Shown: positions 1 through 56,203 of the stretch, one piece after another
Position numbering within the stretch: the stretch's first letter is position 1
How the letters are laid out: every line of letters begins with the position of its first letter
Virus record (IMG/VR): IMGVR_UViG_3300034106_001169
Strand: one strand, 5' to 3'
DNA: 56,203 nucleotides
Origin: a virus
Taxonomy: Duplodnaviria > Heunggongvirae > Uroviricota > Caudoviricetes
Program-made: the position numbers and the translations under genes
The notes under the pieces: model-generated
The model's input: the letters and a program-made list of their open reading frames with translations, nothing else
Told to the model about the DNA's origin: nothing
Databases searched by the model: none

Positions 1-1064
1 AAGCCAGCTTCATTAGTGTACATTTTAACACGTCTGTCTTTAACATCCACACGTCTGTAGAATAAGTCACCAAATACAGAACGAATCAAGTTAGCTGTAA
101 ACTCACCACGATTGTATTGTACTAAGTTACCATTGTTACGCATTCTGTGATATACACCAGCAGAAGTACGCTTTAATTCTTGCTTAGAACCATTAGTCTT
201 CACAGTTCCAGGACGAGCCCAGATCATACGCTTAACTTTTAATTCTAACATAGACTTACGCATCCAGAACTCAATAAATGGTTCCCACTTAACATCGTTA
301 CGAGTTAAAGGTAATTGGTTACGTCTTTGAGGAGCATATACTAAGATATCTAAAGGTTTGCCAGAAGCATCTCTCATCATCTTGTCATCAGCCCACTCAG
401 TGATTTTGTGCTCATAACCATATGCAGAACCTAAAGATTCAAACATAGTGATTTGCTCACCTAAACGAGGAAGACCTAATAAGTCTTGGTCGAATTCACC
501 AATCGCAGCATCAACTAACTCTAATTCCACACCCACTTGCAAGAAGATAGGGCTTACGAAATCTACAGTTGGGTTGTCACTCACTAAAGTGAAAGTGTAT
601 AAGAATCCAACGTTCCAAGGAACTGGATCTTTTACTACGTAAAAACGAGGACCATATTGACGTGTACCTACAGAGATAATTGCGTTCTTAGAAAATTCAT
701 TAGTATCAACAATTACTTGAAACTCTTGTCCATCAATACCAGGCTTGTTTAATTCCTGTGTAGAAGTTGGAACATCAATAAATTTTGGGAACTTGTAAGG
801 TACTTGCACTTGCCATTTCCAAGCATCACTATTGTTATCAATATAGTAAGGAGTAGACTTGTTAATCATGTCTAAGAAGTCATTACTATAAAGAGAACTC
901 TGAGTGTATAAGCTGATGATTTTCTTATCATAGTCAGCAGGCTCAGTTGAGTGAAAGCTCTCTAAATGGTTTGCGTCAGTCAATTTACCTACAGCACGCT
1001 TGTCCATAGAAGCTACTCTAGCATAGGTAAAACCAGTTAAACCTGGGATTGTTTGAATTGCCAT
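1..1064 (-). CDS. Major capsid protein, crAss-like (N-terminal ~354 aa; runs off the left edge, absent from the ORF track)
   Basis: Hand translation from ATG at 1064 gives an open frame to the window edge: MAIQTIPGLTGFTYARVASMDKRAVGKLTDANHLESFHSTEPADYDKKIISLYTQSSLYSNDFLDMINK...KWEPFIEFWMRKSMLELKVKRMIWARPG...AGIYHRMRNNGN. Gene order TerL-portal-scaffold-MCP matches the crAss-like head module. Confidence 0.85.
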   Translation of the reverse strand, partial: MAIQTIPGLTGFTYARVASMDKRAVGKLTDANHLESFHSTEPADYDKKIISLYTQSSLYSNDFLDMINKSTPYYIDNNSDAWKWQVQVPYKFPKFIDVPTSTQELNKPGIDGQEFQVIVDTNEFSKNAIISVGTRQYGPRFYVVKDPVPWNVGFLYTFTLVSDNPTVDFVSPIFLQVGVELELVDAAIGEFDQDLLGLPRLGEQITMFESLGSAYGYEHKITEWADDKMMRDASGKPLDILVYAPQRRNQLPLTRNDVKWEPFIEFWMRKSMLELKVKRMIWARPGTVKTNGSKQELKRTSAGVYHRMRNNGNLVQYNRGEFTANLIRSVFGDLFYRRVDVKDRRVKMYTNEAG

Positions 1065-1100
1065 TTGTTATTCTTTTTTAATTTTTGTTATATAAATTGT

Positions 1101-2384
1101 TTATTTAAACCAAGAAGTGGATTGTGTAACTGGTTTAGATTTCACTGAACTCTTCTGGGCTTGTCTGGCAACTTCACCAAATAATTCATTAGACTTTTTG
1201 GTGATACCTGTCTTTTGAATAGTTGATAATGTAGGATCTTTCTCCATTATCTTCATTAGCAACGCAAGCTTTACTTTTGTTGCATGATTCTCAGGACGTT
1301 TCAGCTCCAGAATTGTACGATCAAAATCAGTGAGAGTCTCACCTGAATTTGTTTTGTACTTGTCTGTTACTAGGAAATCTTGTAGTTCACCAGCTAATTT
1401 AGTGTTAATTGGTATGCCATCAAATTCTTTAGCTTTTATTTTCTCTTGTAAAACATTGTTTACATTTTGATAATATTGCTGTTTGATAGCTTGTTGTTGT
1501 TGTAATTGGGCCTCTCTTTCTTGCTCCATTTGTTGGAGCTTTTGGCCTTCTTTCTTTATTAGGACTTTATGGTGTTTCGTAGCAACACTTTCTAGGTCAC
1601 CATAATTTTTTAATCTTTCAACTTCTGTTGTAACATCTTCAGGCTCAAATCCTTGATCAGTCAAAGCTTGTTTAATAACAGCTATTTGATTGTTCTCTTG
1701 AGTTAAGTCCATATCAGAGAAAGATTTGATTTGGTTAAATGCACCAAAGTAATCTTCAGGTTTTACACCTTTTACATATATGGCATCAAATGCTTTTTGA
1801 TAATCTTCTCCAAACTGACCAATGAAGTTATCTACAATTTCAATAGCTCCTTTCTTCTTCTCTGCTTGGAACTTTTCCAAGAAAGCTTCAGGAGTATCTA
1901 TTGTAACGTCTTCCTCATCTTCTTCTTTTGAGAATACACCTAGTTTGAAAAGATCTCTTGATAATGCAGTGAATTGACTCGTAGGAGCTTCTTCACCTTC
2001 TTCATTATCATCTTTACTATCTTCTTGATTATCAGCATTTTGTACAGCTTTCTTAGCTGGTGCAGCTGCTGATTCATCATTTGTTTCTTCCTCGCTTTCT
2101 TCATTATCCTCACCATATAAGAAACTTTGAATATCCTTTGTAGGATTTTCATCTTTCTTTTCAGGTTCTGGTTCTGAAGCAGCTGGTTGTTTAGAAGTAG
2201 TTTTCTTTGTTGGAGCAGGAGCAGGTGCAGGTTCATTATTAATGTCCTGAATATCATCAGGGCTAGAAGTTGCACTTTCAGGGGACAATAAGTCATTTAA
2301 TAACTCTTGACTACCCATTCCCATGTCCATAGTATCTTGAATACTAAAGTTGCCCAGTTGGGGCATATCTAGATTTTCAGCCAT
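1101..2384 (-). CDS. Acidic, coiled-coil head morphogenesis protein (scaffold-like) upstream of the MCP
   Basis: Very acidic low-complexity N-terminal half, Gln-rich coiled coil, position immediately upstream of the MCP; role inferred from position and composition. Confidence 0.6.
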   Translation of the reverse strand: MAENLDMPQLGNFSIQDTMDMGMGSQELLNDLLSPESATSSPDDIQDINNEPAPAPAPTKKTTSKQPAASEPEPEKKDENPTKDIQSFLYGEDNEESEEETNDESAAAPAKKAVQNADNQEDSKDDNEEGEEAPTSQFTALSRDLFKLGVFSKEEDEEDVTIDTPEAFLEKFQAEKKKGAIEIVDNFIGQFGEDYQKAFDAIYVKGVKPEDYFGAFNQIKSFSDMDLTQENNQIAVIKQALTDQGFEPEDVTTEVERLKNYGDLESVATKHHKVLIKKEGQKLQQMEQEREAQLQQQQAIKQQYYQNVNNVLQEKIKAKEFDGIPINTKLAGELQDFLVTDKYKTNSGETLTDFDRTILELKRPENHATKVKLALLMKIMEKDPTLSTIQKTGITKKSNELFGEVARQAQKSSVKSKPVTQSTSWFK

Positions 2385-2413
2385 ATGTAGTTGTATTTAT
2401 TTGGTTTTCAATG

Positions 2414-2444
2414 TAAAAGTATATCAAGTTAAATTAACAGCAAA
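2414..2444 (-). promoter_or_regulatory. Bacteroidota-type primary-sigma promoter (variant -7 box) for scaffold/MCP
   Basis: Minus strand TTTG (2441-2444)-N19-TACTTTTA (2414-2421); one mismatch to the TAnnTTTG consensus, 30 nt upstream of the 2384 start. Confidence 0.5.
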
Positions 2445-2502
2445 GAGACAAGGCTCTATATAGATCATTATTCAATATAATATAGCATTAATGTTTTTTA
2501 CT

Positions 2503-3033
2503 CTAATCTAATTTGTTAGTAAAATTGTCATTTATAAGTCTAAAGCTTCTGATTGGAGCCAAGTCAGTAAGGGTAACTTGTTGAACCTCAACTCCCCACT
2601 TCCTAGCTTCCACCCTAACCTTCTTTGTCAAAGTGTTGTCAAGTTCTGAATCTGTACATTCATCCATACTCATAGACATAATGACATTTTTGATGATGCT
2701 TTGAGACATATCTGACAGAGCATCCTGGGCATCAAATACCTCAAGAAGAAATATCTTGACATCAGCTATCTTATATTTAATGACTCCTTTCACTACAATG
2801 TTCTGCTTGTCTTTAGTATATAAAGATTGGGCATCTAAACTGAGAGTTGTGACAACCACATGTTGGTCAATCACTTCATCAAATAGAGGCATCTTGAAAT
2901 GTATTCCAGGTTTGAGTACTCTTTTAAAGATACCAAACCTGAGTAATACTGCTTCTTCATAGTCTCTAATAATGATAGCTGGTGTGAGTTGTAACCACCA
3001 ATTGGTGATTATCTCTATCAGTTTATCAAACAT
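2503..3033 (-). CDS. SPFH / band 7 (stomatin-prohibitin-HflC) domain protein
   Basis: YEEAVLLRFG, LKPGIHFKMPLFDEV, LYTKDKQNIVVKGVIKYKI and KWGVEVQQVTLTDL are typical SPFH segments. Confidence 0.9.
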   Translation of the reverse strand: MFDKLIEIITNWWLQLTPAIIIRDYEEAVLLRFGIFKRVLKPGIHFKMPLFDEVIDQHVVVTTLSLDAQSLYTKDKQNIVVKGVIKYKIADVKIFLLEVFDAQDALSDMSQSIIKNVIMSMSMDECTDSELDNTLTKKVRVEARKWGVEVQQVTLTDLAPIRSFRLINDNFTNKLD

Positions 3034-3035
3034 AT

Positions 3036-5618
3036 TTATTTAGTTTTCTTAGCTCTGCCCTTGGCATTCTCCTTGGCCACAGCTAAATCATTTGCTTGGT
3101 TTTCTCTAGCTATCTTTAACTTCTCTCTTTCTATTTCTAGTTTTTGAGAAGCTAATTGATTTTTACTTTGTACATCCATCATCTTAGCCTGATAGTCTCT
3201 TTCAGCTTTTGATTGAGCTAGGGCTAGTTTATCTATTTCTAAAACATCAGGGGTACCACTTGCGTCAATATCTGATAAAGGACCTGCTTTAGATTCAGCT
3301 GCAATAAGAGCAATCTCTTTCTTGTTGATTCTATCAAGCTCTGCTTGGTAGTTTTCATTAGCTATTTTCTCTTCAGATTGTTGTTGAGCTAATTGAATTT
3401 GAGCTTGAGCTTGTTGTTGTTGTTGCTCAAGTTCTTGTTGTTTTTGTTGTAACTGAGCATTCTGTAAAGCTTCTTGTCTATCTTTCAACTTCTTAAAGAC
3501 TTGCTTCATTTGTCTCATTGAGTTAGTACTGTAAAGCTCAATCACATCATGTAAGCTACCACCATTTTGGATGACAGCTTGAGATAATCCTCTAATCTCA
3601 CTAAACATTTGTCTGTCTTCTGGTCTATTAGTTAAGAATACTTTAAGATCTCTGAAACGTAAATCTGTACCATTTACAGAAACAAACGCAGATTCTCCTT
3701 CATTAGTAATATAAGAAATAGTAGATTGTGGTTTAGCACTTTCTATATATAAAGCTGCGTCAACAATTGCTTGATACAATTGACCTAGTACATATTCATG
3801 AGCTACAAATAAAGGTTCTGTCTGAGCGTAAGATTGTGTAATAGCTGCATTAGTACCTGTAGCTGATTCACTAGCTTGTACAGATCCAAGTCTTTGTCTT
3901 GACATACCAATTAATTCCCAGCACTCATTCTTTATTTGTTGTGCTAGAGTATATCTTGCTTGGATTTCCTGTGTACGTGTAAGGTCAAGACTTGTAAATT
4001 GGTTGAAGCTAGATGGACTCTTTAAGTTCTCAGGACTATCATCAACAAATACTACACCTCTATTACGTGCTTCCATTTCCCAGATATCTAATGCATCTTG
4101 AGCATCACCATCCTTAGGAATAGGAATATGTCGAATAGACATTAACTGCACCTTACCTACTTCTTTCTCTAATAACTTATAAAGTTGATTCATACAAACA
4201 TTATAAATTACTTGGAAAGGCTTCATCATATCCACTAAGCTCTTAGCTTCTGTGTTCTTAACTTCAAATGTTTGTCCAATGATTGGGCAATAAGGTAATA
4301 ACTTATAAGGTTTAATATGATAGATGTCTGGACCAATCTTAATACCTTGGTACCATTGGTTAATCCATCCCCACTCTAATGAAATTTGTGTAGGAATATT
4401 ATTAGACTTATAGTCTTCATCAACTAACATAGACTGTTCGTTGCCCATCTCATCTGTATATATAACTTTACCAATCTTCTTTTTACTAATCCAATATGCT
4501 CTTACCACCACATACTTATAACCAAATGAGCTTACATTAGATGTAAGTCCTAAGAAGTCTTTAAGACCATCATTATTTTCTTTCATCTCAGACTCAATAA
4601 TCATTCTAGTTTGTAGAACAAGAGGATCGTATGTATCATATTGAATAGAGTCATTACCTGGAACAGCATTAGGATTACCTAAGTTAGATTCACGTACATT
4701 GATTAATCCATAGTCTTGTAATGAACTACGTAAGTGATCAATCTCATCTTTAGTTAAGTCAGGAACTGATTCAATAATCTCAGATAGTTCTAATACCTGT
4801 ACAGTACCAGCAGCATATGCTCCTTGATTTCTACCTGTAGGATCTGAAATATATTTTCTATCAGGAGTAGTTAAGAACCAAGTGTTTTTAGGGTTAGCTA
4901 CCTCAATGTTAAAACCAGTTTTAGAATTGTCCTCGTATACATGGAAGAACTCTCTAGAAGAAATTAAAAGATCTCTAAATGCATCTTCAGATTTCTCCTT
5001 TAATACAAACTCAGCTTTCTCAGCAGTCAATACGTGGTTTGCCCATTTCTCTGCTACAGATGTATAATTGTCAAGTTCATCTTTTACTTGTTGTAATGTT
5101 TTCTCTTGTAACTCCTCATCTGTAATCTCCACTCCATCAAATGAAGCTTTTTCTAATATCTTTCTTTGTGCTTGAGAAACAACGTAGTCTTGTAATAGTT
5201 GAGTTTTAAATTCTAACTCTTCAGACTTACTATCATCATCAAATGCTTTGACACGAAATGCATCAGGTCTTTTACTAATCTCTCCCACTAATTCATTAAT
5301 AGGAGTGGTCATTATAGAATAATGTTTTACATAGGCAGGAAGTTCAAGATCTGCTGTAAGCACATCTGTGAAGCTTCTTACTTCTGGTTCTACAAAGAAA
5401 TCCTCTCTTCTTAAAATACCCTTTACAAGATCATAGTTCTTTACAAATGTATCTCTAGCTTTAACATATTCAGCATATGCCTTATTGGCAAAGTAATCCA
5501 TTGAATTCTTTATCCAGCTCTCATCCATCTTTTCCTTCTCAGTTTTAAACTGATCAGGGAAGATATTCAGATAAGCATATCTTATAGTTGCGTCTTTCGT
5601 GTATCTTATAATTGCCAT
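3036..5618 (-). CDS. Portal protein, crAss-like
   Basis: 860 aa directly downstream of TerL; NYDLVKG, KHYSIMTTPINELVGEISKRP, ELIGMSRQRLG, SESATG and a Gln-rich C-terminal coiled coil fit crAss-like portals. Confidence 0.85.
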   Translation of the reverse strand: MAIIRYTKDATIRYAYLNIFPDQFKTEKEKMDESWIKNSMDYFANKAYAEYVKARDTFVKNYDLVKGILRREDFFVEPEVRSFTDVLTADLELPAYVKHYSIMTTPINELVGEISKRPDAFRVKAFDDDSKSEELEFKTQLLQDYVVSQAQRKILEKASFDGVEITDEELQEKTLQQVKDELDNYTSVAEKWANHVLTAEKAEFVLKEKSEDAFRDLLISSREFFHVYEDNSKTGFNIEVANPKNTWFLTTPDRKYISDPTGRNQGAYAAGTVQVLELSEIIESVPDLTKDEIDHLRSSLQDYGLINVRESNLGNPNAVPGNDSIQYDTYDPLVLQTRMIIESEMKENNDGLKDFLGLTSNVSSFGYKYVVVRAYWISKKKIGKVIYTDEMGNEQSMLVDEDYKSNNIPTQISLEWGWINQWYQGIKIGPDIYHIKPYKLLPYCPIIGQTFEVKNTEAKSLVDMMKPFQVIYNVCMNQLYKLLEKEVGKVQLMSIRHIPIPKDGDAQDALDIWEMEARNRGVVFVDDSPENLKSPSSFNQFTSLDLTRTQEIQARYTLAQQIKNECWELIGMSRQRLGSVQASESATGTNAAITQSYAQTEPLFVAHEYVLGQLYQAIVDAALYIESAKPQSTISYITNEGESAFVSVNGTDLRFRDLKVFLTNRPEDRQMFSEIRGLSQAVIQNGGSLHDVIELYSTNSMRQMKQVFKKLKDRQEALQNAQLQQKQQELEQQQQQAQAQIQLAQQQSEEKIANENYQAELDRINKKEIALIAAESKAGPLSDIDASGTPDVLEIDKLALAQSKAERDYQAKMMDVQSKNQLASQKLEIEREKLKIARENQANDLAVAKENAKGRAKKTK

Positions 5619-7657
5619 TATGAAAACAATTTATTGCGTTTATATTTATTTTTTGTTTGTCCAAACATGTTGTTTCTAGAATCAGTGAAGAGTATGTTTC
5701 CTCTCTTCTTCTTAAACATAGAAGCAACTCTCTCATCTGATGTTCCACCTATCCTACCCATAATTGGGTCCATCTTTAAAGCCTGTGCTATGGCTAACTC
5801 TGCAGCTACAATTCTATCAAAGTTTCCTTGATCATTGTATTGAATGATTTCTTCAAGTAATACAGGATCAAATATCTTACTTACACCTAGCACTTCTCTT
5901 ATCACTTCACCTGCTTCATTTGTTTCTTTAAAGATTGCAGCTTCCATATACTTCTTTAAACAAGTGTGAAGATAGTCAATTATCTTTGCAGCTGAACGAT
6001 GTATACCATAGTCTCTTTTTACAGTGGTGTTTGGTACAATCTCCTTTAACCATTCAGGTTGTTTTTCTAGATAATGAGCATCTCCTTTACTCTTCATATA
6101 TTCAATAAAGGATATATCATCATTCTCACAAAGAGCTCGTGCATTATAATACTTTATAAGAAGTCTAGCTTGTTCTTCCCAAGTTTCTTTCTTATCAGGT
6201 CTTGCACAATACGAAGCTACGAACATATCTTGATATTTCTCACCACTAATTTCATGCATCCTTTTATAGATGTATACAGATCCAAGTGAAGTTGAATATG
6301 CAGACTTACCTTGTCTATATGGATCGACTCCTGCTACATACAATCCATAAGGTGGATTATCTATAGGGAATTCATATATAACTATAGGTGCTTCTTTTAG
6401 GTCTGAGTTCTTTAGAGGAAAGTTAGATATGGGTAGTTTATCTGTAAACTCATGAGCTATCTTCTCTCCATCATTAAACAATACAACAGGAGTTCCTGTT
6501 TTTTCTTGTTGTAACAATCTAGCTTTCTGTCTCTTAGCACTCTCAATATCAAATATATTTGTATCCTCATTTAGAAAGATATCATCCACTTCCTGAGGAT
6601 AGTACATCTTTTCTTTTAGATAGGCTATACGATCACCAGCCTTTTTAAGTCTCTCTAAGTTATCATTAGTAATCTTTGTAGCTTTCTCTTCATCACTTAC
6701 AAGCATCTTAACATTATGTAAATCAGATTTACCTGATATATTTAAATATGCTCCTAGTGTAGATTCATCTTTAGCCTCCATCCTATACTTATGTGAGATG
6801 AACAAACCATGTATACGTTTGTCATCTTTAGCATTGTTATATGTAAGGAAGTTAAAGTTATCTACATCAAACATCAAGCTTTTAGCATCCATGAATTTCT
6901 TCATGTCACCACCAGTCCCAGTAAGTATGGGGCTACATCCCCAGCCATAGGGTGTAGTGAAACCTGGAATAGCAGCTTGTAAGCCTCGAAGGAAATTACC
7001 TTTACCAATCTCATCTATAATTAATTTACGTGGTTTTGTACCTGCAATAGCTTCTTCATTATTACCTTCATCAAGGTTACGTATTAGAATGGAAGAGAAT
7101 GGGATACGTTCACCAGACTTGGTCTTTATACCTAGAGTCACTTGGTTCTTCCAGTTGTCCTCAATTCTCTGCCATCTCCAATACTCAGGAATGAAATTCA
7201 ATCCTTTGTCAATCTTATCAGTAATCAGTTTAATATCTGGGGCATTTAAGCCTGCTATGATATTCTGACTGTTTTCATCAAAGGTTGCACCCCATGCAAT
7301 ATAGGATGCTTCAAGAACAGACTTGGCAAAACGTCTAATACCTAGAATGACTAAGCCCCTCTTTTCTTGTTGAGCTCTGTCAATTTCGTTCGTCACAAGC
7401 CATTCATTATCTCTCAATAGGGGATTAGCATATTTCTGTGCAATCCTCCCATAACTATCTATTATATCTACTTCTGTATGCCATATATTAAGGTGCCAAT
7501 ATAAAAATGGGTTGATATATGTACCACCCATCATAGCTCCATTTAAGCATAACTCTCTGTGAAAGTCAAAGAATGGCTTACACTCCTGAGAGTCTTTATC
7601 AGGAATACGCTTCTGATTTATAAACCAGTCTTTGTAGTCTATACTTTGTAGTTCCAT
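5618..7657 (-). CDS. terL: Terminase large subunit
   Basis: ATPase motifs GIRRFAKS (Walker A variant), KLIIDEIG (Walker B), LTGTGG (coupling); nuclease motifs YVAGVDPY, NFDRIVA. Confidence 0.92.
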   Translation of the reverse strand: MELQSIDYKDWFINQKRIPDKDSQECKPFFDFHRELCLNGAMMGGTYINPFLYWHLNIWHTEVDIIDSYGRIAQKYANPLLRDNEWLVTNEIDRAQQEKRGLVILGIRRFAKSVLEASYIAWGATFDENSQNIIAGLNAPDIKLITDKIDKGLNFIPEYWRWQRIEDNWKNQVTLGIKTKSGERIPFSSILIRNLDEGNNEEAIAGTKPRKLIIDEIGKGNFLRGLQAAIPGFTTPYGWGCSPILTGTGGDMKKFMDAKSLMFDVDNFNFLTYNNAKDDKRIHGLFISHKYRMEAKDESTLGAYLNISGKSDLHNVKMLVSDEEKATKITNDNLERLKKAGDRIAYLKEKMYYPQEVDDIFLNEDTNIFDIESAKRQKARLLQQEKTGTPVVLFNDGEKIAHEFTDKLPISNFPLKNSDLKEAPIVIYEFPIDNPPYGLYVAGVDPYRQGKSAYSTSLGSVYIYKRMHEISGEKYQDMFVASYCARPDKKETWEEQARLLIKYYNARALCENDDISFIEYMKSKGDAHYLEKQPEWLKEIVPNTTVKRDYGIHRSAAKIIDYLHTCLKKYMEAAIFKETNEAGEVIREVLGVSKIFDPVLLEEIIQYNDQGNFDRIVAAELAIAQALKMDPIMGRIGGTSDERVASMFKKKRGNILFTDSRNNMFGQTKNKYKRNKLFS

Positions 7658-7989
7658 TATTTTCTATTTGCTAAGAACTCAGCAGCAGCTCCTGATAACT
7701 CACCTTTACCTCTCACTTCCACTTTTGCTTCTTCCATGCTTCTTAGCTTGTCAACCACCTCTACCAATGCTAAATAGTTCTTCATTGTCTCTTGGACAAA
7801 TTTACCTTGAGCTTCTATAGAGGCTATCACCATTGGTAACATTCCTCCTTTAGATGTAGGTTTCCACTCAATCCTATCTTTCAATTCATGTAGTGGGTTA
7901 GCATCAACATAAGCTTTCCATGTTTTGAGTTGTGACTCAGCCCATTCAAGCTCTGTATTTATAAATGTAGTTTTCTTAATAGTCGCCAT
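7657..7989 (-). CDS. Helical hypothetical protein, terminase small subunit candidate
   Basis: 110 aa, predicted helical, overlaps the terL start; assignment by position only. Confidence 0.35.
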   Translation of the reverse strand: MATIKKTTFINTELEWAESQLKTWKAYVDANPLHELKDRIEWKPTSKGGMLPMVIASIEAQGKFVQETMKNYLALVEVVDKLRSMEEAKVEVRGKGELSGAAAEFLANRK

Positions 7990-8260
7990 CTTCTTCCTCC
8001 TCCTTGAGGATATTATCGAGGTCCATACCCTCTTTGATTATTTTTTCTAGTTCAGATTCATCTGTATGTGGAACATCCATTTCTATTTCAGACTTATACT
8101 TGCTAAGAGCAAATGCAAGTTCTTTATCTGTCAATCCCCAAATATCACCATAATCTGCAAGAGCTGTAGCTAGGTGTCTTCCAATGTTATACGTTGGAAA
8201 GTCCTTATGTAGTTCTTGTAATATATCAATCACTTCTGTATAGTGAGTCTTTTTACTCAT
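7976..8260 (-). CDS. Acidic hypothetical protein
   Basis: Tightly packed ORF in the packaging operon, no recognised motif. Confidence 0.6.
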   Translation of the reverse strand: MSKKTHYTEVIDILQELHKDFPTYNIGRHLATALADYGDIWGLTDKELAFALSKYKSEIEMDVPHTDESELEKIIKEGMDLDNILKEEEEDGDY

Positions 8261-8265
8261 TAGTC

Positions 8266-8520
8266 TTATATTAATTCATTTAAATCATCATCTGTTAACT
8301 TCTCAGTTCTAATCTCCACTTCTAGATCAATACCTTCAAAGTTTTTCTTTCCCTGATCTGTCATGTATTCTCCAGTGAAGGCTATGCCCATTCTATCAAA
8401 CTCTTTGCCAGGAACTCCCACTACATCAATATAATCTATACCCTTGTTATATAGGTCAACAAGTGTATCAATTAACTTGTCCAGTGGAATCTTCTCTATT
8501 TTTACTTCCCTCTTTGCCAT
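8266..8520 (-). CDS. Acidic hypothetical protein
   Basis: Tightly packed ORF in the packaging operon. Confidence 0.6.
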   Translation of the reverse strand: MAKREVKIEKIPLDKLIDTLVDLYNKGIDYIDVVGVPGKEFDRMGIAFTGEYMTDQGKKNFEGIDLEVEIRTEKLTDDDLNELI

Positions 8521-8815
8521 ATATTGTTTCTATTAATTGATTTTCATCATCCCTAGATTCTATTTCTGCAACCCATTTTTCTATGGGACAAGCACAAGAT
8601 AAACACTTAGTTTTGGCTGAGAGAACACATCCACAATGTGTACAATGTTTATCAAACCTACGAGGTTTCTTAGGTTTGTTTTCAGAACACCATTCACATG
8701 CATCACAGATAGCCATACGTTCTTGACTCACCTGTCTTATATGTTCCTTCATGTCGTCTGCTGGAAAGAGGTTATTCTTCCACCCCTCGTAAATCTGAGA
8801 GAAGTTGATCTTCAT
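8468..8815 (-). CDS. Cys-rich putative zinc-binding protein
   Basis: RMAICDACEWC...CTHCGC...KTKCLSCACPIEKW pattern. Confidence 0.65.
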   Translation of the reverse strand: MKINFSQIYEGWKNNLFPADDMKEHIRQVSQERMAICDACEWCSENKPKKPRRFDKHCTHCGCVLSAKTKCLSCACPIEKWVAEIESRDDENQLIETIYGKEGSKNREDSTGQVN

Positions 8816-9158
8816 AGATAGTTTTTGTTTTTAACAAATTGATCAGAGCTTCTGTTTTTTCTAGTGTCACTTGAGACGAACGTCTCTTTTGTTCAGATGT
8901 CGTTTCATCTGATATTATCTTTTCCATTGCCTGCTTCTTAGCATTCAATTGTCCAAGTCGTTTTGTAGCCTTCTTTTCATTGAAGTAAAACTTACCAAAG
9001 CCAGATATCTCTAGGCTATTGTTTAAATCCATCGCTTCGTTTGCAGACTGAAACTGGTGATTTATCACAGTCTCAATTGTCTTCTCACTTGTCAACATCT
9101 TCACTGCTAGAGTTCTAATTAGGTAGTCTTTGACAGACATGCTTATAGGCTTATCCAT
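8772..9158 (-). CDS. HU/IHF-like DNA-binding protein
   Basis: LIRTLAVK...IETVINHQF...LEISGFGKFYF resembles the HU/IHF signature (V-x-I/L-x-G-F-G-x-F); IHF-like genes are known near terL in crAss-like phages. Confidence 0.75.
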   Translation of the reverse strand: MDKPISMSVKDYLIRTLAVKMLTSEKTIETVINHQFQSANEAMDLNNSLEISGFGKFYFNEKKATKRLGQLNAKKQAMEKIISDETTSEQKRRSSQVTLEKTEALINLLKTKTIYEDQLLSDLRGVEE

Positions 9159-9510
9159 GTATTAGACTTATTTGCAATATGATGTCCTTCTCGAAGTTCA
9201 GCAGAATAAGAGGATTGACCTTCACCTTTGTCCCATCCTTTACAAACACCCCCATCTTCTTCAGCTTACTAATGATGTTATTAATAGCAGCAGATGTGCT
9301 GTCATATGTCTGGCAAAACTCCTGTCTAATATTAGCATAGGAGATGTTACCCTTTATAGCAGCAAACGCAATTAATTGCACTTCCCTATTGGTGAGCTTA
9401 AGGTCATTGATGGCTGACAATATTCTATAATACTTCTCAGCCAAGGCAATATCATCCTTCACTGATTTTTTCAGTCGCTGTACAATGGGAGATTTTGGTT
9501 TGGTTTCCAT
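9151..9510 (-). CDS. Winged helix-turn-helix protein
   Basis: KLTNREVQLI...TSAAINNIISKLKKMGVFVK is a MarR-like wHTH pattern. Confidence 0.6.
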   Translation of the reverse strand: METKPKSPIVQRLKKSVKDDIALAEKYYRILSAINDLKLTNREVQLIAFAAIKGNISYANIRQEFCQTYDSTSAAINNIISKLKKMGVFVKDGTKVKVNPLILLNFEKDIILQISLIHG

Positions 9511-9522
9511 AATTAGTTAACA

Positions 9523-9553
9523 CAAAGGTATGTATATTCCATTGATTGTCAAA
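9523..9553 (-). promoter_or_regulatory. Bacteroidota primary-sigma promoter for the packaging/head operon
   Basis: Minus strand TTTG (9550-9553)-N19-TACCTTTG (9523-9530), exact consensus, 13 nt upstream of the 9510 start. Confidence 0.75.
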
Positions 9554-9588
9554 TAACTATTTTAGTTATTATAAAAGTTAATGCTATA

Positions 9589-9834
9589 TTATGCACCAAA
9601 TCTCCTGAACAGGAAAATAACACTGAATATAAGCAAGCCTATTCTAAGCTCTTGCTCTAGTCCACCATCGTCTGTAACGTAGTTTCTATTAGATATTCCT
9701 AGTTCAAAACTATTGTAATCCTTAGGGAGAAACTCTATACCAAATTCCCATTCTTCAAAATTGGCAAACCCCCATATCACTACAGCTATCATAAGGACAG
9801 CCACTATTGTTAACAACACATTTAATACTACCAT
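9589..9834 (-). CDS. Small membrane protein
   Basis: Hydrophobic N-terminal helix and hydrophobic C-terminal segment. Confidence 0.6.
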   Translation of the reverse strand: MVVLNVLLTIVAVLMIAVVIWGFANFEEWEFGIEFLPKDYNSFELGISNRNYVTDDGGLEQELRIGLLIFSVIFLFRRFGA

Positions 9835-9890
9835 ATATCTAAGCTTTGTTTAATGAGGAGGTATTAGCAGGGCCCCCCCTAAATCCCCCC

Positions 9891-9923
9891 CAAAGATACA
9901 GGTAAATATTCTTACCCACCAAA
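9891..9923 (-). promoter_or_regulatory. Bacteroidota primary-sigma promoter
   Basis: Minus strand TTTG (9920-9923)-N21-TATCTTTG (9891-9898), exact consensus, upstream of the 9834 start. Confidence 0.7.
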
Positions 9924-9955
9924 TTTATTTTTTAATGGGTCATAAAAAGGACAAC

Positions 9956-10042
9956 CTATAACTTGACATGTCCCTTATAAGACACATTAAGTAAAGCTAT
10001 AGCTTGACTAAACATCCCCTAGGGTAAAGCTATTCCTTGACA
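9956..10042. repeat. Three degenerate direct repeats CTATnnCTTGAC in the divergent intergenic region
   Basis: ctataacttgaca 9956-9968, ctatagcttgact 9997-10009, ctattccttgaca 10030-10042; copies 2 and 3 extend to gtaaagctat. Confidence 0.7.
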
Positions 10043-10247
10043 ATCTCCCTGCATGAAACTTTGGAAAAATTCATGCAAACGTTCCATATGGAACTATCCC
10101 CTGCTTAGGCAACAAAATTTTCTATGGCCCCCCACCCCCTTTGTATGTATGGGAGGGTAGCCTTCTCCATATCACAACCCCCCATACAAATTGGGGGATC
10201 GACACATCCCCCCTAATTAATTAATTAACAAACAAAAACAGAAAAAG

Positions 10248-10631
10248 ATGACAAAAAATTACGTTATCAACAATGGCAGTTTTACTGCAAATGGCAATTT
10301 CAGTGGCTACACAGCATTAGGCGAAAGAGTCCACATTTTTGGAAGACAAATGGAAGCATTGAGTTGGAAGACCAACGCTGACGTTAGCTTTCCATTCTAC
10401 GCAATTGGTCAAATGAAACAGATTAACCAACTGAACGAGAAAGGGGAAACTACAGGCACAGCAGACAGACTTACAGCTTTGAGTGCATTCAAGTCTCGTG
10501 ATGAGATTAAGCAAGCACACGCTGACAGCACATTACTTGACATTGAAATCCAACAGGAAATCAAAGCACAAGCTTCAAGTGCAGGCTTAACAGAATCTGC
10601 AATCAACAACTTGTTGAGCGTAGCATTCTAA
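10248..10631 (+). CDS. First gene of the plus-strand (early) block, hypothetical
   Basis: 127 aa ORF with an A/C-rich leader, followed by a long hairpin. Confidence 0.75.
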   Translation: MTKNYVINNGSFTANGNFSGYTALGERVHIFGRQMEALSWKTNADVSFPFYAIGQMKQINQLNEKGETTGTADRLTALSAFKSRDEIKQAHADSTLLDIEIQQEIKAQASSAGLTESAINNLLSVAF

Positions 10632-10637
10632 ACTAAT

Positions 10638-10673
10638 AGAGAGTAGTGTTCCTTAATTGGGACATTACTCTCT
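10638..10673 (+). terminator. 15-bp stem hairpin, probable terminator or processing site
   Basis: agagagtagtgttcc-ttaatt-gggacattactctct directly after the stop; weak U tail. Confidence 0.6.
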
Positions 10674-10864
10674 TATTATATATAAGGGTGGGTGTGATGA
10701 ACACGTTTGGGTGGGTTTATTGCTGATTAACCTATTGATTCTCAACATTTTATCTATGAGAATGAGAATAGGTGTGTACTCTATTCCCACATATTGGCAC
10801 ATTTTGACACATCATTAATAACAGCTATACAATACAATATATATAGCATTAAATAGATAATTGT

Positions 10865-11047
10865 ATGACAATGACAGTAAGAGATATATCTAATGGTTTA
10901 AATATTATTACATTAGATCTTAAACATATTCCTAGTAGGGAAGATGATATAATTATAGATAAGATATGGTATAAGGTTGATGGAATCATTTGGAACTTTG
11001 ATAATAATGATTATACACTCTACGTTGTACCTAGTAAAACTACATAA
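10865..11047 (+). CDS. Small hypothetical protein
   Basis: 60 aa ORF, PSREDDIIIDKIWYKVDGIIWNFD. Confidence 0.55.
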   Translation: MTMTVRDISNGLNIITLDLKHIPSREDDIIIDKIWYKVDGIIWNFDNNDYTLYVVPSKTT

Positions 11048-11303
11048 TGTACCATTTCTATTTCCCAAGGATAGACAGATGTAATACAATTTATGTAATG
11101 CAGTATGTTAAACTCGATATGATACTCACTAATCATAAAGGTTTATAACAATTAACAGAGACATTGCAATAGAGAAAGGTTGTTCCTTTCAGCATTACAT
11201 CTGAGTACAGAGGGATATATATCTTTGTCATTAGCCTTTAGCGTACCAAAGGTGATATATATTATATAACACATTATTAATCAATCATTTAACACATTAA
11301 CAC
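11048..11303 (+). ncRNA. Candidate structured non-coding RNA or leader
   Basis: About 250 nt with no convincing ORF; long-range complementarity 11076-11085 or 11093-11101 with 11192-11203, hairpin 11174-11190. No known RNA family recognised. Confidence 0.25.
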
Positions 11304-11522
11304 ATGAAACTAATCAAACACGTCATTAACATTATGTTCCTATGGAGCATACCTCACATTCTTTTAGCATTTGTTTTGCTAATTACAGGTCTTATATATA
11401 ACTATCATGAAGCTGTTACATCAGAGATATGGATAGTTGTTATGTTCTTCTATTGCGTCATTACAGCTGTATTATATGCTGTAAGCTCTGGGGAAGAAGA
11501 CGAGATGAAAATAATCAAATAA
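11304..11522 (+). CDS. Small two-helix membrane protein
   Basis: Two hydrophobic segments. Confidence 0.7.
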   Translation: MKLIKHVINIMFLWSIPHILLAFVLLITGLIYNYHEAVTSEIWIVVMFFYCVITAVLYAVSSGEEDEMKIIK

Positions 11523-11606
11523 ACAACACATTATCAATTAGTTATTACACAACACAACTACAGCTATAAAAAACATTGGCTAGTTGGTAATATGTGTGTT
11601 AGATTT

Positions 11607-11639
11607 AGGACTCTGCTTCCCCTAGCAGGGTCCTTTTTT
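11607..11639 (+). terminator. Intrinsic terminator
   Basis: aggactctgct-tcccct-agcagggtcct followed by TTTTT. Confidence 0.85.
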
Positions 11640-11662
11640 ACTAATCATCAAAAACAAACGAT

Positions 11663-12259
11663 ATGCTTATATTAGCAAAACTTGTATTTAAATCATATAT
11701 GCCCAAGCAATTGGAGATAGGTATGTGGTTTAAGAAAGATCACAGTGATGTGGTCTATGGTAAGATATATAACTATTTTACTATATATGAACTAAAAGAG
11801 TTGCCACGTAATATGGAGGAATACATATCCATTAATGGTGCACCTGTTGAGCCTTATATTATACAGCCAATGACTAATCCAGATGATCCAGAAGAAATAC
11901 TGGTGATATCTGATTTTGTAGGTTGGTGGGAGTCTGATGAAGGTTGGGAGGATGATGATGGCAATTGGATAGAGAATATACAGCTAGAAGACCTATCGCC
12001 TAAAATTATCAATGAATGGATATATGGTGAGAATGGAGACAATGATGGTCTCATAGCTCTTGAAGTCAATGATGACAGAGAAGCCATTACATATCTTGAT
12101 GATGAAGGCAATGATACAGGCAAGGTTATTATCAAACAATCTGATTATGTAAATGAAGATGATGACTATGATACAATAGAAGAAGAGTATCTTGAGGATG
12201 AAGAAGATTGGGATGATATGGACGATGAACCTGAATTTGAATTAGGTGGATCTGAATAA
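11663..12259 (+). CDS. Highly acidic hypothetical protein
   Basis: 198 aa, very Asp/Glu-rich especially at the C-terminus. Confidence 0.75.
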   Translation: MLILAKLVFKSYMPKQLEIGMWFKKDHSDVVYGKIYNYFTIYELKELPRNMEEYISINGAPVEPYIIQPMTNPDDPEEILVISDFVGWWESDEGWEDDDGNWIENIQLEDLSPKIINEWIYGENGDNDGLIALEVNDDREAITYLDDEGNDTGKVIIKQSDYVNEDDDYDTIEEEYLEDEEDWDDMDDEPEFELGGSE

Positions 12260-12282
12260 AATAACAATTTAAAAACAAAACT

Positions 12283-12504
12283 ATGGCTATTTCAACATGC
12301 TGTGGAGCACACACCACAATGCCAGAATATGACATTTGTCCTGATTGCAGAGAACATTGTGATTGGGAAGACGATGACGATGAAACAATTGCTCATCAAG
12401 AAACATTGGCTCAGGATGAAATAAGATATGAGTCTAGTAAAACATTATCTCATTTACAATATAATCTAAATAGAGATAAAATGGCTGAAAATGAAAAACA
12501 TTAA
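12283..12504 (+). CDS. Small Cys-rich zinc-finger-like protein
   Basis: STCCGA...ICPDCREHC. Confidence 0.7.
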   Translation: MAISTCCGAHTTMPEYDICPDCREHCDWEDDDDETIAHQETLAQDEIRYESSKTLSHLQYNLNRDKMAENEKH

Positions 12505-12526
12505 TAACTCATTAAAAACCAAACAG

Positions 12527-12682
12527 ATGAAGAAGCTATATGAAATTTTATTTGAAGGCAAAAAGCCTGAAGAACAGCCATTAAAGCTTGAGATAAAGCT
12601 TAAATCTACTGCTACACCAAAGGAGCAGCTAGAAATAAATGAATGGTATAGACATATTAATAACTCATTACAAAGAAATTAG
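12527..12682 (+). CDS. Small hypothetical protein (start likely MKKLYE at 12527)
   Basis: A/C-rich leader aaaccaaacag before 12527. Confidence 0.55.
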   Translation: MKKLYEILFEGKKPEEQPLKLEIKLKSTATPKEQLEINEWYRHINNSLQRN

Positions 12683-12712
12683 GTTAGATGTGTGTGTGGT
12701 TAGTAAGTAAAC

Positions 12713-12741
12713 AAAGCCCTGCAGAAATGTGGGGCTTTTTT
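12713..12741 (+). terminator. Intrinsic terminator
   Basis: aaagccctgc-agaaat-gtggggcttt plus T tract. Confidence 0.85.
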
Positions 12742-12807
12742 ATGAACTCATAAGAATCAATACCACAAAGCATTACAGAAGAAAGTCCTAACATAATAGA
12801 AGAGAAT

Positions 12808-13137
12808 ATGATACTGAAAGGAAATACAAGAAAGAAAAGGATTAAGAATCCTCCACGTTTGGTCAAAGAAATTGATCTGAGCGTTGACACTGGTCACATG
12901 AGTCATCATAGTGTACCATTACCCTTAAAGAAGGATAAGAAACTCACTCAAGCATGGGATTATCTACCTAAAGATGATATACCAAAGCAAATATTAAGAC
13001 AAAAAGGTCTTATAAAGACTAATAAGAAGAAGTTAAAACATATTAAATCACATCAAAAACAAGAACATGAAAAGCAAAGGTCAAACCAACTATTCCAGCA
13101 AGGAATTAAAATCAATCAAACAAATGGTAGCTACTAA
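12808..13137 (+). CDS. Basic hypothetical protein
   Basis: Lys-rich ORF filling the gap; overlaps the next ORF by 70 nt. Confidence 0.4.
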   Translation: MILKGNTRKKRIKNPPRLVKEIDLSVDTGHMSHHSVPLPLKKDKKLTQAWDYLPKDDIPKQILRQKGLIKTNKKKLKHIKSHQKQEHEKQRSNQLFQQGIKINQTNGSY

Positions 13138-13375
13138 CAAGAATAGCTTTAAACCATTGTCTAAGCGTAAGTTAGCTACTCTTGTGGCTAATACAATCAA
13201 TAGATCTGTAACAGGAGTCTATTATAAGTTATTGAGTATGCCTCAGAAGCGTACATATACTAAAAGAACAAAGGAAGTGACCACCACTCCTATTGTGAGC
13301 ATGAAAAAATCTATTAGCTTTGGTAAACCAAGCAAAATAGAGATATCTGATACAGGAATGACATTTTATTTCTAA
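13067..13375 (+). CDS. Small HTH-like DNA-binding protein
   Basis: YSSKELKSIK...LATLVANTINRSVTGVYYKL resembles an HTH/Myb-like unit. Confidence 0.5.
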   Translation: MKSKGQTNYSSKELKSIKQMVATNKNSFKPLSKRKLATLVANTINRSVTGVYYKLLSMPQKRTYTKRTKEVTTTPIVSMKKSISFGKPSKIEISDTGMTFYF

Positions 13376-13391
13376 TCAATAAACACACACC

Positions 13392-13667
13392 ATGTCTTAC
13401 AGCCTAGTCTACAGTGCTAAACCACATAGCACACATACAATCAACGTGTATGAATCATCTAAACAAGATTCTCCTTATATAAAGGGATTAAGAGCTTGTT
13501 CTAAACTAATAGATGCTATATTTACTGACAAATCAAAAGGTAGATATAAACCATCTAGACGTGTAGATTGCATACACAAAAAAGGACGTCACTTTATGTA
13601 CATCAATTCTGATGAATATGAAATAACTAGAGAGTTGTTCATCAGGGTAAAAAACATTGGAAAATGA
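13392..13667 (+). CDS. Hypothetical protein
   Basis: aaacacacacc leader before the ATG. Confidence 0.65.
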   Translation: MSYSLVYSAKPHSTHTINVYESSKQDSPYIKGLRACSKLIDAIFTDKSKGRYKPSRRVDCIHKKGRHFMYINSDEYEITRELFIRVKNIGK

Positions 13668-13789
13668 TAGTATATTTTATTATCTTTGTTATTGTCATCT
13701 GGATATGGGTAGCATATGAATTCTTCAGTGCACCATATTCAGATAATGATAATAATAAAAACAAAAAAGATAAACATGGCAATAAGTAA
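13664..13789 (+). CDS. 41-aa single-pass membrane peptide (not in ORF track)
   Basis: MIVYFIIFVIVIWIWVAYEFFSAPYSDNDNNKNKKDKHGNK; ATGA overlap with the upstream stop. Confidence 0.6.
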   Translation: MIVYFIIFVIVIWIWVAYEFFSAPYSDNDNNKNKKDKHGNK

Positions 13790-14024
13790 AAAGGTTGAGA
13801 ATAAGGTAAAAGGTTATTTCTTTATGAGTATTAACAATGATGTAATCAATGTTGATATGGCTGGTGATGATACAGCATTAGCTGCAGCATTTGGTATGTT
13901 ATTAACAAGCAAAGCTAAAAGTAATGCAGATATTAAAAGAATATTAGCAGCATCTCTTGAGTTTGCTATTCAGCAGTTAGAATCTAAAAAGAAGCCTATT
14001 GCTAAAGCTGTTAAAAAGAAATAA
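13776..14024 (+). CDS. Hypothetical protein (start likely MAISKK at 13776)
   Basis: In-frame ATG with a taaac leader. Confidence 0.6.
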   Translation: MAISKKVENKVKGYFFMSINNDVINVDMAGDDTALAAAFGMLLTSKAKSNADIKRILAASLEFAIQQLESKKKPIAKAVKKK

Positions 14025-14025
14025 T

Positions 14026-14148
14026 ATGAATGAATATTTTAGTTATTATGAGAGCTTACATAAGCTTCCTAAGTCTAAGCAGAGATATTACATCTGGGAC
14101 ATGATTAAATGGTGTATTAAAGAATACATTAAAACATATAAGAAATGA
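14026..14148 (+). CDS. 40-aa micro-protein, paralog of 16931-17104 (not in ORF track)
   Basis: MNEYFSYYESLHKLPKSKQRYYIWDMIKWCIKEYIKTYKK; its stop overlaps the polymerase ATG (ATGA). Confidence 0.7.
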   Translation: MNEYFSYYESLHKLPKSKQRYYIWDMIKWCIKEYIKTYKK

Positions 14149-16097
14149 ATGTACTTATCTATGATATAGAAACACTTAAAGAACTGTTTCTTATTGTTAT
14201 ATACAATCCAGAGAGTGATGTAACATATGAGTTTCAGGTGAGTAGGTGGACTAATCAATTAGATGGGTTCATGAGGTTTACTGAGCAACATGATGAGCAT
14301 TATTGGGTGGGCTACAACAACTTACGCTTTGACAGTCAGGTTGTTGAGCATATACTTAGAAACTATGAGAATTGGCATGAGCTGAGTGGTCTTGAGATCT
14401 GTGCATTAATATCACAGAAAGCTACAGATACTATTCATGATGCTAATTATGATGTATTCCCTGAATATAGAGAAGAATGGTTAAGTCTCAAGCAAATAGA
14501 TCTATTCAAGGTGAACCACTATGATAACAAAAATAGAATGGTCTCACTAAAAAGATTAGAGTTTGAGATGGACCTGGAGAACATTGAAGAGATGCCCATC
14601 CATCATACTAAAGAGAATATGACTCAGGATGACATAGCTATAACAATAGACTATTGTCGTAATGATGTTATGGCTACGTATGAATTTTATAAGGTGACAA
14701 CAGGTGACACTGAGCATCCACTATACAAGGGTAATAATCAGATAGAACTAAGAGAAGACATATACGAAGAGTTTGGTATACCATGCTTAAACTATTCAGA
14801 TAGCAAGATTGGTGATGAGATGATTAAGAAGTATTATTGTGAGGCCAAAGGCATACAATATTCTGATCTACCAAAGAAAGGATTATTTAGAACTGAAGTG
14901 AAGGTGAAACATTGTATTGCTGATTATGTAGCATTCCAGACACCAGAGCTGCAACAGTTCTTAAAGAAGATTAGCAAAGAGCGTTTTACAATCAAGGATG
15001 AATTTAAAGAAGCATTAGAGTTTCATGGAAACATATATACATTCGCAAAAGGTGGCCTACACACAGAGAACAAGGCTAAAGTATTTGAAGCTGATGAAGA
15101 GCATATTATTGTTGATTGGGATGTCTCCAGCTATTATCCTGCTATTATTATTAACAATAAGCGTTATCCTCAGCATCTTGGTTCTGACTTTCTTAGGGGC
15201 TATGAGCAAATGTTTAATAAAAGATTGGAGCTCAAACCCTTGGCTAAGCGAGATAAGAAGATTAAAGGGATTGTGGGAGCTCTTAAGCTTGCTGTCAATT
15301 CTGTGTATGGCAAAAGCTCTGATATGCAAAGCTGGATTTATGACAGACAACTAACTATGTTTACCACTATTACAGGTGAGCTAAGCTTGTTGATGTTGAT
15401 CGAAGCATATGAGTTAGCTGATATACATGTTATATCTGCAAATACAGATGGTGTAACTATTATGGTTAAGAAATCATTAATAGATAAGATGCATGAGGTT
15501 AATCAATGGTGGATGGAATTGACTAAATATGAATTAGAACGTACTGACTATCAAAAGATTATATTCTCTACAGTAAATGACTACATAGCAATTAAAACAG
15601 ATGGAGAAATTAAAAAGAAAGGTGACTTTCTTACTGACTTTGAACTTCACAAAAATAAGTCAGCTAGGATTGTACCTATTGCACTTGAGCATTATTATGT
15701 TCATGGTGTGCCTGTGGCTACCACTATTCACAATCACACAAATATATATGACTTTGCTCTCAGGCAGAAAGCTAGTAAAGACTTTCACTACGAGGGGCAT
15801 AGTAAAGACAAGACAAGAGTCTACAATAAACTTATCAGATATTATGTAAGTAAAACTGGTGAGAAGCTATTAAAAGTTAAGAATGATAACTCAGATAGCA
15901 CAGCTGTAAATGTATCTCAGGTTGAAGCAGGTGAATGGGTGATGACAGTATGTAATCATCTAACACCAGATCATCCTCTAGATAACATCAATCATGCATA
16001 TTATATAGAGCGTGCTGAAAGACTGATAGGTAAGATACAGTTTGAAGGCAAGAAACGCAGAGTTATTATTAATCCTAATCAAATGACTTTATTCTAA
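14145..16097 (+). CDS. polB: Family B DNA polymerase with 3'-5' exonuclease
   Basis: ExoI YDIET, ExoII GYNNLRFD, ExoIII YCRNDV; polymerase motifs DWDVSSYYP, KLAVNSVYGK, SANTDG. Confidence 0.93.
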   Translation: MNVLIYDIETLKELFLIVIYNPESDVTYEFQVSRWTNQLDGFMRFTEQHDEHYWVGYNNLRFDSQVVEHILRNYENWHELSGLEICALISQKATDTIHDANYDVFPEYREEWLSLKQIDLFKVNHYDNKNRMVSLKRLEFEMDLENIEEMPIHHTKENMTQDDIAITIDYCRNDVMATYEFYKVTTGDTEHPLYKGNNQIELREDIYEEFGIPCLNYSDSKIGDEMIKKYYCEAKGIQYSDLPKKGLFRTEVKVKHCIADYVAFQTPELQQFLKKISKERFTIKDEFKEALEFHGNIYTFAKGGLHTENKAKVFEADEEHIIVDWDVSSYYPAIIINNKRYPQHLGSDFLRGYEQMFNKRLELKPLAKRDKKIKGIVGALKLAVNSVYGKSSDMQSWIYDRQLTMFTTITGELSLLMLIEAYELADIHVISANTDGVTIMVKKSLIDKMHEVNQWWMELTKYELERTDYQKIIFSTVNDYIAIKTDGEIKKKGDFLTDFELHKNKSARIVPIALEHYYVHGVPVATTIHNHTNIYDFALRQKASKDFHYEGHSKDKTRVYNKLIRYYVSKTGEKLLKVKNDNSDSTAVNVSQVEAGEWVMTVCNHLTPDHPLDNINHAYYIERAERLIGKIQFEGKKRRVIINPNQMTLF

Positions 16098-16351
16098 TGG
16101 CAAAGATTAATAGAGAAAACATAGGTGATCATTTAGTTGATTATCAATTAGGTATGATTGGTAAGTCTATGCAAGAAGCATACATGACAAGAGAGTGGTA
16201 CAGTAAATGGACCATGACTCAAGAACAACATGATGCATTCAAAGCATATGCTATACCATTAATGAAAAAGGTATTTAAAATAAATAAAACAAGGGCTGAA
16301 GCAAACTTTCAATGGTTTGATTTAGAGTTTGGCCTGCGTATAAAAGATTAA
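16097..16351 (+). CDS. Hypothetical protein
   Basis: TAATG coupling to the polB stop. Confidence 0.7.
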   Translation: MAKINRENIGDHLVDYQLGMIGKSMQEAYMTREWYSKWTMTQEQHDAFKAYAIPLMKKVFKINKTRAEANFQWFDLEFGLRIKD

Positions 16352-16362
16352 AACACACAATT

Positions 16363-16920
16363 ATGGGAGCATGTCAATTTAAAGGAAGATATGGTGGTAA
16401 AACAGCAGAAGAAGCATATAACAGAGCTTGTGAAGAAGCTGAACTTGAGTATGGTAGTCAAGATGGCTACAATGGTACAATTAGTACTACACATGGATTT
16501 AGGGATGAAACAGAAGCATATAATAAAAGTAAGTTTAATGATGTATCTGCTTACATACGTGACAGATTTGATAGTCATGCTATGAACAAACGTGATTGTT
16601 CAGCTATATGCGTTGTAAAACCTGTAGGTAATAAGAACAAGACTAAGTCACAAGTAGAGCACATAGTTACACCAGGTACGAAGAAATGGGTACTTAAATA
16701 TGTTGTTCAACGTGGTGATCATGTTATTGGTTCATGGAATACAAAAGGTGATGCTGTAAAAGATGCACGTAGATATACAGAAAAGCATCAAGTATCTACA
16801 TCAATACTAATAAAGAAGTTCTTAGAGAAAGGTGATAACTTAGTAGCTAAGATAACATACAAGAAAGCCACTAATGAAAGAGATGGTGAGTGGATATTCT
16901 TTGGTTATGCAGCAGAATAA
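16363..16920 (+). CDS. Hypothetical protein
   Basis: 185 aa ORF with an aaacacacaatt leader. Confidence 0.75.
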   Translation: MGACQFKGRYGGKTAEEAYNRACEEAELEYGSQDGYNGTISTTHGFRDETEAYNKSKFNDVSAYIRDRFDSHAMNKRDCSAICVVKPVGNKNKTKSQVEHIVTPGTKKWVLKYVVQRGDHVIGSWNTKGDAVKDARRYTEKHQVSTSILIKKFLEKGDNLVAKITYKKATNERDGEWIFFGYAAE

Positions 16921-16930
16921 ATAACATAAT

Positions 16931-17104
16931 ATGAGTGATGTAGTATTTCAGGTGTTTCAAGTGTTTTACACTAAACCTGCTAGACAAAGAAGAAAGGCTG
17001 TATGGAAGATGCTTAAATGGTGCATAAAAGAATACATAGCCACATTCAAGAAAGAAGAGATTCCTGTAAACGTTATTACAGATCAATTAACTAAAATCAA
17101 ATAA
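16931..17104 (+). CDS. 57-aa micro-protein, paralog of 14026-14148 (not in ORF track)
   Basis: MSDVVFQVFQVFYTKPARQRRKAVWKMLKWCIKEYIATFKKEEIPVNVITDQLTKIK. Confidence 0.7.
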   Translation: MSDVVFQVFQVFYTKPARQRRKAVWKMLKWCIKEYIATFKKEEIPVNVITDQLTKIK

Positions 17105-17105
17105 A

Positions 17106-17336
17106 ATGCCAGACATTTCAATGTGCGAAGGTGGTAGTTGTCTATTAAGACTAAACTGTCACAGATATACAGCTAAGGCTGAAGAGATGGGACAATCATT
17201 TTTCTCAGAACCTCCATATAAACTAAACTTAATGTTAGATGAAAACGTAGGCAGCCTTGGTGTTGCAACAATAAGTTGTGGTTATTTTTGGAATAATCAA
17301 AATTATGAGAATGAAAGACCAAAATCTAAAAATTAA
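17106..17336 (+). CDS. Small Cys-rich phage protein
   Basis: MPDISMCEGGSCLLRLNCHRY...ISCGYFW. Confidence 0.7.
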   Translation: MPDISMCEGGSCLLRLNCHRYTAKAEEMGQSFFSEPPYKLNLMLDENVGSLGVATISCGYFWNNQNYENERPKSKN

Positions 17337-17514
17337 TGAGGACTGGGAGAGGGATTATCTTAAAGATTTAGTATATTTGCATGAAGAAATGGCATTGATG
17401 CAGCAGGAAATGAACAGAGCTTTTCCTAAACAACCTGCTCGTATTGAAATAATGGACACAGATAAAATACTAGAAAAACACAATGAACCTCACACTAACG
17501 TTCTCCCATTTTAA
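17311..17514 (+). CDS. Hypothetical protein
   Basis: Fills the gap between flanking genes; start uncertain (17305 or 17311). Confidence 0.55.
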   Translation: MKDQNLKINEDWERDYLKDLVYLHEEMALMQQEMNRAFPKQPARIEIMDTDKILEKHNEPHTNVLPF

Positions 17515-18112
17515 GGAGCTTACTAAGGCTGGATACACCTTAGACATGTTATGCTTCATAACACTAGTTGAAGAAGGCAATGATGTAGATGAAATGTGTG
17601 CAGATGATAGCAAAATGAAAATGCTCTATCAAACTGTACGCAGAAAAGGTCTATTGTCAGAGTCAAATAAGATTACCATCATAGGTAAGGAAGTTTTGTC
17701 TTTTCTTAATGAGAAAATAGAAGAGCCTACACTAACATATAGGAAGAAGAAAACAGATTCTGACTTTGATAAGTGGTGGATGACGTACCCAGGTACTGAC
17801 ACCTTCACATATAAGAGTCAATCATTTACAGGTACACGTGGTATGCGTGTAAAGAAAGAGGATTGTAAAGTCAAATTTAACAGTATTGTTGGAGAAGGCG
17901 AGTACAAACCTACAGAGCTCATAGCAGCATTAGAATACGAAATACTGCAGAAGAAAGAGAATTCAATTAAGACAAAAGTCAATAGACTTACATTTATGCA
18001 GAACAGTCTCACCTATCTCAACCAGAGGTCATTTGAACCATTCATTGAGTTGATAAGAGATGGTAAGACGATCAAAGAATCTGCTGAACCAATTAAAGGT
18101 ATGGATATATGA
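17483..18112 (+). CDS. Putative replication initiator / helicase-loader-like protein
   Basis: DSDFDKWWMTYP resembles the F-x-x-F/W-W-x-x-Y-P motif of phage replisome organisers; two genes upstream of the DnaB-like helicase. Confidence 0.45.
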   Translation: MNLTLTFSHFKELTKAGYTLDMLCFITLVEEGNDVDEMCADDSKMKMLYQTVRRKGLLSESNKITIIGKEVLSFLNEKIEEPTLTYRKKKTDSDFDKWWMTYPGTDTFTYKSQSFTGTRGMRVKKEDCKVKFNSIVGEGEYKPTELIAALEYEILQKKENSIKTKVNRLTFMQNSLTYLNQRSFEPFIELIRDGKTIKESAEPIKGMDI

Positions 18113-18303
18113 GTTTTGAAGATTGGCCAGATAAAGATTCTTGGAAACTTGGATTACATAATGTGTTAGCATTTGGTAAACACAAAGGAAAAACAGTTGA
18201 GTATGTATTAAATAATGATCCTAATTATATATTATGGGTAAAAGAAAAGAACATACATAAACTTAAACCTGAAGTTAATCAATTATTAAAAGAAACAAGA
18301 TGA
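18109..18303 (+). CDS. Small FGKHKG-motif protein (exonuclease X C-terminal-like / DUF3820-like)
   Basis: LAFGKHKGKTVEYV...DPNYILWV. Confidence 0.7.
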   Translation: MSFEDWPDKDSWKLGLHNVLAFGKHKGKTVEYVLNNDPNYILWVKEKNIHKLKPEVNQLLKETR

Positions 18304-19361
18304 GTTTTGAAGATTTAAAACGAGAAGTTCAAGCAGGCCTAGATGGTAGGAACAATGGTATACCTATGGGCTTTGAAAGATTGAACAGATATATAGGCAT
18401 CAGGAAATCTATGTACACACTGATTGGTGGCCTCACTGGTAGTGGTAAAACTAGCTTCTTAGATGATGCATATGTTTTAAATCCATTTGATTGGTTTATC
18501 AGTCAAAAGACTCCAGGTCTTAAGTTACGCATCATATATAGATCTATGGAGCGTAGTAGGACATATAAATATGCTAAATGGGTCTCAAGAAAGATATTCT
18601 TAGACCAAGGAGTTATTATACCTGTACCCAAGCTATTAGGTTGGACAGAGAAGATGACCAAAGATGAGCACGATCTATTCCTGATGTATGAAGATTACAT
18701 GGGACAGATGAAAGAAGTGATTACGCTTATTGATGGACCAGACAATCCAATTGGTGTATCAAAGCAAATCAGAGACCATGCATTAGCTCATGGTGTCATA
18801 GAAGAAGTGGATCAATACAATAAGAAATACATTCCAAATGATGAGAATGAAATAACTATTATTGTTGTTGACCATATAGGCTTATTGAAACCAACTAAAG
18901 ACTATCCTACAAAGAAGCAGACAATTGATAAGATGTCTGATGAGCTAAGATATGCTCGTGACATGTATGGATACAGTCCTGTAATTGTAAGCCAGTTTAA
19001 CAGGGACATTAATAATCCCATCAGGATTAAGAATGGTGATGTAGAACCACAGCTAGAAGACTTTGCTGAGAGTTCACAAACACAGAATGATGCTGACGTT
19101 GTCCTAGCATTGTTTGATCCCATGCGATATAAAGTAACAGACCCATCAGGGTATGACCTAAACAAACTTAGAGATGAGTTTGGTGCAAAGTATTTCAGAT
19201 CATTGAGACTAATAAAGAATAGTTATGGAGAAGATGATGTAAGAATAGGCTTAGGTTTTCTTGGCCAGGTTGGTATGTTCAAAGAACTACCTAAGGTCAA
19301 GTATATGAACGAGAGTGTATATAGTGATATTACTAGTAAAACATTCTTTTTAAATAAATGA
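18300..19361 (+). CDS. dnaB: DnaB-like (SF4) replicative helicase
   Basis: GGLTGSGKT (H1), YRSMERS (H1a), IVVDHIGLL (H2), VIVSQFNR (H3), ESSQTQNDADVVLAL (H4), IKNSYG. Confidence 0.88.
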   Translation: MSFEDLKREVQAGLDGRNNGIPMGFERLNRYIGIRKSMYTLIGGLTGSGKTSFLDDAYVLNPFDWFISQKTPGLKLRIIYRSMERSRTYKYAKWVSRKIFLDQGVIIPVPKLLGWTEKMTKDEHDLFLMYEDYMGQMKEVITLIDGPDNPIGVSKQIRDHALAHGVIEEVDQYNKKYIPNDENEITIIVVDHIGLLKPTKDYPTKKQTIDKMSDELRYARDMYGYSPVIVSQFNRDINNPIRIKNGDVEPQLEDFAESSQTQNDADVVLALFDPMRYKVTDPSGYDLNKLRDEFGAKYFRSLRLIKNSYGEDDVRIGLGFLGQVGMFKELPKVKYMNESVYSDITSKTFFLNK

Positions 19362-19564
19362 TAATGAGATTAAATGTAAAAACATATAACACACTACCTG
19401 CAAAGAACAGTCACTGGTGGCAAGTGGTGTTATTTCCTACAGTGAGTATAATGAACAATATACAGAAGAATGACCCATACGTGGCTATTAATATAGAATA
19501 TCTATTTTGGTCACTTACAATAATTATAAGTTATGGCAATTCCAGTTCTTACGCTACGAGATAA
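19358..19564 (+). CDS. Small hypothetical protein
   Basis: ATGA coupling to the helicase stop. Confidence 0.55.
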   Translation: MIMRLNVKTYNTLPAKNSHWWQVVLFPTVSIMNNIQKNDPYVAINIEYLFWSLTIIISYGNSSSYATR

Positions 19565-20621
19565 GAGACAGAAAGAGTTTGCTGATGTATGGATTAATGG
19601 TGGCAAGTTTGGTATCCTTAATCTATGCCCTAGATTTGGTAAGATATTTACAACTATCAACATCCTAGAGAAATTAGATGATGACATCAACATCCTGATA
19701 GCATATCCTGATCTTAAGATTAAGAGTGCTTGGGAAGAGGATTTCAAGAAAAGGAAGTATAAGAATCAGAACATCACTTATACCACCCATTTGTCCATTA
19801 AAAAGCACACAGAAGGCTTTTACGACCTGGTTGTGCTTGATGAGATACATTTACTCTCTGAAGCACAAATAGAGGCTGTAAAGGAGCTAAAATGCACTCA
19901 GGTGCTAGGTCTAACAGGAACGTTAGCATCATATACAGAAGAAACATTAGGATTAGAGTTAAAACTACCAGTTTTAGCTACCTATTCCATAGATCAGGCA
20001 ATTAAAGAAGGTGTCATTACAGACTATGAAATCACAGTGGTGGGAGTACCACTTGATAACAAAAGAAAGAATGACTACAAGGGTAAATTGAAGACTGAGA
20101 AACAGCAATTTGACTCATATGGATGGGTGATAGACCAACTAGAAAGAAAGAGTCAAAATACAATGTTCTTAAGACTAGCTAGAATGAGAGTGATTCAGAA
20201 TAGTCTTGCTAAAATGGAGAAAACAAAAGCTCTATTGGCAAGACACAAAGATGAACGTGTGTTAGTGTTTTGTGGACTCACAAGTATAGCAGATGGCTTA
20301 GGAATTCCTGTATATCATAGCAAAGCAGGAGACAAAGATGTCTTTGAAGATTTTGCTAATGGTGATGGTAATCATTTAGCTGTTGTCAAGATAGGCAACA
20401 CTGGTGTTACATATAAACCTCTTAATAGGGTGATAATCAATTACTTTGATAGCAACGCAGAGAATCTCGCACAGAAGATTAACAGATGCATGGCTATGGA
20501 GTATAATACACCTGATAAGAAAGCACACATCTACATCGTGTGCACTGTAGAAGATGTAGAAAGAAAGTGGCTTAAGAAAGCACTAGAATTTTTTGATAAA
20601 GATAAAATTAAATACACATGA
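19533..20621 (+). CDS. Superfamily 2 (DEXH) helicase-like protein
   Basis: LRDKRQ (Q motif), CPRFGK (Walker A variant), VVLDEIH, GLTGT, RVLVFC. Confidence 0.8.
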   Translation: MAIPVLTLRDKRQKEFADVWINGGKFGILNLCPRFGKIFTTINILEKLDDDINILIAYPDLKIKSAWEEDFKKRKYKNQNITYTTHLSIKKHTEGFYDLVVLDEIHLLSEAQIEAVKELKCTQVLGLTGTLASYTEETLGLELKLPVLATYSIDQAIKEGVITDYEITVVGVPLDNKRKNDYKGKLKTEKQQFDSYGWVIDQLERKSQNTMFLRLARMRVIQNSLAKMEKTKALLARHKDERVLVFCGLTSIADGLGIPVYHSKAGDKDVFEDFANGDGNHLAVVKIGNTGVTYKPLNRVIINYFDSNAENLAQKINRCMAMEYNTPDKKAHIYIVCTVEDVERKWLKKALEFFDKDKIKYT

Positions 20622-20830
20622 AAATAGAATTAACAGAAGACATCAGCATTACAACTGGTACAATGTATTGCGTAAGAGTAGATGATTCATCTATTAAATG
20701 GTTTGCTCAAAAAGAGGTTGCAGAGAAGTTTTATAATGATATTATTTCTGACCCAAATATAATAAAACCTGTAAGAAATATTTTGAAATCTGAAGAAATT
20801 ACACTACCTTTGGAGGAAACAAATCAGTAA
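20618..20830 (+). CDS. Hypothetical protein
   Basis: ATGA coupling. Confidence 0.6.
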   Translation: MKIELTEDISITTGTMYCVRVDDSSIKWFAQKEVAEKFYNDIISDPNIIKPVRNILKSEEITLPLEETNQ

Positions 20831-20834
20831 AAAC

Positions 20835-21506
20835 ATGTCAAGTAAATTAATTGGAATTGTTGGTCAAACAGGGACTGGCAAATCAACATCAATCAAACAT
20901 TTGAATCCCAAAGAAACGTACATCATCAATGTTGCTAAGAAAGAATTACCTTTCAAAGGAGCAGAGAAGTTGTACAACACAGAAAGTAAGAATTACAAAG
21001 AAGTGGATGACGCTAATGAGATTACACGTCTATTAAGAACTATCTCTGAAAAAGCACCACACATTAAAAACGTTATCATTGAAGACTCTAATTACATTAT
21101 GGGCTTCAATATGTTAGCACGAGCTACAGAAGTTGGTTTTACCAAATTTACCATTATGGCTAAAGATATGGTAGAACTATTCAGAGAAGCTAGACGCTTA
21201 CGTGACGACATCAAAGTGTTCTATTTTACACACCCTGAGACTATTGAGGATGGTGGTGAGATTATAGGATACAAGATTAAGACAGCAGGTAAATTGATTG
21301 ACAATCAGATTGTATTAGAAGGATTGTTAACAGTTTGTTTGTACACGTTTGTAGAAGAAAGCAAAGATGGCACAGCCACATATAACTTTGTAACTAACAG
21401 ATTTAAAAAATATCCAGCAAAGAGTCCTGATGGAATGTTTGCAGAGATTAAAATACCAAATAACTTACAAGAAGTAGTCAATGCAATTGACGAATATTAC
21501 AATTAA
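20835..21506 (+). CDS. P-loop AAA-type ATPase (phage recombination/replication associated)
   Basis: IGIVGQTGTGKST, VIIEDSNY, YFTHPE. Confidence 0.85.
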   Translation: MSSKLIGIVGQTGTGKSTSIKHLNPKETYIINVAKKELPFKGAEKLYNTESKNYKEVDDANEITRLLRTISEKAPHIKNVIIEDSNYIMGFNMLARATEVGFTKFTIMAKDMVELFREARRLRDDIKVFYFTHPETIEDGGEIIGYKIKTAGKLIDNQIVLEGLLTVCLYTFVEESKDGTATYNFVTNRFKKYPAKSPDGMFAEIKIPNNLQEVVNAIDEYYN

Positions 21507-21516
21507 AAAATAAGTT

Positions 21517-21825
21517 ATGAGTTTTATTATTGGAAAAAGTTGTGTTGATTGTATGGATACTGCATGTGCTAATGCGTGTCCAGTAGATTGTATACATGGA
21601 CCTATTAATATAGAGGGTTCAGGTAGCGAAGTTGAAAAAGATGGTAGAGCTGCATTTCCTGGTGGACAGTTATACATAAATCCAGATACTTGTATAAATT
21701 GTGGAGCATGTGTACCTGAGTGTCCTGTTTCTGCAATATATGAAGATGAGGATTTAGCCATTAAAGCAGGAGAAGAAGAATATGTTCATAAAAACTATGA
21801 GTTTTTTGGACTAAAATATAATTAG
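21517..21825 (+). CDS. Dicluster bacterial-type ferredoxin (4Fe-4S / 7Fe FdxA-like)
   Basis: CVDCMDTACANACPVDCI and INPDTCINCGACVPECPVSAI. Confidence 0.92.
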   Translation: MSFIIGKSCVDCMDTACANACPVDCIHGPINIEGSGSEVEKDGRAAFPGGQLYINPDTCINCGACVPECPVSAIYEDEDLAIKAGEEEYVHKNYEFFGLKYN

Positions 21826-21854
21826 TAATTAAATAATAAATAAATCAAGAAAAC

Positions 21855-22733
21855 ATGAGTAACATTGGAGGAGACAAAAGACAAAGCCCAGTATTTGAAG
21901 ACAAAGAGTTTGCCAAGAAGATTGGCTTATTCGAAGCAAGAGTGATTGCAGTTAATCCTACAACAGAAGAATATTCTGATGTATTAGGAAGACAATTAAA
22001 AGAAGATAGCAAAGCTACAGAGTACTTAGGTACTAGTAAAGATGGTAATGCTAGATTACGTTTAGACTTTTGGTTAGAAGAAGTTAAAACACAAGAGAAG
22101 TTTAAATTAAGTTTCTTTATTGAAAACAAAGAGAAGGAGAATAAAGATCAAACTAAGAAACAATATATTAATAACATTGGACGTTGTACATGGGCTGATA
22201 GTCCAAACAACTTACCACCATGGTTCAAAGAAAGAGAAAATCGTGTAGCATTTGTTGGTGAAGAAGACCTTTACAATTTCTTACGCTCTTGGTTAAGTAA
22301 CATTGACTTTAGCAGCAAGAAATCTACATTACAATTAGAATTCAACAAGTTGATTAAGGGTAATGTTAAGGAACTTAATGAGCAAATCAATGGTGAGTGG
22401 GCTACAAACATTGTAGCATTGGCAACTGTTAGTTCAAAAGAGACAGCAGATGGTGTAAAAGAATATCAAGCTATATATAACAAAGCATTCTTACCTCCAT
22501 ATAGTATTAAAGCATTTAGATTATTAGATTATAATAAAGCTGAAGCAATTAGTGCATTACGTCAAAAGTCACAGAAAGAATTAAAACCTCATGAGCGTTT
22601 TGTTTTGAATGTGGTTGGCGAATATGGCTGTAAAGATTTCTTTACATTCAAAGAGTTAAAAGATTACAACTCTGAAGACAATCTAGTAGCATCTGACAAG
22701 GTGATTGCAGATGATGACAGTGAATTTCTATAA
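21855..22733 (+). CDS. Putative single-stranded DNA-binding protein
   Basis: Between AAA ATPase and primase; aromatic beta-rich core (LRLDFWLEE) and an acidic tail ending DDDSEFL. Confidence 0.5.
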   Translation: MSNIGGDKRQSPVFEDKEFAKKIGLFEARVIAVNPTTEEYSDVLGRQLKEDSKATEYLGTSKDGNARLRLDFWLEEVKTQEKFKLSFFIENKEKENKDQTKKQYINNIGRCTWADSPNNLPPWFKERENRVAFVGEEDLYNFLRSWLSNIDFSSKKSTLQLEFNKLIKGNVKELNEQINGEWATNIVALATVSSKETADGVKEYQAIYNKAFLPPYSIKAFRLLDYNKAEAISALRQKSQKELKPHERFVLNVVGEYGCKDFFTFKELKDYNSEDNLVASDKVIADDDSEFL

Positions 22734-22756
22734 TGGGTCCCACCAAAATAAGAATT

Positions 22757-22780
22757 GGCCTCACTTTTGTGGGGCCTTTT
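22757..22780 (+). terminator. Intrinsic terminator
   Basis: ggcctcac-tttt-gtggggcc-tttt. Confidence 0.75.
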
Positions 22781-22795
22781 CATTAACTTTACATT

Positions 22796-23800
22796 ATGAT
22801 TAATGGAGTAAGAAAAACAAAACTATCCATAGAGGCTATTCTAAGCAGAATATCAGAGTATGACATCTTTAGATTTTACATGCCTAATCAAGATTGGAAG
22901 ATTAATAGAGTTACATATTCTCCATTTAGGCATGAGAACAATCCATCATTCATGATTGGTAATAAGATGGGCTATCTTCTATTTATAGATTATGCTGATA
23001 CTAGCAAACGTGGTGACTGTTTTAATTTTGTTCAGATGGTACATAATCTTCCTAATATGAGTGAAACTTTGCGTAAGATAGATAAAGACTTTGGTCTTGG
23101 TCTTTCTACAGGAGTGATGACAGAAGACTATAAGAGGATTATATCTGAATATAAACAGCCCCATCTAGAGAAGAGATATTCCCTAATTCAGGTCAAGGTT
23201 AGAAAGTTCACAAAAAGCGAACTAGACTATTGGGCAGAGTATCACCAGGATCTGCAAGACCTTAGAGATAACAATGTTTATTCTATTAAAGAGCTCTATC
23301 TTAACAAGCAAAGATTCCCATTAGGGGAGAATGAGCTTAGATTTGGGTACCTTTATGAAGGACAGTATTGGAAGATATATAGGCCATATGCTGATAAGAA
23401 GCATAAATGGATGCCTAATAATGTTCCTATCACAGCAATGGATGGTAAAGAGAATATCAAAGACTGCAGCGTAGCATTCATTAACAAGAGTAAGAAAGAC
23501 TTTATGGTGATGAAGAAGATATTCCCATGCAGCTGTGCTGTTCAGAATGAAGGACTTGGATGTTTCTCACATGAGAATGTAGAGTATCTAAAAGCAAACT
23601 CTGATAGACAAATCCTTAGCTTTGATGCTGATGATGTAGGTGTACAGAATTCTAAACAGATTACAGAGATGTTTGATTTTGAATATACTAACGTCCCACG
23701 TCAGTATCTAGCAGAAGGTATTAAAGATTGGGCAGATCTTGCAAAAGCCCATGGATTACAAGCAATAAAAGATTATTTAAAAAGTAAAAACCTGTTATAA
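22796..23800 (+). CDS. dnaG: DnaG-type primase
   Basis: Degenerate Zn-binding domain (YSPFRHENNPSF, GDCFNFV), Toprim KSKKD...QNE...SFDADDVG, KDWAD. Confidence 0.85.
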   Translation: MINGVRKTKLSIEAILSRISEYDIFRFYMPNQDWKINRVTYSPFRHENNPSFMIGNKMGYLLFIDYADTSKRGDCFNFVQMVHNLPNMSETLRKIDKDFGLGLSTGVMTEDYKRIISEYKQPHLEKRYSLIQVKVRKFTKSELDYWAEYHQDLQDLRDNNVYSIKELYLNKQRFPLGENELRFGYLYEGQYWKIYRPYADKKHKWMPNNVPITAMDGKENIKDCSVAFINKSKKDFMVMKKIFPCSCAVQNEGLGCFSHENVEYLKANSDRQILSFDADDVGVQNSKQITEMFDFEYTNVPRQYLAEGIKDWADLAKAHGLQAIKDYLKSKNLL

Positions 23801-24561
23801 TGGACACATTTAACACCACAAAGGAATTGATCACAAATGCATCAGTTCCTGTACAAACACGTACATATAAGCCAGTGAGTCATTCATCATTGATTGACCT
23901 TACACTAAACAGTATTGAGAAAGCAGGATTTATCCTAGACAAAGAAACTTATTCTGCAGCTAGAGATGGTAATGTTGCTAATGGTAGATTTTCTATCAGC
24001 AATGTTGCAGACAGCGAGATGCAGTTACAGATTGGTTGGCAGAATAGTTATGACAGAAGTATGAGCTTGAAGTTTGCTATTGGTACAAGAATTATGATAT
24101 GCTCTAATGGTTGTGTATCAGGAGACTTTGGTGCCTTTAAGAAAAGACATAAAGGTGACATACAAGACTTTACACCAGGTGCCATCGTTGATTACATCAA
24201 AGGTGCAGGTGAAGCATTTACTACTATGCAAAAGCAAAGAGAACAAATGAAACAAGTGCAAATAACTAAGCGTACCAAAGCTGAATTGGTTGGTAGAATG
24301 ATGCTAGAAGAACATTTCATTACATCTACACAATTAAGTATAATTGGTAAAGAGTTAAAAGCTCCTACACATGATTATAATGCTAAAGATAGCTTATGGG
24401 AGTTGTACAATTATACAACGTTTGCTATGAAAGAAACTCATCCTTCTCAATGGATGGAGAGTCACATCAAAGCACATAAGTTCTTCAATGATTATGTATA
24501 TGATCAATCAGCTCCATGGGAAGCAGAAGAAGCAACATTTAGTCAATTATCAATATTTTAA
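23800..24561 (+). CDS. DUF932-like phage protein
   Basis: TYKPVSH, GWQNSYDRSMSLKFAIGTRIMICSNG, SLWELYN. Confidence 0.7.
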   Translation: MDTFNTTKELITNASVPVQTRTYKPVSHSSLIDLTLNSIEKAGFILDKETYSAARDGNVANGRFSISNVADSEMQLQIGWQNSYDRSMSLKFAIGTRIMICSNGCVSGDFGAFKKRHKGDIQDFTPGAIVDYIKGAGEAFTTMQKQREQMKQVQITKRTKAELVGRMMLEEHFITSTQLSIIGKELKAPTHDYNAKDSLWELYNYTTFAMKETHPSQWMESHIKAHKFFNDYVYDQSAPWEAEEATFSQLSIF

Positions 24562-24562
24562 C

Positions 24563-25279
24563 ATGAATTGGGAGAAATTTAAAGATCATTTTCATCCTTC
24601 TTGGCATAGATTTATGCAACCTTTCATTGAAAGTGAAGCATGCGATAACATCTATAAATATCTCAAAGCTGAAAGTCAGAGGGGCAAGAAGATTGCTCCT
24701 CTCTCTCAGAATGTTTATAGATGCTTCTCTGAGACATCATATGATGACCTGAAGTTGGTTATGGTGGGCATGTGTCCATATCATTCTATAAAGAATGGAC
24801 AGTATGTAGCAGATGGCCTATTAATGGGCTGTTCTACAACAGGCATATTACAACCTTCTCTAATAAAGTTTTATGATGGTGTTGAAAAAGAGGTACACAA
24901 TGGATTATGTGTGACATGTGAAAGACCAGCAGATGTATCTTTCTTAGCACAACAAGGTGTATTGATGTATAACGCTGCTCTCACTACAGAGATTAATAAA
25001 GCAGGCTCTCACATTGATTTGTGGGAACCATTTACTAAATATCTATTTGAGGAAGTCTTAGCACCAACAGGAACACCTATATTGTTTCTAGGTAAAGATG
25101 CTTCTAAATATGAGAAATATGTGGCACCATTTACATGGCATTTCACATTGAGTCATCCAGCCAGTGCGTCTTATAAACAAACTGAATGGGACACAGAAGG
25201 AACATTTACAAAAATTAACAAAATATTAAAGGAAAACAACAATCTACAGATAGATTGGATGTTAGACACACCCTTTTAA
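24563..25279 (+). CDS. ung: Family 1 uracil-DNA glycosylase homologue with substituted catalytic loop
   Basis: KLVMVGMCPYH (canonical GQDPYH), ADGLLMG, QGVLMYNAALT, HIDLWEPFT, LFLGK, SHPAS. True start is ATG 24563 (MNWEKF). Confidence 0.8.
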   Translation: MNWEKFKDHFHPSWHRFMQPFIESEACDNIYKYLKAESQRGKKIAPLSQNVYRCFSETSYDDLKLVMVGMCPYHSIKNGQYVADGLLMGCSTTGILQPSLIKFYDGVEKEVHNGLCVTCERPADVSFLAQQGVLMYNAALTTEINKAGSHIDLWEPFTKYLFEEVLAPTGTPILFLGKDASKYEKYVAPFTWHFTLSHPASASYKQTEWDTEGTFTKINKILKENNNLQIDWMLDTPF

Positions 25280-25288
25280 AACACAATT

Positions 25289-25648
25289 ATGTATACAGTA
25301 AAAAATGGTGGAGATATCCACAAAGGTGATCTTGTAGCAATTAGTAATGGTAATGATTTTAGCTTAGGTATTTATTATGGTAGAGGTTTAGGTGGTACAT
25401 TTCAATATTTTCACCCTGGTTCTCCTGGAAACTCTAGAGATTGGCATGAGAATAGAATAAAGAGTCTAGGATCTGATAAGGTAAAACCTTTTGCATTAAA
25501 AAATGTAATGAAGAGTTTTATAAATACTCCAAGAGATACTAGAATTCTTAAGTTAAATAGAGATAACATTACAGATCAAGAAACAATAGACCAAATATTA
25601 GAAGCAAAAGAAATACTAAAAGAATTCAACATTACAGTAAACTACTAA
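25289..25648 (+). CDS. Hypothetical protein
   Basis: aaacacaatt leader; ORF fills the gap. Confidence 0.7.
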   Translation: MYTVKNGGDIHKGDLVAISNGNDFSLGIYYGRGLGGTFQYFHPGSPGNSRDWHENRIKSLGSDKVKPFALKNVMKSFINTPRDTRILKLNRDNITDQETIDQILEAKEILKEFNITVNY

Positions 25649-25652
25649 CACA

Positions 25653-28007
25653 ATGATTTTAGAAAAACAAACAGAATCACACATCCTTGAAGAAGGAAGT
25701 ACACAGGAAACTGTGAAAATGTCACTAGACTTAGATTCTGCTCAGGTCCTGATGCAGATGTTAAGTAAGAATCTATATTCAGATTCAGTAGGCTCTACTA
25801 TCAGAGAATGTGCATCCAATGCACTAGATAGTCATAGAAGAGCTGGGTGTGACAAGCCTATCATTGTTTCATTTAAGAGAAACATGCAGGCAGATACATT
25901 TGAATTTGCTGTTGAAGACTTTGGTATTGGTCTAGATGCAGATGATGTACGCAATATCATCAGCAAGTATGGTAAATCAACCAAGCGTAATAGCAATACA
26001 GAATTAGGTATGATGGGCTTAGGTTTTAAGGCACCTTTAGCATATAGTTCTAGCTTCTACTTTGTATGTAGAAAAGATAGTATGGAACGTAAATACATGA
26101 TGTATGAAGGAGATGATACAAACAGTATTGATCTTTTATATGAAAGGCCTACAACTGAGCCAAATGGTGTAAAGGTTATTGTCCCTGTTAAATATGAAAA
26201 TAGATATAGTTTTACTCAGAAGATCAAAGAACAACTAGCTTATTTTGAGAGTGTTTATTTTGATGTAGATAGCTCTTGGGGAAGAGTAGATAATGATTTT
26301 ACTATACACAGAGCTGAGCATTATCAATATTCTGATCTTGCTACTAATGGTCACATGCATTTGTGTTTAGATAATGTATCCTATCCAATTGACTGGGAGA
26401 AGCTTGGTATTGATAGAATTCCTATGAAACTAGCTTTACGTTTCAGTCTTAGTGATGGATTATTCCCTACACCAAATAGAGAAGCACTTAGATATACACA
26501 AGAAGCTAAAGAAACCATTCTTAAGAAGATAACTACAGTGGCTAATATCTTCATGGAGAAGTTCAATGAGTCTATCACAGATAGTGCTGATATCAAAGCT
26601 ATTATGGATTATTATGGTAATAATGATAAGTCTATTGATAGTTCTTTTATAGGACAATCAGGAAGAATTGATATAAGCTATTTACTTAAACACGCTACAA
26701 TTAGTAGTAAGCAGCCTAAATTAAAGGGTGCAGAATCATTAAACTTAAAGAGAATAGCTGAAATGTGTAAAGATTACATGTTAGCTGAGTATCAAGTGAA
26801 GTTTAGATACAATACCAATAGATTTAATAAGTCTACTAGTTATTGGACCACTAACTTAAGAGTGAATGATTTTTCAGGTGGTCATTTTGGTGGTGTATAT
26901 ATATTTAGTGATAGACTTAGTAAAGGTAAACAAGACTATCTAAGAAGTATATTGGGAGATAATCATAAAACATATTATTTTGTTAGAAAAGATAAACAAT
27001 TTAAGCTTGGATCTAAGACAGTTACAGATTGGGAAACTTATCATTCTATACTAGATTTGAAAAACCATCCAAAGACTCAATGGAGACAGATGATTAAAGA
27101 GTTTAGATATGTAATAGATATGTATTCTAAAAACTTTATTGATGTAGATGCTATTGATATACCACAAGCATTCATAGATGCTCAGAAAGCTAAAAGAATG
27201 AAAGTTCTAGCTAAGACTACCACTGTAAAGGGTATTAAGAAGGTTAGAATGAAAGGTGAATTCTCTGGTAAAAGAGGTGAATCAACACAACATACTCTAA
27301 CTGACCAATATTGTAAGTTTGTTCCTAATACGTACAAAATGGAGGACATCCATAAACTAAAGATGTTACATGTATATGCTAAGGAAGTTGATAAAAAGCA
27401 AATGGACAAAGCTTGGTCTTGTTTTAGCAAGCACGCAGCATTCATATTAGTTGCCCAAGCTACATTTGATAACTTACAGAAAGCAGATTTACATAACTGG
27501 ATAACATTAGATAAATTTATGGAAGGTAAAAATAGACCATTTAAGACAATAACTACAGCGTTCTTAATTGATGAGCTAATGACAAATCATAATGCTACAT
27601 TCAAAAGAATTAATGTAGTTAGAGATATATCTGCTGATTTAGCAGATAAATTACAGATATTGTATGATTATGATAACAATCACAATAGAAGCTATGCAGA
27701 TGCTACAACTAAAAAAGCAGTTATAGAACATGCTAAAGCAAACAACTTATTTGACCAGCCTATATATCTAGTGTATCAGCAAGTTAATGAGGTGCTTACT
27801 AAGCTAAAGTTCTTAGATGCTATATTAGATACAATGCATTATAGCAATTCTAAAAAGGATTCTCCTATGATGATAGCTATAGTTGATCTTTTCAAATATC
27901 ATAAGCACAGAGTGAATCTAGAGCATTATAAAATTACACTAACAGAAGATGCCCCTTTAGAGGAGGTGTTAACACAAGACACAATTGAAGAATTAGAAAC
28001 AATTTAA
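25653..28007 (+). CDS. rIIA: rIIA-like protein (N-terminal GHKL/HATPase domain)
   Basis: NLYSDSVGSTIRECASNALDSH, VEDFGIGLD, YGKSTKR, GMMGLGFKAP, NGVKV; adjacent rIIB-like gene. Confidence 0.85.
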   Translation: MILEKQTESHILEEGSTQETVKMSLDLDSAQVLMQMLSKNLYSDSVGSTIRECASNALDSHRRAGCDKPIIVSFKRNMQADTFEFAVEDFGIGLDADDVRNIISKYGKSTKRNSNTELGMMGLGFKAPLAYSSSFYFVCRKDSMERKYMMYEGDDTNSIDLLYERPTTEPNGVKVIVPVKYENRYSFTQKIKEQLAYFESVYFDVDSSWGRVDNDFTIHRAEHYQYSDLATNGHMHLCLDNVSYPIDWEKLGIDRIPMKLALRFSLSDGLFPTPNREALRYTQEAKETILKKITTVANIFMEKFNESITDSADIKAIMDYYGNNDKSIDSSFIGQSGRIDISYLLKHATISSKQPKLKGAESLNLKRIAEMCKDYMLAEYQVKFRYNTNRFNKSTSYWTTNLRVNDFSGGHFGGVYIFSDRLSKGKQDYLRSILGDNHKTYYFVRKDKQFKLGSKTVTDWETYHSILDLKNHPKTQWRQMIKEFRYVIDMYSKNFIDVDAIDIPQAFIDAQKAKRMKVLAKTTTVKGIKKVRMKGEFSGKRGESTQHTLTDQYCKFVPNTYKMEDIHKLKMLHVYAKEVDKKQMDKAWSCFSKHAAFILVAQATFDNLQKADLHNWITLDKFMEGKNRPFKTITTAFLIDELMTNHNATFKRINVVRDISADLADKLQILYDYDNNHNRSYADATTKKAVIEHAKANNLFDQPIYLVYQQVNEVLTKLKFLDAILDTMHYSNSKKDSPMMIAIVDLFKYHKHRVNLEHYKITLTEDAPLEEVLTQDTIEELETI

Positions 28008-28018
28008 AAAAACAAAAC

Positions 28019-29560
28019 ATGGGACTATTTAGCCTAAACTGGTTTAAGAGCCAGAAAGAGAAACAGATTCAAGATTTAAAAAATGAAATCAAAATTGCAG
28101 AATTAGAAAAAACATTAGAGAGAACAATTGCTCATCCTAAACCATCAGATACTTTTCAAACTGGTTATAATCCTTTTACTGCTGCTACATGGACACCTGC
28201 ACCAATCTCTAAGCCATATATGAATATAAAGATGGTAAATGATACATTGACTATTATATTAAATGATGGTTCTATTATTACTAAGTCTCCTGCAACTGCA
28301 GGGGATTTTGATAAAGCAAGAGAATGTAAGACAGAATCTTGTTTATTAAGTCTTGTAAGCTCTCCAGAAATAAAAGAAGAAAAGAGAAAAGCTGAAGCTG
28401 AGTATGAGAAAGCTAAAGCTATTCAAAGGGGTGCTGAATTCTTAGCTACCCTTGAGGAATTTGAGATGAAGAACAATGCTTTGTATTTAAAAGGTATCAG
28501 TAGAAGTCTACCTCCATTACTAGTAGAAGAGTTCTTAGAAGTGGTTGGTAAATATGGTGGTACAAAAAATGATGAATTCAATGCTTTGCATAGATTCTTT
28601 ATGTGGTGCTGCTTGAATCCAAGAGCTGAGGTTGCAGATAAGTTATTTACCTTCTTGAAGAAGAATAGCTTTAGCATCACTAAGCAGGGCTTCTTTGTAG
28701 CTTTGAGGAATGTAGTTACATTGCATGGTTCTACAGAATTAGTACAATTCATAAGCAATGCTTATAATAAAGTGAAGGCTGTTTGGAAGAAGAAACCTGA
28801 AGATTACACTGTATTCTTACAAGATGATGGTACATACAAAATGGTTCATAAAGATTTACTTACAAAAGAAGAAACATGTACATATTGTGATGGATCTGGT
28901 TATATTCCAGGGTATGATGAAGATGGTTTTGAGTCAGATGATGATGATAATAGAGAATGTCCAGATTGTGATACTACAGGTAAAGTTAATGTAACTTGTG
29001 AAGATGAATATGGTCAACCTATTGGTAATCTGACAGAACTATATCTTGATCTTCCTAACAGAGCAGAGAATAGATTTACAGATGCTCATACAAGAACATT
29101 TGATATCAGAATTGGTAGACCAGTAAGTATGCCTATGGAAAAGTGCAGATGGAATACTGATGACTGTGGTGCTGAAGGTCTACACTTTACTAGTGATGAG
29201 ATTCATTATGTAGGATGTGGAGATACAAGCGTTCTTGTACTTATTAACCCAATGAAGGTGGTAGGTATTGGTGAGTCTAAGGGTAGATGCTATGAGTATT
29301 TACCAATTATGACTGTGCCACGTGAGGAAGCAACAGACATTTTACATGATCTTGACTTTGATACACTAGAGCTAGATGAGAGTTATGCTGTACGTGAATT
29401 AGATAACTTGGCTGAGAAGGCTAAGGAAGGATTTACAGAAGAGCGTAAGAAGTATGATTTCAATCTCCCTGCTCTATCTGCTGTAGAAGTTTATACAATT
29501 GTAAAGAGTCTTGATGAAATAAAACAAGAAATATCTAAAAGAATTGTAGAAATTGATTAA
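28019..29560 (+). CDS. rIIB: rIIB-like protein with an inserted CxxCxGxG zinc finger
   Basis: ITKQGFFVALRNV, CGAEGLHF, VLINPMKVVGI, KGRCYEY; follows rIIA. Confidence 0.8.
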   Translation: MGLFSLNWFKSQKEKQIQDLKNEIKIAELEKTLERTIAHPKPSDTFQTGYNPFTAATWTPAPISKPYMNIKMVNDTLTIILNDGSIITKSPATAGDFDKARECKTESCLLSLVSSPEIKEEKRKAEAEYEKAKAIQRGAEFLATLEEFEMKNNALYLKGISRSLPPLLVEEFLEVVGKYGGTKNDEFNALHRFFMWCCLNPRAEVADKLFTFLKKNSFSITKQGFFVALRNVVTLHGSTELVQFISNAYNKVKAVWKKKPEDYTVFLQDDGTYKMVHKDLLTKEETCTYCDGSGYIPGYDEDGFESDDDDNRECPDCDTTGKVNVTCEDEYGQPIGNLTELYLDLPNRAENRFTDAHTRTFDIRIGRPVSMPMEKCRWNTDDCGAEGLHFTSDEIHYVGCGDTSVLVLINPMKVVGIGESKGRCYEYLPIMTVPREEATDILHDLDFDTLELDESYAVRELDNLAEKAKEGFTEERKKYDFNLPALSAVEVYTIVKSLDEIKQEISKRIVEID

Positions 29561-29568
29561 ATTTGTAG

Positions 29569-29590
29569 TCCCAGGGATAAAACCCTGGGA
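29569..29590 (+). terminator. GC-rich hairpin after rIIB
   Basis: tcccaggg-ataaaa-ccctggga; no U tract. Confidence 0.45.
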
Positions 29591-29601
29591 TTATATATAT
29601 T

Positions 29602-30021
29602 ATGATAAAAAAGAACGCAACAAAGAGAATCTCTAAAATACCTAGAAAGGTAGTCAGTAAAACAAGATGCCATGGGACCATGACAGAGTCAGCATTTTGG
29701 AGCTTTATACGCAGTGCACTTAGACAAAAGTCTAGATTTTGGAAGCCTATTACAGAATGCAAGCTTAAAGCACGCAGATTGTACAAGGGCACAAATAAGA
29801 GACAAAAGTTTGAGTATCAATGCAATGTGTGTAAAAACTGGTTCATAGAGAAGAAAATAAATGTTGACCACATTAATGCTGCAGGTAGCTTAAGAAGCTC
29901 AAAAGACCTGCCAGGATTTGTAGAGAGATTATTCTGTGAGGTAGACAACTTACAAGTCTTATGTGAAAAATGCCATGACAAAAAAACAAAAGCAGATAAA
30001 CATGAAAAGGACAATTATTAA
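29602..30021 (+). CDS. HNH endonuclease
   Basis: YQCNVC...NVDHI...NLQVLCEKCHDKKT. Confidence 0.88.
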   Translation: MIKKNATKRISKIPRKVVSKTRCHGTMTESAFWSFIRSALRQKSRFWKPITECKLKARRLYKGTNKRQKFEYQCNVCKNWFIEKKINVDHINAAGSLRSSKDLPGFVERLFCEVDNLQVLCEKCHDKKTKADKHEKDNY

Positions 30022-30250
30022 ACTTCACAACAAGAAGTTTGCTGATCTAGTAGATCACAATGTAAGAGAATGTATTCAAAAGAAAGAAAACTATGAAATT
30101 GAATACAGAGGTAAGTCAATGATACTTACACCAGAAGAACTCAAAACAAAATGTGTTGGCAGACAGTATATTGCTGAGCCAAAGTTTGGGGATAAGCCAT
30201 ATCATTTGCTATCCTATCTTTGGGAACCCACTAAAATATCAGAAAAATGA
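30002..30250 (+). CDS. Hypothetical protein (start likely 30002)
   Basis: In-frame ATG overlapping the HNH end. Confidence 0.6.
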   Translation: MKRTIIKLHNKKFADLVDHNVRECIQKKENYEIEYRGKSMILTPEELKTKCVGRQYIAEPKFGDKPYHLLSYLWEPTKISEK

Positions 30251-30528
30251 GTAATGATGAACAAGTAGTAGTTTCTATTAACAGACAGCCATCTTTTACA
30301 GAGATATGGCATGAAGGCTCTGTTACATATAATGAAACAGAATACATGTTCTGGTTAATCAATCCAAGAGGACTTGATGACCAAGGACGTGAATATGAAA
30401 TGGAGATAAGATGGTGGTTCAAACAAGTACCTAAAGAACTTAGATCCATGAGTGAACAGATTATTAAAGACTTTAAAGAAAACAGACATGATAGTCCAAA
30501 CAGTACACGAGATTCTAAATCCATTTGA
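30247..30528 (+). CDS. Hypothetical protein
   Basis: ATGA coupling. Confidence 0.7.
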   Translation: MSNDEQVVVSINRQPSFTEIWHEGSVTYNETEYMFWLINPRGLDDQGREYEMEIRWWFKQVPKELRSMSEQIIKDFKENRHDSPNSTRDSKSI

Positions 30529-30778
30529 TGTAGAAGTTAAACAATTAGGATATGGTGTGGCATTGTTTATGATTGTAGGTAGTATTCATTCTAATCCTCA
30601 ATTTATTGTAAGGTTTTATAACACAGGACAGCTTAGAACTGTTGATCAAAATGATCTTTCTGTGTATGGTAATCCCACTGCAGGAGAAGATTTGATTCCA
30701 GATCCTGATGTTGTAAGTAAATTACCACCAAATGCAAGAAGAAACATGGATTTTTTAAACAAACAAAAAGACAAATGA
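30488..30778 (+). CDS. Hypothetical beta-rich phage protein (start likely 30488)
   Basis: HEILNPFDVEVKQLGYGVALFMI...TGQLRTVDQND. Confidence 0.65.
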   Translation: MIVQTVHEILNPFDVEVKQLGYGVALFMIVGSIHSNPQFIVRFYNTGQLRTVDQNDLSVYGNPTAGEDLIPDPDVVSKLPPNARRNMDFLNKQKDK

Positions 30779-31818
30779 TACAAGGAACAGTAAAAACAGA
30801 AGCTCAATACAGAGCAATTTATCTAGATAGTAGTTCTAGTTTAAAGGATTTCTCCACAGACAGGAGAAAATACCATAAGAAATATATACTTAACGAAGTA
30901 GTTGAGGATGAAGACAGTAAAGCTGCCACAATGGGCAGAATGGTGGAGACATTACTAATGGAACCACATTTATTTGATGAGAGATTTCATTTATCTACAT
31001 GCATGACTACACCCACTGGTCTTATGTTAGAGTTTGTAGAAGCTTTATATAAGCACACTGCAGAAGCTACAGCTGACGATGGTACCATCACTAGAAGCTT
31101 TGAAGACTTAGCTAAGGATGCCTATGCAGATTCAGGGTTTAAGATTAAACTAGAGGCTGTGTTGACTAAGTTTATAGGATCTGAAGCTGAGATATACTAC
31201 AAAGAGATTAGAGAGGTGAGAAGCAAAGGATTGACAGTGGTAGCTACACAAGATGTCACAAATGCTGAAAAGATTGTGACAGAGTTAAAGACTAATCCAG
31301 TCACAGCAGACATTGTAAACTTAGTAAATGATGTACAGTATTCTGTGCACAATCAGTTACAAGTGGAAGGCTATGAAGTGTTTGGTCATATGTTCAAGAG
31401 CATGATGGATTTGGTACATGTAGATCACGCAAATAAGAAAGTACAAGTGTATGATCTTAAATGTACATGGTCTGTAGAGAACTTCTACAATGAGTATTAC
31501 CTTTATAGAAGAGCATACATCCAAGGATTTTTATATCATAAAGCTGCAGAGTCTTGGGCTAGTGAAATGGGATATGGAGATTATAAAATACTCCATCCTA
31601 AGTTTATTGTTTGTGACAGCACAAACTATATGAATCCTTTGATTTATGCAATGTCTGATATAAATATGGTGGATGCTCGTGCTGGATTTGAGCATAAGGG
31701 AAGAGAATATCCAGGTGTTCAACAACTCATTGAAGATCTTAAATGGGCTTTAGAGAATGACAAATGGAACATATCACAAGAAAACTATTTATCTAATGGC
31801 ATTGTAAAACTAGGATAA
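30775..31818 (+). CDS. PD-(D/E)XK exonuclease (Exo VIII / RecE-like)
   Basis: DSSSSLKDF, ATMGRMVETLLME, FKSMMDLVHVDH...VYDLK, YLYRRAYIQ. Confidence 0.75.
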   Translation: MIQGTVKTEAQYRAIYLDSSSSLKDFSTDRRKYHKKYILNEVVEDEDSKAATMGRMVETLLMEPHLFDERFHLSTCMTTPTGLMLEFVEALYKHTAEATADDGTITRSFEDLAKDAYADSGFKIKLEAVLTKFIGSEAEIYYKEIREVRSKGLTVVATQDVTNAEKIVTELKTNPVTADIVNLVNDVQYSVHNQLQVEGYEVFGHMFKSMMDLVHVDHANKKVQVYDLKCTWSVENFYNEYYLYRRAYIQGFLYHKAAESWASEMGYGDYKILHPKFIVCDSTNYMNPLIYAMSDINMVDARAGFEHKGREYPGVQQLIEDLKWALENDKWNISQENYLSNGIVKLG

Positions 31819-31823
31819 CGCAC

Positions 31824-32375
31824 ATGGAGAGAAAACACACAATCACTAGCATATTCATTGTACCAACTCTTAGCATTGGCAAAGATAAGTTGATAGACAA
31901 TGGATTTGTAAATGGATATATAAAAGATGGTAAAAGAGATATACAGTATGAAAATGCTGTGTATCTTTTATTTAAGCCAACAGATTTAGATAAGTTTAGA
32001 GAGTTTCTAGATGGACAGTATGAAAAAACTAAATCTATTATAGATGACTATGACTATGAAGATGGTTACGTAGTGGTTGTTTATGAAATAAATCCTAGAC
32101 TTAAGAATGATGTAGAATTAATAAAACAGGGTAAATATTCCCAAACTTCTAAGAAATTTCAGGAGATTTTCCCTAAAGTTGTTAAAATTAGAAAGAATGG
32201 ATTAAGTAGAGATGAGATATCTCTTCAATTCAGAGTCTTTAACAAAACAGAAGATCTTGTGCAATTTTGGGAAGATAAGCTAGGTGTTGAGCTTCCAGAG
32301 GACGTGGAAGTTTGGCATGGTTTCTTTGATGAATTTGAAACGTTAGACCTTGATAAAATTAAAGAATATGTATAA
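31824..32375 (+). CDS. Hypothetical protein
   Basis: 183 aa ORF in operon. Confidence 0.75.
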   Translation: MERKHTITSIFIVPTLSIGKDKLIDNGFVNGYIKDGKRDIQYENAVYLLFKPTDLDKFREFLDGQYEKTKSIIDDYDYEDGYVVVVYEINPRLKNDVELIKQGKYSQTSKKFQEIFPKVVKIRKNGLSRDEISLQFRVFNKTEDLVQFWEDKLGVELPEDVEVWHGFFDEFETLDLDKIKEYV

Positions 32376-32574
32376 CAGTGAAATACTAGACCATCTAATC
32401 AGTAAATATGGTATAGATGATGTAATTAAATTCTGTGACATGGAGAGCGAAAAGAATTCTCTCCTAGCAGGATCAGTTGATAAAGACAAGCAGCACCATC
32501 CAGAACCTAACGAATGGAAGTTTGAGAGAGACTGGTGGGCTCAATCAGGTAAACAATTAAAAAGCAGAATATGA
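32368..32574 (+). CDS. Hypothetical protein (start likely 32368)
   Basis: In-frame ATG overlapping the upstream stop. Confidence 0.6.
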   Translation: MYNSEILDHLISKYGIDDVIKFCDMESEKNSLLAGSVDKDKQHHPEPNEWKFERDWWAQSGKQLKSRI

Positions 32575-32924
32575 AAGGACTAGAATTATTAGAAGCCTAT
32601 CCTAAAGCAGCTAAAGTTATCAACGAATTCTATCGTAGTAAAATGATGAATTCAATGGAAACTGATGATGTACCAGATGAGTTCAAGGAAATGTTGAAAG
32701 AACAAGAGTTTGATAATCAATACATTGCCACATTTATAGATTCAAGTCCTAGATTTTTGTTTGATGTATTTGATGATCATGAAATATATATTAATATTAG
32801 TGCACCTAAGTTTTCTTTTTCTATTGGTACTGGAGGTGTAATTTCTGGAACTTTGAAAACTAGAAAAGAAGCTGAAAAAGCAGCTATAGAACATGCATTT
32901 CAACTTTTAAATGACAAGTTATGA
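32571..32924 (+). CDS. Hypothetical protein
   Basis: ATGA coupling. Confidence 0.7.
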   Translation: MKGLELLEAYPKAAKVINEFYRSKMMNSMETDDVPDEFKEMLKEQEFDNQYIATFIDSSPRFLFDVFDDHEIYINISAPKFSFSIGTGGVISGTLKTRKEAEKAAIEHAFQLLNDKL

Positions 32925-33172
32925 GTGACCAAATAGTATTGGAGGTGATTGAGAAGTATGCTCAGCGTAGTGAAATAGGGATGGCCAAGTATGGCACCAC
33001 CCTAGAATCTAATAATAAGGATAATTATCTTAAGCACCTACAAGAAGAACTGATGGATGCCACACTTTATTTACAGAAGTTAATGACTTTGAATAAGGAA
33101 ATAACTAAATTAGTTAGAGATCATTCCAATGATGCAGAACTTGGTTACAAAATAAGAGATTTAGTTAGATAG
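32921..33172 (+). CDS. All-alpha NTP pyrophosphohydrolase (MazG-like fold) candidate
   Basis: RSEIGMAKYGTTL...YLKHLQEELMDATLYLQK (EExxD acidic motif). Confidence 0.6.
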   Translation: MSDQIVLEVIEKYAQRSEIGMAKYGTTLESNNKDNYLKHLQEELMDATLYLQKLMTLNKEITKLVRDHSNDAELGYKIRDLVR

Positions 33173-33186
33173 AATTTTAAAAATGT

Positions 33187-33234
33187 CTTGGTTTGTATGA
33201 AGGGCTGTTGTATATTCGCAGCCCTTCATTTTTT
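33187..33234 (+). terminator. Terminator hairpin with an overlapping promoter in its loop
   Basis: Stem atgaagggctg 33197-33207 / cagcccttcat 33219-33229 plus T6; CTTG (33187-33190)-N20-TATATTCG (33211-33218) is a near-consensus Bacteroidota promoter. Confidence 0.65.
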
Positions 33235-33256
33235 AACTAATAAAACACAAATTAAC

Positions 33257-35110
33257 ATGGATTTAGGATTAGAAGCCTTGAGCAAAATTACCATTTTTAG
33301 TAAGTACGCAAAGTACATCCCTGAACTAAAAAGAAGAGAGACATGGGACGAGATAGTAGACAGATATGAGAACATGATGGTTAAGAAGTATCCTAATCTA
33401 GAGACACAAATCAAAGACAGTGCTACATTCATCAGAAAGAAGAAGGTCTTACCTTCTATGAGAGCTCTTCAGTTTGCAGGACCTGCAGCTGAGGTTAACA
33501 ACTCACGCATTTACAACTGTTGTTTCCTACCAATTGATAGTGTTCATAGCTTCAGTGAGACTATGTTCCTATTATTAGGAGGTACAGGAGTGGGTTATTC
33601 TGTACAGAAGCACCACGTAGACCAACTACCTACAATTATTAAGCATGAGCGTTACAAGAACAGAAACTGGCTTATTGAAGACAGTATTATGGGCTGGGCT
33701 GATGCTGTAAAGGTCTTGATGAAGTTCTATTTTGAAGGTGGTCTTAAGCCTAAGTTTGACTTTAGAGCTATTAGACACAAAGGAGCACGATTAGTGACAG
33801 CTGGTGGTAAAGCACCTGGTCCTGAGCCATTAAAGATTTGTCTAGCACACATAGACGCAGTTATGGAACGTAAGGAGAATGGATCAAAGCTTACACCTTT
33901 AGAATGTCATGATATCTTATGTCATATTGCTAACTCTGTGTTAGCAGGTGGTATCAGAAGATCAGCTATGATTGCTTTATTTAGCCATGATGATGAAGAG
34001 ATGATTACATGTAAGTATGGCAACTGGTGGGAACTGAACGAACAACGTGGTAGAGCTAATAACTCAGCTGTTCTAGAAAGAGAAACAGTGGGAGAAGAGG
34101 AATTCCAATCCTTATGGAAAAGAATTGAAGCTTCTGGTTCTGGTGAGCCTGGTATCTATTGGACAAATAACAAAGATTGGGGAACTAATCCTTGCTGTGA
34201 GATAGGACTTAGACCATTTCAGTTCTGTAACCTATGTGAAGTGAATGTATCTGATATTACATGTCAGGAAGATCTTAACGATAGAGTGACAGCAGCTGCA
34301 TTCTTTGGTACATTACAGGCAGGATTTACAGACTTTCATTACCTACGTGACGTATGGAAGATGACAACCTTTAGAGACGCTCTATTAGGCATAGGAATGA
34401 CTGGTATAGCTTCTGGTGAGGTGCTACAATACAACCTAGAAGTGGCTGCTAAGATAGCTGTAAAGACAAACCAATTAGTTTCTGAAACAATTGGCACCAA
34501 TGAGGCAGCTCGTGTAACATGTATCAAGCCTTCAGGCACAACTAGTCTTGTTCTTGGAACAGCTAGTGGTATCCACGCTTGGCATGCTCCACATTACTTA
34601 CGTACAATGAGATTTAACAAGAGTGAAGACTTAGCTGCATACTTAGCAGTTAACCATCCTGAACTATGTGAAGATGATGTGTTACGTCCTAAGGATACAG
34701 TTTGTGTAAGAATTCCTGTTAAGGCTCCAGAGGGATCAATATTTAGAACAGAATCTTCTATTGAAACATTAGAGCGTGTTAAAAGATTTGCTACAGAATG
34801 GATATTGCCAGGACATATTGAAGGTGATAATACACATAATGTCTCAGCTACAATATCTATAGATAGTAATTGGGAAGAAGTGGGTCAATGGATGTGGGAT
34901 AACAGAGCACATTACAATGGCTTATCTGTTTTACCATTCTTTGGTGGCACTTATAAACAAGCTCCTTTTGAAGATATTACAGAAGAGGAATACAATGCAC
35001 GCATTAACACATTGAAATCCATAGACTTAACTAAGGTGATGGAAATGGATGACAGCGTTGACTTTGGTCAAGTGGCAGCTTGTGCTGGTGGTGCTTGTGA
35101 AATACAATAA
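33257..35110 (+). CDS. nrdJ: Class II (adenosylcobalamin-dependent) ribonucleotide reductase, monomeric type
   Basis: LPSMRALQFAG, YNCC, GGTGVG, GGIRRSA, GTNPCCEI, FCNL, TCIKPSGTTS, C-terminal CAGGAC; no class I beta subunit nearby. Likely start MDLGLE at 33257. Confidence 0.88.
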   Translation: MDLGLEALSKITIFSKYAKYIPELKRRETWDEIVDRYENMMVKKYPNLETQIKDSATFIRKKKVLPSMRALQFAGPAAEVNNSRIYNCCFLPIDSVHSFSETMFLLLGGTGVGYSVQKHHVDQLPTIIKHERYKNRNWLIEDSIMGWADAVKVLMKFYFEGGLKPKFDFRAIRHKGARLVTAGGKAPGPEPLKICLAHIDAVMERKENGSKLTPLECHDILCHIANSVLAGGIRRSAMIALFSHDDEEMITCKYGNWWELNEQRGRANNSAVLERETVGEEEFQSLWKRIEASGSGEPGIYWTNNKDWGTNPCCEIGLRPFQFCNLCEVNVSDITCQEDLNDRVTAAAFFGTLQAGFTDFHYLRDVWKMTTFRDALLGIGMTGIASGEVLQYNLEVAAKIAVKTNQLVSETIGTNEAARVTCIKPSGTTSLVLGTASGIHAWHAPHYLRTMRFNKSEDLAAYLAVNHPELCEDDVLRPKDTVCVRIPVKAPEGSIFRTESSIETLERVKRFATEWILPGHIEGDNTHNVSATISIDSNWEEVGQWMWDNRAHYNGLSVLPFFGGTYKQAPFEDITEEEYNARINTLKSIDLTKVMEMDDSVDFGQVAACAGGACEIQ

Positions 35111-35111
35111 T

Positions 35112-35291
35112 ATGGAAAAGAAAGAATTCATAAAAGATGTTGATTATTATCTTGAAGATGGTTTTGTAGTCTTTACAGAGAAGTATCATATAGAAAAAGG
35201 AGAGTGCTGTGGTAATGACTGCAGACACTGTCCATATGAGAAACCTGCTATAAAAGGCAACAAAATGTTAGTAGATGATAAAATAAGATAA
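35112..35291 (+). CDS. Small Cys-rich protein (DUF5522-like)
   Basis: DYYLEDGFVVFTEKYHIEKGECCGNDCRHCPY; start ATG 35112. Confidence 0.75.
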   Translation: MEKKEFIKDVDYYLEDGFVVFTEKYHIEKGECCGNDCRHCPYEKPAIKGNKMLVDDKIR

Positions 35292-35296
35292 AATAG

Positions 35297-35330
35297 TTTG
35301 CGTGTATATGCATAAATGTGCGTATGTTTG
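35297..35330 (+). promoter_or_regulatory. Candidate Bacteroidota promoter
   Basis: TTTG (35297-35300)-N22-TATGTTTG (35323-35330); spacer one nt longer than usual. Confidence 0.45.
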
Positions 35331-35356
35331 CATCTCTGTTTTTCGTTAATTGTGTC

Positions 35357-35393
35357 AGCCCCTGGGATTTCTATCTTGGGGGCTTTATTTTTT
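35357..35393 (+). terminator. Intrinsic terminator
   Basis: agcccctgggat-ttct-atcttgggggct plus ttatttttt. Confidence 0.8.
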
Positions 35394-35404
35394 AACGAAA
35401 AAAG

Positions 35405-35436
35405 TATGGAAATATCAGAGAAAAGTAGTAAATTTG
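35405..35436 (+). promoter_or_regulatory. Candidate promoter for the recA operon
   Basis: TATG-N20-TAAATTTG (35429-35436), 19 nt upstream of the recA ATG. Confidence 0.55.
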
Positions 35437-35454
35437 TATACAAAATTAACAATT

Positions 35455-36486
35455 ATGGCGAAAGCAGTAAAACAACCAACAGACAGTGGTGTCTCTAAAC
35501 TCCAAGACGCTTTGGATAAATTAAACAAAGCATATGGTACAGGTACAGTGTTATCATTAGATTCAAAAACAGATGGACATTATGATGTTATCAGTACAGG
35601 TTCAATTGGATTTGATTGGACTACATTAGGAACAGGAGGATTTGTAAAAGGTAAGATGTATGAACTAATGGGATGGGAAGGTTCAGGTAAATCTACAATT
35701 TGTGGTCATGCAGTTGCTGAATGTCAAAAGGCAGGAGGCAGAGTAGTTTACATTGATGGCGAGCATGCTGTTGATAAAAACTATTTTGAAGCAATTGGTG
35801 TAGACACAACCAAGATGTTAATTGCTCAACCAAGTTGTGGTGAGGAAGGTTTTAACATTGCAATGGATATGATTGCTACAGGAGAAGTTGATTTAATTAT
35901 CATTGACTCAGATAGTTCTTTACTACCTAAGAAAGTTATTGATGGTGAAGTGGGTGACAGTGCAATTGGTAAGAAGGCTGTGTTAAATAACAATGCCTAT
36001 CCAAAACTAAAAGGTGCCCTATCACAACACAATGTATGTGTGATTGTCATCTCTCAATATCGTGAGAAGATTGGTGTGATGTTTGGTAATCCAACTACAA
36101 CACAAGGTGGACATGCATTGAAGTTCTACACAGATGTAAGAATTGAAGTGAGCAAAACTGGTGCCAAGGATGGTGATGTACAATATGGTAATTTCACTAA
36201 GGTGAAGGCTATTAAGAATAAGATGAGTCCTCCATATAAACTATCTACATTTGAGATTGTGTATGGTGTAGGTATTGATAAAGTGAAAGAGATTATGGAA
36301 CTTCTTAATGAGTTTGAACTTGGTAGAAAGTATGGTAAGACTATGACATTTAATGATATTAAATATGACTTAGATGACTTTAAAAGAATGCTTGTTGATA
36401 ATGAGGAATTCTATAATGAAATCAAACAAAGCATCATTAATAAGATTAAACAACCTAAAATTGAATTAGCAGATGTTGAAGATTAA
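35455..36486 (+). CDS. recA: RecA recombinase
   Basis: ISTGSIGFD, GWEGSGKST (Walker A), YIDGEHAVD, LLIAQP-like MLIAQP, IIIDSDS, ISQYREKIGVMFGNPTTTQGGHALKFY. Start MAKAVK at 35455. Confidence 0.95.
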   Translation: MAKAVKQPTDSGVSKLQDALDKLNKAYGTGTVLSLDSKTDGHYDVISTGSIGFDWTTLGTGGFVKGKMYELMGWEGSGKSTICGHAVAECQKAGGRVVYIDGEHAVDKNYFEAIGVDTTKMLIAQPSCGEEGFNIAMDMIATGEVDLIIIDSDSSLLPKKVIDGEVGDSAIGKKAVLNNNAYPKLKGALSQHNVCVIVISQYREKIGVMFGNPTTTQGGHALKFYTDVRIEVSKTGAKDGDVQYGNFTKVKAIKNKMSPPYKLSTFEIVYGVGIDKVKEIMELLNEFELGRKYGKTMTFNDIKYDLDDFKRMLVDNEEFYNEIKQSIINKIKQPKIELADVED

Positions 36487-36925
36487 ACTACAAAAGACAA
36501 CAGAGGATGCAAACATGCCATTTAAAGCATCCTCTGATGCTGCTTGCTATGATGTATATGCTCATAGCATTATCAGTAAAGAAGAAGGTAAAGTACATGT
36601 AGGACTTGGATTTAAAACTGAAATCCCTAAGGGATATAAAGGCATTCTAGTTCCACGCAGTAACTTAACTAAATACTTTTGGATGATGAACAACTCCTTT
36701 GGTGTAATTGATGCTGATTACAGAGGAGAGTGGATGGCAATATTTACACAAATTCCTGTTCCTTTAGGTTCTCATGAAGGCAAAACATCATTTCCTTACA
36801 ATGTAGGTGATAGAGTGGGTCAAATATTCTTTGAACCTGTAATACCTATATCTTTTGAAGTGGTGCCTGAGCTAGAGCAATCTGATAGAGGTGAAGGAGG
36901 ATTTGGTTCAACTGGTTTGAAATGA
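36473..36925 (+). CDS. dut: Trimeric dUTPase
   Basis: ACYDVYA, VPRSN, GVIDADYRGE, RVGQI, RGEGGFGSTG. Confidence 0.96.
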   Translation: MLKIKLQKTTEDANMPFKASSDAACYDVYAHSIISKEEGKVHVGLGFKTEIPKGYKGILVPRSNLTKYFWMMNNSFGVIDADYRGEWMAIFTQIPVPLGSHEGKTSFPYNVGDRVGQIFFEPVIPISFEVVPELEQSDRGEGGFGSTGLK

Positions 36926-37317
36926 GTAAATGCAAAACCTGTGGTAAAAACTGTGAAGGAGACTATTGTTTTCAGCACAAGCCTAGAAAACCTCTAAAAG
37001 CTACTAGTGGCTTTACAAAATCTGTCAAGAAAGAAGACCCAATTCGAAAGAATATAGAGATGAAGGACTTTTTCTTACAGATTTGGAAAGATAGACCCCA
37101 TAAATCTGAGATTAGTGGATTGCCTTTAGGATCTGAGCCTTTGTCAACGTTCTTTCATCACATTCTACCAAAAAATAAATATCTAGAAGCTTCTTTAGAT
37201 GAAGAAAATATCATACTTTTGACGTGGGAAGAACATGACCAGGTAGAAAATGATACAACTAGGTACGAAGAAGTAAACAAAAGACGTGAACAATTAAAGA
37301 AAAAGTATGATATATAG
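36922..37317 (+). CDS. Zinc-finger plus HNH-like nuclease fold protein
   Basis: CKTCGKNC...CFQH; FHHILPK...ENIILLTWEEHDQVE. Confidence 0.6.
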   Translation: MSKCKTCGKNCEGDYCFQHKPRKPLKATSGFTKSVKKEDPIRKNIEMKDFFLQIWKDRPHKSEISGLPLGSEPLSTFFHHILPKNKYLEASLDEENIILLTWEEHDQVENDTTRYEEVNKRREQLKKKYDI

Positions 37318-37726
37318 ACTATTATTACTAATTATCCTGTTTTCAGGATGCTCTTCTGAAACATTTACAAGATATCAAGTGTATACCCTTGGAGGAGATA
37401 CATTTGATATTGATGTCATTGTCCTGATTACAGAAGATGTAGAGTTTGCCACTAAGTTTGTAAAAGATAACTTAGATTCTACAGTGACAATCCAAGACTT
37501 TGATGCTAGAGCTGTTTCTTTTCCTACAGATGCAGGAAGATCTCCTATTATATGGATGGCTACCACAGATGACCAGGGTGTCATAGCACATGAGATATTC
37601 CACACTACTTTGAACATAATGTATTGGGCAGGTATGGAGCTTAACTCAGAGACAGAAGAAGCATTTGCATATGAGGTGCAACATTTAACCAATTCTTTTT
37701 ACAACCAAATAAATAAAATACAATGA
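37307..37726 (+). CDS. Lipoprotein with HExxH metallopeptidase-like motif
   Basis: Signal peptide with lipobox MIYRLLLLIILFSG-C; IAHEIFHT followed by ETEEAFAYE. Confidence 0.65.
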   Translation: MIYRLLLLIILFSGCSSETFTRYQVYTLGGDTFDIDVIVLITEDVEFATKFVKDNLDSTVTIQDFDARAVSFPTDAGRSPIIWMATTDDQGVIAHEIFHTTLNIMYWAGMELNSETEEAFAYEVQHLTNSFYNQINKIQ

Positions 37727-37986
37727 GTTTATTCTTTTACACAAGAGAAGTAGATGGAAAGATCTACACAGACAGTTTTAACATTAACAAGGTAGTTAGA
37801 TCTATGCAATTAGAAGATAACAAAGTAATCCTTGTATTAGATGACATACATGAGCGTGCTGAGCAAGTACCTGATGTTAAAAATGGTAAAGTGGTTGGTT
37901 CCAAAAGAGAACGTAACACTTTCCAAACAGAAATCACTTTAACTGGTGAAGATATTACAAGATTCCATAACCTAGCAAATAAATAA
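37723..37986 (+). CDS. Hypothetical protein
   Basis: ATGA coupling. Confidence 0.7.
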   Translation: MSLFFYTREVDGKIYTDSFNINKVVRSMQLEDNKVILVLDDIHERAEQVPDVKNGKVVGSKRERNTFQTEITLTGEDITRFHNLANK

Positions 37987-37987
37987 T

Positions 37988-38269
37988 ATGAAATTATTAG
38001 GAAATCGCATCTATTTAGAGATGCCTATTCAAGAAGAAGAAAACAAGATTGTTGTAGATGAGAACACTAAAGAAGCATTACAAAGAGAAATGCTTAAGAA
38101 GTTTTCTAAGCTAAAAGTACACACAGTGGGTGATATTGTAACTACAATAAAAGCAGGAGATGTAGTTTTGGTAGATCCAGGTACATTAACAAAAGCTCCA
38201 TTAGTTAACCTATCAGAGGATGAACAAGTATTACTAGTTTCTCCATTTGATGTTATAATGATCTGGTAA
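37988..38269 (+). CDS. groES: GroES / Cpn10-like co-chaperonin
   Basis: MKLLGNRIYL (cf. PLxDRVxV), VHTVG...IKAGDVVL, LLVSPFDVI; 93 aa. Confidence 0.7.
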   Translation: MKLLGNRIYLEMPIQEEENKIVVDENTKEALQREMLKKFSKLKVHTVGDIVTTIKAGDVVLVDPGTLTKAPLVNLSEDEQVLLVSPFDVIMIW

Positions 38270-38270
38270 T

Positions 38271-39017
38271 ATGAACCATCCATTTATATCATGTAAATGC
38301 ATAACATATGGAAGAGTAGCCACGCTTGAGGAGAGTATTGAATCTTTCCTCAAGCAGGATTACCCTGCAGATAAATGCGAACTTATCATAGTAAATGATT
38401 ATCCCTTACAAACTCTTATATTTGAGCATCCTCAAGTTAAGGTAGTTAACCTAGTTAAGACCTTTGAGACCATAGGAGAAAAGGAAAACTATGCCACAGA
38501 GTTGTGCCAAGGAGACATTATATGTCAATGGGATGATGATGACGTGGCTCTACCAAACCATCTAAAGAACGTAGCTAAATACATGACAGAAGAAGTTAAC
38601 ATACTTCATTGGCAAACAGGTGTGCTGTGTCATGTTACAGGTATTGAGAATGTTGGTTGGATAGGTAACTCTGGTATTGTTTTTAGAAAAGCAGCTTGGA
38701 AAGCTATAGGAGGACATCCTCTTGAAAATGCTGGATATGATATGACTTTTATAGAAACCTTACATAAATATGGAGGTAGACTGTTTGCCAATCCACCTAA
38801 AGAAGAAGCTAGTTGGTTTTATATGTGGGGAGGACGTGGTTATCATATGAGTGGACAAGGTCATGATAAACCTGGTAAACTTAATGCTATTCAAAGACAC
38901 AGTGCTCACATTGAAATGGAAAGAACTATGGGAAGAGTTCCTACAGGAAATGTTCATCTTAATCCTTATTGGGAAAAAAACTACACAGATTTATTAAAGA
39001 AATATTTAAATTTATAA
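38271..39017 (+). CDS. GT2-family glycosyltransferase
   Basis: ISCKCITYGRVATLEESIESFLKQDY, LIIVND, IGEKENY, QWDDDD, GYDMTF. Confidence 0.88.
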   Translation: MNHPFISCKCITYGRVATLEESIESFLKQDYPADKCELIIVNDYPLQTLIFEHPQVKVVNLVKTFETIGEKENYATELCQGDIICQWDDDDVALPNHLKNVAKYMTEEVNILHWQTGVLCHVTGIENVGWIGNSGIVFRKAAWKAIGGHPLENAGYDMTFIETLHKYGGRLFANPPKEEASWFYMWGGRGYHMSGQGHDKPGKLNAIQRHSAHIEMERTMGRVPTGNVHLNPYWEKNYTDLLKKYLNL

Positions 39018-39018
39018 A

Positions 39019-39555
39019 ATGGCACATCCAGAACAGAGAGAATTTATGATGAGCGTAAAGGAAAAGTTTCCTGAGAAGTTTACAAATTGTAGAGTGTTAG
39101 ACGTTGGTTCATTAGATATTAATGGAAACAATAGATATCTATTTACAGATTACAAGTATATTGGTGTAGATATTGGAGCAGGGAAGAATGTAGATGTTAT
39201 ATCTAGAGGACATGAGTTTAAAGATGTTATATTGTTTGATATTGTTATATCAGCTGAATGCTTTGAACATGATGAATTCTGGAAGGACACTATTAAAAAC
39301 TGTATCAATTTAACTAAACCAGGAGGAATATTCTTATTTAGTTGTGCTACAACAGGAAGACCTGAGCATGGTACCAAAAGAAGTAATCCTCAAGACTCTC
39401 CATTTACATCAGAAATTGAGAATGATTATTACATGAATCTTACAGAGCAAGATATTCGTGAAGAGATAGACATGGAAAATCATTTCTCACAGCATGAGTT
39501 TATTGCTAGAGAAATATGGCCTCAAGACTTATATTTTTGGGGATTAAAGAAATAA
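39019..39555 (+). CDS. Class I SAM-dependent methyltransferase
   Basis: RVLDVGS, GVDIGAGKNVDV, FDIVISAECFEHD, LTKPGG. Confidence 0.88.
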   Translation: MAHPEQREFMMSVKEKFPEKFTNCRVLDVGSLDINGNNRYLFTDYKYIGVDIGAGKNVDVISRGHEFKDVILFDIVISAECFEHDEFWKDTIKNCINLTKPGGIFLFSCATTGRPEHGTKRSNPQDSPFTSEIENDYYMNLTEQDIREEIDMENHFSQHEFIAREIWPQDLYFWGLKK

Positions 39556-39588
39556 AAAAAGCCTCCATTTCTGGGGGCTTTTCTTTTA
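39554..39588. terminator. Bidirectional terminator between convergent blocks
   Basis: A7-gcctcca-tttc-tgggggc-ttttctttt between stops at 39555 (+) and 39586 (-). Confidence 0.85.
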
Positions 39589-39798
39589 TTTTGATAACCT
39601 CTTTTGTTTAAGAGGCCACATTTTACTTTGTAATCTTCTAGGATTATCAGCTTCCTTCATATAATTACCATTGATTGGCTTAGGAGGAGCTACCTTAGGA
39701 GCTGGTCTTGGTGTACCAGAGCCTTTAGCTTTTCCAGCAGTCATTGGTTTTACTGATTTTGCTTGTTTGCTGGTTATTTTAGCTGACTTCATTAGCAA
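39586..39798 (-). CDS. Small Lys/Pro-rich basic protein
   Basis: Composition; start probably the second Met. Confidence 0.6.
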   Translation of the reverse strand: MLMKSAKITSKQAKSVKPMTAGKAKGSGTPRPAPKVAPPKPINGNYMKEADNPRRLQSKMWPLKQKRLSK

Positions 39799-40277
39799 CC
39801 ATATTTACATTTGCCCATAGATTTACCCATCTTAGCCTTAGCACCTTTGTTAACAACATTTTTACCAGTGTAGTTTTTACCAATTTGTCTTGTGTAAGAA
39901 CCTAATTGCATAGATACACCACCTTTTGTAGGAGCAGCTAACATACCACCATTTTTATATTTCTTTTTCATACCACCTTTCTTCATAGTAGGTACCATAG
40001 AAGCAGCTTCACCACCATATTGCATTTTCTTACCAGACTTAGCTTTTTTCTTAGCACCTGCAATCTTATCTGCAAATGTAGCTTTAGGATTACTATCCAC
40101 ACCAGCTTTCACTGATAACATACCAAAAGAAGAACCATTTTTAGCTTTCTTTTTCATCATCATGCCACCTTTTTTCATTGGTCGCATTGATTCAACATTA
40201 GCAATAGCTTTCTTTTGAAATCCTTTGTCTTCTAATTTAGTTTGAAGAGCACTATGTTTTTTAATTTTTACGCCCAT
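39792..40277 (-). CDS. Lys/Gly/Met-rich basic protein with repeated KxKxGG motifs
   Basis: MKKGG twice, AKNG, MQYGG, YKNGG, AKMG. Confidence 0.7.
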   Translation of the reverse strand: MGVKIKKHSALQTKLEDKGFQKKAIANVESMRPMKKGGMMMKKKAKNGSSFGMLSVKAGVDSNPKATFADKIAGAKKKAKSGKKMQYGGEAASMVPTMKKGGMKKKYKNGGMLAAPTKGGVSMQLGSYTRQIGKNYTGKNVVNKGAKAKMGKSMGKCKYGC

Positions 40278-40282
40278 TTTAT

Positions 40283-40420
40283 TTAGTTTTTAATAGTTAA
40301 TGTATCAATGTGAACAGAATCAGCTTTAACTGAATCAGCTTTAATCTCTTCTGGTTTAACACCAGATGTTCCACAAGCTGTTAATAATACTACAGCACTA
40401 ATAAGAATTACTTTTTTCAT
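40283..40420 (-). CDS. 45-aa lipoprotein (not in ORF track)
   Basis: MKKVILISAVVLLTA-CGTSGVKPEEIKADSVKADSVHIDTLTIKN; lipobox LTAC. Confidence 0.75.
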   Translation of the reverse strand: MKKVILISAVVLLTACGTSGVKPEEIKADSVKADSVHIDTLTIKN

Positions 40421-40423
40421 TTA

Positions 40424-40933
40424 TTATTTAGTTTTAGATTTAATCTTTCTTTCTTGTTTTAACATAGCAGCTGTAGGTTTCTTTCCAGATCCTCTGTTAG
40501 CTCTGATGTTATCCCATAATCCTCTTTTAGAATAAGAACCATCAGCACGCTTTAACATACCTCCAGATTTTAATCCTAACTTATTCTTAACTGCAGTACC
40601 TGTTTCTTTTATTTTTTTGACGATATTAATATCTTTTTGTTTTGGATTATCTCTTTCTGTAGCTCCTCCAAAAGTAGAAACATATTTACCTACAGCTTTA
40701 ATAGCATCCATTCCAGTTTTCTTTTTAGCAGCAGGAGTAAGAGATTTTTTAATACCATTTTGAGCTTTAGGTTTAACTTTAGCTTTAGGCTTAGCACCTA
40801 ACATCTTAGAATAATTACCAGTTGCGTAGTTAGACTTAGACTTTGGAATCATCTTTCCTGGGAACATTTCACTTTCAACCATTCCTTTAGGAACATTTTT
40901 ACCTGTCTGAGCCTTTTTCATAATTTTTGCCAT
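40424..40933 (-). CDS. Basic protein with KxKxG(G) motifs (start likely MAKIMK at 40933)
   Basis: KKAQTG, KAQNG, LKSGG; C-terminal GLWDNIRANRGSGKKPT. Confidence 0.7.
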   Translation of the reverse strand: MAKIMKKAQTGKNVPKGMVESEMFPGKMIPKSKSNYATGNYSKMLGAKPKAKVKPKAQNGIKKSLTPAAKKKTGMDAIKAVGKYVSTFGGATERDNPKQKDINIVKKIKETGTAVKNKLGLKSGGMLKRADGSYSKRGLWDNIRANRGSGKKPTAAMLKQERKIKSKTK

Positions 40934-40934
40934 A

Positions 40935-41366
40935 TTAACATTTCCATTTACGAAGTGACTTATTAATTCTGCTATTAGGATCATTGGCTGTTTTAGAGCT
41001 TGTAAGCTTCTTCTTCATGCCAGACATCCTTGCACAGAATGATTTCTTTCTAGGGCCTCCTTGAGGTTGTGGAGCTTTAAGACCAGGCTTACCTGGGTTA
41101 GCTCTGTTGTAAGATGCTCTACCTTTAGCGTTGAGACCGCCTGAAGGATTTTTACCTGCTTTGCGTTGCCAAGCTGGTGTACTACCACCATTCTTAAGAG
41201 TAGAACCTTTAAATGGACCCTTCTTTTTAATTAATGGACCATTAGGAACAGGACTAAAGTGACCTTTGATAGATGTAAGAGTGTCTCCATTTCTAAGAAC
41301 ACCTCTACCTACATAGGCTTCAGCTTTCTGTGGGTTGTATACTTTTGTCTTAGGTATCTTTGCCAT
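40935..41366 (-). CDS. Basic protein, DUF6321-like C-terminus
   Basis: LKNGG, GGLNAKGRASYN, RKKSFCARMSGMK...DPNSRINKSLRKWKC. Confidence 0.7.
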   Translation of the reverse strand: MAKIPKTKVYNPQKAEAYVGRGVLRNGDTLTSIKGHFSPVPNGPLIKKKGPFKGSTLKNGGSTPAWQRKAGKNPSGGLNAKGRASYNRANPGKPGLKAPQPQGGPRKKSFCARMSGMKKKLTSSKTANDPNSRINKSLRKWKC

Positions 41367-41776
41367 TATTTGCCTTTTCTAGCTCTGCCCATTGCTTTGA
41401 ATGTCTTTGCTAAAGCTTTACGCTTAGGAGTACATGTAGCTTTGGTCATTGGTGTACAATATCCTTTATGTTTAGGGTTGACAGCTTTTTGAATCCATTT
41501 ACCATCTTTAGCTTTCACCTTAGATGTTTTTCCACCCTTCTTTTGATTAGCAAGGTTTTTTAAATCAATAGGATTAATATCTTTAGCTCTTGTAGAATCA
41601 GCAGAGTTAGCTCTAGCACGTGCATTGTTTAACATTCTTGCTGTGTTCTCATTAGTATTAGTGGCTTGATAATATCTAGGACCTTCTTTAGTGTTAGCTT
41701 TAGTAACTACATTATACTTTCCTGATTTATCTTGCGATACAGATGAGCCATATTGACTTTTCTTAACTTTTGCCAT
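41366..41776 (-). CDS. Basic protein with KxKxG(G) motifs
   Basis: KKSQYG, QKKGG, KAKDGKWIQKAVNPKHKG...KRKALAKTFK. Confidence 0.7.
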   Translation of the reverse strand: MAKVKKSQYGSSVSQDKSGKYNVVTKANTKEGPRYYQATNTNENTARMLNNARARANSADSTRAKDINPIDLKNLANQKKGGKTSKVKAKDGKWIQKAVNPKHKGYCTPMTKATCTPKRKALAKTFKAMGRARKGK

Positions 41777-41781
41777 GATGA

Positions 41782-42129
41782 TTACTTTTTAGATTTCATA
41801 CGAGGAGCCATCTCACCACTACGCTTTTCTATAATTTCAGATTCACGCTTTAAAGCAGCCTTTCTGAAACTTGCTGGATTAATCTCTTTTGAAGCTGCTT
41901 GCTTCTTATTAAGACCAAATTGCATTTCAGAACGTCCACCATTTTTCATCTTGGTAGCACCTAGTTCTTTATCTCTTTTTAAAGTAGCTTTCATTCTAGC
42001 ACCTGCTAAGGTAGCTTCTTGAACTTTAGTCCAAGCACCTTGAGGATCAATAGGTCCTACACGTTTGTCAGAAGCATTTAAGCCTGACATGCTACCCATT
42101 CCATCCTTAGATTTTTTAATCTTTCCCAT
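41782..42129 (-). CDS. Basic protein with KxKxG(G) motifs
   Basis: KKSKDG, KMKNGG. Confidence 0.7.
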   Translation of the reverse strand: MGKIKKSKDGMGSMSGLNASDKRVGPIDPQGAWTKVQEATLAGARMKATLKRDKELGATKMKNGGRSEMQFGLNKKQAASKEINPASFRKAALKRESEIIEKRSGEMAPRMKSKK

Positions 42130-42142
42130 TATTTTTCTTTTA

Positions 42143-42412
42143 TTATTGTTGTGGAATCTCTACAACTTTGCCTGTTTCAACACCATTAGACAATGCTTTC
42201 TCAAGAACATCACCAGCTTCAACTGCTAATATGATAGTTTGAGCTTCTTTTGTACTTGTTATAGCACGTAATGTGTTTAATAACAATCCAAATTCACCAC
42301 CACTGATTGTGAATGTTGTGTCTTGTGCCCAAGTGTATTTCTTTGTTGGGTCAAATTTAGGACCTTGAGAATTTGATTCTTGAGCTCCTTCTAAATTGAT
42401 AATCTCTGCCAT
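42143..42412 (-). CDS. Hypothetical protein (start likely MAEIIN at 42412)
   Basis: A promoter occupies 42436-42467, favouring the downstream ATG. Confidence 0.7.
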   Translation of the reverse strand: MAEIINLEGAQESNSQGPKFDPTKKYTWAQDTTFTISGGEFGLLLNTLRAITSTKEAQTIILAVEAGDVLEKALSNGVETGKVVEIPQQ

Positions 42413-42435
42413 ATAATTATATTTTGGTTTAGTCA

Positions 42436-42467
42436 CAAAGATATGTAATCTTTACTTATCTTCCAAA
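42436..42467 (-). promoter_or_regulatory. Bacteroidota primary-sigma promoter for the basic-protein cluster
   Basis: TTTG (42464-42467)-N20-TATCTTTG (42436-42443), exact consensus. Confidence 0.75.
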
Positions 42468-42742
42468 TTTATTTCGAATGTTATAGTTGCAGAACTTTTA
42501 ATACTTTTAGATAGATTTAGTCTAATCTGAAACAGGTTGTGTAGCTTTAAGATCTCCTGTAACAGCATATCATTATACATAGGTAATGAAGGAGCCAATC
42601 TAAAGTGATACGATAGAGGGTTTTTAGTAATCTCTAACGTAGAAAGTTCATCAACTGAGGCAATTACTCCCTCAAGGTGGGCAAAATAAGCTATTTCATT
42701 ATCTTGCATGACTTGAGGGAAGAATTTTTTATTTACTTGCAT
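42452..42742 (-). CDS. Hypothetical protein
   Basis: TAATG coupling to the upstream gene. Confidence 0.7.
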   Translation of the reverse strand: MQVNKKFFPQVMQDNEIAYFAHLEGVIASVDELSTLEITKNPLSYHFRLAPSLPMYNDMLLQEILKLHNLFQIRLNLSKSIKSSATITFEINLEDK

Positions 42743-43146
42743 TAAGACAAGGTTAATAAGTATTTAGTTTTTGCAGCTTCACCACTTAAGGCATCAGCTA
42801 AATTAACTATATCATGAAATCTATTAGTCTCACCATATGCTTTTAAGTTGCTAGCGAAGTCCATTAGTGCTGTGACAACTGAATTAGCGTCTGCACCACT
42901 CAATGCTTCTATTTTATATACACCAGGACGTTTACCTGTATAACCCATAATCTTCTCAATTACACCATCTTTGAAGTCATGTACATAATCATACAATCCT
43001 CCTAGAGCTTGATGCTCAGCATAACTCTTTGTCTGCCAATGTAATAGATGTAATTGCTCATGAAAATATGTAAGCTTCCCAGCTATTGTTTCCAAGTTTA
43101 ATTCTCCTGATTTCATCATCTCATCAGGGAATAATGATTTTGCCAT
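42742..43146 (-). CDS. Ferritin/Dps-like four-helix protein (DUF5856-like)
   Basis: HEQLHLLHWQTKSYAEHQALGGLYD...DGVIEKIMG...KTKYLLTL. Confidence 0.7.
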   Translation of the reverse strand: MAKSLFPDEMMKSGELNLETIAGKLTYFHEQLHLLHWQTKSYAEHQALGGLYDYVHDFKDGVIEKIMGYTGKRPGVYKIEALSGADANSVVTALMDFASNLKAYGETNRFHDIVNLADALSGEAAKTKYLLTLS

Positions 43147-43167
43147 AGTTTTTAATTGGGATTGTTA

Positions 43168-43656
43168 TTATATACAACCTTCTGAATTGTTACAAGAAAC
43201 AGTTCCACCAGTGATAACAAGTCCATCATCTCCTGTTACAGCTGTAGAAGAACATACAATTGAAATTGTATCTGCTTGAATAGCTGTAGATGTAGGTACT
43301 TCACTACCACAATCTGTATATGTGTAATCAAGTGGTCCTGCTGTTTGATTGTCTACTGTATAACAGAAACATTCAGGTCCTGCAGTAGTTGTTGTTGATG
43401 TAGTGCTTGTTGATGTACTTGTACTTGTTGATGTGCTAGTGCTTGTTGATGTGCTAGTACTAGTAGTTGTTGTAGTCACTGGAGCCTCTGTAGTAGTGGT
43501 TGTAGTGGTTGTAGGATTACAACACTCGTTTGCATCTATCTCTTGCCAGTTACCAACCTTTGGTTTTGATCTTTGTAAGATCAAGCTACCTGCTATGACA
43601 CGTCCTGTACCATCGTAACGTACATATGCTTTTAATCTATTATTGCTATTTGCCAT
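43168..43656 (-). CDS. Thr/Ser-rich mucin-like protein A (conserved N-domain, T/S linker, Cys-rich C-domain)
   Basis: LKAYVRYDGTGR...KPKVGNWQEI..NECC, then about 44 residues almost all T/S, then CFCY...YTYTDC...C...C...C. Confidence 0.8.
   Translation of the reverse strand: MANSNNRLKAYVRYDGTGRVIAGSLILQRSKPKVGNWQEIDANECCNPTTTTTTTTEAPVTTTTTSTSTSTSTSTSTSTSTSTSTTSTTTTAGPECFCYTVDNQTAGPLDYTYTDCGSEVPTSTAIQADTISIVCSSTAVTGDDGLVITGGTVSCNNSEGCI
43383..43512 (-). repeat. Low-complexity ACA/ACT/AGC codon repeat encoding poly-Thr and (TS)n
   Basis: gttgttgttgatgtagtgcttgttgatgtacttgtacttgttgatgtgctagtg... Confidence 0.9.
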
Positions 43657-43668
43657 GTTTATTTAATT

Positions 43669-43935
43669 TTAACGAGGTTCAGTGGTTGTTGTTGTAGTTG
43701 TTTCTGGAGCAGCAGTCGTAGTAGTAGTTGTTGTACTTGTACTTGTGCTAGTGCTTGTACTACTTGTTGTAGTAGTTGTAGAAGGAACGTAATTGCAACA
43801 TTCATAAGCTGGGATCTCTACCCACTTACCCACTTTTGGTTTCTTTCTTCTTAAGATTAGGCTACTTGGAACGATTCTTCCAGTACCATCAAAGCGTACA
43901 TAAGCTTTGAGAGGGCGATTAGTATTCTGGGCCAT
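43669..43935 (-). CDS. Thr/Ser-rich mucin-like protein B, paralog of A
   Basis: LKAYVRFDGTGR...KPKVGKWVEIPAYECC, then STTTTTSSTSTSTSTSTTTTTTTAAPETTTTTTTEPR. Confidence 0.8.
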   Translation of the reverse strand: MAQNTNRPLKAYVRFDGTGRIVPSSLILRRKKPKVGKWVEIPAYECCNYVPSTTTTTSSTSTSTSTSTTTTTTTAAPETTTTTTTEPR

Positions 43936-43937
43936 AA

Positions 43938-44954
43938 TTAATAATTTATATTATATTTGTTTTTTAAATCTATAAGCTGTGTTAGATAGTAATGATTAGC
44001 TTTTTTCTTAGTAGTCTCATCATTAAGCACCTTATCTAAATGTGTATCTTGAAAAGGATCTTTACCAGCGTGATATGCTCCTTTATAGAAAGCAGGATAT
44101 CCCATACTGTTTTGTCCTGTAATCCCTGCATTGTGTAACAATGTTGTTCTCTCTAGCTTCTCTATAGGATCTGAAGACCAACAGAATTCCAATTCAGGAA
44201 TGTTCTTTGTTTCTTGTTCTCTAAGCCAAATGTTCCATAGCACAGCCCACATATCTGCACACCAGCTTTGAAACCCTTTGTCTTCATTTTTGAAGAACTC
44301 TTTATTTATATTCTGAAGGTAGATACGTATTAATATACAGTCATTCATCACCTTCTTCCAAAAATCAGAATCTACATTCTTTAAGAAATACTGAGCTCCT
44401 CCTGAGTGATCATTGTTAGCCTCAGCTATCTCTCTTGTTATACCAATTAAGCTTGTAAGCTCAGCTAATATGTCTCTAGTTTTGTATTCTTCCAGTTTGT
44501 CTGGTAGAACATCTCTTTCTTTACTATCAAAGTATGAAGCATTGATGTAACTATTTGTGTCAGACAAGTAGTTTATTTCATCATCCTTGAATTTCTCAAG
44601 GTCAAATTTATCAGTGAAGATTACATCACAATCACAATAAAATACTGCTTTGGTAATCATCTCAGGATGGTCCTGGAAATATCTCATTAAGCAATATGGA
44701 CGTAGGATAGGAATATAAACTCCTAAATACTTACTTACATCCCCTGAATCCTTGTAGAAAGCAAACTTTGCTTCTGGATACAGTTCCATTATCTTCTCCC
44801 ATTTACCATTGTATTCTCTAAAACTAGGTGTGTACACTAAAACAATTGCTTTGTCTGAGTGTCCAAGCTTCTTCAAGCTTTCCAACCATAGATGTACCTG
44901 CCATGTGTAATATACATCATCTGGTTGTGCACAGATAAATTTAAGATCCTTCAT
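43938..44954 (-). CDS. GT-A fold glycosyltransferase resembling plant protein O-glycosyltransferases (HPAT/GT95, SGT1/GT96)
   Basis: DDVYYTWQV, YIPILRPYCLMRYF, FYCDCDVIF (DxD), GFQSWCADMWAV, LLHNAG match, in order, the conserved blocks I recall for HPAT (DSVYSTWQC, YVVLNRPWAFVQW, AEPDHI, FGWVLEMYAY, IIHYT). Comparison is from memory, not a search. Confidence 0.6.
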   Translation of the reverse strand: MKDLKFICAQPDDVYYTWQVHLWLESLKKLGHSDKAIVLVYTPSFREYNGKWEKIMELYPEAKFAFYKDSGDVSKYLGVYIPILRPYCLMRYFQDHPEMITKAVFYCDCDVIFTDKFDLEKFKDDEINYLSDTNSYINASYFDSKERDVLPDKLEEYKTRDILAELTSLIGITREIAEANNDHSGGAQYFLKNVDSDFWKKVMNDCILIRIYLQNINKEFFKNEDKGFQSWCADMWAVLWNIWLREQETKNIPELEFCWSSDPIEKLERTTLLHNAGITGQNSMGYPAFYKGAYHAGKDPFQDTHLDKVLNDETTKKKANHYYLTQLIDLKNKYNINY

Positions 44955-44980
44955 ATATGTAGTTTGTTGGTTTCTCTTTA

Positions 44981-45118
44981 TTAAGGAGCAGGTGTGGTAG
45001 TTGTTGTTGTAGTCCCACCTTTATATAATATACCTGTAAGCTGTTCCAATTGCTTAGATATCTGCCAAAGCAAATTACTCTTTGTACTCCAGCCTATTTG
45101 TCTTGATGGTATTGCCAT
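44981..45118 (-). CDS. 45-aa protein with poly-Thr tail, paralog of the N-terminus of 45120-45983 (not in ORF track)
   Basis: [45 protein letters not shown]. Confidence 0.8.
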   Translation of the reverse strand: MAIPSRQIGWSTKSNLLWQISKQLEQLTGILYKGGTTTTTTTPAP

Positions 45119-45119
45119 T

Positions 45120-45983
45120 TTAGTAAACTTTATTTAATGTAAAGTATTCAGAATAAATTGAATTTAGAGCATCTGCTGCTCCCCATTCAACTGTAACATC
45201 TAATGTATTACTAGAAGTGGTATCAAACGTTGTGTTGTTTATTATAGAAGAATCATCTCCTTCAAATGCATTAGATGCATCTTTTGAATAAGTAAATACT
45301 ATTCCTGTCACAATAGATGCCACTCCTGCAGCTCCAATTGTTCTAACTGTAAAATTCAAATCAATAGTAAAATGCTTAGATGTAGTTTGAGGCATAGTAA
45401 TTAAACCAGTGTCTCCTAAAATAGCAGTTGCTGATTTAACTTTTATTCTGATTGTATCATTGTTTTTAGAAGAAATATGTCCAACTATTCTACCCAAAAA
45501 AGAATCTCCAATACTAAATCCATTTGCTGGAACAGATAAAGTACCCACTCCAGTTCCCACAATACTAGTTTCTGTAATGGTATTTGTAACTGTTGCACCA
45601 TCACTTGTTTGTGAAAATAATCCATACACTAAAGGATATGGAAAAGATGGAGAAGTTCCACTAGTTCCTGCAGTTCCTGCAATACCAGCTGTACCACTTA
45701 CTCCTGAACTTCCTGATTCTCCACTTGTTCCTGATGAACCATTATCACCTGAAGTTCCATTAATTCCACTAGTTCCAGACTCACCTGAAGTTCCAGACGT
45801 ACCTACAACACCACTAGTCCCTGATGTTCCTGATAAACCAGTAACACCACTAGTGCCTGACGTACCAGATCCACCACCACCTGCGTTGTATGCAACACCA
45901 TTTATAGCTTCTAATTGCTTAGAAATTTGCCATAAGAGGTTTTCTTCTGTTCCCCATCCTATCTGTCTGCTTGGTATAGCCAT
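45120..45983 (-). CDS. Collagen-like (Gly-Thr-Ser) repeat fibre protein with a beta-rich C-terminal domain
   Basis: [26 protein letters not shown]-domain, about 25 uninterrupted Gly-X-Y triplets rich in T/S, then a roughly 170-aa beta-rich domain. Confidence 0.75.
45645..45880 (-). repeat. Gly-X-Y (GTS) collagen-like tandem repeat
   Basis: [74 protein letters not shown]; boundaries approximate. Confidence 0.9.
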
Positions 45984-46002
45984 GATTGCGAAAATTAATG
46001 TT

Positions 46003-46033
46003 CAAAGATATGTTACTTTTTAATATTAACAAT
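46003..46033 (-). promoter_or_regulatory. Bacteroidota promoter for the fibre / GT / mucin-like operon
   Basis: ATTG (46030-46033)-N19-TATCTTTG (46003-46010), 20 nt upstream of the 45983 start. Confidence 0.65.
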
Positions 46034-46084
46034 GAGTGTCAATAATTTACAATAACAATTTTAGTTATATGTGTTTTAACTTTT

Positions 46085-46255
46085 TTAGTTAGAGAATCTT
46101 CCATCAAGCTTCCACATGATTTCGTTCCCTATTTTAGTCTCTAGTTGAGGATTTACCACGCTTAATGTAAGCATAATGGCTTGGAAGCTCAAAGCAAAGA
46201 CAATCCATATGAATGCTAGACGTGCGAACACATCTATAAATTTTATCTTTATCAT
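46085..46255 (-). CDS. 56-aa membrane protein (not in ORF track)
   Basis: MIKIKFIDVFARLAFIWIVFALSFQAIMLTLSVVNPQLETKIGNEIMWKLDGRFSN; ATGA coupled to the upstream stop. Confidence 0.65.
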   Translation of the reverse strand: MIKIKFIDVFARLAFIWIVFALSFQAIMLTLSVVNPQLETKIGNEIMWKLDGRFSN

Positions 46256-46380
46256 TTGCCCTGCCTGTTATAAGGTTTAGTAGGTTTGTCTTTAGGACCT
46301 TTAAACTTAGTTGCTTTGCCCCCCTTGCGTTTTCCAAAGGTGATCTTTTTAGCAGAACCTGCTGATTTAGCTTTTGCCAT
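46252..46380 (-). CDS. 42-aa very basic peptide (not in ORF track)
   Basis: MAKAKSAGSAKKITFGKRKGGKATKFKGPKDKPTKPYNRQGK. Confidence 0.7.
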   Translation of the reverse strand: MAKAKSAGSAKKITFGKRKGGKATKFKGPKDKPTKPYNRQGK

Positions 46381-46386
46381 GTTGGT

Positions 46387-46791
46387 TTATTTTAAACTTT
46401 GAAACTGTATTAGAATAATTGCGATTAATATAATCTTTTGAGCTAGATGGTACCTCTCCATAGTATCTATGCTACTTTCTCTTCTAAAGAAGATCTCCCT
46501 GTTAGCCTCATACTTCCATTTGTATTGCATTGCATCATAAAGCTTTCTTCCTAGACTATCACATTTGTTTTGTAATGAGTCTATAATAAGTCTATTTGCT
46601 TGAGCATCAACCTTTAATGAATCTATTTGAAACCTATATTGTTTATATAATGTATTAATTGCATTCCCTTGTTCAATGGTCATTATCACCACAGAATCCC
46701 TACCTATCTTTCTTGTCTTTGGGTATTGGGAGTAGGATGAAATTGCTACCAGTGTCAGAACTAACACTATCAAGAGCTGCTTTAACTTCAT
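46387..46791 (-). CDS. Signal-peptide coiled-coil protein, spanin-like candidate
   Basis: N-terminal signal, coiled coil, C-terminal hydrophobic tail; start lies about 90 nt inside the upstream lipoprotein gene. Confidence 0.55.
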   Translation of the reverse strand: MKLKQLLIVLVLTLVAISSYSQYPKTRKIGRDSVVIMTIEQGNAINTLYKQYRFQIDSLKVDAQANRLIIDSLQNKCDSLGRKLYDAMQYKWKYEANREIFFRRESSIDTMERYHLAQKIILIAIILIQFQSLK

Positions 46792-47041
46792 TTAATTCTA
46801 ATTTAAGTGTTGTAACTGTTTCATTTAGGTTAGTTATCTTCTCAACTGTTTCTGTAACAATCTTCTTTTGTGTCTCAGTAGCTTGGGCTTGAACTTGTAA
46901 GCTTAGTTTATTATTTGTTTCAACTTTGCTAAGAAGCTCTTCAAACTCCCTGTCTTCTTGAATAGAAGGATCAACTTGTTGAGCAGTTGTAGTTTGGCAT
47001 CCATAGATGAGTGGTATTAATATGATTAATAAATATTTCAT
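46700..47041 (-). CDS. Coiled-coil lipoprotein, spanin-like candidate
   Basis: MKYLLIILIPLIYG-C lipobox followed by a long coiled coil. Confidence 0.6.
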   Translation of the reverse strand: MKYLLIILIPLIYGCQTTTAQQVDPSIQEDREFEELLSKVETNNKLSLQVQAQATETQKKIVTETVEKITNLNETVTTLKLELNEVKAALDSVSSDTGSNFILLPIPKDKKDR

Positions 47042-47343
47042 TAGTTAAGCTTTTTGATTGCTCCCAACTGTTGCAAAGTCTGCAACTGTGTAGTGGTTAC
47101 AGCCTTAGCTGAATCACTAACTCTCAAAGATTCTTGTACCCTATCTAACCTATTTTCCACCTTTTCAATACGTACATTCTGAGAAGTTGCCTGCTCTTTA
47201 AATGTTGTACGAACATCTATGTATAGGTATGAAATAGCAATGAGCACCAAGAAAAGGGTGCCCACAATTGGGTTTTTAGCAAACTCCTTAAAGCTTATAG
47301 GCAATGGGTTTGCTGATATATTTGTTTCTTTCTTTGCTGCCAT
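47041..47343 (-). CDS. Single-pass membrane coiled-coil protein
   Basis: PIVGTLFLVLIAISYLYID TM segment then a coiled coil. Confidence 0.65.
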   Translation of the reverse strand: MAAKKETNISANPLPISFKEFAKNPIVGTLFLVLIAISYLYIDVRTTFKEQATSQNVRIEKVENRLDRVQESLRVSDSAKAVTTTQLQTLQQLGAIKKLN

Positions 47344-47489
47344 TATTTATAGTTTTTTAAAACTTGTTGAGCATTAAGTGCTGTCCATACATTATATAGC
47401 ACCTCACTGTTATGTTGTAATAGTTCTGCTTTTTTAATTCCAGAGCGTCTGCTACGCATTGCTTTAGGTTTTTTCTTAGCGTTTGCCAT
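47343..47489 (-). CDS. 48-aa basic peptide (not in ORF track)
   Basis: MANAKKKPKAMRSRRSGIKKAELLQHNSEVLYNVWTALNAQQVLKNYK; TAATG coupling to the downstream gene. Confidence 0.6.
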   Translation of the reverse strand: MANAKKKPKAMRSRRSGIKKAELLQHNSEVLYNVWTALNAQQVLKNYK

Positions 47490-47494
47490 ATTAG

Positions 47495-48247
47495 TTATTT
47501 TTTATCTTTTTTCTCATCTGAAGTTGCATATTTAATACCCATAATTGTTCCTACAATTGAGAATGCATTAGTAAGAAGTACACTGAACATGTTAGACCAG
47601 GTTGAACCAATTATTTGAGTATCCTTATTTGATAGAATAGCAAATGAGTACATTATGGTGGTAATAAAGCCTACGCTCATAATCACGAACAAGGCAGATT
47701 TAACAATTGTTTTAATCAACTCATTTTGACTCTTTTTTATAGTTGCATCCAAATCATTTACCGCTATATTTTTTTCTATCTCTATTGCTTCTCTTAACTT
47801 ATTAGAATTATTTAACTCTGCTTGTAAAGTTTTAGATAGCTCATCTATTTTGTTTTTACTAACAATAGTTTCACTAATGTCAGTAGCAATCTTCATCACC
47901 TTAGTAATAGCACCATTCTCGTCAAAAATTGGGTTGTAAGTTGCTTGTAAGTAAATGGGGCTACCATCTATTTTCCTTCTCTCAAATTCTCCTTCATAGA
48001 ATTTACCAGCTTTTAATGTTTCCCAAAATGTTTTATATTCATCAGATTTAGAATACTCATAACTGACAAAAATACTATGATGTTTACCAATTAACTTATC
48101 ATGCTCCTCTTCACCAAAACCCATAGCCTTTAAAAAAATAGCATTAACTCCAAGTATAAAACCTTCAAGGTCAAAGTAAATAATAGCATTGCTACGATTA
48201 ATAGCCTCCATTCTACTAAATAGCTCCTCCTTTGATAAGTTTTTCAT
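47495..48247 (-). CDS. PAS-PAC domain protein with coiled coil and two C-terminal TM helices
   Basis: AINRSNAIIYFDLEG...VNAIFLKAMG...LIGKHHSIFV...FWETLKAGKFYEGEFERRKIDGSPIYLQATYNPIFDENGAITKVMKIATDIS resembles chemoreceptor (BdlA-like) PAS; no kinase or MCP output domain. Confidence 0.88.
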   Translation of the reverse strand: MKNLSKEELFSRMEAINRSNAIIYFDLEGFILGVNAIFLKAMGFGEEEHDKLIGKHHSIFVSYEYSKSDEYKTFWETLKAGKFYEGEFERRKIDGSPIYLQATYNPIFDENGAITKVMKIATDISETIVSKNKIDELSKTLQAELNNSNKLREAIEIEKNIAVNDLDATIKKSQNELIKTIVKSALFVIMSVGFITTIMYSFAILSNKDTQIIGSTWSNMFSVLLTNAFSIVGTIMGIKYATSDEKKDKK

Positions 48248-48266
48248 TTATTGTATATTTTTGTTA

Positions 48267-48872
48267 TTATATACTACCATTTAAAAGGTTATTGTATTCA
48301 TTGAAGTGTTTGATACGATCTGGAAGACCAATGGTACCACCATTAACACGTTTAGTCACCTTAGTTACCACAGCATCTGTAGCTCCCTCATCAGCGATCT
48401 TGTGTAATCCATTCTTATGAAAGAACCAAGCAGCAGATAAAAGTGGGTACTTTGTAGCTATAAGGTCTGGGTTAGCTAGGATATCATCTTCAACTGTTTT
48501 ATCAAAAGCAGCGTAGTTATCTTTCCCTGTTAACTGAATGTATCCACGTCCTCTAAACTTATAACCTTCTCCAGAAGCCTGAGGACCATTACCCATACGA
48601 TTAGCATAGACAATATTGGCAATCTTTTCAGGCTTGCGTTCAAACTCTTTAGCACTTTCAGCAGTAAAGTACTTCTTAAAAATGCTCTGTAAACCAGCAG
48701 CACCATAGTTTAAGTTCTCTGACACAGCTTTGAATCCACCTGATTCATGTCCTGTTTGTGCTAAGAAATGAGCCAAACGTAATGCTGTATTGATTTCAAA
48801 CTTATCTACTACACCAGGGATTTGTGCAATCACTGTGTCTGGAATGTGTCCTTTTAATTTATCTACGTTCAT
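48267..48872 (-). CDS. GH19 (chitinase/lysozyme-like) endolysin
   Basis: LAHFLAQTGHESGGF, ENLNY, FRGRGYIQLTGKDNY, TKRVNGGTIGLPDR. Confidence 0.93.
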   Translation of the reverse strand: MNVDKLKGHIPDTVIAQIPGVVDKFEINTALRLAHFLAQTGHESGGFKAVSENLNYGAAGLQSIFKKYFTAESAKEFERKPEKIANIVYANRMGNGPQASGEGYKFRGRGYIQLTGKDNYAAFDKTVEDDILANPDLIATKYPLLSAAWFFHKNGLHKIADEGATDAVVTKVTKRVNGGTIGLPDRIKHFNEYNNLLNGSI

Positions 48873-48874
48873 AG

Positions 48875-49468
48875 TTAATTAATTTTCCAATAGGAATTTA
48901 CACCATATACAAGTTGATTGTTACCATTGATGCCAATGTTTAAGCCAAACATTTTATCACGTTTAGACTTGTATAACAATCCTCCTTGAAGAAGTTCTAA
49001 TCCATTCTTGTTACCTGTAACACCACCACCAATAAATAGAGCTCCCTTAGGAGGAGCCTGCTTAGTGATAGTGTTTGTTACAGTGATTGTAGGAATCTTA
49101 TAATTGTACTTATAAGACCTACCATGTATCTCGTTTTTATGTACTGTATCAGTTACAGCTACATAGCCCAAAGTATCTATATTTACTGTGTCAGTATAGA
49201 GAGTCTTTGCCAAATAGGCAATGACCAAAGCATCATATTGTGCTTTAAGCTTAGGGTAATTTGTGTCTGCAATATATTCTGCAGGTAGTGTGTCGTGTAT
49301 TATCTGTTTAATCTTTAACTTCTTGACAATCAATGAGTCATGTACTTGCCAAGCTGTATCATGTAATGTTACAGTGTCAGCTTTTATTTGAGGATAATTA
49401 CATCCTTTATTTTGAAAAGCCATTGCAAATACTAAAGCCATTATGATAAACGTCAAAATCTTATTCAT
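48875..49468 (-). CDS. Membrane-anchored lysis accessory (spanin-like) protein
   Basis: N-terminal TM/signal ending NKGC, Bacteroidota-style DTVT/HDT repeats, C-terminal beta strands; adjacent to the endolysin. Confidence 0.5.
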   Translation of the reverse strand: MNKILTFIIMALVFAMAFQNKGCNYPQIKADTVTLHDTAWQVHDSLIVKKLKIKQIIHDTLPAEYIADTNYPKLKAQYDALVIAYLAKTLYTDTVNIDTLGYVAVTDTVHKNEIHGRSYKYNYKIPTITVTNTITKQAPPKGALFIGGGVTGNKNGLELLQGGLLYKSKRDKMFGLNIGINGNNQLVYGVNSYWKIN

Positions 49469-49712
49469 TATCTTCAGTTTGGTTTTTCTTATTGATAAAC
49501 TTGTCTACAGAAGCAATTCCAAAACAAGCTATGGTCAAAACTTTGAATGAGTCATATATGAACTCATTGACAACCAACTCTTTATGCATACTTCCAGTGA
49601 CAATATCTGCTACAGCAAATACCACCATGATTACAAAAGAAGCAAAGCCAATTACAGCTTTCTCATTGATTGTGTTATTATCATCAAATAGATCAGAAAA
49701 GAACTTTTTCAT
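49461..49712 (-). CDS. Holin candidate (two TM helices)
   Basis: INEKAVIGFASFVIMVVF...VLTIACFGIASVDKF with a charged C-terminus. Confidence 0.6.
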   Translation of the reverse strand: MKKFFSDLFDDNNTINEKAVIGFASFVIMVVFAVADIVTGSMHKELVVNEFIYDSFKVLTIACFGIASVDKFINKKNQTEDNE

Positions 49713-49983
49713 TTCTTATAATTAATTTATTATTAGGTAATATTGCTAGGTCTTTAAATACTGTAGGTGTTATAGGAACACTAGTAGGGAAAGAAGCAGC
49801 TGTTTTATAGACTACTCTTTCTAGATTGTCTATACGTGTCTTGTCTACATTAGACTGAGCCATTAGCTGCTTTACATCAGACTTGATCTCGTTTACATCA
49901 TTCCAAATTAGTAAGGCCAGTGCTGATGCTAGACTTGGAAATATCCATACTTTGAATGCACTAATTGCAGGGGTTTCTCTCAT
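49693..49983 (-). CDS. Single-TM coiled-coil protein, holin/antiholin candidate (start likely MRETPA at 49983)
   Basis: KVWIFPSLASALALLIW then a coiled coil NEIKSDVKQL...TRIDNLER. Confidence 0.55.
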   Translation of the reverse strand: MRETPAISAFKVWIFPSLASALALLIWNDVNEIKSDVKQLMAQSNVDKTRIDNLERVVYKTAASFPTSVPITPTVFKDLAILPNNKLIIRNEKVLF

Positions 49984-50040
49984 GGTTATAAATAAAAATG
50001 CACCCAAGTTGGGTGTAGTGTTTAAAATATTTAGATTTAA

Positions 50041-50247
50041 TTATTTCTTTAGACCATACTTGATCCACTTGTACCAGATACGTTCATGGATAAAGTATTG
50101 GATGGGCTTGTAAATAAGCTCAGCTACACCAAAGGCAGCTCCCATCTTGATAGAACCACTGATCCACCACATCAAAAAGAACCCTATTAGGGTACTAATT
50201 ATCCTATAGCTAATAGTCTTAGCTATGTGTCTCTTAACCAATGGCAT
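50041..50247 (-). CDS. DUF2061-like small membrane protein
   Basis: KRHIAKTISYRII...YFIHERIW; start MPLVKR at 50247. Confidence 0.85.
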   Translation of the reverse strand: MPLVKRHIAKTISYRIISTLIGFFLMWWISGSIKMGAAFGVAELIYKPIQYFIHERIWYKWIKYGLKK

Positions 50248-50256
50248 ATGTAATTG

Positions 50257-50288
50257 CAAAACTATGTAAAAAAGTTGAAACTACCAAA
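50257..50288 (-). promoter_or_regulatory. Bacteroidota promoter for DUF2061 and the lysis cassette
   Basis: TTTG (50285-50288)-N20-TAGTTTTG (50257-50264), exact consensus. Confidence 0.7.
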
Positions 50289-50294
50289 TCTTTT

Positions 50295-50672
50295 TTAGTA
50301 GGGTTGGTATGATTTCTCCTCTACAAACTCAGAGCCAAACTTCATATTAATTTCTTTTTTAATATGAGCCCTTTTATCATTCAATTTGTACACATTTCTG
50401 GCAAGAGTTACAAACTCCTTACTAAAGTCTTTGGCTCTTTCAAGGTCCCTAAGGTCATCTTCCACCTTCCAAAGTTCCTTGTTAATTTCAAATAGGGCTT
50501 TGGTATGAGAATAGTCTGTCATCAATGGATCCTCTTTCTTAAGGATTCCTATGAGATATGTTAACTCTTTATTAATGTTCTCCAGCTTAACTGGGTCCTG
50601 TATCTTAGATGCTTTGATCATAAGAATAGTGTACTTGTCTACCACCTCTCCAATACTTACTTCTATTTGCAT
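50295..50672 (-). CDS. DUF6165-like protein
   Basis: IEVSIGEVVDKYTILMIK...LWKVEDDLR...LARNVYKLNDKRAHIKKEIN...EEKSY. Confidence 0.8.
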   Translation of the reverse strand: MQIEVSIGEVVDKYTILMIKASKIQDPVKLENINKELTYLIGILKKEDPLMTDYSHTKALFEINKELWKVEDDLRDLERAKDFSKEFVTLARNVYKLNDKRAHIKKEINMKFGSEFVEEKSYQPY

Positions 50673-50692
50673 AAAATGTTTTTTATTTTAAA

Positions 50693-50724
50693 CAAAAGTA
50701 GTATATTTGTGGTAAATAAACAAG
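50693..50724. promoter_or_regulatory. Overlapping divergent promoters
   Basis: Minus: CTTG (50721-50724)-N20-TACTTTTG (50693-50700). Plus: TATATTTG (50702-50709), 18 nt upstream of the 50727 ATG, with a weak -33 box. Confidence 0.6.
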
Positions 50725-50726
50725 AC

Positions 50727-51161
50727 ATGATTATAGTTATTTTTGGGCAGCCTGGAGCTGGTAAGACTACAATTGCCCAGCACTTCGTTAAAGAGAACTT
50801 CCATCACATTGATGGAGACGTCCTAAGAGACATATTCAAGAACAAAGATTACAGCAGGGAAGGTAGGATTAAGAACCTAAATAGAGCTAGTGATATAGCT
50901 GTATATATGAATTCTATTTCCTCAAATGTAGTTTTATCCTTTGTCTATCCTTACGAGGAAGCTAGGGAATATCTAAGCAAGTTAACTAAAGGAGTAAAGT
51001 GGATATATCTCATCTATCAAGAAGATAGAGGCAGAGACCAGTTTAAAGTGGCAGACTTTGAGCTTCCACATATGGACGATGTAGATCTAATTATTAACAC
51101 ATCCAACACATCTGTTGAAGATAGTGTGGATCAAATCAAACATGTATGCAGAATATTCTAG
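50727..51161 (+). CDS. cysC: Adenylylsulfate (APS) kinase-like P-loop kinase
   Basis: IVIFGQPGAGKTT, IDGDVLR, DYSREGRIKNLNRA, SFVYPYEEAR, DFELP; start ATG 50727. Confidence 0.75.
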   Translation: MIIVIFGQPGAGKTTIAQHFVKENFHHIDGDVLRDIFKNKDYSREGRIKNLNRASDIAVYMNSISSNVVLSFVYPYEEAREYLSKLTKGVKWIYLIYQEDRGRDQFKVADFELPHMDDVDLIINTSNTSVEDSVDQIKHVCRIF

Positions 51162-51520
51162 CAAAAGGTAGTGGTAAATCAGGTGAGTGGGCAATGTATA
51201 TTGGTAGATGGCAACCATGGCACGCTGGCCATAGGTGGTTAATTGATCAACAACTAAACCAGGGAAAGAAGGTACTCATAGCTATTAGAGATGTAGAACC
51301 TGATGCAAAAAACCCCTGGCCTCCACAACAAGTGCTTATGAATATATCTAAAGAGTTAGGTGATCTGATTATAAAAGGCATGATAAGAATCATGATTGTT
51401 CCTGACATAGAATCAATTAACTTTGGACGTGGTGTGGGATATGATGTTATTGAACACATCCCCCCTGCTGAGATAGGTGAAATATCTGCCACTAAAATTA
51501 GAGAAGCAAATGGAAAATAG
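51146..51520 (+). CDS. HxGH (cytidylyltransferase-like) nucleotidyltransferase
   Basis: YIGRWQPWHAGH and C-terminal ISATKIR. Confidence 0.85.
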   Translation: MQNILAKGSGKSGEWAMYIGRWQPWHAGHRWLIDQQLNQGKKVLIAIRDVEPDAKNPWPPQQVLMNISKELGDLIIKGMIRIMIVPDIESINFGRGVGYDVIEHIPPAEIGEISATKIREANGK

Positions 51521-52142
51521 AATTGAGATAGTTAATCCTTACAGTAATTATATATTTAAATCACACTATGATTTTAATTTTGATATTGTAATACCTAAGT
51601 GTAAGGAACTGTTAGAATCAGCCCCATCTGAGTTTGGATTAGTAACCAATGGTGGTTCATCTCATCAAAATGCAATACAACCACATATGCTTCCTGAGCT
51701 TAAAGAATACTTTGAGTGGTTACAAATGATGGTTATTGAAGTGGCAACTAGAGGTATGGGTTATTTTAGTGACTTCCATGATATTGTTTTAACTAATAGC
51801 TGGGTGAATGTAACTCACCCTGGTGGTAAAACTCTTGGACATAAACATCCTAATACATTTATAGTAGTTTCCACGTATTTAAATGTACCTGAGAATGGTG
51901 GATTTTATGAAGCCAAAGATCCATTGGAAGATTTGAAATCTTTCTATTACAGAAATGATCCTGATTGGTATTGGAAACAAGTGCCTGTAACTAGTGGAGA
52001 TCTTCTACTATTTCCAGGGTGGCTAAAGCATAGAACACAAGAGAACAAATCTAATGAAGATAGATGGGTGTTAACCACTTCTTACGACCAAGTATTTAAA
52101 GGTGATTACTATTTAAATAATTATGACAACAAAACTTTATAA
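51510..52142 (+). CDS. 2OG-Fe(II) dioxygenase (TIGR02466-like)
   Basis: SWVN...GHKHPN...STYL...LLLFPGWLKH...RWVLTTS; HxH metal site; start MENRIE at 51510. Confidence 0.85.
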   Translation: MENRIEIVNPYSNYIFKSHYDFNFDIVIPKCKELLESAPSEFGLVTNGGSSHQNAIQPHMLPELKEYFEWLQMMVIEVATRGMGYFSDFHDIVLTNSWVNVTHPGGKTLGHKHPNTFIVVSTYLNVPENGGFYEAKDPLEDLKSFYYRNDPDWYWKQVPVTSGDLLLFPGWLKHRTQENKSNEDRWVLTTSYDQVFKGDYYLNNYDNKTL

Positions 52143-52596
52143 GTTACATTACAAGTTTGATTGGGATAAACTAAAGCCAGTGTGTGAGGAGCTAGTTAAT
52201 ATAGAAAAAGCACAAATGAATTTAGTAAGGAATGGTAAGACTTCATATGTTAATGAAATGCATCCACATACTATGGAAGAGTTTAAACCATTTTATGATT
52301 GGCTAACCATTAGTATAGGTAATGAATTCTTTGTTGGTAATAGTTGGGTTAATGTACACCATCCAGGTGGAAGTACAATAGCACACGATCATCCTAATGT
52401 ATCTATGGTATCAGCAGCTTATCTAAGCATACCTGACAACAGTGGATACTTTGAATACAAAGATGTAACATGGAAAGAGTTACCTACAGTGAGTGGTGAT
52501 GTAATAATATTTCCTGGATGGATTGAACACAGAACACAAACAAATAACTCATCAGAAGATAGATGGGTAATAACTACAAATTTTATAGCTAAATGA
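52123..52596 (+). CDS. 2OG-Fe(II) dioxygenase (TIGR02466-like), tandem paralog
   Basis: SWVN...AHDHPN...AAYL...IIFPGWIEH...RWVITTN. Confidence 0.85.
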   Translation: MTTKLYKLHYKFDWDKLKPVCEELVNIEKAQMNLVRNGKTSYVNEMHPHTMEEFKPFYDWLTISIGNEFFVGNSWVNVHHPGGSTIAHDHPNVSMVSAAYLSIPDNSGYFEYKDVTWKELPTVSGDVIIFPGWIEHRTQTNNSSEDRWVITTNFIAK

Positions 52597-53531
52597 AACC
52601 AGTCTGTTTAAACTTGGAAGAATGTAATGGATTAGGGGACCTGATATGTGCCACCCCCACCATCAAAAAACTACATGATGCATATCAAAGAAAGATTACT
52701 GTCATCTCTAAGATGCCTGAGCTATTTAAAATGAATCCCTATGTAGAGAAGAGCTATAAAGCTAGCTCTATTGATAAAGATTATTTTAATAAGAACTACA
52801 TCATGCACAACTCTTTCTATCTAGTAGGTAAGAAAGATGAGCGTGGTATAGAGATGAAGCATAACATGATGGACATCAGACAGTTCCATGCTATACATCT
52901 AGGCTTTATGCTTGGACAAGATGAGATGGAATGTTATTATAAACCTATAGAGCCTAAGAAGAATTTTATTCATGAGAAGTATATAGTTATACATCCTGTT
53001 AACAGCTGGCCTAATAGAACATGGTCCCAAGATAATTGGGTAAAATTAATTACATCTTTAACAGATATGGGATATACAGTTGTAGCTATAGGTAAAGATA
53101 GCAGTGAGACAGGGTTCTTTAATGTACAGAAACCTGTACATGATTTAGAAGGATCTAAAGTAATTAACTTAATGAACCAAACATCTATATCTGAGACATG
53201 GCATTTAATAAATGATGCTAAAGCTGTCATCACTATGGATTCTGGTATACTACATTTAGCAGGTACAACACAAACATATATCATTGAATTAGGATCTCCT
53301 ATCAATCCTGAATTTAGAACACCTTATAGAGTGGGAGTACAAGGATTTAAACACTATTATATTGGAGGAAGCTGTAACTTATTTTGTTCTTCCAATATGA
53401 AATATGCTCTTGAGTATTGGCCAACTATAGATTATGTACAGCCACTGATTGGATGTTTAGAGAATAAAGAAACATTTGAATGTCACCCTACAGTGGATAA
53501 AGTAATAGAATGTATAAAAGTAAAGATATGA
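52593..53531 (+). CDS. GT9-family glycosyltransferase (heptosyltransferase-like)
   Basis: GLGDLICATP, LFKMNPYV, YIVIHP, RTWSQDNW, VITMDSGILHLA; Cys-rich C-terminus. Confidence 0.88.
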   Translation: MKPVCLNLEECNGLGDLICATPTIKKLHDAYQRKITVISKMPELFKMNPYVEKSYKASSIDKDYFNKNYIMHNSFYLVGKKDERGIEMKHNMMDIRQFHAIHLGFMLGQDEMECYYKPIEPKKNFIHEKYIVIHPVNSWPNRTWSQDNWVKLITSLTDMGYTVVAIGKDSSETGFFNVQKPVHDLEGSKVINLMNQTSISETWHLINDAKAVITMDSGILHLAGTTQTYIIELGSPINPEFRTPYRVGVQGFKHYYIGGSCNLFCSSNMKYALEYWPTIDYVQPLIGCLENKETFECHPTVDKVIECIKVKI

Positions 53532-56191
53532 AAAAACTATTAATAATCACTCCTCATCTATCAACAGGAGGAGCCCCCCAGGTAACAGTAAATAAAGTGG
53601 AGTTACTAAAAGATCACTTTGAAGTTAAGGTGGTAGAATATTCATTCCTAGCATGGTCATTTGTTGTACAACGCAACAAGATAATTGACATGCTTACAGA
53701 GGGAGTTAACTTCCATTCTCTAGGAGAAGATAAGTTCTCTGAGCTAGTGCATATTATGTGCAGCTTCAGTCCAGATGTGGTGGTAATGGAAGAGTTCCCA
53801 GAGATGTTTATGGATGACAAGCTTACAGCATTCATCTATTCGAACACTAGAACCTGGAAGATATCTGAGACTACACACGATAGCTCATTTAATCCTAAGC
53901 ATAAGAAATGGATGCCTGATAGCTTTGTATTTGTAAGCTCTTATAACATATTTAAATATGTACATTTAGACATACCTATGGATGTAATTGAATATCCTAT
54001 AGATAAGAAGTCTAGAAACAAGGTGGAAAGACAAAAGCAATTTGGATTAGATCCTTCTTATAAACACTTTGTAACTGTAGGACTATTTACACCACGTAAG
54101 AATCAAGCCTATGCATTTGAACTAGGTAGGTATCTTAAGAACCACAAGGTTAAGTTTCACTTCCTAGGTAACCAAGCAGGTAACTTTGAAGATTATTGGA
54201 AGCCATTGATGGCTGATAAACCAGATAACTGTGTTGTGTGGGGAGAGCGTAATGATGTAAATGAATTCCTAGAAGCATGTGATGTATTCTTCTTCCCATC
54301 TAAGGGAGACAGAGGTAACAAAGAGCTTAACCCAATAGCTATTAAAGAGGCTATGCAATATGATGACTTAGTCAAAGCAATGTACAATCTAGATGTATAT
54401 TGTAACAAGTATAATGGTGAAGAGAACATGGTTTATTTAACTGGAGATATTGGTAGTGATGCTACTAGTATTGTGAAAAAACTAAACCTAGATGTATTAG
54501 ACGAGGAGTGTATCATCTTGGGCACCTATCCTAATATCAAGGACAGAGTACAGTGGACCAAGGATACTATCAACAGTCTTAAGCCATTAGGTAGAAAGAT
54601 CATCCTGTTGTCTCACTATCCTGTAGACCAAGACATACAACGTATGGTTGACTACTACATATACGATGCACATAATCCCCTAACTCACCATAGCTATTAC
54701 ACTAGGTTCTATAATGAAAGAGCAGACTACTATGCTGAGATTAACATTAATGGTTTGAAGGATAGTAATCAATCATTGACTGTATTAACTAATATATTCA
54801 ATGGTGCCAAGGCTGCTAAAGAGCTTGGATTCAAGAGGTTCTTCTACACTACATATGATGTTATATTAAATGAGAAGGATATCCCTGCAGTGAATGATGC
54901 GTTCAAGACAGATAAGAAAATTTGTGCTGCCACTCTACCCACTCCACAGGGTAAGGGAATTCAGACTAATGGTATTATGTTTGACACAGACTTCTTCTTA
55001 AAAGAGTTTGATGATGTACGTACACCAGAGCAGTGGAATGAAACATGTAAGCGTAGAAAATGTGAGAACTATCTAGAAGACTATCTATCTAAGGTGATAT
55101 TTAGTTTCAATCAAAATGATATACAATTAGTTACTAATGATAAGGATACTCTATTGATACACAGTGGATTAGGTGTAGCATCTAACAGTGAATACTATTC
55201 TATTATTCCTGTAGAAGGAAAGGCAAACTTTTACATGTTCTATTTCTTTACATACAACAGAGACAATAGAAAGATATATGTAGCCATTGGAGAAGATGTG
55301 TCTAAAAGGATTGTCCCTTCAAACATACATGAGTGGTCTTATGAGTTTGAATTCAAAGGAGAACCTATACTTGTAAGAATGGATTTCTATGATGGAGATG
55401 ATTGCTACAAGGTAGAAGAATTCAAATTAAACAAAGACACCTTACATAAATATACTAACACAGGTAAGTTTAAATGGAAGAAGAAAGATAGACCAAAGAT
55501 TAAATTAGTTCACATACAAACTACATTAAATGATGAAAGAGAACAAGCAAGCAGAGCTTCCCTTGAACAAGTCAAAGACTATGGATGGGAATATATCCTA
55601 CACACTAACGAGCCCTATAAGTCATTACCACCATCATATAACTGCATTAGACCCAGTTGTGTTTCAATGGAACTCTTCAGCGAAGAGCAAGTTCGACAGT
55701 ATGGCACTGCACTTACCCCAGCACATTATGGATGCTATGAAGCATTCAAGAATGCCATCTTAAGTGAGTTTCATGATTGTGACTTCTTAATGGTGTGTGA
55801 GGGAGACTGTATCATTGAAACAGACATACACTTTTTCATACGAAAAGTTGAGGAATGTGTACACTTAATGGGACCAAATGGTATCAACTATATGTCCTTT
55901 GGAGATAAGGATACATTAGAATATGGCTGGCCTCAGAGTCCTATGATTAAAGATATCAATGAAGACATGTATGTTACAGATCACATCATAGGTTTACAAT
56001 CTATTATGTTCCCTATATCTGTAGCAGATTATTTAAAAAATACTTTAAGAAAACACAAGTGGGATGCTGCTGATATGTATTTTAATAATATCTTTGCAGG
56101 GCCACAAATGGGTATAGTTAAGAAGAGATTTACCACCCAAGCAGATGGGTTTTCTTTAATAGACAATATGCAAAAAACATTTAGAAAATGA
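53528..56191 (+). CDS. Multidomain glycosyltransferase (N-terminal GT4/GT-B, central GT-A-like, C-terminal GT25-like)
   Basis: IITPHLSTGGAPQ, VGLFTPRKNQ, CDVFFFPS, ELNPIAIKEA; central LLSHYP...YYIYD...TTYDV; C-terminal LTPAHYGCYEAFKNAI, VCEGDC, WDAADMY. Start MKKLLI at 53528. Confidence 0.8.
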   Translation: MKKLLIITPHLSTGGAPQVTVNKVELLKDHFEVKVVEYSFLAWSFVVQRNKIIDMLTEGVNFHSLGEDKFSELVHIMCSFSPDVVVMEEFPEMFMDDKLTAFIYSNTRTWKISETTHDSSFNPKHKKWMPDSFVFVSSYNIFKYVHLDIPMDVIEYPIDKKSRNKVERQKQFGLDPSYKHFVTVGLFTPRKNQAYAFELGRYLKNHKVKFHFLGNQAGNFEDYWKPLMADKPDNCVVWGERNDVNEFLEACDVFFFPSKGDRGNKELNPIAIKEAMQYDDLVKAMYNLDVYCNKYNGEENMVYLTGDIGSDATSIVKKLNLDVLDEECIILGTYPNIKDRVQWTKDTINSLKPLGRKIILLSHYPVDQDIQRMVDYYIYDAHNPLTHHSYYTRFYNERADYYAEININGLKDSNQSLTVLTNIFNGAKAAKELGFKRFFYTTYDVILNEKDIPAVNDAFKTDKKICAATLPTPQGKGIQTNGIMFDTDFFLKEFDDVRTPEQWNETCKRRKCENYLEDYLSKVIFSFNQNDIQLVTNDKDTLLIHSGLGVASNSEYYSIIPVEGKANFYMFYFFTYNRDNRKIYVAIGEDVSKRIVPSNIHEWSYEFEFKGEPILVRMDFYDGDDCYKVEEFKLNKDTLHKYTNTGKFKWKKKDRPKIKLVHIQTTLNDEREQASRASLEQVKDYGWEYILHTNEPYKSLPPSYNCIRPSCVSMELFSEEQVRQYGTALTPAHYGCYEAFKNAILSEFHDCDFLMVCEGDCIIETDIHFFIRKVEECVHLMGPNGINYMSFGDKDTLEYGWPQSPMIKDINEDMYVTDHIIGLQSIMFPISVADYLKNTLRKHKWDAADMYFNNIFAGPQMGIVKKRFTTQADGFSLIDNMQKTFRK

Positions 56192-56203
56192 GAATAGTAC
56201 ACG

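Follow-up and report, generated by a model that had tools for sequence, protein, structure and literature searches.

A 338-residue enzyme encoded by a crAss-like phage is probably a peptide Thr/Ser O-glycosyltransferase that decorates the phage's own proteins. Its gene is located at 43938–44954, on the minus strand, of the 56,203-nt stretch of DNA that was analysed (the whole stretch to be referred to as the window). The assignment follows from the pairing of this enzyme with Thr tags, which recurs in many unrelated phages. An earlier note on this DNA had offered the same interpretation, and it is now supported computationally, by the fold of the enzyme, its linkage to Thr-rich genes, and the covariation of tag and enzyme.

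The locus contains five minus-strand ORFs (43168–45983), and an ORF check confirmed the gene set of the earlier note (a fibre, a poly-Thr peptide, a DxD enzyme and two poly-Thr/Ser paralogues) in both coordinates and order. The first ORF encodes a collagen-like fibre of 287 aa (45120–45983) and the second a 45-aa peptide (44981–45118). These are followed by the enzyme and by proteins of 88 aa (43669–43935) and 162 aa (43168–43656). The intergenic gaps are 1 nt (fibre/peptide), 26 nt (peptide/enzyme), 2 nt (enzyme/88-aa) and 12 nt (88-aa/162-aa). A DUF5856 gene (42742–43146) lies on the same strand, 21 nt downstream of the five-gene set, and the operon probably extends beyond 43168 into this gene. 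GenBank phages contained no near-identical match to the 2.9-kb stretch.

The four proteins flanking the enzyme, its candidate carriers, belong to two classes. The fibre and the 45-aa peptide have an N-terminal module in common (class A, long and short form). The fibre is built from a conserved N-terminus of about 30 aa, proline-free G-T-S collagen triplets, and a β-sandwich head of about 155 aa. It has matches to the Pfam Collagen family (E 3.5e-12) and to tail-fibre PHROGs 5073 and 366, and its position upstream of the enzyme gene is conserved in 17 related loci. The 25 G-X-Y triplets (residues 37–111) are unbroken and contain zero Pro; 69% of their non-Gly positions are Thr/Ser, with Thr at X in 13 triplets and Ser at Y in 18. 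The model of the head (pLDDT 78) shows no significant match to folds in the PDB, the best being weak and lectin-like (TM ≤0.41, E >1e-3). The 45-aa peptide carries seven Thr residues followed by PAP at its C-terminal end. Its N-terminus, a run of 7–9 Thr and the terminal Pro are all kept in an alignment of 11 orthologues, and peptides of this type are found upstream of the enzyme in at least 53 related loci. A double-glycine leader was considered for the class-A peptides and rejected, as the motif is not conserved.

The 88-aa and 162-aa proteins (class B) have in common a conserved N-terminus of 46 aa (LKAYVRxDGTGR...KPKVGxW...ECCN). It is followed by poly-Thr/Ser in the shorter protein, and by a T8 run, a 31-residue Thr/Ser tract and a Cys-rich C-terminal domain in the longer one. 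At least 65 ORFs in related loci, downstream of the enzyme, are of this class. The earlier note had described all four carriers as virion-type proteins rich in Thr/Ser. This holds for the fibre, with its tail-fibre PHROG matches; for the three small carriers, which show no detectable relation to known virion proteins (Pfam, PHROG, atlas), a virion location is what we infer. Atlas look-ups for the fibre head and the 162-aa protein gave solely uncharacterised viral clusters.

Tracts of this kind are rare in the window. A [TS] run of at least 6 residues, 4 or more of them Thr, occurs in only four ORFs across all six frames of its 56 kb: three that flank the enzyme, and a 34-aa ORF 8.8 kb away. 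The partial major head protein of this phage (3–1064) has no Thr tag. The tracts are encoded by mixed synonymous codons (ACA/ACT/ACC/ACG for Thr; AGT/AGC/TCA for Ser) and are therefore not DNA microsatellites; an origin by DNA slippage was rejected on the same grounds. Together with the conserved T7–9 run in the short peptide, the mixed codons point to selection on the Thr tag.

A promoter-like site is located on the minus strand at 46003–46033. It reads TTG-N20-TATCTTTG, with its 3′ end 19 nt from the ATG of the fibre, and as a motif it fits the Bacteroidota −33/−7 promoter type. In 43 of 67 related loci, the motif TAnnTTTG precedes the first gene of class A, most commonly at a spacing of 19 nt to the ATG. 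A σ70 scan of the minus strand at 46003–46033, which performed at chance level, found no match. Of the single promoter suggested for the locus, what stands is a motif match of Bacteroidota type.

The enzyme has zero Pfam matches at E ≤1, and its sole family match is phrog_4417 (function unknown; E 1.4e-54). Homologues were collected as a set of 771 representatives, and conservation was computed across 66 of them. Asp108, Asp110, Gln229, His274 and Lys291 are invariant across these 66, and they include a DxD...H site. The five blocks listed in the earlier note are all present: DDVYYTWQ (12–19), YIPILRP (80–86), CDCD (107–110), WCADMW (231–236) and LHNAG (273–277). They coincide with the invariant or near-invariant columns Trp18, Tyr80, Arg85, Asp108, Asp110, Asp234, His274, Ala276 and Gly277. 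Some homologues are fused to extra glycosyltransferase domains (GT6, GT2, GT32-type, GT7C) and to methyltransferases.

The AF2 model of the enzyme (pLDDT 97.4, pTM 0.94) is a GT-A glycosyltransferase. The top match among reviewed predicted structures is Arabidopsis SGT1 (GT96; E 1e-9, TM 0.59), and the GT95 enzymes HPAT1/2/3, PLENTY, RDN1/2 and NOD3 have TM scores of 0.59–0.62 over residues 2–332. GT8 enzymes in the same set score about 0.45. The likeness to plant HPAT/SGT transferases suggested in the earlier note is supported at the level of the fold: the protein has a GT-A fold and a DxD motif, SGT1 and HPAT1–3 are its closest reviewed neighbours, and their models outrank those of GT8. A search of AFDB clusters agrees with this ranking. 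The alignment begins at residue 2 of the phage enzyme and at residues ~60–70 of HPAT, and the N-terminal anchor region of the plant proteins is therefore absent from the phage enzyme, which has no membrane anchor. Among solved structures, the nearest are glycogenin (Z 14.8), Skp1 α-galactosyltransferase (13.9), UGGT (13.9) and GlyE (13.2), with LgtC and WbbM also found. For the solved GT8/GT24 neighbours, which are retaining enzymes, 220–250 residues are aligned at 8–12% identity, with Z scores of 13–15.

The resemblance to HPAT and SGT is at the level of the fold only, and no curated glycosyltransferase family is matched by sequence. The HPAT family (PF23452) is touched by 2 of the 66 family members, with a best E of 0.012, and Glyco_transf_8 has no match in the enzyme. 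The Pfam HPAT model found nothing in the nearest complete genome, a weak search since control genomes likewise lack HPAT. The family profile gave chance matches only against the sequences of solved structures. The fold alone does not fix the acceptor, as LgtC, among the nearest solved structures, acts on lipo-oligosaccharide.

A poly-Thr ORF on the same strand, within 600 bp of the gene, is present in 75 of 81 loci of the window clade, 78 of 84 of a distant Firmicutes-prophage clade, and 39 of 80 of a third clade. The share of poly-Thr ORFs near the gene, compared to that more than 1.5 kb away, is 157/417 versus 8/5507 in the window clade, 85/430 versus 14/5818 in the Firmicutes-prophage clade, and 41/312 versus 54/3807 in the third. 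The enrichment is therefore roughly 80- to 250-fold in the first two clades, over a background of 0.15–0.24%, and about 10-fold in the third, in which linkage is looser and poly-Thr ORFs also occur further from the gene. In all ten of the ten cultured-phage contexts checked (phiFL1A, Semele, bIL285, MA9V-3, vB_SpsS-DH5, phiCTP1, Planchet, TPWB06, R3.3 and ENFP1), a Thr-rich tail adjoins the gene; that of ENFP1 is (APTTV)n. Homologues thus adjoin Thr-rich genes in three divergent clades as well as in cultured phages, which was a check named in the earlier note.

Tracts of the Firmicutes clade are almost all C-terminal, 145 of 148 being no more than 12 residues from the end of the protein. They are carried by major tail proteins (phrog_238 and phrog_14018) and by major head proteins from two families that are unrelated to each other (phrog_840 and phrog_29). 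In phiFL1A, phiCTP1, R3.3 and prophages, C-terminal Thr tags are on annotated major head and tail proteins, with the glycosyltransferase gene between or beside them. Among 44 unique head-to-tail intervals, head tag, tail tag and enzyme are all present in 28 and all absent in 15; the 1 mixed case is a contig with a tail-protein tag and no enzyme. This covariation may rest on just two or three evolutionary events.

Poly-Thr linkers are common in proteins that have no dedicated enzymes, and such a run can be a mere flexible linker. The tracts here might likewise be unmodified linkers, or be modified by the host, in which case the glycosyltransferase-like protein would have another role, for instance on host proteins, or no catalytic activity. 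The contig with a tail tag and no enzyme, and the third-clade poly-Thr ORFs away from the gene, are in line with this. However, a tag of 7–20 Thr residues that closes a head or tail protein has nothing to link. The family shows no variation at its DxD, His and Lys positions, and poly-Thr ORFs are enriched near the gene by about 10-fold in the third clade and by far more in the other two. We regard this as the least likely of the readings considered.

It is also very unlikely that the enzyme acts on a non-protein acceptor (bases of the phage DNA, or glycans of the host wall or outer membrane), with the poly-Thr genes being unrelated structural neighbours. DNA and host serotype are common targets of phage glycosyltransferases (reviewed in PMC12619734), the glycan-acting LgtC and WbbM are among the nearest solved structures, and the window encodes other glycosyltransferases (GT2, GT9-like, GT4-like) together with sulfation and oxygenase genes. 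Against this, tags and enzyme are gained and lost jointly, the gene is within the head-tail modules of small temperate phages, no base hydroxymethylase is found among the window proteins scanned, and peptide-directed enzymes are the best fold matches among reviewed predicted structures.

Homologues are also present in bacterial chromosomes. All ten of the ten long-form homologues adjoin lanthipeptide-type genes (LanB, LanC-like, C39-peptidase ABC exporter), and candidate precursors with S/T/C-rich cores are found in 3 of 4 lanthipeptide loci checked. These clusters are a second peptide-modifying context for the family. The long homologues have no poly-Thr neighbours, and poly-Thr is therefore not the sole acceptor of the family. 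The precursor ORFs of these clusters carry leaders, which raises the possibility that the small phage carriers are RiPP-like precursors of released or intracellular glycopeptides, with the N-terminal modules as leader or recognition sequences and the Thr tracts as the modified core. The carriers are small (45–162 aa), their tail varies while their N-terminus is conserved, and no virion-protein signature is found in them. However, neither a C39 exporter nor a dehydratase or cyclase is encoded in the phage operon (ORF list and Pfam), and the class-A module is also found in the fibre, which has tail-fibre PHROG matches. Moreover, the Firmicutes-phage tags are directly on head and tail proteins of unrelated families, so that recognition must be of the tract itself and not of a leader. 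We consider the RiPP-like alternative unlikely.

For an enzyme that decorates the phage's own proteins, the following mechanism can be proposed. The protein would be a soluble, metal-dependent GT-A glycosyltransferase working in the cytoplasm of the infected cell. Using a host nucleotide sugar, it would start an O-linked glycan on Thr, and probably also Ser, in homopolymeric Thr/Ser tracts. Such an initiating role fits the absence of GT2 and GT4 domains from five complete small phage genomes that carry the gene. The likely acceptors are the two class-A and two class-B proteins encoded on either side of it, and poly-Thr linkers in large fibre or virion proteins elsewhere in the genome are probably further acceptors. 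The conserved N-terminal modules would anchor the carriers to the particle, and the tracts would display the sugars. The triple helix of the fibre, which has no proline, may also be stabilised by its glycosylated Thr residues.

We give about equal weight to acceptance and rejection of a broader proposal, in which poly-Thr is a portable, genetically encoded tag for glycosylation, and the enzymes that read it form a single widespread family of peptide O-glycosyltransferases, as yet unclassified and distantly related to GT95/GT96. In phages of Bacteroidota, Firmicutes and Actinomycetota, the tag would serve to coat capsids, tails, fibres and small dedicated carriers with sugar, and Bacteroidota would use the family in lanthipeptide pathways; tag and enzyme would be gained and lost together, alternating with Ig-like decoration domains. 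If so, a Thr run beside a phrog_4417 gene would predict phages with glycosylated particles, among them cultured phages of Enterococcus, Lactococcus, Lactobacillus, Staphylococcus, Clostridium and Chryseobacterium and abundant crAss-like environmental phages. Glycans on a virion can alter its stability, its recognition by antibodies, how it adheres to mucus or biofilm, and its host-range behaviour. The prediction therefore matters for phage ecology, and for choosing phages for therapy or dairy use. With this family, the peptide O-glycosyltransferases of plants would acquire a branch in bacteria and viruses; it would likely be a new CAZy family, and its tag and enzyme would be a compact pair for glyco-engineering. 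The lanthipeptide link points to undescribed glycosylated RiPPs. A literature search found no link of an HPAT-like enzyme to phages and no account of Thr-tagged head or tail proteins, which is weak evidence as most subscription journals are outside its coverage.

Known systems resemble this locus in part. In BclA of the Bacillus exosporium nap, the collagen-like repeat region is O-glycosylated, by enzymes of other families, and Thr-glycosylated proline-poor collagens exist. The fibre has the BclA layout: an anchoring module at the N-terminus, triplets of G-X-Thr/Ser type, and a β-sandwich head at the C-terminus. BclA-like proteins have a trimerising head of C1q/TNF type, to which the head of the fibre could not be matched.

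The GT8/GT24 enzymes (glycogenin, LgtC, Skp1 α-galactosyltransferase, UGGT and GlyE) share the DxD...His metal site and are the nearest solved folds, and differ in their low sequence identity, the missing Glyco_transf_8 match and the lower TM score. Proteins or glycoproteins, in the cytoplasm or the ER, are the substrates of several of these neighbours, and GlyE belongs to the pathway of a pneumococcal serine-rich-repeat adhesin.

Enzymes of GT95 and GT96 take peptides as direct acceptors, and modify hydroxy-amino acids within repetitive sequences of low complexity. GT95 transfers Araf to Hyp and GT96 transfers Gal to Ser of extensin-type peptides, and both are type II Golgi membrane proteins. 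The plant and algal members (HPAT1–3/PLENTY/RDN and SGT1/SERGT1) have the closest predicted folds and the same order of blocks, including the DxD. In comparison, the phage enzyme is only 10–13% identical, has no HPAT Pfam match or membrane anchor, and is paired with Thr/Ser tracts that lack Hyp.

In mycobacteriophages Che8, Corndog and Myrna, virions are O-glycosylated by phage-encoded glycosyltransferases (Freeman et al. 2023, Cell Host Microbe 31:1216, as summarised in PMC12619734), and that summary places the glycans at the C-termini of capsid and tail-tube subunits. The enzyme family here is different: a homologue is present in 77 phage records, and none of these is from a Mycobacterium phage. 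Hosts here are Bacteroidota and Firmicutes, and the candidate acceptor is a homopolymeric Thr/Ser tag. Compared to the tagged capsid and tail subunits of that summary, the crAss-like phage has small dedicated carriers and a collagen-like fibre. The Thr tags of the Firmicutes clade, on the other hand, are at the C-termini of head and tail proteins, the same positions as in the summary, and relatives such as phiFL1A, phiCTP1 and R3.3 combine a phage glycosyltransferase with candidate C-terminal acceptor sites on capsid and tail proteins.

The five open reading frames described in the earlier note are all found, on the minus strand and with intergenic gaps of only 1, 26, 2 and 12 nt. The first encodes a collagen-like fibre of 287 residues (45120-45983), with matches to Pfam Collagen (E 3.5e-12) and to tail-fibre PHROGs. 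It contains 25 unbroken G-X-Y triplets in which proline is absent, with Thr at X in 13 of them and Ser at Y in 18. The initial ~30 residues of the fibre are shared by a 45-aa peptide (44981-45118), which ends in seven Thr residues followed by PAP; these two proteins form class A. The enzyme (338 aa, 43938-44954) comes next, followed by two class-B proteins (88 aa, 43669-43935; 162 aa, 43168-43656) with a common 46-residue N-terminus and then Thr/Ser tracts, the longest of 31 residues. A six-frame search of the entire window for Thr/Ser tracts (at least six residues, at least four of them Thr) finds only four ORFs, three of which flank the enzyme. The tracts use mixed synonymous codons, which indicates selection at the protein level. 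DNA slippage is ruled out as their origin by the same observation.

At the promoter proposed in the earlier note (46003-46033), a sigma-70 scan detects no site, but a promoter-like motif with the Bacteroidota -33/-7 pattern is present (TTG-N20-TATCTTTG), ending 19 nt from the ATG of the fibre. Among 67 related loci, 43 have the same -7 motif ahead of the gene that opens the array. The operon probably extends downstream into a DUF5856 gene, 21 nt on. The DUF5856 protein (42742-43146, minus strand), encoded directly 3' of the four Thr/Ser-rich carriers and probably co-transcribed with them, belongs to phrog_858, annotated as 'starvation-inducible transcriptional regulator'.

The window starts with the terminase, portal and head genes. 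The nearest relatives of the terminase are the crAss-like Cellulophaga phages phi17:2 and phi4:1, crAssphages, and a Leptolyngbya phage, and the nearest complete record (G001, 115,851 bp) has 83-98% identity across the common part. The closest genome-collection matches of the enzyme are Bacteroidota MAG contigs (Sediminibacterium, Cytophagales, Saprospiraceae). A PAS-domain protein whose C-terminal part has hydrophobic segments (47495-48247, minus strand) adjoins the endolysin gene (48267-48872), and is an unusual sensor-like gene for a lysis region.

The enzyme has no Pfam match and belongs to phrog_4417 (function unknown), a family that reduces to 771 representatives when clustered at 50% and to 2313 clusters at 90%, none of them named. 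Residues Y80, D108, D110, Y136, Q229, F257, H274, F289 and K291 are invariant across 66 homologues. This DxD...His...Lys pattern is what would be expected for a metal-dependent GT-A enzyme. The AlphaFold2 model of the enzyme (pLDDT 97.4, pTM 0.94) has peptide enzymes as its top matches among reviewed predicted structures, namely Arabidopsis SGT1 (GT96) and HPAT1-3, PLENTY, RDN1/2 and NOD3 (GT95), with TM scores of 0.59-0.62 across residues 2-332; GT8 enzymes follow at ~0.45. In the AFDB clusters, uncharacterised members of its own family come first, and HPAT-like domains then dominate. The best solved structures are glycogenin (Z 14.8), LgtC (14.1), Skp1 alpha-galactosyltransferase (13.9), UGGT (13.9) and GlyE (13.2), the last of which belongs to the serine-rich-repeat adhesin pathway. 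The likeness to plant HPAT suggested earlier is seen in the fold but is not secured at the sequence level, where PF23452 (HPAT) touches only 2 of the 66 family members (E 0.012) and the HPAT model has no match in G001. With this combination, the enzyme can be described as GT95/GT96-like: judging from the model it would work and fold like these enzymes, yet it cannot be placed in either family.

Fused homologues carry additional GT domains and methyltransferases, as might be expected for glycan-building enzymes. Further sugar-related genes are located on the plus strand of the window, encoding a GT2 (38271-39017), a methyltransferase (39019-39555), an APS-kinase-like protein (50667-51161), two 2OG-Fe(II) oxygenases (51477-52596), a GT9-like protein (52593-53531) and a GT4-like product of 893 aa that contains a GT4 domain (53510-56191). 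These enzymes may lengthen, hydroxylate, sulfate or otherwise modify glycans or fibres. No sugar-nucleotide synthesis gene is seen. No GT2 or GT4 domain is found in five complete small phage genomes carrying the enzyme. As the sole recognisable phage GT in those genomes, it is plausibly the initiating one.

The gene order (class A upstream, enzyme, class B downstream) is kept across 80 viral contigs of the window lineage, with enzyme identities of 66-98%. The carriers vary in length from 44 to 537 aa, and their tracts are also variable in length, while the short class-A peptide conserves a T7-9 run and the terminal Pro. Elsewhere in the G001 genome, tail-fibre proteins and large virion structural proteins likewise contain poly-Thr linkers and G-T/S-S collagen repeats, so the acceptors probably extend beyond this operon. 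Giant collagen-like G-S/T-S fibres of 1531, 453 and 560 aa and a virion structural protein of 1881 aa that has poly-Thr linkers (L245:1330-7295; L246:11667-17312; L247:866-8473) are likely additional acceptors outside the window.

Linkage to Thr-rich genes, which the earlier note had expected, is observed in three clades, the second and third sampled with their own profiles. A same-strand poly-Thr ORF lies within 600 bp of the enzyme gene in 75 of 81 loci of the window clade, 78 of 84 of a Firmicutes-prophage clade and 39 of 80 of a third clade. Poly-Thr ORFs make up 157/417, 85/430 and 41/312 of the ORFs near the gene, respectively, and 8/5507, 14/5818 and 54/3807 of those more than 1.5 kb away. 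Nearly all tracts of the Firmicutes clade (145 of 148) are within 12 residues of the C-terminus. They are borne by major tail proteins and by major head proteins from two unrelated families, identified as such in the annotation of phiFL1A. A Thr-rich tail adjoins the enzyme gene in all ten cultured-phage contexts examined. Three internal T7-8 runs (~residues 319-344) occur within a 373-aa protein in Staphylococcus phage vB_SpsS-DH5 (L366:623-1744) and Arcanobacterium phage TPWB06 (L370:918-2039); in TPWB06 this protein is labelled a head maturation protease. Both phages also have a tail protein with a tag and, next to the enzyme, a small protein with poly-Thr. In Levilactobacillus phage ENFP1 (L369:5386-5979), the protein upstream of the enzyme has no homopolymer at its end but ~eight Thr-rich repeats of the (APTTV) type, so the acceptor code may be broader than pure Thr runs.

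These observations point to a peptide Thr/Ser O-glycosyltransferase that acts in the cytoplasm and decorates proteins of the phage itself, which we predict to be the probable function of the enzyme. The donor sugar, linkage and processivity belong to the same prediction, as does a virion location for the small carriers. It is very unlikely that the tracts are unmodified linkers, since a tag at the very end of a protein has nothing to link and the catalytic residues do not vary. Loci retrieved with tag-less versions of the head and tail proteins give 44 unique head-to-tail intervals, of which 28 have a head tag, a tail tag and the enzyme, 15 have none of these, and one has a tail tag only. This covariation is strong, yet only two or three events may be behind it. 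Together with the position of the enzyme gene within head-tail modules, it makes action on a non-protein acceptor quite unlikely. In the enzyme-less loci (L261/L310, from one contig, and others in L251-L350), the head and tail proteins stop right before the tag or, in several cases, bear longer Ig-like-looking C-terminal extensions, which suggests that glyco-tags and Ig-like domains replace one another as surface decorations.

The small carriers could instead be precursors of glycopeptides, as in RiPP pathways, and not virion parts. This is unlikely, as the class-A module is also found in the fibre, and head and tail proteins with no relationship to one another carry the tags themselves. An independent tie of the enzyme family to peptide modification comes from long chromosomal homologues (479-829 aa) in Chitinophaga, Sphingobacterium, Mucilaginibacter and relatives, all ten of which are beside genes for a LanB dehydratase, a LanC-like protein, HlyD and a C39-peptidase ABC exporter. 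None of the ten has a poly-Thr neighbour, so poly-Thr is not the only substrate of the family. Candidate precursor ORFs with S/T/C-rich cores are present in three of four loci checked, as tandem 68-85-aa ORFs with double-glycine-type leaders. The lanthipeptide-type clusters (L356:618-10576, L359:120-7419, L362:2462-7690 and loci L355-L365), with LanB N and C domains, HlyD, C39-peptidase ABC exporter, LanC-like protein, GT2 and fused homologues, are candidates for undescribed glycosylated RiPPs in Bacteroidota.

No description of such an enzyme and Thr-tag system was found in the literature, searched mostly outside subscription journals. Virion O-glycosylation is known in mycobacteriophages (Freeman et al. 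2023, as cited in PMC12619734), and the predicted glycosylation by the phage enzyme is, as far as the citing article describes that work, a system of the same kind, known here from genes alone. The enzyme family is different, however, with no Mycobacterium phage among the 77 records having a homologue. Compared with what is described there, the tag here is homopolymeric Thr, and the window phage bears it on small dedicated carriers and a collagen-like fibre.

Follow-up and report, generated by a model that had tools for sequence, protein, structure and literature searches.

What a cytoplasmic sensor domain, joined to two membrane helices and to no recognisable output domain, does among the lysis genes of a phage is the question raised by one gene of the window, the term used here for the whole stretch of 56,203 nucleotides that was analysed. 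In textbook accounts, the timing of lysis is set by holin accumulation. To our knowledge, T4 lysis inhibition is the only well-studied signal input to that timing, and phage-borne two-component systems are almost undescribed. The reading developed in the following is that the protein may be a signal-gated membrane effector tuning the timing of lysis in this lake-water phage. We hold it at about even chances, the signal perceived by the PAS domain, the action on lysis and the direction of that action being what we infer.

Anatomy of the protein and its surroundings in the window

All the features of the window described here lie on the minus strand. The gene (47495..48247; ORF call, Pfam, homologues and structure model) encodes a one-PAS member of its family, 250 aa long. 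The PAS domain (residues 19-127; 47867..48193) is followed by a coiled-coil signalling helix (residues 128-176; 47720..47866; AlphaFold2 model and linker counts), which runs into TM1 (residues about 177-205; 47633..47719; hydropathy, model and alignment), by a short outer loop, SNKDTQIIGSTWSN (residues 206-219; 47591..47632), and by TM2, MFSVLLTNAFSIVGTIMGIKYA (residues 220-241; 47525..47590). Hydropathy places TM1 at approximately 181-204 and TM2 at 220-238, followed by the tail KYATSDEKKDKK; this C-terminal tail is charged, and the protein stops 9 residues past TM2. In the AlphaFold2 model (pLDDT 83.6) the PAS domain spans residues 20-123 and is continued by a single unbroken helix (125-205), a turn (206-209) and a second helix (210-244). 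Hydropathy and model together predict an N-in/C-in topology. With Pfam and NCBIfam profiles, no kinase, MCP, HAMP, GGDEF or other output domain was found in the protein, which, having neither a HAMP nor an MCPsignal match, does not belong with the chemoreceptors or with Aer. The sequence-only reading of the protein as a PAS domain, a coiled coil and two TM helices devoid of an output domain is, therefore, borne out by profiles, hydropathy and model alike.

The gene directly follows that of a GH19 endolysin of 201 aa (48267..48872; phrog_181, E 1e-67; Glyco_hydro_19, E 1.5e-9), as had been noticed, the gap being 19 nt (48248-48266) and not 20. Upstream of the endolysin are found a 197-aa protein with an N-terminal signal or anchor (48875..49468; ORF, hydropathy), an 83-aa two-TM holin-like protein, p83 (49461..49712), which accompanies the PAS-2TM gene more constantly than any other neighbour, and a 104-aa one-TM protein (49693..50007) with a weak holin PHROG match (E 0.004). 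In Flavobacterium phage immuto, the gene just before the endolysin codes for a p83 homologue. On the downstream side, a 48-aa basic protein (47343..47489) comes first, followed by a 100-aa protein with an N-terminal TM and a coiled coil (47041..47343), which is i-spanin-like (PHROG Rz-like, E 0.05, sub-threshold) and also gives a weak match to SLATT_6 (E 7e-4, below cut-off), and by a 113-aa lipoprotein-like coiled-coil protein (46700..47041), o-spanin-like by topology only. Thus, the position between holin- and spanin-like genes stands in so far as small membrane and coiled-coil genes flank the PAS-2TM gene on the same strand, while the labels themselves come only from sub-threshold PHROG matches and topology.

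The PAS domain and its apparent collapse from two to one

Residues 19-127 are matched by PAS_3, PAS_9, PAS and PAS_4, all above the Pfam cut-offs (E 2e-11 to 5e-8), and the protein by TIGR00229 (E 4e-13); along with a model made of five strands plus helices, these matches place the domain in the PAS superfamily. When the PAS model was compared with known structures by Foldseek, NifL, MmoS and LOV domains were found with a probability of 1.0 (E about 1e-10). In sequence, the PAS domain of MmoS is a clear match (E 4e-10) and that of Aer a weak one (E 6e-4). Those PAS domains of solved structure that come nearest by sequence and fold comparison are flavin-binding. The residues of the FAD pocket of Aer are, however, conserved in part: by our own mapping of the alignment, two of seven are identical (N34 and W70), D60 is conservatively replaced by E, and the remaining four are changed (R57 to V, H58 to S, N85 to R and Y93 to I). 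The domain is not that of a LOV photoreceptor, because in the alignments the position of the GxNCRFLQ motif is taken by GKHHSIFVS, with His57 at the site of the photoactive cysteine. As for architecture, the best structural matches are the PAS/LOV dimers with coiled-coil J-alpha linkers (YF1, short LOV proteins, NifL and MmoS), which resemble the window protein in having a PAS core between an N-cap helix and a long C-terminal helix, but whose output is a kinase or a transcription factor and not a membrane hairpin.

The usual form in the family is about 371 aa long and carries two tandem PAS domains, which appear to have collapsed into one in the window copy: its N-terminal part resembles PAS1 and the remainder PAS2, the two being joined close to the invariant IGKHHSIF block (about residues 50-62). 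Hence, the domain that had been read as a complete PAS does score as one above the profile cut-offs, but it is a hybrid of two. An artefact of assembly was considered as the origin of the one-PAS form and rejected, since three copies from other samples (P0122, L030 and L033) have the identical junction and are under purifying selection. The window gene, too, is under purifying selection, dN being 0.09-0.17 and dS saturated among the fetched one-PAS copies.

The membrane hairpin as the probable output of a phage module

Constraint on the protein is strongest in the membrane. Among 117 two-PAS homologues all 22 columns of TM2 are invariant, as are 10 of the 14 columns of the outer loop, the PAS domains being 69-78% identical; TM2 also contains a GxxxG motif and shows a small/polar stripe. 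The linker is held in register: 51 residues separate the last PAS strand from the KKSQxELI motif next to TM1 in 115 of the 117 homologues, and the linker lengths of 94 kinase-coupled members fall only into residue classes 6, 0 and 1 modulo 7, a heptad periodicity typical of the signalling helices of PAS/LOV dimers. It is thus supported, at the level of sequence, that the 2-TM part behaves like an output domain that is under constraint and receives its drive from sensor domains.

This part was defined in the present analysis as a family, the phage CC-2TM output module, which is without a database name. Following a long coiled coil, it reads DLDxxxKKxQxELIxxIVKxAL...DTxxIGSTWSNxFxxLLTN[AS]FSI[IV]GTIMG[IV]KYA, a motif that is present in the window protein (row 1 of the profile alignment). 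A profile of the C-terminal 91 residues recovered only 105 clusters among 1.84 billion representatives (78 at E <= 1e-10), in all of which the module is C-terminal, and matches to the TM2 motif number at least 599 in IMG/VR versus 8 in 185,579 species genomes, all 8 being MAGs. None of the Pfam, NCBIfam and PADLOC models matches the module, and by tblastn it is absent from 50,697 GenBank phages, and no cultured phage with the family was found among them; there, the whole 250-aa protein matched only unrelated PAS domains. In the protein atlas, the clusters retrieved with residues 150-250 were all viral and unnamed and did not reach the 0.9 lead level, while a fold search of the AlphaFold DB clusters with a kinase-coupled member gave nothing significant (best E 0.67). 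Neither lysis proteins bearing a PAS domain nor trios of kinase, receiver and membrane protein encoded by phages were found described in searches of the literature. The family would appear, from these searches, to be previously undescribed, almost confined to phage contigs and apparently phage-only.

Most members of the family are 180-230 aa long and are encoded downstream of a histidine kinase of the phage and of a regulator that consists of a receiver only (143-148 aa), with the order kinase, regulator, module in about 65 of 81 loci. The effectors of these relatives carry a conserved cap, LEGNILK, at the N-terminus. The regulator being receiver-only, the signal must travel by protein contact in these kinase-coupled relatives. 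Two-component adjacency holds only for the non-fused relatives: in the window, neither a kinase nor a receiver gene adjoins the PAS-2TM gene (ORFs, Pfam), the protein representing a fused, 'short-circuit' form. For each sensor domain of one of these kinases (L035), a counterpart is fused directly to the module, the identity being 65% for GAF, 69% for PAS-A and 51% for PAS-B.

The mechanism that we propose is that of a one-component signalling protein, the cytoplasmic PAS sensor of which would detect a signal inside the host cell, to be carried by the rigid, register-preserving coiled-coil helix to the two-helix membrane hairpin as the output. In most relatives, the input to the hairpin would come from the phage-encoded histidine kinase via the receiver-only response regulator, whereas in the window lineage the PAS sensor of the kinase would have been fused straight onto the hairpin module. 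Known systems resemble parts of this scheme. LytSR with LrgAB/CidAB, in staphylococci and Bacillus, ties a two-component system to small membrane proteins of lysis control, as the kinase/regulator/membrane trio of the relatives may do; LytR, however, is a DNA-binding transcriptional regulator, while the regulator of the trio is receiver-only, phage-encoded and non-homologous. The SLATT-type effectors of conflict systems share the concept of a two-TM module as the membrane output of a sensor or signalling system, but the module matches no SLATT profile, and PADLOC returned no match.

The likeness to Aer calls for more attention, in that it suggests that the protein might be a decayed, non-functional fragment of a host aerotaxis or chemoreceptor protein captured by the phage. 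Aer consists of a PAS-FAD domain, the F1 linker, a TM hairpin, HAMP and a kinase-control domain, so that its N-terminal half is mirrored by the order of PAS, linker and hairpin in the window protein; in both, an N-terminal cytoplasmic PAS domain precedes a helical linker and a hairpin whose outer loop is very short, and the two PAS domains fall into one broad flavin-type clade. The weak match to the Aer PAS domain mentioned above points the same way, as does the name 'methyl-accepting chemotaxis protein' given to homologues by the JGI pipelines. A decaying fragment, on the other hand, would hardly have a dN so far below a saturated dS, an invariant TM2 and thousands of database proteins matching the 250-aa query. 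Furthermore, no remnant of HAMP or of MCP signalling domains is present, cellular genomes are essentially devoid of the module, and the hairpin is common to PAS proteins and non-PAS phage proteins, being here the most conserved part and not a mere anchor. This explanation is rejected as close to refuted.

Ties to lysis and the place of the holin

The gene recurs beside lysis genes: in 32 of 34 loci of the sensor-fused PAS form, GH19 or the small holin-like gene p83 lies within 2 kb, despite at least six different gene orders. In the GAF form, genes for GH19 and a glucosaminidase follow 1.1 kb downstream of the fused gene. Such proximity is less frequent in the kinase-coupled forms: of 86 loci, 29 have a GH19, M15_3 or Amidase_2 endolysin no more than 5 kb away and 40 a lysis-type gene of some kind. 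Such neighbourhood counts are not phylogenetically independent across loci; they support, from gene order, the view that the PAS-2TM gene truly belongs to the lysis neighbourhood and is conserved there. In about half of the kinase-coupled loci, no lysis gene was recognised up to 5 kb away, and some of these loci adjoin baseplate or dUTPase genes; a tie of the module to lysis is, therefore, not general across lineages.

A complete and near-identical phage, G001, shows that the gene is dispensable. In its genome the PAS-2TM gene is replaced exactly by that of an unrelated 131-aa protein, the 3' boundary of this cassette swap being the start of the 48-aa downstream gene, and it is absent from everywhere else. 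From the exact replacement it follows that the gene is accessory and, from its absence in so close and complete a relative, that it is not needed for lysis. The 131-aa protein is predicted to be N-in, with one TM and an external coiled coil, a topology that is RI-like or i-spanin-like.

These observations bear on the possibility that the protein is a membrane effector unrelated to lysis (in superinfection exclusion, control of host respiration, transport, envelope functions or sensing for some other late function), which would sit beside lysis genes only for the sake of shared late expression. The kinase-coupled loci devoid of lysis genes, or lying by baseplate and nucleotide-metabolism genes, speak for it, as do a TM2 invariant across diverse phages, which suggests a conserved host membrane target, and a gene that is accessory and swappable like a moron. 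Nevertheless, the sensor-fused forms have stayed linked to GH19 and p83 through many rearrangements, and the kinase-coupled ones adjoin three unrelated classes of endolysin, so that we regard a function outside lysis as rather unlikely, though as the most serious of the alternatives.

If the protein does act in lysis, it might itself be the holin, a sensor-gated holin or pinholin whose hairpin would oligomerize into a pore or a depolarizing channel, with the PAS domain deciding when. Two TM helices in an N-in/C-in arrangement, the charged tail and the adjoining endolysin fit a class II holin, and an invariant TM2 with its small/polar stripe and GxxxG is what would be expected of a tightly packed homo-oligomer. 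Furthermore, Phage_holin_4_1 was not found in the window or in G001, the other neighbour families that were searched being likewise unmatched in the window. Yet holins of that class are small (about 60-150 aa), whereas the window protein has a cytoplasmic sensor of 175 residues, and G001 lyses without the gene. Holin sequences usually diverge fast, whereas this hairpin is conserved. No Pfam or PHROG holin family was matched at E <= 0.1, the only hit being phrog_1544 (unknown function; E 0.008), and by profile-profile comparison (hhalign, probability 1%) the hairpin is unrelated to the p83 family; membership of the 2-TM part in a holin family thus found no support. Finally, related phages and other carriers also encode a canonical Phage_holin_4_1 and members of the p83 family, for which reason a regulator is likelier than the holin itself, and the identity with the holin is improbable. 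Of the ligand- or redox-gated holin or antiholin first envisaged, then, the conserved place in the lysis neighbourhood and the constrained, sensor-driven output are retained, while the absence of holin-family matches, the dispensability of the gene and the presence of Phage_holin_4_1 alongside it in relatives weigh against the rest.

As judged from sequence, the invariance of TM2 fits better with a conserved target in the host, or with a pore formed by self-assembly, than with contact with the variable p83, copies of which are 30-61% identical to that of the window. A complex predicted between the hairpin (residues 160-250) and p83 obtained a score of 0.00 with low pLDDT and weighs neither for nor against such contact. 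As a regulator, the accessory protein would most likely alter a membrane step of lysis, that is holin triggering or membrane energisation, and the time of bursting would then follow the state of the host. In this respect, the closest parallel is T4 lysis inhibition, with its holin T and the antiholins RI, a periplasmic sensor, and RIII, which is cytoplasmic: in both cases the proteins are accessory and dispensable, are encoded among the lysis genes or close to them, and would make the moment of holin triggering depend on a signal, and the 131-aa gene of G001 occupies the very slot of the PAS-2TM gene with its possibly RI-like topology. However, no similarity in sequence or profile exists, and the sensor of the window protein is a cytoplasmic PAS domain that a rigid helix connects to a 2-TM hairpin.

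In a wider and more tentative form, to which we give somewhat less than even chances, lake and ocean phages may own a signal pathway ending in a two-helix effector of lysis timing, built either as a three-gene phosphorelay or as a single PAS or GAF fusion protein. This would be a new class of control, by host redox, energy or metabolite and not by holin accumulation alone. If so, many environmental phages would read the internal state of the host before bursting it, with consequences for burst size, for the dynamics of infection in aquatic bacteria that grow slowly and for the question of how two-component systems borne by phages deliver their output. Natural comparisons are on hand in near-identical phages with and without the gene, in one-PAS and two-PAS forms and in fused and phosphorelay forms. 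As to expression, a scan for sigma-70 promoters was uninformative, with 27 sites against 20 expected, and the hosts probably use other promoters.

The PAS-2TM protein and its one-PAS form

The window has a GC content of about 35% and carries phage genes for a portal protein, large terminase, DNA polymerase, ribonucleotide reductase and UvsX-like recombinase, together with an open reading frame (47495..48247, minus strand) encoding the 250-residue PAS-2TM protein. Four Pfam PAS models hit residues 19-127 above their cut-offs (E 2e-11 to 5e-8) and the protein also matches TIGR00229 (E 4e-13), while scans of Pfam and NCBIfam found no domain other than PAS. Hydropathy places membrane helices at about residues 181-204 and 220-238, followed by KYATSDEKKDKK. 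The AlphaFold2 model (36-row alignment, mean pLDDT 83.6) proceeds from an N-cap helix and the PAS core (20-123) to an unbroken helix (125-205), i.e. a coiled coil passing into TM1, and, after a four-residue turn, to a second helix (210-244). Profiles, hydropathy and model thus bear out the sequence-only reading of a PAS sensor joined to two membrane helices with no output domain.

A protein search with this query gave thousands of matches, the best 120 of which (69-81% identity) are all 356-386 residues long, versus 250 in the window. BLASTP against one such homologue, P0002, yields two alignments, pairing residues 1-140 with the first PAS and residues 15-249 with the second PAS, coiled coil and hairpin. 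When compared position by position with 117 two-PAS homologues, the window PAS has PAS1-specific residues in its first ~50 positions and PAS2-specific ones at 62-70 and in the linker, the switch falling at IGKHHSIF, a block identical in both repeats; the one-PAS form fits an unequal crossover between tandem PAS repeats. Because the same junction recurs in the homologue P0122 and in the related loci L030 and L033, all from other samples, and because dN is 0.09-0.17 with saturated dS among these copies, the one-PAS form is an inherited, selected variant rather than an assembly error.

The hairpin module and its inputs

A profile of the last 91 residues, searched against 1.84 billion representatives, matched only 105 clusters, in all of which the module is C-terminal. 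Most members (140-230 residues) consist of a short conserved cap (LEGNILK...RKKRLEITKQVQ) followed by a coiled coil and the hairpin, and in the model of one of them (pLDDT 87) a single long helix again extends into TM1. In a minority, the cap is replaced by a sensor, namely two PAS, one PAS, a PAS-A-type PAS (P0141), GAF (P0131) or SOUL. At least 599 copies of the TM2 motif are present in IMG/VR; one genome per species across 185,579 prokaryote species gave 8 confirmed relatives only, all of them metagenome bins whose scattered phyla suggest that phage contigs were mis-binned. The module is distinct and almost confined to phage contigs. It has no match in GenBank phages or among Pfam, NCBIfam and PADLOC models, its sole family hint being phrog_1544, of unknown function (E 0.004-0.008). 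The profile check of the two-TM part against known holin families, to which it might have belonged on the earlier proposal of a gated holin or antiholin, found no match; that the protein is a sensor-gated holin proper, as its place in lysis cassettes could also be read, is improbable.

Conservation over the 117 two-PAS homologues rises towards the C-terminus, with mean pairwise identities of 78% in PAS1 (50 of 125 columns invariant), 69% in PAS2 (36 of 125), 93% in the outer loop (10 of 14) and 100% in TM2 (22 of 22), the last bearing a small/polar stripe (T, N, S, S, G, T, G) that includes a GxxxG motif. In 94 non-fused members, where the module usually follows kinase and receiver genes, the distance from the cap to a TM1-proximal motif is 84, 91/92, 98/99 and further such values to a maximum of 126, so that modulo 7 classes 6, 0 and 1 account for 94/94 and classes 2-5 for none; the PAS-form linker is 51 residues long in 115/117. 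Heptad-periodic or fixed linkers are a signature of signalling helices with rotation or piston movement (PAS, HAMP and kinase linkers), and would not be expected of a mere membrane anchor. The hairpin is probably the constrained, signal-receiving end of the protein, and a dead host fragment is scarcely credible.

In the related locus L035, three consecutive genes encode a 717-residue membrane histidine kinase (GAF, PAS-A and PAS-B, then the catalytic core), a 143-residue receiver-only regulator and a 226-residue module protein, the C-terminal 88 residues of which share 66% identity with the window hairpin. Complete operons of kinase, receiver-only regulator and effector lie on phage contigs at L035:5284-8551 (plus strand) and L045:73-2021 (plus strand), the L035 contig also carrying purN- and purA-like genes. 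Among the 86 non-fused loci surveyed, a receiver-only regulator immediately precedes the module in 65/81, and a 290-710-residue histidine kinase lies one gene further upstream in 64/76. The kinase GAF recurs fused to the module in P0131 (65% identity), its PAS-A in P0141 (69%), and its PAS-B is 51% identical to the window PAS. Because all three sensor domains recur in this way, Rosetta-stone-type evidence would make the module the output of a kinase pathway, the fused forms being short circuits with kinase core, receiver and cap deleted. Direct sensors and kinase plus receiver input are interchangeable on the module.

Lysis neighbourhood and cassette exchange

The PAS-2TM gene starts 19 nt past the stop codon of the GH19 endolysin gene (48267..48872, minus strand; phrog_181, E 1e-67), as against the 20 nt first given. 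Upstream on the same strand are genes for a 197-residue secreted/anchored protein, the 83-residue two-TM p83 and a 104-residue one-TM protein; downstream are those for 48-residue basic (p48), 100-residue TM and coiled-coil (p100) and 113-residue lipoprotein-like proteins. Small membrane proteins are present as proposed, the holin- and spanin-like labels given to them deriving from topology and sub-threshold hits only. At 46387-47041 (minus strand), the 113-residue gene and the next, 134-residue gene overlap by 92 nt in different frames, recalling overlapped spanin gene pairs, and the product of the latter has a signal peptide and a C-terminal TM helix. A DUF2061 small membrane protein (50041-50259, minus strand; E 1.7e-14), found also in the related loci L011 and L025, marks the upstream edge of the lysis-like block.

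The survey of PAS-2TM genes beside endolysins upheld the association: GH19 or p83 lies within 2 kb in 32/34 PAS-form loci (shared ancestry uncorrected), with GH19 in 22, p83 in 25 and both in 15. Gene orders differ (GH19, p83, PAS; p83, GH19, PAS; PAS, GH19, p83; GH19, p83, p48, PAS, p100; p100, PAS, two genes, GH19; PAS, p83; and the window's own), and the persistence of linkage through them argues for selection rather than one inherited block. For the GAF form, GH19 and a glucosaminidase are encoded 1.1 kb downstream. Among kinase-coupled loci, 29/86 have an endolysin within 5 kb (shared ancestry uncorrected), from three unrelated classes (GH19, Peptidase_M15_3 and Amidase_2), and 40/86 have a lysis-type gene of some kind once Phage_holin_4_1, the p83 family and DUF5675 are included; in a subset of 40 loci flanked by 5 kb or more on each side, the figures are 9 and 14. 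Since the other loci adjoin baseplate, dUTPase or unknown genes, the lysis link, strong for fused forms, is partial for phosphorelay forms. A membrane role unrelated to lysis would accommodate these latter loci and sits poorly with the PAS-form counts; we consider it rather unlikely.

In the cultured Flavobacterium phage immuto, a p83 homologue immediately precedes the endolysin, and an annotated holin lies just downstream; this arrangement speaks for p83 being a lysis-cassette protein and for a host of Bacteroidota type. A DUF5675 protein (phrog_1501, unknown function) recurs, at L062:2946-3416 (plus strand) and in similar loci, between a p83-like gene and a Phage_holin_4_1 holin, where other loci have the endolysin, and may be an unrecognised cell-wall hydrolase.

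The nearest virus record among those searched, G001 (115,851 bp, 100% complete by CheckV estimate), is 93-97% identical to the window in DNA on either side of the PAS-2TM gene, and 98-100% in the flanking proteins. In G001 the exact PAS-2TM slot, bounded by the stop codon of the endolysin gene and the start codon of the 48-residue gene, carries instead a gene (L036:1113-1508 = G001:100466-100861, minus strand) for a 131-residue protein. This protein has its N-terminus in the cytoplasm, a single TM helix and an external coiled coil; it had no significant family match in profile scans and was not found in the other loci examined. Neither a hairpin-module copy nor Phage_holin_4_1 was found throughout G001. 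Since this complete genome lacks any copy of the module, the PAS-2TM protein is accessory, and the lineage can complete its cycle without the gene.

Signal and proposed mechanism

The solved sequences nearest to the window PAS are MmoS (FAD, 4e-10), Aer (6e-4), phototropin LOV1 and NifL, and the folds nearest to the model are LOV-kinase chimeras, YF1, short LOV proteins, NifL and MmoS. The LOV cysteine position is occupied by His57; by our own alignment mapping, 2/7 Aer FAD-pocket residues are identical (N34 and W70) and D60 is conservatively replaced by Glu. The HH of IGKHHSIF is invariant in both PAS repeats and in the kinase PAS-B. A flavin or other cofactor is possible.

This accessory resident of lysis cassettes combines a cytoplasmic sensor with a rigid helix and an invariant N-in/C-in hairpin. 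Once altered by a ligand, by redox or otherwise, the PAS domain would send the change along the dimeric coiled coil and so repack the membrane hairpin, which would in turn modify the membrane step of lysis. The hairpin might bind the holin, in the manner of an antiholin or a pro-holin; it might leak ions and thereby trigger the holin; or it might target a conserved membrane protein of the host. Regulation of lysis timing is a role to which we give an even chance.

By analogy, the protein comes nearest to T4 RI/RIII lysis inhibition and to LytSR with LrgAB/CidAB; in architecture, it comes nearest to Aer (PAS, linker, hairpin) and the PAS/LOV coiled-coil sensors. Its output part is homologous to none of them. 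The HAMP and signalling domains of MCP/Aer, the LOV cysteine and a profile match to known holin families were not found in the window protein, and literature searches yielded no description of PAS-bearing lysis proteins or of phage trios of kinase, receiver and membrane protein. New here are the shared module uniting the PAS-2TM form with such trios, the sensor-swap evidence, the one-PAS recombinant and the exact cassette replacement in G001.

Elsewhere in the window (25653-29560, plus strand), a T4 RIIA homologue (784 residues, phrog_612, E 1.6e-60) adjoins a RIIB homologue (513 residues, phrog_609, E 3e-14); RIIA and RIIB are membrane-associated proteins to which rapid-lysis phenotypes have historically been tied.
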